Below, piece by piece: positions 1 to 32,000 of a DNA stretch of 32,000 nucleotides. Made by a program: the position numbers and the translations under genes. The first letter of the stretch is position 1. Every line of letters begins with the position of its first letter. The DNA is from Candidatus Saccharimonadota bacterium (GTDB lineage Bacteria; Patescibacteriota; Saccharimonadia; Saccharimonadales; UBA4665), in the NCBI GenBank assembly GCA_963716945.1, contig OY970322.1, forward strand, positions 540,001 to 572,000. Reading direction: 5' to 3'. The notes below the pieces were generated by a model. The model was given only the letters and a program-made list of their open reading frames with translations. It searched no databases and had not been told where the DNA came from.

Positions 1-28
1 AGTTATTACAGTCGATTAAAGCGAACAT
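1..28 (-). CDS. Y-family (UmuC-like) translesion DNA polymerase; only the first 9 codons are in the window, and the gene runs off the left edge
   Basis: An ATG at 28..26 directly abuts the TAA stop (31..29) of the UmuD-like gene. The reverse complement of 1..28 reads MFALIDCNN, which matches the conserved MFAL.D.N.FY N-terminus of UmuC-type polymerases. Only 9 aa are visible. Confidence 0.5.
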
Positions 29-385
29 TTAAACGTATTGGTGGATAATAGCCGTTACCACGCCCCAGACCTCGTCCCTATCGCTTAGCTGCCGCTGCCG
101 GCAAAGCGTGGAGCCGTCTTCGTGCCAAACAATTACCAGGTCGGCCGCCCGCGGCGTCCTGGCCCGGTCGATAACGGCTACATCACCGTCATAGACACCT
201 TGGTCGCTCCAGTGGTGCCCGGCTACCCGGAATAAATACGTGCTGCTGGGATGCTTGATGAGCAGCTGGTTGAGGTCCAGGGCTAGGCGTCCGCCTTGCC
301 CTCGCCGGTCCAGTGCCGGGTTGGGAAAGCCACTGTGCACCGACACTCCGTCGCCGTCGGCCATAGCTGAAAAACCGTCGTCCAT
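29..385 (-). CDS. UmuD-like S24 (LexA/UmuD) peptidase-fold protein with both catalytic dyad positions substituted
   Basis: A gap-free by-eye alignment to E. coli UmuD covers GFPNPA..LDLNQLLIKHPSSTYLFRVAGHHWSDQGVYDGDVAVID against [44 protein letters not shown]. AGGAG (398..394) lies 8 nt upstream of the ATG. GDSM is GHHW here, and the only Lys in the protein is in LLIKHP. Confidence 0.8.
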   Translation of the reverse strand: MDDGFSAMADGDGVSVHSGFPNPALDRRGQGGRLALDLNQLLIKHPSSTYLFRVAGHHWSDQGVYDGDVAVIDRARTPRAADLVIVWHEDGSTLCRQRQLSDRDEVWGVVTAIIHQYV

Positions 386-404
386 AAAGCTGTCTCCTGC
401 TTAC

Positions 405-545
405 TCATGTTTCGACCAGCGTGTATTCGTGGCCCTTGTAGATTAACCGCTTGGGGTAGCTTTCGAACCGCACCTGGTTCGAGTCATGCCGGAAACGGAC
501 ACCGGCGATTTGAATTTCTTTTTCCTTTAGAATAGTTGCTTCCAT
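405..545 (-). CDS. Small hypothetical protein of 46 aa (MEATILKEKEIQIAGVRFRHDSNQVRFESYPKRLIYKGHEYTLVET), first gene of the umuD-like/umuC-like operon
   Basis: Hand translation gives an ATG at 545 and a TGA at 407..405; it falls below the ORF-track length cut-off. AGGAG (558..554) sits 8 nt upstream of the ATG, the same SD and spacing as the next gene, and the stop is 19 nt before the umuD-like ATG. No family was recognised. Confidence 0.5.
   Translation of the reverse strand: MEATILKEKEIQIAGVRFRHDSNQVRFESYPKRLIYKGHEYTLVET
463..482. repeat. Perfect inverted repeat TCGAACC-N6-GGTTCGA, inside the 46-aa ORF and 78 nt upstream of the umuD-like ATG
   Basis: Read directly from the sequence: tcgaacc gcacct ggttcga. 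The half-sites equal those of the Gram-positive/actinobacterial SOS box (TCGAAC-N4-GTTCGA), but the GAAC..GTTC spacing is 8 rather than 4. Confidence 0.5.
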
Positions 546-587
546 GGTTCAAACTCCTGATCGTTAGTAATAAAAATAGAAACTGAC

Positions 588-659
588 AGAGGCCAGTAAA
601 CGGGTTTCGGGTTGAAGCTTCTTAACCAGGGGCGCCGCTACCGTTCGGAGCTGGCCTCT
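588..659. repeat. Nested inverted repeats forming a possible ~72-nt structured RNA element; function unknown
   Basis: The outer stem is 9 bp, agaggccag (588..596) with ctggcctct (651..659). An inner 5-bp stem pairs aacgg (599..603) with ccgtt (641..645). A further pairing is ggtt (610..613) with aacc (624..627). On the minus strand the structure is followed by GTCAGTTTCTATTTTTATTA. Confidence 0.35.
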
Positions 660-796
660 ATAGGTTGGAAACTAAAGTTTGAACTCTGGAAGAAAACAGG
701 GACCGAAGTGTATCTTCTTATATATAAGTCTGTGAAGTAAATGCTAGGCAAGTCCCCACATGGCTAATGTTTATTATACACGACTGTCAACCGTGT

Positions 797-1480
797 TTAG
801 TGATCGGTCAGGCCCAGGGTGTCGCGGAGAGCGGCGTCCATGGCCGAGGCCAGTTCCGGGTCCGTATCGGGGTGGTCGACGCCGTTTTTGACAGCCTTGG
901 CCCGTTCGAGTGTCCGGCCGGCTTCATGGACCGCGACGTCTATCGATAACGGGTCGCCGGTCCGGCGTAAGGCGTCTATGGTGCTTTGGGCGATGCCGGG
1001 CGTATCTTGATAACTGTCAAAGCCCTCGGGATTAAACGGTTCAAACCCGGTGAGGGTGATTGGATTCAGGTCTTCGCCGGCGGTAAACTTTCTGATTTGA
1101 AAAGGCCGGCCGTCCCAGTAGCCGGAGTTGCCCGCCGCAACCTCTACCTTGCCGTTAAACCTTGAAAACTCAAGGTAAAAATCCCTTTCGCTCCTATAGT
1201 GAGTATTCGGGCCGGCTTGAACCCTTAACAGCTTTGACAGGAAACTCTGTTCCGGCTCCGCGCTAACCTCGGCGATCCCGGTTACCAGATCAGCGTGAAG
1301 CTCGCTAAGGTCTTGCTCGCCGATTGGCTGGTGGCCAAAAAAGCCGCTGCCTAGGGGCGCGCAGGCAATTTTTAAAGCTATCATGGTGCTGCTGAGAGCC
1401 AAGTCTTCAATATATACCAAGCCGGCTTCTCTCGCCTGCTCGTCTCGCTCTCGGGAATAAAGCTGCTCAACAGTAGACAT
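797..1480 (-). CDS. Hypothetical cytoplasmic acidic protein, 227 aa, no recognisable family
   Basis: A long ORF with GC-rich codon usage like its neighbours. It has no signal peptide or TM segment. It has its own consensus promoter abutting the ATG. Confidence 0.7.
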   Translation of the reverse strand: MSTVEQLYSRERDEQAREAGLVYIEDLALSSTMIALKIACAPLGSGFFGHQPIGEQDLSELHADLVTGIAEVSAEPEQSFLSKLLRVQAGPNTHYRSERDFYLEFSRFNGKVEVAAGNSGYWDGRPFQIRKFTAGEDLNPITLTGFEPFNPEGFDSYQDTPGIAQSTIDALRRTGDPLSIDVAVHEAGRTLERAKAVKNGVDHPDTDPELASAMDAALRDTLGLTDH

Positions 1481-1487
1481 TTAGAAT

Positions 1488-1516
1488 ATTATACACAATA
1501 TCCTATTAAAAGTCAA
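1488..1516 (-). promoter_or_regulatory. Sigma-70-type promoter TTGACT-17-TATAAT, with the -10 ending 7 nt before the ATG at 1480 (leaderless geometry)
   Basis: The minus strand reads TTGACT (1516..1511), a 17-nt spacer, TATAAT (1493..1488), then attctaa and the ATG. There is no SD. Confidence 0.65.
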
Positions 1517-1527
1517 ATATATGCAGG

Positions 1528-1944
1528 CTATTTGATGGTGTTGAGGAAGTCGACCAGTTCGTGGGGCGTCAGTTCGGCCTTGACCAGGTAGCCGTCGGCC
1601 TGCTTCTCGATGTCGGCCCGGACATCTTCGCGTTGCTCGAGATTGGTGGTGACGACGATTTTGGCCCGTATCGGCGGTACGCGGGCCGGGTCGCGCAGGA
1701 CGCGCAAGATCTCGATACCGGATACGGTCGGTATCATCAGGTCGAGCAGGATGATGTCATATTTGTCGGTTTCGGCGGCCGCCAGGGCTTCTTTACCGTC
1801 GGCTATCGTCTCGACTTCGTAGCCGCCCTTGGTCAGGGCACGGGTGTAAAGCTCGCTGATGAAGTGCTCGTCCTCGATACAGAGGACCTTGCGGCCGGCG
1901 GCCGGCGCGGCCGGGCTGATGGGGGTTGCGGAGGGCGGTTCCAT
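1528..1944 (-). CDS. Stand-alone response-regulator receiver (CheY-like) protein with no output domain
   Basis: Receiver-domain pattern: VLCIEDE..., DIILLDLMIP (phospho-acceptor Asp), VVTT, and GYLVKA (conserved Lys). A 17-aa Pro/Ala-rich N-terminal extension precedes it. Confidence 0.85.
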   Translation of the reverse strand: MEPPSATPISPAAPAAGRKVLCIEDEHFISELYTRALTKGGYEVETIADGKEALAAAETDKYDIILLDLMIPTVSGIEILRVLRDPARVPPIRAKIVVTTNLEQREDVRADIEKQADGYLVKAELTPHELVDFLNTIK

Positions 1945-1951
1945 GTTTATT

Positions 1952-1960
1952 ACTTTATCA
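1952..1960 (-). promoter_or_regulatory. Extended -10 element TGATAAAGT, 7 nt upstream of the response-regulator ATG
   Basis: The minus strand reads aatcaTGATAAAGTaataaacATG. There is no SD and no good -35. Confidence 0.35.
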
Positions 1961-1972
1961 TGATTAGCGGTT

Positions 1973-3514
1973 TTAGCGGCGGTAAAGCGAGTGGTTCTTA
2001 ATCCAGCCGTGGGCGCCGCGGGTGATTTCCTGGTCGCCGTTCTGCTTGACCTTCTCCGCCAGCTGGGCGTAAGGCACGAGGGTGAAGCCGAAGGTGCTGC
2101 CCTCGCCTTCTTTGCTGCGGACCCAGAGGCTGCCGCCGTGGGCCGTGATAATGGCTTTGCTGAGGTAAAGGCCCAGGCCGGTACCGCCGATTTGGGCGCG
2201 GTTGCGGTGGTCGCGATAGAATTTAGTGAACAGGTTCGGCAGGATGCTGGTCGGGATGCCGAGGCCGAAGTCCTGGACGGTGGTTTCGACTAGGCCTTCC
2301 TGGTTGAGGTAGGTGTCGATTTTGATGACCTTGCTGGTGCCGCTGTACTTGATGGCGTTGTCGATGAGGTTGTTGATGACTTCGCGGATGCTTAACTTGT
2401 CGATGCCGACCGGCGGCAGGTCGCGGGCGATGCTGCATTTGAGGGTGATGTCGCGGACTTTGGCGCGCAGGCTGATCATTTCGATTGAACTTTTGAGCGT
2501 GCTGCTCCAATCTTCCGATTGGAGCTTGAGCTCCAGCTGGTCGTCATCGACGCGGGCGACATTCAGAATGTTATTCACAAAGTCTGTTAGCTGCTCGGCC
2601 TGGGCGCGCATTTTGAGCATAAAGCTCTTGAGCTCGGGATCGGTTATGGTTTGCCCTATTTCGTCCTCGAAAACTTCTATGTAGCCGCGCAGTAAGGTCA
2701 GCGGCGTGCGCAGTTCGTGGACGCTCAAGGCAATGAAACTGATGGCCTGGTCGTCCTGGCTGTACTCCTTGGTATGGTCAAACAGGACGATCATCGTCTC
2801 GTTGTGGTCGGGGTTGTCGCGGTTGTAGTAAGCGGCTAGGTCGAATAATCGGGCCGGGTGGTTATCGCGGACGTTAAGCCGGACCCGTTCCCACGTGGAA
2901 ACGGCCGTGGCGGTTTTGGTCTTGACGGATTTTAGCCAGCTGTCAAAGGTGGCCTCGCTGGGAAACGACATGTCCATTACCATATAGACGTTCTTGCCGA
3001 CCATGTCGCCAGCGGCGATGCCGGTGTAGCGCGCGGCGGCTTCGTTGGCGTAGCGGATGGTTTCGGTGGCGTCCATCAGGATGAGCGGCAGCGGCAGGTT
3101 CTGGGCGATGAAATTTTCATGCAAATCACTAGCGTGGCGGTTGAGTTCCTGCTTGGCCTGGTCGGCGCTGCTGACCAGTTGGTAAATCCGGGCCGTCAGG
3201 TTGGCCACCAGGTCGCGTCCGAGGTGCAGGCTCTCGAAGTTGGGCGCGGCCGTTCCCTGGTCGGTCGGGCTGAGGTGCAGGACGGCCTGCCAGACGGCCT
3301 TGAGCGGCTGGGTCAGATGGTTCCCGAGGCTGGTGGCTATAAGAGTGGTTTCCAAGCCGGCTAGGACTACGAGCAGGACAAGCAGCTCCGGGCCGTTCAA
3401 TCCCAATATCTTGTTGCCTAGCCACCAGCCGCCGATTAGGACGCCGTTATCGATCAGAACGACTATAAATATACGCAGCTTGGTCTGGCGGATGAGGTTG
3501 TGCAGGTAGTCCAT
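1973..3514 (-). CDS. Membrane sensor histidine kinase (2 TM helices, PAS, HisKA, HATPase_c)
   Basis: H-box SVHELRTPLT, N-box LIDNAIKY, G1 DFGLGI, G2 GTGLGL. A PAS-like segment (PLILMDATETIRYANEAAARYTGI) and two N-terminal hydrophobic helices are present. Confidence 0.9.
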   Translation of the reverse strand: MDYLHNLIRQTKLRIFIVVLIDNGVLIGGWWLGNKILGLNGPELLVLLVVLAGLETTLIATSLGNHLTQPLKAVWQAVLHLSPTDQGTAAPNFESLHLGRDLVANLTARIYQLVSSADQAKQELNRHASDLHENFIAQNLPLPLILMDATETIRYANEAAARYTGIAAGDMVGKNVYMVMDMSFPSEATFDSWLKSVKTKTATAVSTWERVRLNVRDNHPARLFDLAAYYNRDNPDHNETMIVLFDHTKEYSQDDQAISFIALSVHELRTPLTLLRGYIEVFEDEIGQTITDPELKSFMLKMRAQAEQLTDFVNNILNVARVDDDQLELKLQSEDWSSTLKSSIEMISLRAKVRDITLKCSIARDLPPVGIDKLSIREVINNLIDNAIKYSGTSKVIKIDTYLNQEGLVETTVQDFGLGIPTSILPNLFTKFYRDHRNRAQIGGTGLGLYLSKAIITAHGGSLWVRSKEGEGSTFGFTLVPYAQLAEKVKQNGDQEITRGAHGWIKNHSLYRR

Positions 3515-3520
3515 GGGGGC

Positions 3521-4852
3521 TTAAGGCGTGTAGCTGACCTTGCCAGTGCTGCTGACGGCGGTTAACCAGGTTTGGCCGGCATTGAATTTAATCGGCTGGC
3601 CGGCGCCGTTGGCGAATGTGATTTGGCTGCCGTTGGTGCTTTTGGTCCAGGTACCGGTAGTTACCGTACCGTCTTGAAATACATAGACCGGCCCGCTGCC
3701 GATGCTGGCATAGTCCGAATAATAGGCGCCGCTGCTGTCCAGGGCGCCGTTGCTCTCCGGGATAACCATGGCCACGACTACCCGCGGGCTGATCTGGGTA
3801 TTGGTGTTGGCATCGATCTGGGGTGCGCCTCCTTCGCTGCGGTTATAGGTGTTGGTAGCTGCCACGTAGTCATAGTGGACATTGTAGGCGGCTCCGGAAA
3901 GCGTCAGATTGATGCTGCCGGCTGTCGGCTGCTTGACCGCGGCGTCGGCCTTGCGCGGGAAGCCGGTGAAGTTGCTGCTGGTGTAGCCTTTGCTGTCTTC
4001 TAGCTGGTTGAGCCTGGCTATTGAGGTATAGACGTTGTGCGGTGCCTGGCGGCTGGAGATGCGCTGGTAATAAGCACTGTTGGCGAACTGGTCCAAGTCG
4101 CGGGCGTTCCAGCCTTTCAAATCGATTAAGGCGTCGGGGCTGCCGCCGACATGAGCGTAGCCGGCATCAAAGCCCAAGGCCCACTGAATATAGTACGGCC
4201 GGGCGCTGCGGATCGGGCCGACGCTGCTGGGGCTGGTGTCCTGATAAAGGGCCAAGAACCGGGTAATCCCGCCTTCGGCAACAGCCTCGAACACTACCAT
4301 AGCCTGGCCTAATCCTGATTGCGGCCTGGCCTCGGTGCTGTTCTCGATCATGACGCCGGTTACCGGCAATTTGTTAAGGCTGGGGTCGACCTGCAGGCCG
4401 CTGAGGTTCGAGGCGACGGTCGAGGGAGCTTGCGGTTTAATAACTTGTTTGACGGCGTGAGGAGCGGGGTTTTTGGCATGGTGGCGGGTGGCTATAAATA
4501 GGCCGCCAGCCAAGCCCAGCAAGACCACGACGGCGATGACTGACCACTCTTTCTTGCCGGGGGGCCAGCTCAGCTTAAGCTTTTGGCGCCAGCCTGATGC
4601 GGCAGGCTCTTCGGCCGGAGTGGCGGCCTGCTCTCGGATTGCCTCCGGACTTTCTCCGGTCGGTTGAGGCTGTTCCTCGGTTACTGCTTCGCCATCCGAA
4701 ACTAGCTCCATATCCTCGTCTTCATCGGGCGCGAGGCTACGGTCCGTTTCAACCGTGGTCGGCTGCTTGGTTTCCGGGAAAATATACGGCTTATTTTGGC
4801 CGGATTCGGCCGGCCGTTTAGACGGCCTGAAGTCGCTATCCATACTCTCCAT
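3521..4852 (-). CDS. DUF3048 (YerB-like) domain protein, membrane-anchored, with an acidic disordered N-terminus
   Basis: GVMIENSTEARPQSGL...VFEAVAEGGITRFLALYQD...PIRSARPYY is the characteristic DUF3048 core. One TM segment (WSVIAVVVLLGLAGGLFIA) is present. The true start may be the ATG at 4843 (see the promoter at 4851..4859). Confidence 0.8.
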   Translation of the reverse strand: MESMDSDFRPSKRPAESGQNKPYIFPETKQPTTVETDRSLAPDEDEDMELVSDGEAVTEEQPQPTGESPEAIREQAATPAEEPAASGWRQKLKLSWPPGKKEWSVIAVVVLLGLAGGLFIATRHHAKNPAPHAVKQVIKPQAPSTVASNLSGLQVDPSLNKLPVTGVMIENSTEARPQSGLGQAMVVFEAVAEGGITRFLALYQDTSPSSVGPIRSARPYYIQWALGFDAGYAHVGGSPDALIDLKGWNARDLDQFANSAYYQRISSRQAPHNVYTSIARLNQLEDSKGYTSSNFTGFPRKADAAVKQPTAGSINLTLSGAAYNVHYDYVAATNTYNRSEGGAPQIDANTNTQISPRVVVAMVIPESNGALDSSGAYYSDYASIGSGPVYVFQDGTVTTGTWTKSTNGSQITFANGAGQPIKFNAGQTWLTAVSSTGKVSYTP

Positions 4853-4859
4853 TGTAACA
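4851..4859 (-). promoter_or_regulatory. Extended -10 element TGTTACAAT, 7 nt upstream of the second in-frame ATG (4843) of the DUF3048 gene
   Basis: The minus strand reads gtTGTTACAATggagagtATG. The same 9-mer and spacing occur at 19217..19209. It overlaps the first ATG (4852), which argues for 4843 as the start. Confidence 0.35.
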
Positions 4860-4872
4860 ACGCTTATGCTAA

Positions 4873-6309
4873 TCAGCTAGAGGCTAAGGCCGACAATTGG
4901 CTGTCAAGGCGCGACAGGCTGCGCTCTTTGCCTAGCACGGCCAGGCTGTCGGCCAAGGCCGGACTGGCTGCCGCCTGGGTGGTAGCGATCCGGATCAGAC
5001 TGAATAGGACCACCGGTTTTTGGCCGGTTTGTTCAAGCAGGCGGTTGAGGCGCTGCGTCAGGTCGCCCGCCGAGAAATCACTGTCTGCCAGCGCGGCTTT
5101 AGCCTGCTCCAGCATAGCTTTCAAATCGTTGTTTGACAGCTTCTTAAGCTGTTTGTGCTGGCCGATAAGCTCCGGATTGACCGGCCGGTCGACGAAGAAG
5201 AAATCTGTCAGCTCCGGCAGTTCGGCGAAGTATTTGAGGCGTTCCTGGACCAGACCGAGCACTTGCTTTTTGTAGGCCTCGTCGTAATCGGCAGCTTCGG
5301 GGGGCCAGAACCCGGCAACGTGTTCATACAGGTTATCCGGCGCCATCTGCCTTATCCAGACACCGTTCATCCAGCTTAGGCGGCGCTCATCGAAATGCGC
5401 CCCGCCGCGTTGGACCCGGTCGAGCCTGAACTTGTCGATTAACTCCTGACGCGAAAAAATCTCCTGTTCGGTACCGTCATTCCAGCCCAGGCTGGCGATG
5501 AAGTTAACCAGCGCGTCCGGCAGGAAGCCGTCGCGAATGTAGTCCAGTACGTCTTTGGCGCCATCGCGTTTGCTGAGCTTCTTCTTGCCGTCCGGACCCA
5601 GGATGTGCGGTACGGTCGCCAGTATTGGCGGCTCCAGCCCCAGCGCTTCGTAAAGATTTAGGTAATTCGGCACACTGGCCGTAAACTCTTGGCCGCGGAT
5701 GACGTGCGTGATGCGCATTTCGCTGTCGTCGACGATATGGGCGAAGTTATAGGTCGGGTAGCCGTCGGACTTGATAAGGATGAAGTCGTCTACTACCTCG
5801 GGCCCGGTCGATAGGTCGCCCAGTATGGCGTCGTGCCATTTGTAGGGCTTGGGCTCCGATTTGAAACGCAGCGGCTGGCTGCCGTCCCAGGCCGGCGGCG
5901 CATCGGGCCGGTGGTTACGGTATAAGAAGGGTCGCTTGCCGGCTTGGGCCTGCTCGCGGAAGGCCTGCACTTCCTCCGGCGTATAGGGATCGGCATAAGC
6001 CCGCCCGGCCTCAACCAGTTTGCGTGCCCAGGTCTGGTAAACATCAAGCCGTTCACTCTGGCGGTACGGTCCGTATGGTCCTTCCTTGTCAGGCCCTTCG
6101 TCATAGTCCAGGCCGAGTGCCCGCAAACTATCCAGGACGTGACGGTCGGAGCCGGCGGCTTCACGCTTTTTGTCGGTGTCTTCCAGCCGCAGTACGAACT
6201 GGCCGCGGCCCTGCCGGGCTACTAGCCACGCAAAAACGGCGGTCCTGATACCGCCGACATGCAAAAATCCGGTCGGACTGGGCGCGAAACGGGTACGCAC
6301 TGTTTTCAT
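4873..6309 (-). CDS. gltX: Glutamate--tRNA ligase
   Basis: RFAPSPTGFLHVGGIRTA (HIGH-type motif), KLSKRDG (KMSKS-type motif), and full-length class I GluRS architecture. Confidence 0.93.
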   Translation of the reverse strand: MKTVRTRFAPSPTGFLHVGGIRTAVFAWLVARQGRGQFVLRLEDTDKKREAAGSDRHVLDSLRALGLDYDEGPDKEGPYGPYRQSERLDVYQTWARKLVEAGRAYADPYTPEEVQAFREQAQAGKRPFLYRNHRPDAPPAWDGSQPLRFKSEPKPYKWHDAILGDLSTGPEVVDDFILIKSDGYPTYNFAHIVDDSEMRITHVIRGQEFTASVPNYLNLYEALGLEPPILATVPHILGPDGKKKLSKRDGAKDVLDYIRDGFLPDALVNFIASLGWNDGTEQEIFSRQELIDKFRLDRVQRGGAHFDERRLSWMNGVWIRQMAPDNLYEHVAGFWPPEAADYDEAYKKQVLGLVQERLKYFAELPELTDFFFVDRPVNPELIGQHKQLKKLSNNDLKAMLEQAKAALADSDFSAGDLTQRLNRLLEQTGQKPVVLFSLIRIATTQAAASPALADSLAVLGKERSLSRLDSQLSALASS

Positions 6310-6316
6310 CAGCCTT

Positions 6317-6322
6317 ATTATA
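6317..6322 (-). promoter_or_regulatory. Perfect -10 hexamer TATAAT, 7 nt upstream of the gltX ATG
   Basis: The minus strand reads ttctctTATAATaaggctgATG. The -35 is weak (TTTCCC). Confidence 0.4.
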
Positions 6323-6345
6323 AGAGAAAACCGCCTACAGGGAAA

Positions 6346-7428
6346 TTAAAGCGAAGTCGCCAGGTCGACCAGTTGGCGGTCGTTGAGCGAGCCGTTGGAC
6401 TGGATGACATACCAAATGCCGCCGTTGACCCACGTAGCATCATTATCGCCGTAAATGTAAATCGTCAGTCCGCCGGCCGTAACGGTTTGATATTGCGCGT
6501 AAGACGGCTTGATGAAATTGTTCAGCAGCGACGAACTGTCCCAAGGCGAACTCTTTTGCGTAATCGTATAGGTGTCGCTATTGCTGTTGCTATGAAACTC
6601 TACATCGGCCGCGCCCTGGCTGTAGTTAAGCTGTCCGAGGCCGTAACCGGCCGGATGGTAACCGGGCAGGCTGACATTGAAACCGGCTTTCGAGGAAGCC
6701 ATCTGCAAACGAACGTTATCCAGGTTCTGGGTCACGATAACTCCTAGCAATACCACTGATAAAGCTATGGCGGCACCGATGCCGGTGTTGCGTTTCAGGC
6801 GGTCGTGGCGACGGTATTTCTGCGGCCTTACCGGCGGTTCCAGGTGGCTGGAGGCCTGGTCGACTGCCCGTTGGAGCAGGTCGGCGGTAGTCTTGGGCTG
6901 TTTGGCGGGGAGCGGACTGGCGGCTACGGGCCTTGCCGGCTGCGGCGCTTGGCCGGAGGGCATGGCTGGCGTGACCACGCGGCCGGCGGTGCTGCCGGAA
7001 TCCGACGTGATTGCCGGGAAACGGCTGATTAGCTGGCTTTTGGGTATCTGTTTGGCGTGGCGCAAGCGCTGTTCGTCGAGGCTTAGGGCCGAAGGCTTGA
7101 CGATAACTTCGCCAAGTCGCCGCGACGCCAAGGCATCGGTGTCGCCTTGGGCCTTGTGGCGGCGTTTAAGGCTGGCGCCGGGTTTGCTGACGGCTTTGCG
7201 CATCAGGGTCCGGGACGGTGCCGGAGACCGTGAAGCTATCGGCTTGGCCGCCTGTCTGGTGCTGACCCGTGCGGCCGTTTTTGGGATAGGCGGAGCCGGC
7301 GGGGTGCGGCGAACCACCGGTTGCGGACGGGGCCGAGCCGGCTTAACCGAGTCCATATTCAACAGGGCGCCCGTCTTGGCGTCATAACGTTTACCGTTGA
7401 TTTCTATAGTGTTGTTGTTTTTGCGCAT
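6346..7428 (-). CDS. Hypothetical single-pass membrane protein with a basic Pro/Ala-rich N-terminal half and a ~120-aa extracytoplasmic beta-rich C-terminal domain
   Basis: A TM segment (IGAAIALSVVLLGVIVT) splits a low-complexity region from a compact domain. No confident family assignment. Confidence 0.65.
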   Translation of the reverse strand: MRKNNNTIEINGKRYDAKTGALLNMDSVKPARPRPQPVVRRTPPAPPIPKTAARVSTRQAAKPIASRSPAPSRTLMRKAVSKPGASLKRRHKAQGDTDALASRRLGEVIVKPSALSLDEQRLRHAKQIPKSQLISRFPAITSDSGSTAGRVVTPAMPSGQAPQPARPVAASPLPAKQPKTTADLLQRAVDQASSHLEPPVRPQKYRRHDRLKRNTGIGAAIALSVVLLGVIVTQNLDNVRLQMASSKAGFNVSLPGYHPAGYGLGQLNYSQGAADVEFHSNSNSDTYTITQKSSPWDSSSLLNNFIKPSYAQYQTVTAGGLTIYIYGDNDATWVNGGIWYVIQSNGSLNDRQLVDLATSL

Positions 7429-7477
7429 GTATTGCTTGGCACATGAGTTTTAATCGATGATTACATCTTAAACCCTC

Positions 7478-7506
7478 TTGTGATTCGAGGCAAGTCAATC
7501 CATACT
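7478..7506 (+). promoter_or_regulatory. Candidate promoter TTGTGA-17-CATACT, 15 nt upstream of the ATG at 7522
   Basis: Read directly from the sequence. It lies in the divergent region shared with the 6346..7428 gene. Confidence 0.3.
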
Positions 7507-7521
7507 AGTCTGTGCCGCCCT

Positions 7522-8997
7522 ATGGACTATCTTGATCCCAGAAAACAAATTGAGCACCGTATTATCCTGCTAACCGGCTATGTGCTGGTGGCTATCGCCA
7601 TAGCTATCGCTACGCTTATCCTGCTCTACCAGGCTTATGGGTTCGGTATTGGCAAGAACGGTACGGTCATCCAGAACGGGCTGACATTTTTTTCTAGCCA
7701 GCCGAACCCGGCCAATATCTATGTCAATAACCAGCTCGAATCGGCCACGACCAATACCCGCCTGGTACTGCCGGCCGGTATTTACCATGTCAAACTGACG
7801 CGTGCCGGCTACCGTGACTGGCAGCGTACTATCGAGCTGGACGGCGGCAGTGTCGAACATTTTGACTATCCTCTCCTCTTCCCGTCTACGCTGACACCTA
7901 AAAAGATCCAGACATACGCGGCCGCGCCGGGCCTGGTGACCCAAAGCCCGGACCAGCGCTGGCTGCTTGTCGAAGCGCCGAATTCGATGACCAATTTTGA
8001 TGTCTATGACCTTAAAAACCCGACTAAAGCGCCGGCCAGCATCAGTCTCCCCGCCAACTTATTGTCCAAGCCTACCGGCAGCGAAAGCTGGCAGCTGGGC
8101 GAGTGGGCCGATGATAACCAGCACGTCGTCTTGCAGCATATCTACGACGGTAAAACCGAATTCATATTGCTGGACCGGACGGACCCGAGCCAGTCGCTCA
8201 ACCTTAATAACAGTCTGGCCGCCAGCCCGACCAAGCTGACTTTGAAGAACAAGAAGTACGACCAGTACTACCTCTATGACAGCTCAAACGGCGAGCTGCA
8301 AACCGCTTCGCTTAAGGCCCCCGCGCCGGCTCCGTTTTTGGAACACGTGCAAGCCTACCAGTCTTATGGTGACGATACCATGCTTTATGTGACTGCCGAC
8401 GGCGCGTCCAGCGGCAAGGTCCTGGTCAAACTGCGTGCCGGCAGCACGACATCGACAATCCGCAGCCTGCCGGCCGGTACGACTTACCTGGTTGACCTGA
8501 CTAAGTATAACGGCGTGATGTACGTCGCCGCCGGCGACACGGCCGGGAGCAAAGTCTATATCTTTCAAGATCCGGCGGCCCAGCTGGCCGCCCTGCCCGG
8601 ACATGCCCCGGTGCCAGCACAGGTTTTACACGTTCCGCAGCCAACTTATCTGAGCTTTTCGCCCAATACGCAGTTCATAGTTGCCAGCAACGGCAACTAT
8701 TTCGGTGTTTATGACATCGAGAATGACAACGGCTACAACTATACTACCACTGAGAAGATGGACTCGCCACAGCTGCATGCCACTTGGATGGACGGCGACC
8801 GCCTAACCTATGTCAGCGGCGGCAAGCTGGTTGTTTTTGACTATGACAACACCAACCACCAGACGCTGATGGCGGCCGATAGCCGCTACCTGCCGGCCTT
8901 CGCTCCCGACTACAAAGATGTTTATACCTTGACACCGGGCCCGTCGGCGCAGTCATACCTCACCCAGACCTCATTGTTGACTGCCGCCGACCGTTAG
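7522..8997 (+). CDS. PEGA-domain protein with an N-terminal TM anchor and a C-terminal beta-propeller-like region
   Basis: PEGA-like block: IYVNNQLESATTNTRLVLPAGIYHVKLTRAGYRDWQRTIEL. A TM segment (LLTGYVLVAIAIAIATLILLY) is present. The track ORF starts at the GTG at 7480, but that codon lies inside the candidate -35, so the ATG at 7522 is preferred. Confidence 0.7.
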   Translation: MDYLDPRKQIEHRIILLTGYVLVAIAIAIATLILLYQAYGFGIGKNGTVIQNGLTFFSSQPNPANIYVNNQLESATTNTRLVLPAGIYHVKLTRAGYRDWQRTIELDGGSVEHFDYPLLFPSTLTPKKIQTYAAAPGLVTQSPDQRWLLVEAPNSMTNFDVYDLKNPTKAPASISLPANLLSKPTGSESWQLGEWADDNQHVVLQHIYDGKTEFILLDRTDPSQSLNLNNSLAASPTKLTLKNKKYDQYYLYDSSNGELQTASLKAPAPAPFLEHVQAYQSYGDDTMLYVTADGASSGKVLVKLRAGSTTSTIRSLPAGTTYLVDLTKYNGVMYVAAGDTAGSKVYIFQDPAAQLAALPGHAPVPAQVLHVPQPTYLSFSPNTQFIVASNGNYFGVYDIENDNGYNYTTTEKMDSPQLHATWMDGDRLTYVSGGKLVVFDYDNTNHQTLMAADSRYLPAFAPDYKDVYTLTPGPSAQSYLTQTSLLTAADR

Positions 8998-9001
8998 CCG
9001 G

Positions 9002-10294
9002 TCAGCTCAGGATTTCGTCAATTTGTTTGGTCGCCCAACGGATAGCCAGAAGGCCGCCTAGCCCTAGGACCAGCACCGTGATGATCTTGCCGGCGACGGT
9101 GCCGATGAAGCGTGTCCAAAGCGTCGGCCCGTTGCCGGGCAGCGAGACGGGCTGGGCCGGCGTCGACGAGGTGACCGCGGCGGCGGTATTGGCGGACGGG
9201 TCGGGACTGATTTGCTGGCCGACTACGACCAACCGGTGCAAGCTGGTACCGGGCGGGTCGCAGGTAATCAGCGTCGCCGTGGCCGTCTGGCCGGCCACGG
9301 AGTTCAAAACGCTGACGTCGTTAGGTTCGACGATACTGCGCGAGATAACCTTATAGACGTACATTTTGCCGTTGTATGACAAGTAAAAAGTATCGCCCTG
9401 CACCAAAGTATGGAGCAAGACGAAGGCGAACTTGTACTTGCCCTTATTGAAGATGTTGTTGCTGCTGTGGCCGAAAAAGGCGGCGTTGCCGGTCTGTCCC
9501 GGGAGCACGGTTGTCGGATAGTGGACGACACCGTTTTCCAGGTCATTCTCAATCGTATTTTCATTGGTTGAAGTCTCGCTGTAATCTACCGGTATCTCGA
9601 CGTTGATTTTTGGAATTATGACTTCGGGAGTGGCGGTTTGGGCGGTGCTGTCGCTGGCGATGATCAGCGGTGTCGAACTGCTGGCCCGGCTAGGCTGGAT
9701 AAACGGCGCGATCACGACTTCATTGAAGAAACCGAACAGAAAAATCAGCAATACGACGGCCCCCATGCCAAGCCCGAACAGCAACGATTGCAAGTGGTGT
9801 TTGGCCTGCAGCTGGCCGCCGGCGGTGACTTTGTCCCTAATGGCCGACTGAACCTGGCCGGCACTACGGGCGTCCCGCAGCTTGCGCGGCTTGGCGGCTT
9901 GCTGCTTGTGCTTAGCCAGGGTCTGGGCCGCGGCTCCGTCGTCGGCCGGAGCCCGCGTGGTCAGCAGCGGCTGGCTGGCGTAGAATTCCTGCCAGACCCG
10001 GTGTTTTTCTGCGGCCGGCAGAGACTGGTAATAATCATGCCATTCGGTCTGAATGGCCGCCAGGTCTTTGCCGGACGTACCCAGCCGGTACATGAACTGC
10101 TGGTGGTCGCTACGGTGGTCGGCGGCTTCGGCCTCTGTCAGCTGCTGCTCGGCATCAGGCTCTTCGGCGTAAAGCCGGGCCACTTTCTGGCGTATCAAAT
10201 CGGCCGCGGCCTGGGCGTCAGCGGCTCCGTACGGCTTGGCGCTAGCCTCGGCCGCGTCGTCATCAGTCGGTGTTTGAGAAGAATTTGTAGCCAT
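9002..10294 (-). CDS. Sortase-family transpeptidase with a long acidic N-terminal extension and TM segments on both sides of the catalytic domain
   Basis: Catalytic His (FFGHSSNN), the TLITC active-site Cys motif, and a downstream Arg (LHRLVVVG). Confidence 0.8.
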   Translation of the reverse strand: MATNSSQTPTDDDAAEASAKPYGAADAQAAADLIRQKVARLYAEEPDAEQQLTEAEAADHRSDHQQFMYRLGTSGKDLAAIQTEWHDYYQSLPAAEKHRVWQEFYASQPLLTTRAPADDGAAAQTLAKHKQQAAKPRKLRDARSAGQVQSAIRDKVTAGGQLQAKHHLQSLLFGLGMGAVVLLIFLFGFFNEVVIAPFIQPSRASSSTPLIIASDSTAQTATPEVIIPKINVEIPVDYSETSTNENTIENDLENGVVHYPTTVLPGQTGNAAFFGHSSNNIFNKGKYKFAFVLLHTLVQGDTFYLSYNGKMYVYKVISRSIVEPNDVSVLNSVAGQTATATLITCDPPGTSLHRLVVVGQQISPDPSANTAAAVTSSTPAQPVSLPGNGPTLWTRFIGTVAGKIITVLVLGLGGLLAIRWATKQIDEILS

Positions 10295-10374
10295 AACTAA
10301 ACAAAAGCTAATCTAGCTCTGCCAGCCTAATTATAGTACAATTATCCCCTGTAACCTACCTGATAGCCGACTGC

Positions 10375-10459
10375 GGGCGAGTGGCGGAACTGGTATACGC
10401 GCACGACTCAAAATCGTGTTCCTCACGGATTGAGGGTTCGATTCCCTCCTCGCCCACCA
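10375..10459 (+). tRNA. tRNA-Leu (anticodon CAA), 85 nt with encoded CCA
   Basis: Acceptor stem GGGCGAG/CTCGCCC. Anticodon stem CACGA/TCGTG with loop CTCAAAA. A long variable arm is present. T-arm GAGGG-TTCGATT-CCCTC. Confidence 0.93.
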
Positions 10460-10490
10460 TCATCAGTAAGCATGCTTTATAAGCAGAAGT

Positions 10491-11162
10491 ATGATCAAGC
10501 TTGTCATATTCGATTGGGACGATGTCTTTACTCGGGGCTCCATAGAGGGTTACTACAAGTGCTACCATAAAGCCGTGGAGGGGGTCGGTATAAACCTTGA
10601 CCCTATGGAAGAGGAAAAGCGTATCAAAGCCAGATGGGGAGCCGGCCACGAGGAACAGCTCGAATATATCTTGCAAGAGCATCCTGAACTTGTACCCCGG
10701 GCGGTCGAAATCTATCAAGAAAATTTGTTTGGCAATACGTTCGTCGACTGCTTGACCATAGTGCCGGGCAGCCAGGCGTTTCTAGCCCGTTTGGCTAAAA
10801 AGTACCAGCTGGCAATTGCCACCGGGGCTCACCCTAGAATATTAAAAGAACGCCTGATACCGAAATTTAATATTCCGGACGTGTTCGCACGGATCATAAC
10901 TATCTATGACCTGGAAGATATAGCCCATGCCAAGCCCCACCCGGCCATCGTTAATAAGGTTATGGGGGAGCTTGGCGTGACTCCGTCAGAAACTGTATTG
11001 GTCGGTGACGCCGCCAGTGATATGCAATTGGCCTGGAATGCCGGCGTACAGCCAATAGCGGTCTTGACCGGACACCTCACCAGGCGTCAAGCGGAAGAAC
11101 TTGGCGTGCGGCACATTATTGATAACGTCACCTTGCTGGAAGCGGAACTCGCCCGGCTTTAG
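10491..11162 (+). CDS. HAD-superfamily hydrolase (phosphoglycolate phosphatase/PGM-like subfamily)
   Basis: Motif I-like VIFDWDDVF, motif III/IV LVGDAASDMQLAWNAG, and size and layout typical of HAD-IA enzymes. TATAAG (10478..10483) lies 7 nt upstream of the ATG. Confidence 0.75.
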   Translation: MIKLVIFDWDDVFTRGSIEGYYKCYHKAVEGVGINLDPMEEEKRIKARWGAGHEEQLEYILQEHPELVPRAVEIYQENLFGNTFVDCLTIVPGSQAFLARLAKKYQLAIATGAHPRILKERLIPKFNIPDVFARIITIYDLEDIAHAKPHPAIVNKVMGELGVTPSETVLVGDAASDMQLAWNAGVQPIAVLTGHLTRRQAEELGVRHIIDNVTLLEAELARL

Positions 11163-11965
11163 ACCGAAAAAGCAGCAGAGACGCTTGTAGTCAGAGCTTC
11201 GAAAGTTTTAGCGGGATTTTGGAGCCACCAGACGGCGGCATGGGCGGCGGTTTTGACTCGCCAGATATCGGCGTCTTCGGCCAGCTTGGTCGTACTGACG
11301 CGCCCGTCGGTTGCGACGAAGATGGTTTCCAAGTGCTTCACGACAATAGCCGGGCGGTGTTCCAGAGTGAAATCGTGCAGCGCGTCAACCAGCCGCAAGA
11401 AGTCCATTTCAAAAGTCAGGGCTTGCGGGAAGCGGGCCTTAACGGCCAGTTTCTGAAGCTGGGCGAAACTGATGACGAGCAAGCTCTTGTGCCGACCCAA
11501 CAATGGTTCGGGCGTTTTTATGAAATAGTCGGCGGCGTCTTTGGTGACGGTCAGCAGCCCGGCGTATTTGTCGGCAAACCTCTCCAGCAGGATGGCGGTT
11601 TCGGAATTGCGGCCCAGGTCGCCGGCCAACAGCACGGCGTCGGCCCAGGCGCCCATATTTAGCAGTTCCGTCAAAGCCTTTTGCGAGAAGCTGCCGCTGG
11701 GCGTGCTGGGTGCGTACTCGCCGGCTTCAAAAACCCGGCCGACCGTCTTCTGCAAGCTGTCTGGCAGCAGCACTCTGGCGGTACCGATACCGGCTTTCAC
11801 AGCCTCGGCGTAAGCGTCACCGGCAGCCGCGAAGCCATGGGCGTTGCCGCCGACGACCAGCAGCTTGCCGGCCTGGTTCTTGTTCTCCGGCCGGCTCCAC
11901 AGCAGGTCCGGATACAGCGGCTGCCCTGCCGTTTGCCTAACCCAGTAATCTCGCATAATGCTCAA
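11159..11965 (-). CDS. YjeF C-terminal / NAD(P)H-hydrate dehydratase-like (ribokinase-fold) protein, possibly degenerate
   Basis: GKLLVVGGNAHGFAAAGDAYAEAVKAGIGTARVLLPD resembles the G.VL.IGGS..Y.GA..LA..AA.R.GAG.V block. I could not find the C-terminal GSGD-type motif. The track start is TTG at 11965; the ATG at 11956 is an alternative. Confidence 0.4.
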   Translation of the reverse strand: MSIMRDYWVRQTAGQPLYPDLLWSRPENKNQAGKLLVVGGNAHGFAAAGDAYAEAVKAGIGTARVLLPDSLQKTVGRVFEAGEYAPSTPSGSFSQKALTELLNMGAWADAVLLAGDLGRNSETAILLERFADKYAGLLTVTKDAADYFIKTPEPLLGRHKSLLVISFAQLQKLAVKARFPQALTFEMDFLRLVDALHDFTLEHRPAIVVKHLETIFVATDGRVSTTKLAEDADIWRVKTAAHAAVWWLQNPAKTFEALTTSVSAAFSV

Positions 11966-12524
11966 TTATAGCGGCGTAACGCCCGGGGTGTTCCCAGATA
12001 TCATCGTGCGCACCGGGTAGGCTGATGAATGACCAGTCGTAGGTGTCGAGATAGTTTTGGATTTTTTTGTCTTTGGGCCACGGGTCGTGGCGGTTGACGA
12101 TAAAAACTGCGGGACGCCCGGGGAAAATGCTCGGCGTGGCGGTTTTGGCCTGACGGACCATGTTGAGGTTACGACTGGGCTGGCGCATGAGGTAGAAGAT
12201 ATTTTTGGCCATAGTCTTTAGTCTTCGTGCCCGGCGGCTATGCTTGGCCATTAATGCTTTGGCGGCCAGCCAGGTTTGGCGCGGCTTTGATTGAGCCAAG
12301 GTCATGCCTATATAAATAATTAGCTTTGGCCGGGCGGTTTGGGGAACCAGCCAGCAGCCGCCCGAATGGGCGATGACAATGTCGGCTTGGTCGAGCCGTC
12401 CGGCTCTCTGCAAGCCCGCCCGACGTAGTTGACGCTCAAGTTGCCTGGCGTGCAACGGGCCGCCCCCCAAGCCGTAGCTAATAGCGTAGGTTAAGGCAGG
12501 CTTAGACGAGGCGGTACGTTCCAT
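11937..12524 (-). CDS. Small alpha/beta-fold serine hydrolase (YdeN/RBBP9-like size and motif)
   Basis: Nucleophile elbow AHSGG, C-terminal GAHDDIWEHP (candidate Asp/His), ~195 aa. Confidence 0.45.
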   Translation of the reverse strand: MERTASSKPALTYAISYGLGGGPLHARQLERQLRRAGLQRAGRLDQADIVIAHSGGCWLVPQTARPKLIIYIGMTLAQSKPRQTWLAAKALMAKHSRRARRLKTMAKNIFYLMRQPSRNLNMVRQAKTATPSIFPGRPAVFIVNRHDPWPKDKKIQNYLDTYDWSFISLPGAHDDIWEHPGRYAAIIEHYARLLG

Positions 12525-13212
12525 CTTCGGACTCCAGTTTATAGATCATATTTTTGCGCTCGACGACCACCGGCCAGCCTTGCCGGCGAGCATGGTCGAA
12601 AAGTTCGCGCGTGGGATTGAAGGCAATCGGCCGCTCGACGGTGGCCAGCATCGGAATGTCGCTTTCGCTGTCACCGACGCCTACGCTGCCTTCCAAGGAG
12701 GCACTATGCTTGGCGGCCAGTTCCCGCAGGTAGGCCGGCTTGCGCTCGCTGACCAGGATATTGCTCTTCCCGGTAAAATAGCCGTTTTTGGTTTCATAAG
12801 TCGAGCCGCCGAAGTCGTCGAAACCGTAGTAATCGGCTAGGAGACCGACGATCTCATGCTGGGATGCCGAGATGGCGAACAGCAGGTAATCTTTTGCCTT
12901 TAAATCTTTAATGAGGTCGCGCGTGTAGACATAGACCTGGTCTTTGTATTCGGCCAGAACGCTGCGGCAGGCTTGCTCCAGGTCGCCCACCGAAATACCC
13001 GTAATGGCCACATTGATAAGGTTAATCAGGGTTCGCTCATAGCTGGTGAACGAGTCGGTCCGTTTTTTCCAATTCATCCGGGCTTCACGAACTTTCTGAA
13101 ACTGGATCGGGTCCAGGTGCCCGCGCCGGGCCAGTTCATCGGCCAGGGCATGGTAGAGCTGCCAGCGGATGATGGTGCCGTCAATGTCAAAAACCGCGAA
13201 TGATTTAGCCAC
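12502..13212 (-). CDS. HAD-IB family hydrolase (SerB-like phosphatase fold)
   Basis: Motif I FDIDGTII, motif IV GVGDSESDIPML. The track ORF extends to the TTG at 13287, an 83-nt overlap with the upstream gene. The GTG at 13212 gives GTGGCTAA start/stop coupling and places the DxDGT motif 9 aa from the N-terminus. The GTG at 13257 and TTG at 13242 are other options. Confidence 0.75.
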   Translation of the reverse strand: MAKSFAVFDIDGTIIRWQLYHALADELARRGHLDPIQFQKVREARMNWKKRTDSFTSYERTLINLINVAITGISVGDLEQACRSVLAEYKDQVYVYTRDLIKDLKAKDYLLFAISASQHEIVGLLADYYGFDDFGGSTYETKNGYFTGKSNILVSERKPAYLRELAAKHSASLEGSVGVGDSESDIPMLATVERPIAFNPTRELFDHARRQGWPVVVERKNMIYKLESEDGTYRLV

Positions 13213-14131
13213 GCGCCAACCAGTCCGCCACCCGTTCGGCAAAAGTTTCTTCGGCACCGTGAAAACCGTGGTCCGTACCGGGCACAAGACTGAAATCGGT
13301 CCGTTTCAGCCCGGCGTTACTGGTATGTTTCATAAATATTTCCAATGCCTTGTCAGCCCCGCCGGCCGTAAAGGTATATTCGTCATTTTCACCGAATATG
13401 ACCAGGGTCGGCAGGTTAAGCTTTTGGTATTCGTCAAACAGCCGTTTTTTGCCCAGCCGCTCAGTCGTATATTCATAAAACGGGAAGGTGTTATAGGCGC
13501 CGTCGGGGTTCAATATGTCCCAAGCCGATTGGGCGCTGAAGGGGTACATGCCGGTGTAGACCGGCATGACGCGCAGCGGTTCGGTTTTAATGAAACGCGC
13601 CGCATATTGTAAAGCTTGCCAGAATTTCTTCTCCCCCAGTTCGACGAAAAATATACCGCTGTCGTCGCACGCTCCGGCCAGGACGTATTTGCTGAACGGG
13701 TTATGGGTTGCCCGAGCATGGTAGGCGCAAATTTTGTTAGCGCCGGTGCTGTGTCCTAACAGGTAAAACGTAGAAAAATCGGACTGTTTCAGGAAGGCCA
13801 CTGCCCCGTCGATATCCTTTACGCAATCAATGATTAATTCATAGTTCGTGCCGCCCTGATAGCTTCGTTCATTATCCGGCAAGCTATCATCGACAATCCG
13901 CAAGCTCTTGGAGTTATGAGCGCCGCGGTTGTTAAAAGCCAGCAACGCGATATTATTGTCGGTTAAGGCCCGGCCTAGAGCATTGACGCGGTCAGGACTA
14001 TAAAAGACGCCGTTGTCGCCCATGCCATGTAACCACACGGCAACTTTTTGGGTAGGCTTGGACGGCGTATACAAAAGACCCGGCAGCTTCAGCTGATCGG
14101 TGGAAACAAACGAGACTAGCTCAACCTTCAT
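13205..14131 (-). CDS. Alpha/beta hydrolase (DUF1749-like, GHSTG nucleophile motif)
   Basis: LLGHSTGANK nucleophile elbow, HGMGDN oxyanion-region motif, C-terminal GTDHGF (candidate His). Confidence 0.7.
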   Translation of the reverse strand: MKVELVSFVSTDQLKLPGLLYTPSKPTQKVAVWLHGMGDNGVFYSPDRVNALGRALTDNNIALLAFNNRGAHNSKSLRIVDDSLPDNERSYQGGTNYELIIDCVKDIDGAVAFLKQSDFSTFYLLGHSTGANKICAYHARATHNPFSKYVLAGACDDSGIFFVELGEKKFWQALQYAARFIKTEPLRVMPVYTGMYPFSAQSAWDILNPDGAYNTFPFYEYTTERLGKKRLFDEYQKLNLPTLVIFGENDEYTFTAGGADKALEIFMKHTSNAGLKRTDFSLVPGTDHGFHGAEETFAERVADWLARG

Positions 14132-14928
14132 ACATCTATTGTAACAGATACGGGACAGTGGTCTGAGCCCATGACGCCGGCGTGGATAGCGGCGGCTTTG
14201 ACCTTGGCTTTGAGGCTGGCACTAACCAAAAAATAATCTATGCGCCAGCCGACGTTGCGTTCCCGCGACTTGGCGAAATGGCTCCACCAGGTGTAGTAGC
14301 CGTTGCCCTGTTTGAACAATCGGAAAGTATCGATGAAGCCGGCGTCGATGAAGGCCTGGAAGCCGGCCCGCTCTTCGTCGGTGAAGCCTTTTTTGCCCCG
14401 GTTCGGCTTGGGATTGGCCAGGTCGTCTTCGGTATGGGCGACATTGAGGTCGCCGCAGAAAACTACCGGCTTGATCTGCTCCAGCTGCTTACAGTAAGCC
14501 AGGAAGGCCGGGTCCCAATGCTTGTGCCTGAGGGGAATCCGGCTGAGGTCGTCCTTGGCGTTGGGCGTGTAAACGGTGACGACCCAGAACTTGTCGAACT
14601 CGGCGGCGATTACCCTGCCCTCTAGATTGGGGTCGCCGTAGGTGTCGCCGCTGACTTTGTACTTGTTGATAATATCCTTGGGGAAGCCGTTCACGACTTG
14701 CAGGGGCGTGACTTTGCTCAGGATGGCCGTGCCGGAATATCCCGGCTTCTCGGCCGAATACCAGAGGGCGTCATAGCCGTCGAGCTCAAACTCTATTTGC
14801 TCGGGCTTGGCCTTAATCTCCTGCAAGCACAGAATGTCGGGCTGCTCTTGGTCGAGGAACGGCTGGAACAGGCCCTTTTTGGTAACCGCCCGGATGCCGT
14901 TCACGTTCCATGAATATAGCTTCAGCAT
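14128..14928 (-). CDS. xth: Exodeoxyribonuclease III (AP endonuclease)
   Basis: N-terminal SWNVNGIRA, LCLQEIK, GDLNVAH and SDHCPV are the full ExoIII/EEP motif set. Confidence 0.92.
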   Translation of the reverse strand: MLKLYSWNVNGIRAVTKKGLFQPFLDQEQPDILCLQEIKAKPEQIEFELDGYDALWYSAEKPGYSGTAILSKVTPLQVVNGFPKDIINKYKVSGDTYGDPNLEGRVIAAEFDKFWVVTVYTPNAKDDLSRIPLRHKHWDPAFLAYCKQLEQIKPVVFCGDLNVAHTEDDLANPKPNRGKKGFTDEERAGFQAFIDAGFIDTFRLFKQGNGYYTWWSHFAKSRERNVGWRIDYFLVSASLKAKVKAAAIHAGVMGSDHCPVSVTIDV

Positions 14929-14936
14929 TTGGCATA

Positions 14937-14942
14937 AGTATA
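14937..14942 (-). promoter_or_regulatory. -10 hexamer TATACT, 8 nt upstream of the xth ATG
   Basis: The minus strand reads caaagcTATACTtatgccaaATG. There is no SD. Confidence 0.35.
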
Positions 14943-14960
14943 GCTTTGGGCCGGGGAATT

Positions 14961-14969
14961 TGCTAGACT
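14961..14969 (+). promoter_or_regulatory. Extended -10 element TGCTAGACT, 10 nt upstream of the pyrH ATG
   Basis: The sequence reads aattTGCTAGACTtggtgcttagATG. There is no SD. Confidence 0.35.
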
Positions 14970-14979
14970 TGGTGCTTAG

Positions 14980-15696
14980 ATGAGCACACCGCCTTACAAA
15001 AGAGTCCTCCTAAAACTATCGGGCGAACAGCTGGCTGGCAAATACGAGTTTGGCGTTGACCCCGAAATCGCGGCTTTCCTGGCCGCCGAAGTCAAAAAAG
15101 TCGTCGACAGCGGCTGCCAAGTCGTAATGATTGCCGGCGGCGGCAACATGGTCCGCGGTGCCGAACTGGCCGGCCATGGTATCCGCCGTGTCACAGCCGA
15201 CCAAATGGGTATGCTCAGCGGCCTGATCAACTGCATGGCTATCACTGATATCTTCGAAGCCAACGACGTCAAGACCCGCTGCCTGAGCAACATTTTCGCC
15301 CAGCAAGTCTCGGAATCCTACTCCTACCGGCTGGCCGAAAAGCACCTCCAAAAAGGCCGCGTCGTCATCGTCGCCGGCGGTACGGCCCGGCCTTATGTCA
15401 CCCATGACACGGCCGCCGTCAGCTTCGCCTTGGAACTGGACTGCCAATTAGTGCTGAAGGCTACTAAATTCGAAGGCGTTTATGACAAGGACCCGGCCAA
15501 ATTCGAAGACGCCGTCAAGCTTGGCCATGTCACTTTCCAGGACGCCGTAGAAAATAATTCGATCAAAGTCATGGACAAGGCCGCCATCGGCCTGGCCATG
15601 GAACAGAACAAGCCGATTGTCGTCTTCGACGTTATGAAACCCGACAACCTGGCCAAGATAGTCGCCGGCGAAGCTGTCGGCACGATGATTAATTAG
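14980..15696 (+). CDS. pyrH: UMP kinase
   Basis: YKRVLLKLSGE, MIAGGGN.VRG, and full-length amino-acid-kinase-fold UMPK pattern. Confidence 0.93.
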   Translation: MSTPPYKRVLLKLSGEQLAGKYEFGVDPEIAAFLAAEVKKVVDSGCQVVMIAGGGNMVRGAELAGHGIRRVTADQMGMLSGLINCMAITDIFEANDVKTRCLSNIFAQQVSESYSYRLAEKHLQKGRVVIVAGGTARPYVTHDTAAVSFALELDCQLVLKATKFEGVYDKDPAKFEDAVKLGHVTFQDAVENNSIKVMDKAAIGLAMEQNKPIVVFDVMKPDNLAKIVAGEAVGTMIN

Positions 15697-15705
15697 CACA
15701 CTTTC

Positions 15706-15734
15706 TTTACGGACCTTTTAAATTATTGTATTTT
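15706..15734 (+). promoter_or_regulatory. Candidate promoter TTTACG-17-TATTTT, with the -10 ending 7 nt before the ATG at 15742
   Basis: Read directly from the sequence, in the AT-rich 45-nt gap after pyrH. Confidence 0.35.
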
Positions 15735-15741
15735 ATTAGCT

Positions 15742-16455
15742 ATGGATAGAAAAGCTATTGAGGCTAGTGTTATCTACCCTGATGTGGTAGACCGACACTT
15801 TGATGGCGGTTATTACTCGCCTGATGTCCTGGCTGCCTGGGAAGCTATAAAGGGCTTACCTATCGAAGAAAGGGCGCAGGTATATAAAGACGGCTTTAAT
15901 GGGGCTTGGGAGTTAGCGCAAACCCTAGTCCGTTCTGAAAGATATGATAAGGCGGATGAAAGTATAGACCTTTCAACCGAAGGACTTGGCGTAATAGGTT
16001 TGAAGGCGACTGAGCATGATAATTTGAAGCCGCATTATGGGCTGCTATATAGAGACTTAAGGGTAACGGTTAAGGCGTTTCGGCCCGAACATCGTGCCCG
16101 CCTAATTATGTTAGGTAATACCACGCAACCGAGCAATCCACGTGCTTTCTCTGTGATGCGTCATTTATGGCAGACAGGGTTTGCCGAGCGCCCTCCGAAC
16201 GTAAAAGTGAGCGTTCACCCGCAGGGCTGGAATGATTCCTTATCGGCCTGGGAAGATGGAAGCTTTTTTAGACACCTAACAGTTCCGCCGTTAGAATATG
16301 GGGCAGAAGAATATACACCGGAAGATAAAGAGGATATGCTTGATCTAGATATTCTTAGATTGCTTGATTGGACAGAGACACTGCTGGTGGCACACCAGGC
16401 TATGAATACGCCTCCAGACGGATTAGAGGATTCTGGTACTGCAGAGTTAAGTTGA
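15742..16455 (+). CDS. Hypothetical cytoplasmic acidic protein, 237 aa, no recognisable family; compositionally atypical (low GC)
   Basis: The ORF has codon usage unlike its neighbours, with repeated AGA/AGG Arg and TTA Leu codons. Hand counts give about 42-55% G+C per 60-nt line. It has no TM segment or signal peptide. Confidence 0.65.
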   Translation: MDRKAIEASVIYPDVVDRHFDGGYYSPDVLAAWEAIKGLPIEERAQVYKDGFNGAWELAQTLVRSERYDKADESIDLSTEGLGVIGLKATEHDNLKPHYGLLYRDLRVTVKAFRPEHRARLIMLGNTTQPSNPRAFSVMRHLWQTGFAERPPNVKVSVHPQGWNDSLSAWEDGSFFRHLTVPPLEYGAEEYTPEDKEDMLDLDILRLLDWTETLLVAHQAMNTPPDGLEDSGTAELS

Positions 16456-16469
16456 TCGCTGCCGGCTGA

Positions 16470-18842
16470 TTAACTCTGGATGACTAGGTCCGGCGCATCC
16501 AGGGTGACTTTGTCGCCGGGCTTGGCCTCGCCGCGCAGGATTTTCTGAGCGACAGTGTCTTCGACGGCCCGCTGCAGTACTCGGCGCATCGGGCGGGCGC
16601 CGAGGCGCGGGTCATTGCCTTGCTCAACGATCTTTTGGATGGCCGCCGGCGTCAGTTCAAGTGAGATATTCTGGCTAGCCAGAGTTTCGTTGACTTCGCC
16701 GACCATCAACTGGACTACTTGGGCCAGCTCCTCCGGCTTAAGCGGCCTGAACAGCACCAGCTCATCGAAACGGTTAACCAGTTCGGGTTTAAACTGCCCG
16801 CTGTTGATCAGCTCGTCGGTTATTTGCTCCGAGAAACTTTCCAAGGCTTCACCGCGGCTGATATGGTCGCGGATGGTCGCCGCGCCGGCGTTGCTGGTGG
16901 CGATGATTACACAATCCTTGAATGATGCCGAGCGGCCCGACATGTCGGTCAGCTGGCCCTCGTCAAGCAGCTGCAGCAGGAGGTTCAAGATATTGGGGTG
17001 GGCTTTTTCGATTTCATCCAGCAGGACTACGGCGAAAGGCTGTTGGCGAACGGACATCAACAGGCTGGCCGTGTCGGCCTCGCCGGTAGACAGCAGGCGC
17101 TGGACATCATCCGGCTGCTGGTATTCGCTCATATCCAAGCGAATCATGGCCGATTCCGAACCGAAATAGGTCGCGGCGACCGACTTGGCCAGTTCGGTCT
17201 TACCGACGCCCGTCGGCCCGAGAAACAGGAAGCTGCCAATCGGCCGGCGCGGGTTGGTGACACCGGCCCGGGCCCGCCGCAAGGCATTGGAAACAGCGCT
17301 GACGGCATGGGTCTGGTTAATCATGCGCCGGTGGATATTGTCTTCCAAGTGGAGCAAGGAATCGGCCTCGACCGGCGCGGCACTTTCGGCTTTGACGCCG
17401 CGGGTTTGCTCAATGGCGCGCTGGACGCTGGCTGCGGTGAGGGCGGAATTCTCGCTGTGGGTGACGGCTTGTTCAAGCAGCTTAATGGCTTTGCCCGGGT
17501 AAGCCTCGTCCTGTTCGTAGCGGCCGCTTAGCCGGTAGGCTTCGTGCAGGGCTTCGTAGGCTACCAGAATGTGGTGGCGCCGTTCCAGGCTGATAGCCGT
17601 ATCTTCTAGGATGCGCATAATGCCGTCTTCCGGCAGTTCTTGCAAGACTACCGGCGTTAGTTGTCCGGCCAGGCTCTGGTTCTTGGTCTTGAGCCGCTGG
17701 TAGTCGCTTGGCGACAAGGCCAATATAATCGGCACCGAACGGGCTTGGATAATTGATAGTAGGATTTGCGACGCGTCAAATGATCCTGGTCCGTCGTTGA
17801 AAAATAGCTGGGCGTCATCCAGGAACAGAATGATGTGGCCGGCTCTTGCCGCTTCGTTGCAGAGGCTGAGCATGATCTGTTCCAGCTCACCCGGCTGCTG
17901 GGCGTGCGAGGTGATGTTGGTAGCATTGAGGCCGACTATCTGGTGGTAGGCCAGGCTCGGCACGGTGTTGCCTTCGATCAGGCGCTGGGCCAGCGCGTAG
18001 ACGCTCTGGCTCTTACCGATACCGTCGGCACCGATTAGCACGACGGCCGCGGCCCGGTTATTAAAAGCCGCCTCAATCGCCAGGACGCCGTCGGATTTGG
18101 TCAGCCAGCCGAAATGCGCGCCATGGTTGGCGATAGACAGGCTGATGTTTTCGCCGAACCGGTCCAGTAGCGGCGTAAACCCGAAAGCCCAGTCCCGGCC
18201 GATGCCGCCGAAGTCGCGTTTATCCTCGCGTTCCTCGGCCAATCCCCTGCCCAGCCAGTTGGCGACGGCTTCGACATCGGCCGGCTGGGATTTGATCTGG
18301 GCCAGCAGCTGCTGAAAACCCGGTGCCGACAGCATCAGGCCGGCGACCAGGAAACCGAGTTCAATGATCTGGCTGCCATTGTTGTCGGCTATCCGAGCTG
18401 CCAGCTGCAGAGCGTTAGCCAGTTCGGCCGGGTCGGTACCTAATTGCGAGCCGACCGCAGCTTGGTCCAGCAACAAGTGGTTCAAGAAGAAAAATGCCTG
18501 CCAGTGGTTGTTAATCGCCTGCCACACGGCCTGCGGCTGCTGTGGCGTCTGCGGCGTCAACCTCGCCAATATATCCACTGATAACCGGCCGTTCAAGTCG
18601 TTGCCGGCCGGCGGCAAAACCGACAGTTGACGTTTCCACCAGACAGCCGGCAGGTAGCATAGCAAGCCGGGTGCCGCCAGCAGGAGTGCATAGCGCCAGC
18701 CGGCGGTGAAGCCAAGTGCCAGAGCTCCGGCGGCGGCCGCTAGGGCCAGCCCCAACAGGATTAAATAACCTGTTTTGCCGATGCGCCGGCTAAGATTCGC
18801 CTGCCGGGCTCTTGAGCTGCGCAGGTCGATTAACTCGCTCAT
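16470..18842 (-). CDS. Membrane-anchored Clp/Hsp100-family double-AAA+ ATPase, atypical: no pore-loop Tyr, degenerate D1, no ClpP loop, no M-domain
   Basis: D1 Walker A is GADGIGKS. D2 has GPTGVGKT, VVLLDEIEKAH, ATSN, NRFDE and GARPMRR. Two N-terminal TM helices are present. The ATG at 18842 overlaps the upstream TGA (ATGA); the track start at 18866 is also an ATG. Confidence 0.85.
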   Translation of the reverse strand: MSELIDLRSSRARQANLSRRIGKTGYLILLGLALAAAAGALALGFTAGWRYALLLAAPGLLCYLPAVWWKRQLSVLPPAGNDLNGRLSVDILARLTPQTPQQPQAVWQAINNHWQAFFFLNHLLLDQAAVGSQLGTDPAELANALQLAARIADNNGSQIIELGFLVAGLMLSAPGFQQLLAQIKSQPADVEAVANWLGRGLAEEREDKRDFGGIGRDWAFGFTPLLDRFGENISLSIANHGAHFGWLTKSDGVLAIEAAFNNRAAAVVLIGADGIGKSQSVYALAQRLIEGNTVPSLAYHQIVGLNATNITSHAQQPGELEQIMLSLCNEAARAGHIILFLDDAQLFFNDGPGSFDASQILLSIIQARSVPIILALSPSDYQRLKTKNQSLAGQLTPVVLQELPEDGIMRILEDTAISLERRHHILVAYEALHEAYRLSGRYEQDEAYPGKAIKLLEQAVTHSENSALTAASVQRAIEQTRGVKAESAAPVEADSLLHLEDNIHRRMINQTHAVSAVSNALRRARAGVTNPRRPIGSFLFLGPTGVGKTELAKSVAATYFGSESAMIRLDMSEYQQPDDVQRLLSTGEADTASLLMSVRQQPFAVVLLDEIEKAHPNILNLLLQLLDEGQLTDMSGRSASFKDCVIIATSNAGAATIRDHISRGEALESFSEQITDELINSGQFKPELVNRFDELVLFRPLKPEELAQVVQLMVGEVNETLASQNISLELTPAAIQKIVEQGNDPRLGARPMRRVLQRAVEDTVAQKILRGEAKPGDKVTLDAPDLVIQS

Positions 18843-19201
18843 ATTATCAACCCCGCTATGAGGCATCCGGGTATCGCTAGCGGCAGCAGCGGCCAGATGA
18901 TGACTTCCAAAATCGTTAGTAAAGCCACCGTGACCAGTACTATAAGGGCTGCCAACAGAACGAAGAAACGGACCACGAACCCGATTATCCGGCTGAAGAT
19001 ATTATCCCCCCACGCGTGGAAGCGTTCGGCCAGGCTGGCGCCCGGATAGGTGATAATCCGTCGCCAAGGCGCGAACAACGTCCGCAAGAGCTGCCTGGCC
19101 GAGAAAGCATTTGCTACTTGGTGCAGCCTAGGCCTGAAACTCTTGATTACGTGCTGCCAGCCGGAACCATACCACCAGGAGAAAAACGAGGACACAAGCA
19201 T
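18839..19201 (-). CDS. Small membrane protein, 120 aa: basic/aromatic N-terminal domain plus two C-terminal TM helices; no family recognised
   Basis: WWYGSGW and LFAPWRR motifs, with a hydrophobic C-terminus (FVVRFFVLLAALIVLVTVALLTIL and VIIWPLLPLAIPGCLIAGLII). It is translationally coupled (ATGA) to the Clp-like gene. Confidence 0.65.
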   Translation of the reverse strand: MLVSSFFSWWYGSGWQHVIKSFRPRLHQVANAFSARQLLRTLFAPWRRIITYPGASLAERFHAWGDNIFSRIIGFVVRFFVLLAALIVLVTVALLTILEVIIWPLLPLAIPGCLIAGLII

Positions 19202-19208
19202 AACCCCA

Positions 19209-19217
19209 ATTGTAACA
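19209..19217 (-). promoter_or_regulatory. Extended -10 element TGTTACAAT, 7 nt upstream of the ATG at 19201
   Basis: The minus strand reads gaagTGTTACAATtggggttATG. There is no SD and no good -35. Confidence 0.45.
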
Positions 19218-19264
19218 CTTCTTCCTAGTAAACCGGCCTGGGTTTAACTTCGGCCGCTGGTAGA

Positions 19265-20533
19265 TTAATGATTCGTCAGAAAAGCTTTGAGGGCGGTGTA
19301 TGAGGGGCGCAGGGTTATCGGTGTATTGGCACCGCTGCTATCGGCGCCCGTGGCTTCGCCGGCGTTGTCTTTTGATTCGGGAGTTGGCGAAGTCAGTAAA
19401 CCGAACCAGCCGGTAGAGTCATCATGGGTCTGGTAATACATGATCCCTTTGAGCCAGGTCCCGTTGGTGCCGTCGCCGTAGCTGATCATTTTGCTATAGG
19501 CCGAGGTTATATCGGCCGCCTGGTCGGCGTAGCTGGGCGCGTAATAGCCGTCGTTAACCGAAGGCCCGTCCTCTGCTTGGACAGGATCCAGGGTAACGCC
19601 CCACTCGGTCACGTACCAGGGGGTATTGGTGAAGCCGTGGTTAACGGCGTCCTGGTGCTGGGCGATTAAACCGTCGACGCCGTTGCTATCGTTGCTGGTA
19701 TTGCTGTCGGCCCCGCCGTAGGTGTGGGTCGAGAAACCGTCAACCTGGAGATTGGGTACGCCCTTTACGCCGTTAGCATCGGCCGTGTTACTCATCGCCT
19801 TTTCCAAGTATAGCTCGGCGCCGTTAGTACAGGGGTCTTCGGCACTGCTCCAGCAAGGGTCGCCGGTCGTCATGAAGAGCAGCGGCGACGTAATCCCGCT
19901 GCCGGCGGCGTGCTTGGCATTATAGGCGGCCTCGTAGGCCTGGGCGTAGGCCTGGGCCGTCATCGTGTAGCCGGAATTGGTTAGGTATTGTTCGTTGCCG
20001 AATTCCCAAATAATGCGCGAACCGTAACTGGCGTAATGCGTCATCCAGGTCATGGCCTGGGTAGCGTTGTCAGGCACTATCACGACGGCGCTGCACAGGA
20101 GCGAGCTGTCGGAAGACATGCCGTCATCACAACCGGGCGCCATGACGGCATCGATAGCGTTGTTGGCCGCGTAGCTGCCGTCTACCGATATCCTGGCCCA
20201 CCTGAAGCCGTCGCTCAGGTATTGGTGCGTTAGCGGCGGCCCCCAGCCGATAAAGTCGTTCAAGCCGATCCACGGTACTCCCGTGTCGGTGGTACCGCCC
20301 CCGCCGCCAAACACCACGCAGCTGCCGTCGCTGGCGCCGCTGCAAGTTTTCTGGCTGGCGCCGCTGGTCAGCGTGCCGCTGTCGGCATTGAGTGACACAT
20401 AGGGCGTAGCGGCATGCGAGCCGGTCAATAAGTAGGTTCCTATGCCGGCCACGACGAGTACCGTGAGGACAGCCGTCAGCCGCTGGGTTTGTTTACTTTT
20501 GTTTAAGAAATACTGCTTGAACATGTGTCGCAC
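19265..20533 (-). CDS. Secreted or membrane-anchored glycoside hydrolase-like protein (clan GH-A-type NE and E motifs)
   Basis: An N-terminal signal/anchor (LTAVLTVLVVAGIGTYLL). IIWEFGNEQY is a candidate acid/base NE motif, and PWYVTEWGV is a candidate nucleophile Glu. The track start is GTG at 20533; the ATG at 20524 is an alternative. TGTTACACT (20561..20553) is a candidate extended -10. Confidence 0.55.
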   Translation of the reverse strand: MRHMFKQYFLNKSKQTQRLTAVLTVLVVAGIGTYLLTGSHAATPYVSLNADSGTLTSGASQKTCSGASDGSCVVFGGGGGTTDTGVPWIGLNDFIGWGPPLTHQYLSDGFRWARISVDGSYAANNAIDAVMAPGCDDGMSSDSSLLCSAVVIVPDNATQAMTWMTHYASYGSRIIWEFGNEQYLTNSGYTMTAQAYAQAYEAAYNAKHAAGSGITSPLLFMTTGDPCWSSAEDPCTNGAELYLEKAMSNTADANGVKGVPNLQVDGFSTHTYGGADSNTSNDSNGVDGLIAQHQDAVNHGFTNTPWYVTEWGVTLDPVQAEDGPSVNDGYYAPSYADQAADITSAYSKMISYGDGTNGTWLKGIMYYQTHDDSTGWFGLLTSPTPESKDNAGEATGADSSGANTPITLRPSYTALKAFLTNH

Positions 20534-20580
20534 CGATCGAGCTAATACATCAAGTGTAACACACTAATGAATAAGCGTTT

Positions 20581-20670
20581 TGGCGGAGGGAGAGGGATTT
20601 GAACCCTCGATAGAGTTGCCCCTATACCGCCTTTCCAAGACGGCGCACTAGACCACTATGCGACCCCTCC
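20581..20670 (-). tRNA. tRNA-Ser (anticodon GGA), 90 nt with encoded CCA
   Basis: Acceptor stem GGAGGGG/TCCCTCC. D-loop with GG. Anticodon stem CCGTC/GGCGG with loop TTGGAAA. A long variable arm is present. T-arm GAGGG-TTCAAAT-CCCTC. Confidence 0.92.
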
Positions 20671-20693
20671 AAAAACCAGGCCGGGCTTAGGCC

Positions 20694-20702
20694 AGTATAC
20701 CA
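20694..20702 (-). promoter_or_regulatory. Extended -10 element TGGTATACT, about 23 nt upstream of the tRNA-Ser 5' end
   Basis: The minus strand reads ccttttGGTATACTggcc; the TG is at the correct -15/-14 positions. Confidence 0.35.
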
Positions 20703-20739
20703 AAAGGCCGGCCTGTGCGAATAATTACTACAAAATACC

Positions 20740-20769
20740 TTGCAAGAATGGCAAGAACGGGTTTAGACT
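20740..20769 (+). promoter_or_regulatory. Candidate promoter TTGCAA-18-TAGACT, 10 nt upstream of the ABC ATPase ATG
   Basis: Read directly from the sequence. The only purine-rich stretch before the ATG is aaaagagaga. Confidence 0.4.
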
Positions 20770-20779
20770 AAAAGAGAGA

Positions 20780-21673
20780 ATGGCCTTAATTGAATTGCAA
20801 GACGTCAGTAAACTGTACGGCTTCGGCGATGCCACTACCCTGGCACTCGACGAGGTCAGCTTAACTATTGAGAAGGGTGAATTCGTGGCCGTAATGGGGC
20901 CCAGCGGCTGCGGCAAAAGCACGTTGATGAACATTATCGGCCTGCTCGACCGGCCAAGCCATGGCGATTACCGGCTGGACGGCAAGTCGGTTGCCCGCCT
21001 CCGGCAGAACCAGGCGGCCAAGCTGCGCCGCGATACCATAGGTTTTATACTCCAGTCATTCAACTTTTTACCGCGGCTGACAGTGCTTGATAATGTCGCG
21101 TTGCCCTTAGCCTACAAGGGCGTGTCCAGCTCGCGCCGGATTAAACAAGCCAGCCAGATGCTGGAACGGGTGGGAGTCCAGGACAGGGAGTATTTCTTGC
21201 CCGGCCAGCTTAGCGGCGGCCAGGCCCAGTGCGCCGCCATCGCCCGCGCCCTGGTTAACAACCCCAAGCTCATTATCGCCGATGAACCGACCGGCAATCT
21301 GGACAGCTCCAGTTCCCGCCTGGTTATGGAATTGCTATCCGACATCCACAAAATGGGCAATACCGTCCTATTCGTCACCCATAACCCGGAGCTGACGCGG
21401 TTCGCTACCCGGGTCGTTTACATGCATGACGGCAGCATCATCCATGATGAGAAAACCGCCCTTGGCCAGGTCGCGCCGCGGGCCCGCAAAGTACTTTATA
21501 CTATTCCGACGACCAGCGAAGAAGACGATCTGGCCGGCGTATCGGTTATGATGAAGGCTTTTCCGGATAAACCAGTTCCCCGCCCCAGGCGCAAAAAAGC
21601 CAGCGCCAAAGCCAAGTCGACTACCCGGACCAAGCCCAAACGGTCGGCCGCCCGAACCGGGAGGCCCAAATGA
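20780..21673 (+). CDS. ABC transporter ATP-binding protein (MacB/LolD/FtsE-like) with a ~70-aa Lys/Arg-rich C-terminal tail
   Basis: Walker A GPSGCGKST, signature LSGGQ, Walker B LIIADEPTGNLD, H-loop VTHN. The tail reads ...PVPRPRRKKASAKAKSTTRTKPKRSAARTGRPK. Confidence 0.9.
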   Translation: MALIELQDVSKLYGFGDATTLALDEVSLTIEKGEFVAVMGPSGCGKSTLMNIIGLLDRPSHGDYRLDGKSVARLRQNQAAKLRRDTIGFILQSFNFLPRLTVLDNVALPLAYKGVSSSRRIKQASQMLERVGVQDREYFLPGQLSGGQAQCAAIARALVNNPKLIIADEPTGNLDSSSSRLVMELLSDIHKMGNTVLFVTHNPELTRFATRVVYMHDGSIIHDEKTALGQVAPRARKVLYTIPTTSEEDDLAGVSVMMKAFPDKPVPRPRRKKASAKAKSTTRTKPKRSAARTGRPK

Positions 21674-22896
21674 AGTCATTAACCAGCGGTCATCTTAGGG
21701 CCGGCATCGATTCGGTACGCCGGGCTAAACTTAGGAGCTTTTGGACGATGCTGGGCGTAATTATCGGTGTCGCTTCGGTCATAACGGTCGTCGGTATCGG
21801 CGAAGGTATCAAGCAGCAGATCAGCGGCCAAATTCACCATTTGGGCCATAACCTTATCACGATCCGGCCGGCCGAACTGCACGCCGGCGGCAGCTCCGCC
21901 AACGGCGATACGCTTTCCGGTTTGAATGTCAGCGGCACGCTTGGCACCAAAGACATAAACTTGGTCGGCCGCACGCCCGGCGTGGCCAGCAGTGCTCCGT
22001 TGACGATTGCCGGCACTACGGTCCAGGGGGACCATTCTTATTCGGGCGGTTTCGTGATCGGTACCACCGACGCGCTGCCCGGCTTGCTCAACCAGTCCAT
22101 GGCTTACGGCAACTTTTTCAGCGATTCGGATGACGGCGGCAATGTCGCGGTGCTCGGCCAGCATGCCAGCGAAGTTTTGTTCAACGAGGACGTGCCGTTG
22201 GGCCGGAGCATTACCTTCCACGGCCAGCAGTTTATTGTCCGGGGCATATTTAATCAGTTTGAAAGCACGCCGCTCGGCGAGCAGGTCGATTTCGACAACG
22301 CCGTTTTCATACCAAATGACGTAGCCGAGAGCCTGACCAACAACACGGCCCCGACCTACGAAATACTGGCCCGGCCTGCCGTAGGGCAAACTACCGGCAC
22401 CGTGGCCGGCCGCTTGCAAAAGGCGCTTGACCAAGCCCACGGCGGCCAGAGCGGCCTGAGCGTTCTGTCCGGCAACCAGAACGTGGCGGCCAGCAACGGT
22501 ATACTTGACCTATTGACTCGATTGATTGCCGGTGTGGCGGCGATTTCGCTGCTGGTCGGGGGTATCGGCATCATGAACGTCATGCTGGTGTCGGTAACGG
22601 AGAGGATGCACGAGATCGGCATCCGCAAAGCGGTCGGCGCAACCAACCGCCAGATTATGGGCCAGTTCATGATAGAGTCGGCCGTACTTAGCCTGACCGG
22701 CGGCGTAATCGGTATCGGCGTGGCGTTTTTGGCCGACCTGATAATTCGCGCCTTTACTGATCTTCAGCCGAGTATCGGCTGGCAGATCGTTGTTCTGGCC
22801 ACCGGCGTATCGTTGCTGGTCGGCATTGTGTTCGGCACCGTACCGGCCATCAAAGCCGCCCGCAAAGCTCCAATCGACGCCCTGCGCAGTGAGTAA
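21670..22896 (+). CDS. ABC transporter permease, MacB/FtsX type (N-terminal TM, large extracytoplasmic domain, C-terminal FtsX 3-TM bundle)
   Basis: ATGA overlap with the ATPase gene. The FtsX-type C-terminus includes GGIGIMNVMLVSVTERMHEIGIRKAVGA. Confidence 0.88.
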   Translation: MKSLTSGHLRAGIDSVRRAKLRSFWTMLGVIIGVASVITVVGIGEGIKQQISGQIHHLGHNLITIRPAELHAGGSSANGDTLSGLNVSGTLGTKDINLVGRTPGVASSAPLTIAGTTVQGDHSYSGGFVIGTTDALPGLLNQSMAYGNFFSDSDDGGNVAVLGQHASEVLFNEDVPLGRSITFHGQQFIVRGIFNQFESTPLGEQVDFDNAVFIPNDVAESLTNNTAPTYEILARPAVGQTTGTVAGRLQKALDQAHGGQSGLSVLSGNQNVAASNGILDLLTRLIAGVAAISLLVGGIGIMNVMLVSVTERMHEIGIRKAVGATNRQIMGQFMIESAVLSLTGGVIGIGVAFLADLIIRAFTDLQPSIGWQIVVLATGVSLLVGIVFGTVPAIKAARKAPIDALRSE

Positions 22897-22905
22897 GCAC
22901 CTATA

Positions 22906-24276
22906 CTAGAACAAAGAGTAGACGGCAGCTACGCCGGCACCGGTCATGATCAAAGCCAGGAACCAGCCGAGGCCGGCCGAAAGTTTGCCGTTTTTCCACT
23001 CCCCCATAACCCGCCTGTTGCGGGCGATGAGCAGGATCAGGACTAATATGACGGGCGCTACCATGCCGTTGAGGACGGCCGAGTAAATAAGCGCTTTGAT
23101 GGGGTTGAGGCCGACGAAGTTCAGCCCCAGACCGACCAGCATCGAAATAATAATCACGCCGTAGAAAGCGTAGCCTTGCTTGAGTTTGTTGTTCAGGCCC
23201 TGCCTCTTGCCCATGCTCTCGCTGATGGCGTAGGCGCTCGAAGCCGCCAGTACCGGTATGGCCAGCAGTCCCATACCCAAAATGCCGATGGCAAATAGCC
23301 AATAGGTGGCGTTGCCGGCGAACGGGCGCAAAGCCTGGGCCGCCTGGGCCGCCGTGGTTATATCGGTCGAACCGTGGACAAACAGCACGCTGGCACAAGC
23401 GGCAATAATGAAGAACATGACCACGTTTGACAGGAACATGCCCGACCAAACGTCAATCCGCATCTTCTTGACTTCGTCAGCCGTGGCACCCATGCGCTGT
23501 TTAATAGTGACTTGGCCGACGGCAATTTCCTCTTCTATTTCCTGGGAAGTTTGCCAGAAGAAAAGGTATGGCGTGACTGTCGTGCCGAGGATGGCACAGA
23601 TCAGCAGCAGTTGCTGTTTGCTGAACGTGACGCGCGGCAGAACGGAATTTTTGATAACCGTATGCCAGTCCGGATGGGCTAAGACGGCTGACAGGATATA
23701 AGCGAATAGTATCAAAGCCAGCCACTTAAGGTAGCGAGCGTACTTAACATAGGGCGTAAATATCTGCAGCAAGAGTATAAACAGCGTCAAGCCGACAACC
23801 AGGATAGCAAAATTAGCCCCCGGCTTCAGCAGCTGCACGGCGTTAGCCATAGCGCCGATGTCGGCGCCGATGTTAAAAGTGTTGGCGGCGAACAGGAAAA
23901 GGGTGCTCAGGTAGAGGACCCTTTTGCCAAAATGGGTACGGATATTGCCGGCCAGCCCCCGGCCGGTCACCAGGCCGATCCGGGCGCACATTTCCTGGAT
24001 AACGGCCATCAAGGGGAAAGTAAACGCCGACAGCCACAGCAGCCCGAAGCCGTACTGGGCGCCGGTTTGCGAATAAGTGGCAATGCCGGATGGGTCGTCG
24101 TCCGAAGCGCCGGTTGTCAGGCCGGGCCCCAGCAAGTACCAGTAATCTTTAGCTTTCTTGAGCGGCTCATGGCCGGTTATGGGCATGTTTTTGGCGATTT
24201 TCTGGCCGCCCTCGACGCCATACTGAAGCGCCTTGGCGGGAGCTTCTATAGTTCTCTCTATAGTGTGTTTTTTCAT
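22906..24276 (-). CDS. NRAMP-family divalent metal cation transporter
   Basis: GPGLTTGASDDDPSGIATYSQTGAQYGF is the signature N-terminal NRAMP block; about 11 hydrophobic segments follow. Confidence 0.85.
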   Translation of the reverse strand: MKKHTIERTIEAPAKALQYGVEGGQKIAKNMPITGHEPLKKAKDYWYLLGPGLTTGASDDDPSGIATYSQTGAQYGFGLLWLSAFTFPLMAVIQEMCARIGLVTGRGLAGNIRTHFGKRVLYLSTLFLFAANTFNIGADIGAMANAVQLLKPGANFAILVVGLTLFILLLQIFTPYVKYARYLKWLALILFAYILSAVLAHPDWHTVIKNSVLPRVTFSKQQLLLICAILGTTVTPYLFFWQTSQEIEEEIAVGQVTIKQRMGATADEVKKMRIDVWSGMFLSNVVMFFIIAACASVLFVHGSTDITTAAQAAQALRPFAGNATYWLFAIGILGMGLLAIPVLAASSAYAISESMGKRQGLNNKLKQGYAFYGVIIISMLVGLGLNFVGLNPIKALIYSAVLNGMVAPVILVLILLIARNRRVMGEWKNGKLSAGLGWFLALIMTGAGVAAVYSLF

Positions 24277-24314
24277 GTTGGAGTTTTCTATATATTAACA
24301 GGACCGAGCGGGAT

Positions 24315-24920
24315 TTAGAAGCCCTTGCCGTAATAGTACCAGAAGTGTTTGAGAATCAGGCCGATGATTATTATGAACCAGGCTACCAGGATATCAAGAT
24401 GGTGCCGCCGGATCCAGACGTAGGTTGCCGTCGCCGTGCCCTTAGGCAGACGCAAATGTTTCCGGTCGATGTTGTAAAGCGTGACATACCAGAAGATGGT
24501 TATCGTCACGACGTCTATGGCCAGACAGTAAGGGCATAGGGCGTGGATCCGGTAGACGCTTTCACAGAGCAGCCAGTAAGCAAAGGTAAGCCCCAAGGCG
24601 ATGCCGGCGTTCAGCGTGAGCCAGAACCAGCGCTTGAAGCGGGCGCCGGCCAGCATGGCGAGGCCGATAGCGGCCAGTACGGGGTATGCTCCCAGGCCGA
24701 TAAACGGATTGGGAAAGCCGAACACATTGGCCTGTTTGCTCTGCATGACGCTGCCGCAGCTGATAATGGGATTCAGGCTGCAAGACGGTATATAGCCGGG
24801 GTTTTTCAGGATCTGGATTTTGTCGAACATGATGACAAACGAGCACGCGTAACCAATCAGGCCGACTATCAATAGGAGGTAGGGCAGCGTTTTTTCAAGG
24901 CTCAGATTCTTGCTGGTCAT
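24315..24920 (-). CDS. Vitamin K epoxide reductase (VKOR) family protein
   Basis: A loop Cys pair (CSLNPIISCGSV) and a CPYC redox motif in the last TM region, in a 4-5 TM layout. Confidence 0.8.
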   Translation of the reverse strand: MTSKNLSLEKTLPYLLLIVGLIGYACSFVIMFDKIQILKNPGYIPSCSLNPIISCGSVMQSKQANVFGFPNPFIGLGAYPVLAAIGLAMLAGARFKRWFWLTLNAGIALGLTFAYWLLCESVYRIHALCPYCLAIDVVTITIFWYVTLYNIDRKHLRLPKGTATATYVWIRRHHLDILVAWFIIIIGLILKHFWYYYGKGF

Positions 24921-24929
24921 CCAGGCCTA

Positions 24930-24938
24930 ATTATAGCA
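24930..24938 (-). promoter_or_regulatory. Extended -10 element TGCTATAAT, 9 nt upstream of the VKOR ATG
   Basis: The minus strand reads cttTTGCTATAATtaggcctggATG. There is no SD. Confidence 0.45.
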
Positions 24939-24950
24939 AAAGAACAAGCT

Positions 24951-26123
24951 TTACTCGGCGCATTGCCCGGTGCCGACATAGCGGTTCTGGGCGGCCGCTT
25001 GCCGGATCTCGGTTTTGACCTGGCCGGCGGTTAAGGCGTAACCCACCTGCTGGTAAGTTGATGACCTGGCAAAAACGACACCGATGACACTGCCATCTCC
25101 CGTTATCAACGGGCCGCCGGAGTTGCCCGGCATGACGTTGGCTTTGATTTCGTAAACGTCGCGGTCGGTGTTGCCCTGGCCATAGATATCACGGCCGGTG
25201 GCGGTGAATTCGTCAAGCAAAGTCGCGGTGTCGGCCGTGAACGGGCCGCCGCCGGGATAGCCGAGGACGGCTGCCGCCGTACCGGCGCCGACCTGGTCGC
25301 TACTGATCCGCAGCGGGTGGCCGGCCAGGTTGTCAACCCGTAGTACGGCGAAGTCCAGATTGGGGTCGAACCAGATGACAGTCGCCCCATGCGTGCCGTT
25401 GCCATCGTGCACGTAAGGCCAGCGGATGCCGGCCACGACATGCGCATTGGTGGCTACCTCATCCGGCCCGACGACGAAACCCGAACCTTCAATTATGCCG
25501 CCGCAGCCCTGCCCTTCGACCTTGACTACCGAAGCCCGGTCGTTATTCACGGCCGTTTGCAGGTTGCCAAACGAAGGCGTACTGACATTAGCCGGCGGGC
25601 TGGGTTCGCTGCCGACGAAAACCTGCGGAAAGCCGTTAGGGTCAATTAAGTGTCCCAATCCGGCAATCAATACCGGCGCCGCCGGTAAGTCGTCGTTCAG
25701 CGTAGTCAGGATTCGGGAGTCTCGCAGGTCCGACTGGAGCGCCGGAAACGGCAGCGCGCCGGCGGCGGATGCCATTAGCCAGGCCGTCAGCAGCAAGGTC
25801 ACTGCCCCAAGCAGGGCGCCCAGTCCATTATCAAGTTTGTTCACCCGTTGCAGCCGCAGCCGTACGCGGCGCTTAAGGCGCATCCCCAGGTACTCGCCCA
25901 CGCTTAGCAATATCAGAGCGCAGCCGAGCGTTGTCACCAACGTGACTATGACGCGGGCGGTTTGACTATGGACAAGGTTGACGGTATGGGGCTCCAGCCA
26001 GGCCCCCAAAAACAGACCGCCGAAAAAGCCGGCCGTCGAACCGATTTGCCTGACAAAGCCAATATCGCGGCCCCGCACCATAGCGCTGAGCGCGAACAGG
26101 GTGATTAAGATATCAAATAACAT
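24951..26123 (-). CDS. CvpA-family membrane domain fused to a trypsin-like serine protease (MarP-like architecture)
   Basis: Four N-terminal TM helices. The S1 triad context is TNAHVV (His), DFAVLRV (Asp) and GNSGGPL (Ser). Confidence 0.8.
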   Translation of the reverse strand: MLFDILITLFALSAMVRGRDIGFVRQIGSTAGFFGGLFLGAWLEPHTVNLVHSQTARVIVTLVTTLGCALILLSVGEYLGMRLKRRVRLRLQRVNKLDNGLGALLGAVTLLLTAWLMASAAGALPFPALQSDLRDSRILTTLNDDLPAAPVLIAGLGHLIDPNGFPQVFVGSEPSPPANVSTPSFGNLQTAVNNDRASVVKVEGQGCGGIIEGSGFVVGPDEVATNAHVVAGIRWPYVHDGNGTHGATVIWFDPNLDFAVLRVDNLAGHPLRISSDQVGAGTAAAVLGYPGGGPFTADTATLLDEFTATGRDIYGQGNTDRDVYEIKANVMPGNSGGPLITGDGSVIGVVFARSSTYQQVGYALTAGQVKTEIRQAAAQNRYVGTGQCAE

Positions 26124-26132
26124 CTTTAACGC

Positions 26133-27023
26133 TTAGAAATGGCCGCGTACCAGACCGAGTAGGAGCATCGCTAAGCTGGCGCCCAGACAATAGATCGCGA
26201 ACGGTCTCAGGGTCTTGTTTTGGAAATATTTATCGAGGTAGCGGACTGTCAGGTAGGCCGCTACGCCCGCGGCCAGGCCGCCGACCAGGATCTGGCTGCG
26301 CACACCGGCGTCAAGGTTACTGAAAAAATCAGGCAGTTTAACCAGGCCGGCGCCAAATATAATCGGTGTCGCCAGCAGGAACGAAAACCGGGCCGCGTCT
26401 TCGTGGTCCAAGCCGCTATACATGCCGCTGACCATCGTAATGCCGGAGCGGCTGATGCCGGCGAAGAGGGCGCCGATCTGGGCGATGCCGATAATGACGG
26501 CCCGCTTAAGTGTCAGCTTGGCGCTTACGTTCTCGGTGGTGGTCGATTGCTTGTAGGACTGGCGCCGGCGGGAAGCGTTTTTGATGTGGTAGTCCCCGAG
26601 CAGCAGAATACAGCCGTTGATAAATAGAAAAATAATCGCCGACAAGGGTTTGGCGAACTGTGTCCGCAACTCGTGTTCGAAGGCCAGGCCGGTAATACCG
26701 GCCGGAATGGTCGCCGCAATCAACAGCCAGGCCAAGCGGGCATCCGGGTTGTCAATCCGTCGGGTGTTTAAGGAGCCGAAAAACCCTTTAATGATCCGCC
26801 ACCAGGTAGCCCGGTAGAAGATTAGCAAAGCCGTTGCGGTGGCGACATGCAAGACGACCACGAAAGACAAGAAGAAGGATTCGCTCTTGCTCTGGTCGAC
26901 TAACAGGACGTGCCAGTTCAGCAGCCAAGGTACAAGCACCGAATGGCCCAGGCTGGAAACCGGAAACAGTTCGCTGACGCCTTGCAGCAGACCCATGATG
27001 ATCGCTTGGAGGTAAGTAATCAT
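26133..27023 (-). CDS. uppP: Undecaprenyl-diphosphate phosphatase
   Basis: LQGVSELFPVSSLGH, the SRSG motif (GISRSGITM), and an 8-TM BacA/UppP layout. Confidence 0.9.
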   Translation of the reverse strand: MITYLQAIIMGLLQGVSELFPVSSLGHSVLVPWLLNWHVLLVDQSKSESFFLSFVVVLHVATATALLIFYRATWWRIIKGFFGSLNTRRIDNPDARLAWLLIAATIPAGITGLAFEHELRTQFAKPLSAIIFLFINGCILLLGDYHIKNASRRRQSYKQSTTTENVSAKLTLKRAVIIGIAQIGALFAGISRSGITMVSGMYSGLDHEDAARFSFLLATPIIFGAGLVKLPDFFSNLDAGVRSQILVGGLAAGVAAYLTVRYLDKYFQNKTLRPFAIYCLGASLAMLLLGLVRGHF

Positions 27024-27030
27024 AAGCCTA

Positions 27031-27039
27031 AGTTTAGCA
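27031..27039 (-). promoter_or_regulatory. Extended -10 element TGCTAAACT, 7 nt upstream of the uppP ATG
   Basis: The minus strand reads aatTTGCTAAACTtaggcttATG. There is no SD. Confidence 0.35.
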
Positions 27040-27052
27040 AATTATGACGGCT

Positions 27053-28468
27053 TTAGCTCGTTCCCGCGTGCGGACCGCGGCTGCCGGGCTCATAGAATAA
27101 CAAGTCGTCGGACTGCTTGGCCCAGTTGTCCAATGTCGGCTGGACGATGCGCCAGCTGTCCAGGACTTCCCGGCTGGTAGCGAACAGCGTATGGTCGCCA
27201 CGTACGGCGTCGACCAGTACCCTTTCGTAGGCATTAGGGTGGCCATGGTTGTCAAAGTCTTTGCGGTAGGAGAAATCCATGACGGTCGTCTGCAAAGCCT
27301 GGCTATAACCGGGCTTCTTGGTCGCCAGGTCCAGCTCGATCCCCTCGTCGGGCTGAATCCGGAAGCGCAGCTGGTTGCTGGCGGCCTCTGGCGTACCATG
27401 GAAAGTTACGCATATCTCGGTCTTGCGCTCGTCAAGGGCCTTGCCCGTCAAGAGAGTGAAAGGTACTTTCCGCCAGCGTTCATTATCTATAAAAACGGTA
27501 ATCGAAGCATAAGTTTCGGTTGACGATTCCGGGTTATCGACTTCCTGGCGGTAACCCTCATATTGGCCTCGGACCACGCTTGCCGACGGCCCGTCGCCTA
27601 CCGGCTCGACCTTTTCCAGCAGCGCCTGTTTAGCGGCGTGGATATGCTCGCTGTCAAACGCTTCCGGCTCATCCATGGCAACAATGCCCAGGATTTGCAG
27701 CAGGTGGCTCTGGATGAGGTCGCGCAGCGCACCTAGCGGTTCATAGAAAGCCTTACGGCCCTCAATGCCGATTTTCTCTTTGGCGCTGATCTCGATGCCG
27801 GCGATATGCCGGCGGTTCCACAGGGCTTCGAAGATCGGGTTGCGGAAGCGGAAAGTCAGGATGTTTTGGACGGTTTCTTTGGCCATGTAGTGGTCGATCC
27901 GGAAAATCTGTTCCTCGTCAAAAACGGCCGCGATTTCATCAATTAGCTGGCGGGCCGACTTTAGGTCGAATCCGAACGGCTTTTCGACCAGCAGCCGGGT
28001 CACTGCCCGGTCGTGCTGGCAGCTGGCGTTAAGGCCCCGTTCGCCCATTAAGCGGACGACGTCCAGGTAAGCTTGCGGAGGTATGGACAAGTAGTAGAGC
28101 CGGTTCATGCAGACGCCCTTTTGATCCTCCAAAGCATTGAGCTTGGCCAGCAAGGCGTCATAGGCTTCGGGGTCGTCGAGGTCCATTTGGAACATGCCGG
28201 TCCGCTCGTGCATGGCCTTCAGGGCCACAGGGTCGCAAACCTTGTCGACTTCGTTGACGCAAAGTTCGACCTTCTCAAACAATTCTTCGGTCGTCGTGGT
28301 ACCCCGCGTGATGCCGACTATTTCCGTCTTTTCATCGAGCAAGCCATCCTTAATCAGGTGATAAAGCGCCGGCAGCAAATAGCGCTGCGCCAGATCGCCG
28401 GTAATGCCGAAAATAACGATTATAGCCGGTTCCAGATGGGGATTTTGGTCTGGGCCGGCCTGGCTCAT
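27053..28468 (-). CDS. zwf: Glucose-6-phosphate dehydrogenase
   Basis: FGITGDLAQRYLLPALY (NADP-binding N-terminus) and RIDHYMAKE (active-site motif). The start shares an ATGA overlap with pgl. Confidence 0.93.
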   Translation of the reverse strand: MSQAGPDQNPHLEPAIIVIFGITGDLAQRYLLPALYHLIKDGLLDEKTEIVGITRGTTTTEELFEKVELCVNEVDKVCDPVALKAMHERTGMFQMDLDDPEAYDALLAKLNALEDQKGVCMNRLYYLSIPPQAYLDVVRLMGERGLNASCQHDRAVTRLLVEKPFGFDLKSARQLIDEIAAVFDEEQIFRIDHYMAKETVQNILTFRFRNPIFEALWNRRHIAGIEISAKEKIGIEGRKAFYEPLGALRDLIQSHLLQILGIVAMDEPEAFDSEHIHAAKQALLEKVEPVGDGPSASVVRGQYEGYRQEVDNPESSTETYASITVFIDNERWRKVPFTLLTGKALDERKTEICVTFHGTPEAASNQLRFRIQPDEGIELDLATKKPGYSQALQTTVMDFSYRKDFDNHGHPNAYERVLVDAVRGDHTLFATSREVLDSWRIVQPTLDNWAKQSDDLLFYEPGSRGPHAGTS

Positions 28469-29139
28469 CGGTTGTCTCCGAACTGGTCGCTGTAGAAGTA
28501 GGCCTCGGGCAGCTGTTTCAGGATTTGGGCAGGCTGCCGGTTAAGCGGTATTGATTGAGTTTGGAGTTTTTTCAACTCTTGGCGCTTGGTGTCGCCGAAG
28601 GCGAAGACGTAAGCGGCGCTGACCCGCCGCAAGGCGGTGAAAGTCAAGGTCAGACGCGTAAGAGGTTCGCTCTGGTAGCCTACGGCCAAAGCGTCGGTTT
28701 CGTCGGCAGCCGGCGAACCCGGCAAAATGCCGGCTATGTGGCCGTCGGCCCCGACGCCGAGCTGCGCGATAATCACCTGGTTAGCGTCAAAAGCCCGGCC
28801 CGCTATCTGGTTATAACGCACGATCGTTTGGTCAAAATCCAAGCCGGCTTCCAGAACCGGCAGCAGGGTCGCGTCTCCGCCTTCAAAACCGGCCTTCATC
28901 AGCTGGGCCCAATTAGACTCGGGGTGGCCCGGCTCACCGTAGCGCTCGTCAATCAGCATGACGCTCAGTTTAGCCCTCAGCCTCTCGGGGATATTGCCCA
29001 TGATCTGGACGCTGGGCATGACGTTCGAGCCGCCGCTGACCAGCCAAAGTACCTGCCGGCCGCCGGCCAGCTCACGGACCAGTCTTTCGGTCAAATCGGC
29101 CACGCCATCCTCCCAGCCGGCCGTTAGGATATATTTCAT
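28465..29139 (-). CDS. pgl: 6-phosphogluconolactonase
   Basis: VLWLVSGGSNV, DERY, and the sugar-phosphate isomerase/lactonase pattern, located upstream of zwf. The ATG at 29139 is preferred because the track ORF start (29283) overlaps purA by 122 nt. Confidence 0.8.
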   Translation of the reverse strand: MKYILTAGWEDGVADLTERLVRELAGGRQVLWLVSGGSNVMPSVQIMGNIPERLRAKLSVMLIDERYGEPGHPESNWAQLMKAGFEGGDATLLPVLEAGLDFDQTIVRYNQIAGRAFDANQVIIAQLGVGADGHIAGILPGSPAADETDALAVGYQSEPLTRLTLTFTALRRVSAAYVFAFGDTKRQELKKLQTQSIPLNRQPAQILKQLPEAYFYSDQFGDNR

Positions 29140-29146
29140 AACTAAT

Positions 29147-29155
29147 ACTATAGCA
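29147..29155 (-). promoter_or_regulatory. Extended -10 element TGCTATAGT, 7 nt upstream of the pgl ATG at 29139
   Basis: The minus strand reads gcggttTGCTATAGTattagttATG. There is no SD. Confidence 0.45.
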
Positions 29156-29161
29156 AACCGC

Positions 29162-30457
29162 TTACTTGAAGATGACCTGTTGGCGCAGGGGGCCGACGCC
29201 GATTCTGGTGACCGGCACGCCCAATTCGGTTTCGAAGAGTTCGACAAAAGCCTTGGCTTCGGGCGGCAGCTCTTGATAGTCACGGACGCCGCTAAGCTCC
29301 TGTTTCCAAGTCTTTAAATTCTTATAGTTGGGTTCGCATTGGGCCAGGGCCAGGGCTGAAGAGGGCGCCGTCTGGCGGCGCTGGCCACGGTAGGTATAGC
29401 TGGTCGCGACCGGCACCGTCGGGCCGAAACGCGGTACGTGGTCCAGTTTGGAAATAGCCAGTTCGTCGACGCCATTGACAAAGATGGCATTGCGCAGTTC
29501 AACCAGGTCGGGATAGCCGATACGCCGCGGCCGGTTAGTCGTCACGCCGTACTCGCTGTCGGTTTTGCCCAGTGGCCCGCGGATGGCTGTAGCTAATTTC
29601 TCATCGGCTATTTCGGTGACCAGGGGGCCGCCGCCGACGTGCGATTTGACGGCTTTGGTGACGCCGATGACCTTGCCCAAGTACTTAGCCGAGACACCCA
29701 GCCCGTCCAGCAAGCCGCTGACCGTCGTCGAAGACGAAGTAACTGCCGGGTACATGCCGTGGTTAATGTCCAGCCAAAAGGCCTGCGCCCCCTCTGCCAG
29801 CACCCGTTCGCCCCGCCGGAGACGGTCGTTAACTATCTCGGTCGTGTCGGCCATGTAGGGCTTGAGCGTTTCGGCGGCTTTGACCCAGGCTTCGGCTTCG
29901 GCTTGCATGGCGGCCTGGGAACGGCGTTGGGCGGCCGGCACCAGGTCGTTAACCTTTTCGAGGCCTTGGTAGACGCGCTTGAGCAGCATTTTTGGCTCGG
30001 CGATTGATTCCAGCCGGACGCCTTCGCGCAGGTACTTGTCGGCGGCCACGTAAGCGATACCGGATTTCGTGCTGCCTTGCGCGTCCTTGCCGGCTTCGCG
30101 CAAACTATCGAGGATAATGTGGTGCGGCAGAACCAGGTGGGCGGCATCGCTGATAAGCAGGTTTTTGGGCGACACGGACAAGCCGCCGCTGCGGATGGTA
30201 GCCATCTCTTCGATGAGTTTCGGCGGGTCCAGGTAAACGCCGCTGCCGATGATGTTCAGCTTGCCGGGATAAGCTACGCCTGATGGTATCTGGTGCAAAG
30301 CCAGCGGTTCGTCGCCGATTTTGGGTATGACGGTATGGCCGGCGTTGGCACCGCCGTTGGCACGGGCGATAATGGCATAATCACCCGCCACGAGATCGAC
30401 GAAACGGCCTTTGCCCTCGTCGCCCCTCTGCAACCCAACAATCACATCTAAAGGCAT
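29162..30457 (-). CDS. purA: Adenylosuccinate synthetase
   Basis: GLQRGDEGKGRFVD (P-loop), GGANAGHTV, and a full-length PurA pattern. The ATG at 30457 is preferred over the track TTG at 30481, which falls inside the spacer of the candidate promoter. Confidence 0.92.
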   Translation of the reverse strand: MPLDVIVGLQRGDEGKGRFVDLVAGDYAIIARANGGANAGHTVIPKIGDEPLALHQIPSGVAYPGKLNIIGSGVYLDPPKLIEEMATIRSGGLSVSPKNLLISDAAHLVLPHHIILDSLREAGKDAQGSTKSGIAYVAADKYLREGVRLESIAEPKMLLKRVYQGLEKVNDLVPAAQRRSQAAMQAEAEAWVKAAETLKPYMADTTEIVNDRLRRGERVLAEGAQAFWLDINHGMYPAVTSSSTTVSGLLDGLGVSAKYLGKVIGVTKAVKSHVGGGPLVTEIADEKLATAIRGPLGKTDSEYGVTTNRPRRIGYPDLVELRNAIFVNGVDELAISKLDHVPRFGPTVPVATSYTYRGQRRQTAPSSALALAQCEPNYKNLKTWKQELSGVRDYQELPPEAKAFVELFETELGVPVTRIGVGPLRQQVIFK

Positions 30458-30466
30458 ACCTGATAG

Positions 30467-30495
30467 AGCATACCGTTCCAAGCTTGAATAATCAA
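30467..30495 (-). promoter_or_regulatory. Candidate promoter TTGATT-17-TATGCT, with the -10 ending 9 nt before the purA ATG at 30457
   Basis: The minus strand reads ccTTGATTattcaagcttggaacggTATGCTctatcaggtATG. Confidence 0.45.
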
Positions 30496-30497
30496 GG

Positions 30498-31472
30498 TTA
30501 GATCTGGTTTTGGCCTTCGAAAATAGCCGAAAGCGAGTTGCCGCTGGCCACGGCGTCGATGGCGTCGGCTACCAGCTGGGCTACCGACAGGACTTCGATT
30601 TTGTCGGTGATACCTTTGCTGTCGACCGGCACGGTATTGGTAACGATTACCCTCTTGAACGCCGAAGCTTCGATGCGTTCCAAGGCTGTGCCGGATAGGA
30701 TGCCGTGCGTAGCCAGGCCGTAAACTGATTTGGCGCCTTTGTCCTTAAGCATGTCGGCCGCCGCGCAGAACGTGCCGGCCGTGTCAATCATGTCGTCGAC
30801 GATAATGCAGACCCGGCCGCGGACGTTGCCGATCAGCTGTTTGGCTTCGACGCTGTTGTGCTTGGTCGTGGAACGGGTTTTGTGGATGATGGCCATGTCG
30901 GCGCCGAACGAGCTGCTGTAGCGCTCGGTCATCTTGACGCGGCCGGCGTCCGGTGACACGAAGACGATGTCGTTGCCGAAGTTGTCTTTGATGTACTTCT
31001 TGAATAACGGCATGGCGATCAAATGGTCGAACGGCCCGTCGAAGAAGCCCTGCGTCTGTCCGGAATGCAGGTCGACGCTCATGATGCGGTCGGCGCCGGC
31101 GGCCGATAACATGTCTACAAGTAAACGGGCCCCGATTGGTTCGCGGCCCGCTGATTTACGATCTTGCCTAGCATAGCTAAGCAAGGGGCACACGGCCGTA
31201 ATGCTGCGGGCGGACGCCCGCTTGGCGGCATCAATCATTAAAAGCTGCTCGAAAATCGATTCGTGGACCCGCGTACCATGGCTCTGAATAATAAAAACGT
31301 CATTGCCGCGCAATGACTCGTTGAAGCGAATGCTGACTTCGCCGTTAGCGAAGTTGCTCACCTTAATATTGCTTAATTTCATGCCCATGCAGGCGGCGAT
31401 TTCGGCGGCCAGTTCGGGATGGGCGCGACCACTAAGCAGCTGCAAGCGATGAGTGGTCCCGACACGATTCAT
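30498..31472 (-). CDS. prs: Ribose-phosphate diphosphokinase (PRPP synthetase)
   Basis: DLHSGQTQGFF, the PRPP-binding loop IIVDDMIDTAGT, and a full-length Prs pattern. Confidence 0.93.
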   Translation of the reverse strand: MNRVGTTHRLQLLSGRAHPELAAEIAACMGMKLSNIKVSNFANGEVSIRFNESLRGNDVFIIQSHGTRVHESIFEQLLMIDAAKRASARSITAVCPLLSYARQDRKSAGREPIGARLLVDMLSAAGADRIMSVDLHSGQTQGFFDGPFDHLIAMPLFKKYIKDNFGNDIVFVSPDAGRVKMTERYSSSFGADMAIIHKTRSTTKHNSVEAKQLIGNVRGRVCIIVDDMIDTAGTFCAAADMLKDKGAKSVYGLATHGILSGTALERIEASAFKRVIVTNTVPVDSKGITDKIEVLSVAQLVADAIDAVASGNSLSAIFEGQNQI

Positions 31473-31478
31473 ATTTCC

Positions 31479-31507
31479 AGTGTAGCTAGCGTGTTCGTCC
31501 TGCGCAA
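31479..31507 (-). promoter_or_regulatory. Candidate promoter TTGCGC-17-TACACT, with the -10 ending 6 nt before the prs ATG
   Basis: The minus strand reads cTTGCGCaggacgaacacgctagcTACACTggaaatATG. Confidence 0.4.
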
Positions 31508-31525
31508 GCCCGGATTATTAAAAAC

Positions 31526-31554
31526 TTGACTTTACACCGATAAAAGCTTAAACT
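31526..31554 (+). promoter_or_regulatory. Candidate promoter TTGACT-17-TAAACT for argG, giving a ~70-nt leader
   Basis: Read directly from the sequence. Unlike most genes here, argG has an SD-like GAGG (31620..31623) 5 nt before the ATG. Confidence 0.45.
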
Positions 31555-31583
31555 TTTGTGTAATTGAGATGATAATTTTGCAA

Positions 31584-31596
31584 AAATGATTCATTT
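31584..31596. repeat. Perfect 13-bp palindrome AAATGA-T-TCATTT in the argG leader; candidate operator
   Basis: Read directly from the sequence, between the candidate argG promoter and the SD. Confidence 0.4.
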
Positions 31597-31628
31597 CAGA
31601 GCATGTAAACTTAATTTTTGAGGCAAAT

Positions 31629-32000
31629 ATGGCACTAAAGAGCAAAAATGAGTATGTCAAAGTAGCTTCCCACGAGGGCCGTAAAGGCGAAGTCAAGAAG
31701 GTAGTTCTCCTCTATTCCGGCGGTTTGGACACTTCGACTATGGTCAAATGGATCCAGGAAGAATACAAAGCCGAAGTCATTGCCCTGACGATCGACATCG
31801 GCCAGCAGACCGACGACCTGGAAGCCATTCGCCAGAAGGCGCTCGACCTCGGTGCCGCCAAAGCCATAGTCATCGACGCCCGCGAAGAGTTCGCCGAAGA
31901 GTACATCGCCCGCGGCATTAAGGCCAACGGCATGTACCAGGGCCGCTACTACTTGTCGACGCCGCTCGGCCGGCCGCTGCTGGCTAAGTGGGCCGTCAAG
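31629..32000 (+). CDS. argG: Argininosuccinate synthase, N-terminal 124 codons; the gene runs off the right edge
   Basis: Hand translation gives MALKSKNEYVKVASHEGRKGEVKKVVLLYSGGLDTSTMVKWIQEEY..., which includes the YSGGLDTS ATP-PPase motif. The frame is open to the window end. It is missing from the ORF track because no stop codon lies in the window. Confidence 0.88.
   Translation, partial: MALKSKNEYVKVASHEGRKGEVKKVVLLYSGGLDTSTMVKWIQEEYKAEVIALTIDIGQQTDDLEAIRQKALDLGAAKAIVIDAREEFAEEYIARGIKANGMYQGRYYLSTPLGRPLLAKWAVK

Follow-up and report, generated by a model that had tools for sequence, protein, structure and literature searches.

Does the Clp-like ATPase encoded in a Candidatus Saccharimonadota genome represent the ordinary ClpC of its lineage, or does it belong to a membrane-bound machine of another kind? 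The question arises from a 32,000-nucleotide stretch of contig OY970322.1 (GenBank assembly GCA_963716945.1, positions 540,001 to 572,000; hereafter the window), in which the ATPase gene directly follows a gene for a small protein with a hydrophobic tail. Made from the sequence alone, the original prediction had described a two-component, membrane-bound AAA+ machine with one active ring that probably cannot thread substrates in the canonical Clp manner. Both open reading frames were located where this prediction had put them (Table 1). The ATPase start is best placed at the ATG at 18842, which yields 790 residues, the length of the database protein P0001, retrieved at 100% identity in a protein database search.

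Table 1. Features of the ATPase and its small partner, in window coordinates
Feature	Position	Strand	Basis or remark
Small partner gene, 120 aa	18839..19201	-	ORF
Extended -10-like box TGTTACAAT, 7 nt before small-gene ATG	19209..19217	-	Leaderless-type promoter
ATGA overlap, small-gene stop and ATPase start	18839..18842	-	
Membrane-anchored Clp/Hsp100-like ATPase, 790 aa	16470..18842	-	ORF; database protein P0001
Basic N-terminal segment of ATPase, aa 1-25	18768..18842	-	Net +4
TM hairpin, aa 26-48 and 49-69	18636..18767	-	Hydropathy, AlphaFold
Clp_N-like all-helical N-domain, aa 83-205	18228..18596	-	hhalign; AlphaFold pLDDT about 90
Family signature loop GGIGRDWAFGFTPLLDRFG at N-domain/D1 junction, aa 212-230	18153..18209	-	
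D1 module, aa 255-470	17433..18080	-	ClpB/ClpC alignments, coordinates verified
D1 Walker A GADGIGKS	18009..18032	-	
D1 pore-loop position SHAQQPGELE	17880..17909	-	
D1 Walker B ILFLDDAQ	17808..17831	-	
Former D1 Arg-finger block SLAGQLTPV	17649..17675	-	
D2 module, aa 533-694	16761..17246	-	Pfam AAA_2
D2 Walker A GPTGVGKT	17196..17219	-	
Shortened D2 pore loop RLLSTGEADTASLL	17058..17099	-	
D2 Walker B VVLLDEIEKAH	16998..17030	-	
D2 sensor-1 ATSNAG	16884..16901	-	
D2 Arg finger NRFDE	16761..16775	-	
D2-small domain, aa 701-780	16503..16742	-	Pfam ClpB_D2-small; coordinates verified
Sensor-2 GARPMRR in D2-small domain	16581..16601	-	

The ATPase is a Clp/Hsp100 paralog

Pfam matched the ATPase to AAA_2 (E 3.7e-44), ClpB_D2-small (E 1.5e-24), and AAA_lid_9 (E 4.6e-8), with weak AAA matches in D1. 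Alignments to solved ClpB and ClpC obtained with phmmer span both D1 and D2, and Foldseek returned ClpC and ClpB as the nearest structures (E 1.4e-40); together, the sequence and structure matches uphold the proposed Clp/Hsp100 relatedness over about 560 residues. The tandem AAA+ modules, AAA_2-type D2, and D2-small domain of class I Clp/Hsp100 proteins are all present. A Pfam search of this ATPase did not detect a Clp_N domain, although precomputed Pfam matches to Clp_N exist in distant family members, and profile-profile comparison of the family N-domain with that of canonical ClpC was positive (hhalign probability 97.5%, E 6.6e-12), in line with the Clp_N-like region predicted originally and with the class I layout. 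The ATPase is thus a Clp/Hsp100 paralog derived from the ClpB/ClpC family. Its anatomy is far beyond chance, as homologs that conserve these features number in the hundreds. JGI names many of them "ClpC".

One complete ring and two altered pore loops

All catalytic motifs claimed for D2 (Walker A and B, sensor-1, Arg finger, and sensor-2) were found in the sequence. They are nearly invariant in the family, the Arg of NRFDE (R691) being invariant among close homologs, while the D2 loop is variable and polar. This loop measures 15 residues in the family compared with 20 in canonical Clp proteins. In the phmmer alignment, the canonical RLIGAPPGYVGYEEGG pairs with RLLST-----GEADTAS, a five-residue deletion that removes the Tyr of the GYVG pore loop.

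D1, by contrast, is degenerate. The pore loop AKYRGEFE pairs with AQQPGELE, and ALERRFQPV pairs with SLAGQLTPV; therefore, the D1 Arg fingers have been lost. Among 120 close homologs, Walker A is intact in 119, whereas Walker B reads DD in 100, DN in 18, and DE in only 2, and an Arg anywhere in the finger block occurs in 3, compared with 91/91 canonical ClpC/ClpB proteins. No close homolog carries an aromatic residue in either pore loop (0/120, versus 90/91 and 89/91 for canonical ClpC/ClpB), so the aromatic residues characteristic of class I Clp proteins (KYR in D1, GYVG in D2) are missing from both. Broader Patescibacteria relatives are more varied: about a third carry an aromatic in the region of the D2 loop, and PPGY-like remnants survive in a few. 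The original claims for D1 (a QQPGELE loop lacking aromatics, DE changed to DD in Walker B, no Arg fingers) and for the shortened D2 loop all survived realignment. Because the catalytic Glu and Arg fingers are absent, D1 would bind ATP without hydrolyzing it and most likely serves as an assembly tier. The sequence supports well the earlier proposal of a single active ring, namely D2.

The elements that couple Clp proteins to other machinery were also sought. Between sensor-1 and NRFDE, the ATPase has neither a [ILVMF]G[FL] ClpP-docking motif nor an insertion. Such a loop is found in 0/261 family members and 67/91 canonical Clp proteins, the segment spans 42 residues in the family as opposed to 47, and the phmmer alignment leaves a gap opposite the FAGF loop of S. 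aureus ClpC. ClpB matches the ATPase in two stretches that leave out its residues 400-523, which form the M-domain, and the AlphaFold model of the ATPase contains no long coiled coil. Both absences had been predicted. Lacking the ClpP-docking loop, the M-domain, and the pore-loop tyrosines, the ATPase is excluded both as a ClpP partner and as a DnaK-coupled disaggregase.

The N-terminal anchor and signature loop

Two hydrophobic helices had been proposed to precede the Clp_N-like region, and hydropathy and AlphaFold, on which the topology is based, both point to them (helices 10-47 and 49-73, pLDDT about 88). Almost all of 150 representative homologs keep N-terminal hydrophobic segments. The hairpin, along with a positive-inside distribution of charge, suggests that the ATPase is anchored on the cytoplasmic face. 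Between the N-domain and D1 lies a family signature loop in which the majority of the invariant N-terminal residues are concentrated. AlphaFold leaves its residues 212-220 disordered (pLDDT below 50), and a search of GTDB species-representative genomes with the peptide pattern [AG]RDW[AS]xG[YF][TI]P gave at least 587 stretches that were confirmed.

A small partner encoded in a probable leaderless operon

The N-terminal part of the 120-aa protein is basic and rich in Trp and Tyr (SWWYGxGW, LFAPWRRI; net +7), as predicted, and hydropathy identifies a 54-residue hydrophobic tail. We recovered 544 homologs, all about 120 aa in length. Pfam and NCBIfam searches assigned the protein to no family, and sequence and structure comparison with the PDB yielded no relative. 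The two C-terminal TM helices of the original prediction are less secure: AlphaFold (pLDDT 88) draws the tail as one long helix, whereas its length, its charge, and the way in which the fusion proteins described below would be threaded through the membrane suggest two.

The predicted ATGA overlap between the genes can be read in the sequence. A four-nucleotide overlap of this type occurs in 50/77 related loci, and in a further 20 the genes overlap by 1 nt or stand 0-3 nt apart. The proposed promoter, a TGTTACAAT box seven nucleotides before the small-gene ATG, is likewise directly legible. The window contains three matches to this box, against 0.48 expected, each just 5' of a gene start. By our reading of printed sequences, essentially all 74 related genomes have a box of the TGnTACAAT type, or a near variant of it, immediately ahead of the small gene, while a scripted test for TANNNT at a distance of 4-12 nt registers it in 45/74. 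A sigma-70 consensus scan leaves the box unlisted because it has no -35 element. The promoter is the generic leaderless type of this organism, with nothing special to the operon.

A conserved pair distinct from ClpC

The original prediction had asked whether the small gene always precedes this ATPase. It does so in 77/77 testable GTDB species-level loci and in 5/5 distant Patescibacteria loci. In the reverse direction, the ATPase follows the small gene in 66/69 testable metagenome loci, or 67/69 with one more recognized by inspection. Moreover, the small protein is fused to the N-terminus of the ATPase in 14/150 representatives, from Berkelbacteria and other Patescibacteria, providing a Rosetta-stone link between the two. 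The hydrophobic part of these fusions is one continuous stretch of 75-85 residues, always long enough for an even number of TM helices. This genomic evidence suggests that the two proteins may be in physical contact.

The pair is conserved across Saccharibacteria and present in several other Patescibacteria lineages, and is not peculiar to the source genome. At least several hundred species-level genomes contain it, its housekeeping gene order is conserved in hundreds of species, and it is confined to Patescibacteria as far as sampled. Its neighborhood contains no conserved transporter or lipid-handling gene, and our literature search found no description of the pair.

The possibility that the ATPase is simply the ClpC of its lineage was examined in genomes in which both can be seen. 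Southlakia epibionticum encodes SEML1_0700 and SEML1_0701, a probable ortholog pair (judged by identical Pfam coordinates and gene context, not by sequence comparison), together with a separate ClpC-type gene containing Clp_N and UVR (SEML1_0512) and with ClpP (SEML1_0493). In another Patescibacteria locus (L085), a canonical ClpC-type gene adjoins the pair in divergent orientation. The expectation of a single ClpC-type gene therefore fails in both. The conditions that the original prediction had set for its own rejection (an aromatic pore-loop residue or a D1 finger Arg on realignment, orthologs lacking the TM helices or the small gene, and identity with the standard ClpC) were all checked, and the prediction withstood each. 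In a D2 neighbor-joining tree, 89/91 canonical ClpC/ClpB proteins form a clade without any family member. Published Tn-seq data from S. epibionticum list SEML1_0700 and SEML1_0701 both as NE/NE/GD (PMC10633639, Table S1), i.e., non-essential with a late growth defect (PMC10633639). Depletion of the ATPase is about 2.5-fold, compared with about 2-fold for canonical ClpC, which is called NE (PMC10633639). As this is only slightly above canonical ClpC, we regard the phenotype as mild.

Other named families were also considered. Scores were far under the NCBIfam cut-offs for ClpB (TIGR03346, 409 bits versus 1232), ClpA (TIGR02639, 330 versus 993), ClpV/TssH (TIGR03345, 284 versus 885), ClpK, and ClpG; the M-domain of ClpB and the ClpP loop of ClpA are missing, and the window contains no type VI secretion genes. 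A PADLOC match to DolB of the Dodola system (E 3.6e-29) falls on D2 and reflects generic ClpB-D2 similarity only. PADLOC gave no match for the small protein or the upstream 422-aa ORF, and one marginal match for the downstream 237-aa ORF (E 0.0015).

Proposed mechanism and alternatives

With moderate confidence, we favor a ClpP-independent, two-subunit membrane AAA+ remodeler that is driven by D2 and does not thread substrates canonically. The two genes would form one leaderless, translationally coupled operon. The 120-aa protein would lie in the membrane with its aromatic, basic N-terminal part on the cytoplasmic side, and the ATPase would be held at the cytoplasmic membrane face by its own TM hairpin, so that its N-domain and D1 face the membrane. 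D2 would be the sole motor of a presumed hexamer. Its ATP turnover would be converted into conformational work on membrane-associated clients, the presumed targets, or on the membrane subunits themselves, with clients engaged via the Clp_N-like domain and the invariant GRDW-x-G[FY]TP loop, in a mode of action resembling Torsin with its membrane cofactors. The pore-loop losses noted in the original prediction are real; with the tyrosines gone and the D2 loop deleted, threading as in Clp proteins is most likely absent, a conclusion that is reasonable to draw from the sequence and falls short of demonstration. Counter to this reading, loss of the aromatic pore-loop residues makes threading unlikely rather than impossible, and a complete D2 of the ClpB type, strictly conserved as it is here, might yet be used for translocation.

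The ATPase might still thread, as a membrane-protein extractase or dislocase in the manner of a protease-less FtsH or Msp1, drawing clients from the membrane through its ring and gripping them by non-aromatic loops or by the GRDW-x-G[FY]TP loop, whose aromatics lie where D1 is entered. The N-terminal anchor sets the D1 entry face on the membrane, as in FtsH-type extraction, the D2 catalytic motifs are conserved as in ClpB, the signature loop offers W, F, or Y at the N-domain/D1 junction, and some broader relatives retain PPGY-like D2 loops. Nevertheless, we consider this unlikely: ClpB-type translocation requires the pore-loop Tyr (PMC5425593), the shortened, polar D2 loop varies without visible constraint, D1 is unable to hydrolyze ATP, and the signature loop, disordered in the AlphaFold prediction, falls outside the channel-lining positions. 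A different use of the same motor would be to energize a membrane conduit, in which twelve TM helices each from the ATPase and its partner are arranged as a ring or bundle, whose conformation the D2 ATP cycle changes so as to move or gate something across or within the membrane, e.g., host-derived lipids or other imports. The TM parts are conserved and rich in Gly and Ala, the partner is mostly membrane-embedded, the long unbroken hydrophobic stretch of the fusions fits a tightly packed helix bundle, the pair persists across host-dependent lineages, and missing pore loops would suit a motor that handles no polypeptides. We know of no Clp-clade AAA+ ATPase that works in this way, however, and homology to any transporter or channel is absent from the Pfam, NCBIfam, and PDB searches; given also the gene neighborhood and the mild phenotype, a conduit is quite improbable. 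Also unlikely, and speculative, is the broader idea of an ancient Patescibacteria two-component membrane AAA+ machine that no longer handles polypeptides, with D2 hydrolysis acting on a 24-helix assembly, either for membrane remodeling or for moving or gating host-derived material such as lipids.

As a regulatory pseudo-chaperone, the ATPase would modulate ClpC-ClpP as a membrane-bound decoy, adaptor, or sequestering partner, for instance by capturing ClpC adaptors or substrates through the Clp_N-like domain. Retention of that domain, the divergent clpC at L085, and the coexistence of ClpC and ClpP with the probable ortholog pair in S. epibionticum are compatible with such a role, yet we give it little credence: the adjacency is confined to one locus, the M-domain and the ClpC adaptor-binding features are missing, and a mere decoy needs no strictly conserved, complete D2 ATPase site. 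That the pair is the ordinary ClpC of the lineage, as the JGI names imply, or an anti-phage defense system akin to Dodola with its ClpB-like DolB, as the PADLOC match to D2 might suggest, is already contradicted by our tests, and we assign it almost no probability. A separate canonical ClpC exists, the M/UVR domain, ClpP loop, and pore tyrosines are missing, and the NCBIfam scores fit none of the families above; the small protein and neighboring genes lack meaningful PADLOC matches, and the housekeeping synteny does not befit a defense system.

Relation to known systems

Like ClpC and ClpB, the ATPase has a Clp_N-like N-domain, the D1-D2 order, AAA_lid_9, a D2-small domain, and an AAA_2-type D2 with Walker A/B, sensor-1, Arg finger, and sensor-2. 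It differs in its TM hairpin and obligate small membrane partner, in a D1 without catalytic Glu or Arg fingers, in a D2 loop five residues shorter and devoid of the pore Tyr, in the lack of M-domain, UVR, and ClpP loop, and in its separate D2 clade. FtsH likewise has an N-terminal anchor of two TM helices, which holds a hexameric AAA+ ring in the orientation proposed here, the entry face looking to the cytoplasmic membrane side, and it too associates with small membrane partners. However, FtsH belongs to the classic AAA clade, with one AAA module, an aromatic pore loop, and an M41 protease, none of which the ATPase possesses; Peptidase_M41 gave no match, and the architecture is of the Clp type rather than a single classic AAA module. 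The ATPase also matched SMAX1 weakly in the PDB (E 1.3e-9; 5.5e-11 in a second search). SMAX1/D53 are plant Clp-like repressors of the same double Clp-type architecture that are thought not to be unfoldases; they are soluble nuclear transcription regulators with no TM anchor or small membrane partner, and the relationship is distant.

A precedent is Torsin, a Clp-related ATPase without pore loops that depends on membrane cofactors (PMC5425593). Torsins are membrane-associated via an N-terminal hydrophobic segment and are thought not to thread (PMC5425593). Torsin with LAP1/LULL1, a system of the eukaryotic ER and nuclear envelope, resembles the present pair in its Clp/Hsp100 relatedness, its lack of aromatic pore loops, and its membrane-spanning partner. 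The resemblance is no more than an analogy: with one AAA+ module, Torsin takes its Arg finger from the cofactor and acts in the ER lumen, whereas the ATPase here is two-tiered, supplies the D2 Arg finger itself (NRFDE), and is paired with a non-AAA protein of 120 aa. The best 60 of 93 PDB sequence matches to D2 include no Torsin. The pair may work like Torsin, and is not a Torsin member.

Much of bacterial diversity belongs to Patescibacteria, whose conserved proteins for the most part lack an assigned role. The pair described here has so far carried the wrong labels "ClpC" or "AAA family ATPase". It amounts to a natural experiment on a well-understood motor, in which D2 is kept, D1 catalysis is abolished, the gripping loops are deleted, and the whole is bolted to the membrane beside a small partner; its function would tell how far the Hsp100 scaffold can stray from threading. 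If the reading as an ancient machine that has given up polypeptides were true, the pair would represent, in bacteria, a counterpart to Torsin-LAP1, and would be part of the unexplained cell biology of epibionts. Since S. epibionticum is genetically tractable, the question is directly testable, and the pair could both inform the mechanism of Torsin and add a component to epibiotic membrane biology.

Gene layout and promoter

The long open reading frame of the ATPase has its earliest ATG at 18866, and the ATG at 18842 matches the 790-aa length of the identical database protein P0001. The predicted ATGA overlap is present in the window sequence, in which the TGA of the small ORF shares bases with this ATG. 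Neighboring genes in the window are unremarkable (pyrH, tRNA-Ser, and an ABC ATPase with a MacB-type permease). In 45/80 related loci, the ATPase is followed immediately downstream by a convergent pyrH homolog, so the 237-aa ORF that separates the two in the window looks like a lineage-specific insertion. The 422-aa ORF upstream of the small gene gave no Pfam or PADLOC match; it was found in the closest relative (L001) and is absent from the set of conserved neighbors.

The original prediction also gave the pair its own promoter, and TGTTACAAT indeed precedes the small gene. The sigma-70 scan missed this box because it comes without a −35 element. The window contains three copies of TGTTACAAT versus 0.48 expected, each located at, or 6–7 nt before, a gene start. 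When the printed sequences were read by eye, the small gene was immediately preceded by a TGnTACAAT-type box or close variant in essentially all 74 related genomes; a scripted TANNNT test at 4–12 nt recovered 45/74, partly because the start codon is often called a few codons too far upstream. From the position of the box and its recurrence before gene starts, we therefore assign the pair a leaderless-type promoter of its own, of a kind that is generic in the source organism and not peculiar to the pair. Together, the boxes in the window and in the 74 genomes suggest that these Saccharibacteria often transcribe genes from extended −10 promoters as leaderless mRNAs.

Coordinates of the pair, promoter boxes, and associated genes in the window and in related loci
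Feature	Location	Strand	Remark
ATPase, 790 aa	16470..18842	−	double-AAA+ protein
Small ORF, 120 aa	18839..19201	−	followed by the long ORF to 16470
TGTTACAAT	19209-19217	−	7 nt before the small-gene ATG
TGTTACAAT	14138-14146	−	
TGTTACAAT	4851-4859	−	
237-aa ORF	15742-16455	+	no Pfam family
422-aa ORF	19265-20533	−	N-terminal hydrophobic segment; 63 nt upstream of small gene
ClpC-type gene, locus L085	L085:1-2470	−	Clp_N, NBD_SMAX1, AAA_2
Pair, locus L085	L085:2592-5691	+	
murT and gatD, locus L004	L004:3577-5567	−	lipid II amidation

Domains and motifs of the ATPase

Pfam assigned strong AAA_2 and ClpB_D2-small matches to the ATPase, along with AAA_lid_9 and only weak matches to the D1 P-loop. 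We aligned the protein residue by residue with Thermus ClpB and S. aureus ClpC, and the motif losses read from the sequence alone were borne out. In D2, RLIGAPPGYVGYEEGG pairs with 'RLLST-----GEADTAS', a 5-residue deletion that removes the GYVG tyrosine. The D1 pore loop is changed from 'AKYRGEFE' to 'AQQPGELE', the Arg-finger block from 'ALERRFQPV' to 'SLAGQLTPV', and D1 Walker B reads DD, not DE, with an intact Walker A (GADGIGKS). ClpB aligns in two pieces, its M-domain being skipped, and a gap lies opposite the FAGF of the ClpP-docking loop of ClpC. D2 contains Walker A, Walker B, sensor-1, the Arg finger, and sensor-2, as expected of a catalytically complete module.

Clp_N was not detected by Pfam; profile–profile comparison showed homology between residues 83–205 and the N-domain of ClpC (97.5%, E 6.6e-12), in agreement with the proposed Clp_N-like region, and AlphaFold models them as an all-helical domain (pLDDT about 90). 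The membrane tether likewise has support from hydropathy, with one strong and one weaker hydrophobic segment within residues 26–69 behind a basic N-terminus. The AlphaFold model of the protein (mean pLDDT 78) has a helical hairpin here (helices 10–47 and 49–73), and N-terminal hydrophobic segments occur in almost all of 150 ATPase representatives. The most conserved N-terminal element of the family is GGIGRDWAFGFTP, situated between the N-domain and D1, with its first nine residues (212–220) predicted to be disordered.

We then counted motif states across four aligned groups. Within this alignment, the D2 loop is variable, polar, and 15 residues long versus 20 in canonical Clp proteins, and the catalytic motifs surrounding it are nearly invariant. 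Walker B of D1 is DD in 100 of the close homologs, DN in 18, and DE in 2; an Arg in the D1 finger block was found in 3/120 versus 91/91 canonical sequences. No ClpP-type tripeptide appeared in 261 sequences across all family groups, versus 67/91 canonical sequences.

Motif states in the four aligned groups
Motif	Close homologs	Family representatives	Broader Patescibacteria relatives	Canonical ClpC/ClpB
D1 pore-loop aromatic	0/120	5/38	8/102	90/91
D2 pore-loop aromatic	0/120	2/38	32/102	89/91
D1 Walker A intact	119/120	32/38	24/102	89/91

Five relatives (P0284, P0291, P0317, P0260, and P0369) are unusually long (1018–1231 aa) and may represent intermediate or triplicated architectures. The first three have three matched stretches each; the D2 pore loop of P0284 is still of PPGY type, and that of P0291 is a non-aromatic PPS-type remnant.

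Conserved pairing with the small membrane protein

The small-protein family has 544 or more members, each about 120 aa long, marked by the invariant motifs WWY..GW, LF.PW, and R..G..R and a 54-residue hydrophobic tail. The window member had no Pfam or PADLOC match, one insignificant NCBIfam match (E 0.045), no match in a profile search of PDB sequences, and no fold relative in the PDB by Foldseek (best E 1.9).

ATPase loci were collected with a family-specific sequence pattern taken from the N-terminal region; a scan of species-representative genomes yielded at least 587 confirmed stretches. Homologs are labeled Candidatus Saccharimonadales or Saccharibacteria (Patescibacteria/CPR), the lineage from which the window also comes. 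The predicted pairing is conserved, as a small-protein homolog lies directly upstream on the same strand in 77 of the best 80 loci, and in the remaining three the contig extends less than 270 nt upstream of the ATPase. Among the 77 junctions, 50 are 4-nt overlaps, 8 are 1-nt overlaps, and 12 are gaps of 0–3 nt. In the reverse scan of metagenomes with the small protein as query, the ATPase was directly downstream in 66/69 testable loci, with one more on inspection. Beyond Saccharibacteria, a recognizable small-gene homolog sits immediately upstream in five distant Patescibacteria loci, one labeled Parcubacteria. Typical Saccharibacteria pairs also occur on contigs labeled Dormibacteraeota, Verrucomicrobiae, Limnocylindria, or Nevskiaceae (proteins P0003, P0008, P0121, P0165, and P0213; loci L007, L079, and L084), which are probably mis-binned or mis-labeled MAG contigs.

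In 14/150 representatives, both proteins form a single polypeptide with the small one at the N-terminal end; Berkelbacteria and genomes labeled 'Patescibacteria group' are among them. P0289 is one example of a natural fusion. This Rosetta-stone fusion gives the best evidence at hand for a single functional unit, and the genomic pattern suggests physical contact between the two proteins. In five fusion proteins examined, the hydrophobic stretch could accommodate two or four TM helices, an even number that would keep the AAA+ part in the cytoplasm.

When the flanks of 80 loci were clustered, they showed ordinary Saccharibacteria synteny (ABC ATPase with MacB-type permease, pyrH, and an exonuclease-family gene) and no consistent linkage to any gene besides the small gene. 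Cell-envelope context recurs in subsets and is not general: murT and gatD lie divergently upstream of the pair at L004 and in Southlakia epibionticum (SEML1_0702/0703), and in several other Patescibacteria loci a glycosyltransferase gene follows it (L002, L085, and L088), with TGT upstream at L002 and L088.

A probable orthologous pair in Southlakia epibionticum

Among the Saccharibacteria, S. epibionticum can be manipulated genetically (PMC10633639). Its ClpC-type gene with Clp_N and UVR (SEML1_0512) and its clpP (SEML1_0493) are listed apart from SEML1_0700, an 'AAA family ATPase' overlapped by the 384-bp hypothetical gene SEML1_0701 (PMC10633639, supplementary tables). The Pfam layout of SEML1_0700 is nearly equal to that of the window ATPase (AAA_2, 544–706 versus 541–702; D2-small, 713–792 versus 709–788), and we take SEML1_0700/0701 as the probable orthologous pair, judged by layout and gene context, not by sequence. 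Both genes received identical Tn-seq calls (NE, NE, GD), and read counts for SEML1_0700 dropped about 2.5-fold, those for SEML1_0701 about 5-fold; the two genes appear in the supplementary tables of that Cell 2023 Patescibacteria genetics paper only, not in its main text (PMC10633639).

Identity and proposed function

The best Foldseek matches for the whole ATPase model were ClpC and ClpB structures. The ATPase is not the standard ClpC of the lineage, as a separate ClpC-type gene exists in S. epibionticum and at L085, where, in one Patescibacteria genome, it is divergent from and adjoins the pair. NCBIfam scores fall far under the cut-offs for ClpB, ClpA, ClpV, ClpK, and ClpG; together with the coexisting canonical ClpC and the absence of the M-domain, ClpP loop, and pore tyrosines, they rule out a ClpC, ClpB, ClpA, or ClpV ortholog. 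A D2 neighbor-joining tree, built without bootstrap and with narrowly sampled canonical Clp types, placed 89/91 canonical ClpC/ClpB in one clade without family members; we read it by best-bipartition analysis, as a few outliers made the most-recent-common-ancestor reading uninformative. For a defense system, PADLOC offered only generic ClpB-D2 similarity to DolB, nothing for the small protein, and no meaningful match for neighboring ORFs (one marginal, E 0.0015, to the 237-aa ORF). An ordinary ClpC or a defense gene can thus be practically dismissed.

By its motifs, the ATPase is a Clp-derived protein with a Clp_N-like domain and a membrane anchor whose topology is suggested by hydropathy and AlphaFold. 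D1 would at most bind nucleotide, D2 is predicted to be a complete ATPase, the pore-loop tyrosines, M-domain, and ClpP loop are all absent, and the small membrane partner, co-translated or fused, is obligate. Taken with established Hsp100 knowledge, these losses indicate no substrate delivery to ClpP and no DnaK coupling through an M-domain, and they make polypeptide threading unlikely. We lean modestly towards a ClpP-independent membrane remodeler, in which D2 alone would supply the power and clients would be engaged through the N-domain and the invariant loop. The nearest functional analogy is Torsin with its membrane cofactors (PMC5425593), but the ATPase is not a Torsin family member; no Torsin was among the PDB matches listed for D2, so Torsin is kept as analogy only. 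An extractase that threads in some non-canonical way is unlikely, and a motor for a membrane conduit is rather improbable. That the pair regulates ClpC–ClpP seems very doubtful.

Full-text searches of an open-access collection found no description of the ATPase/small-protein family, and the TM7x transcriptome paper and a 2026 host-defense preprint held nothing relevant to it, consistent with the original prediction, in which the pair was not recognized as a described system. Both genes and their pairing hold up as a genuine, well-conserved feature for which we found no published description. As a variant within Clp/Hsp100, the pair is of interest to researchers on AAA+ proteins and on CPR, and the existing genetic system of S. 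epibionticum makes it directly testable.
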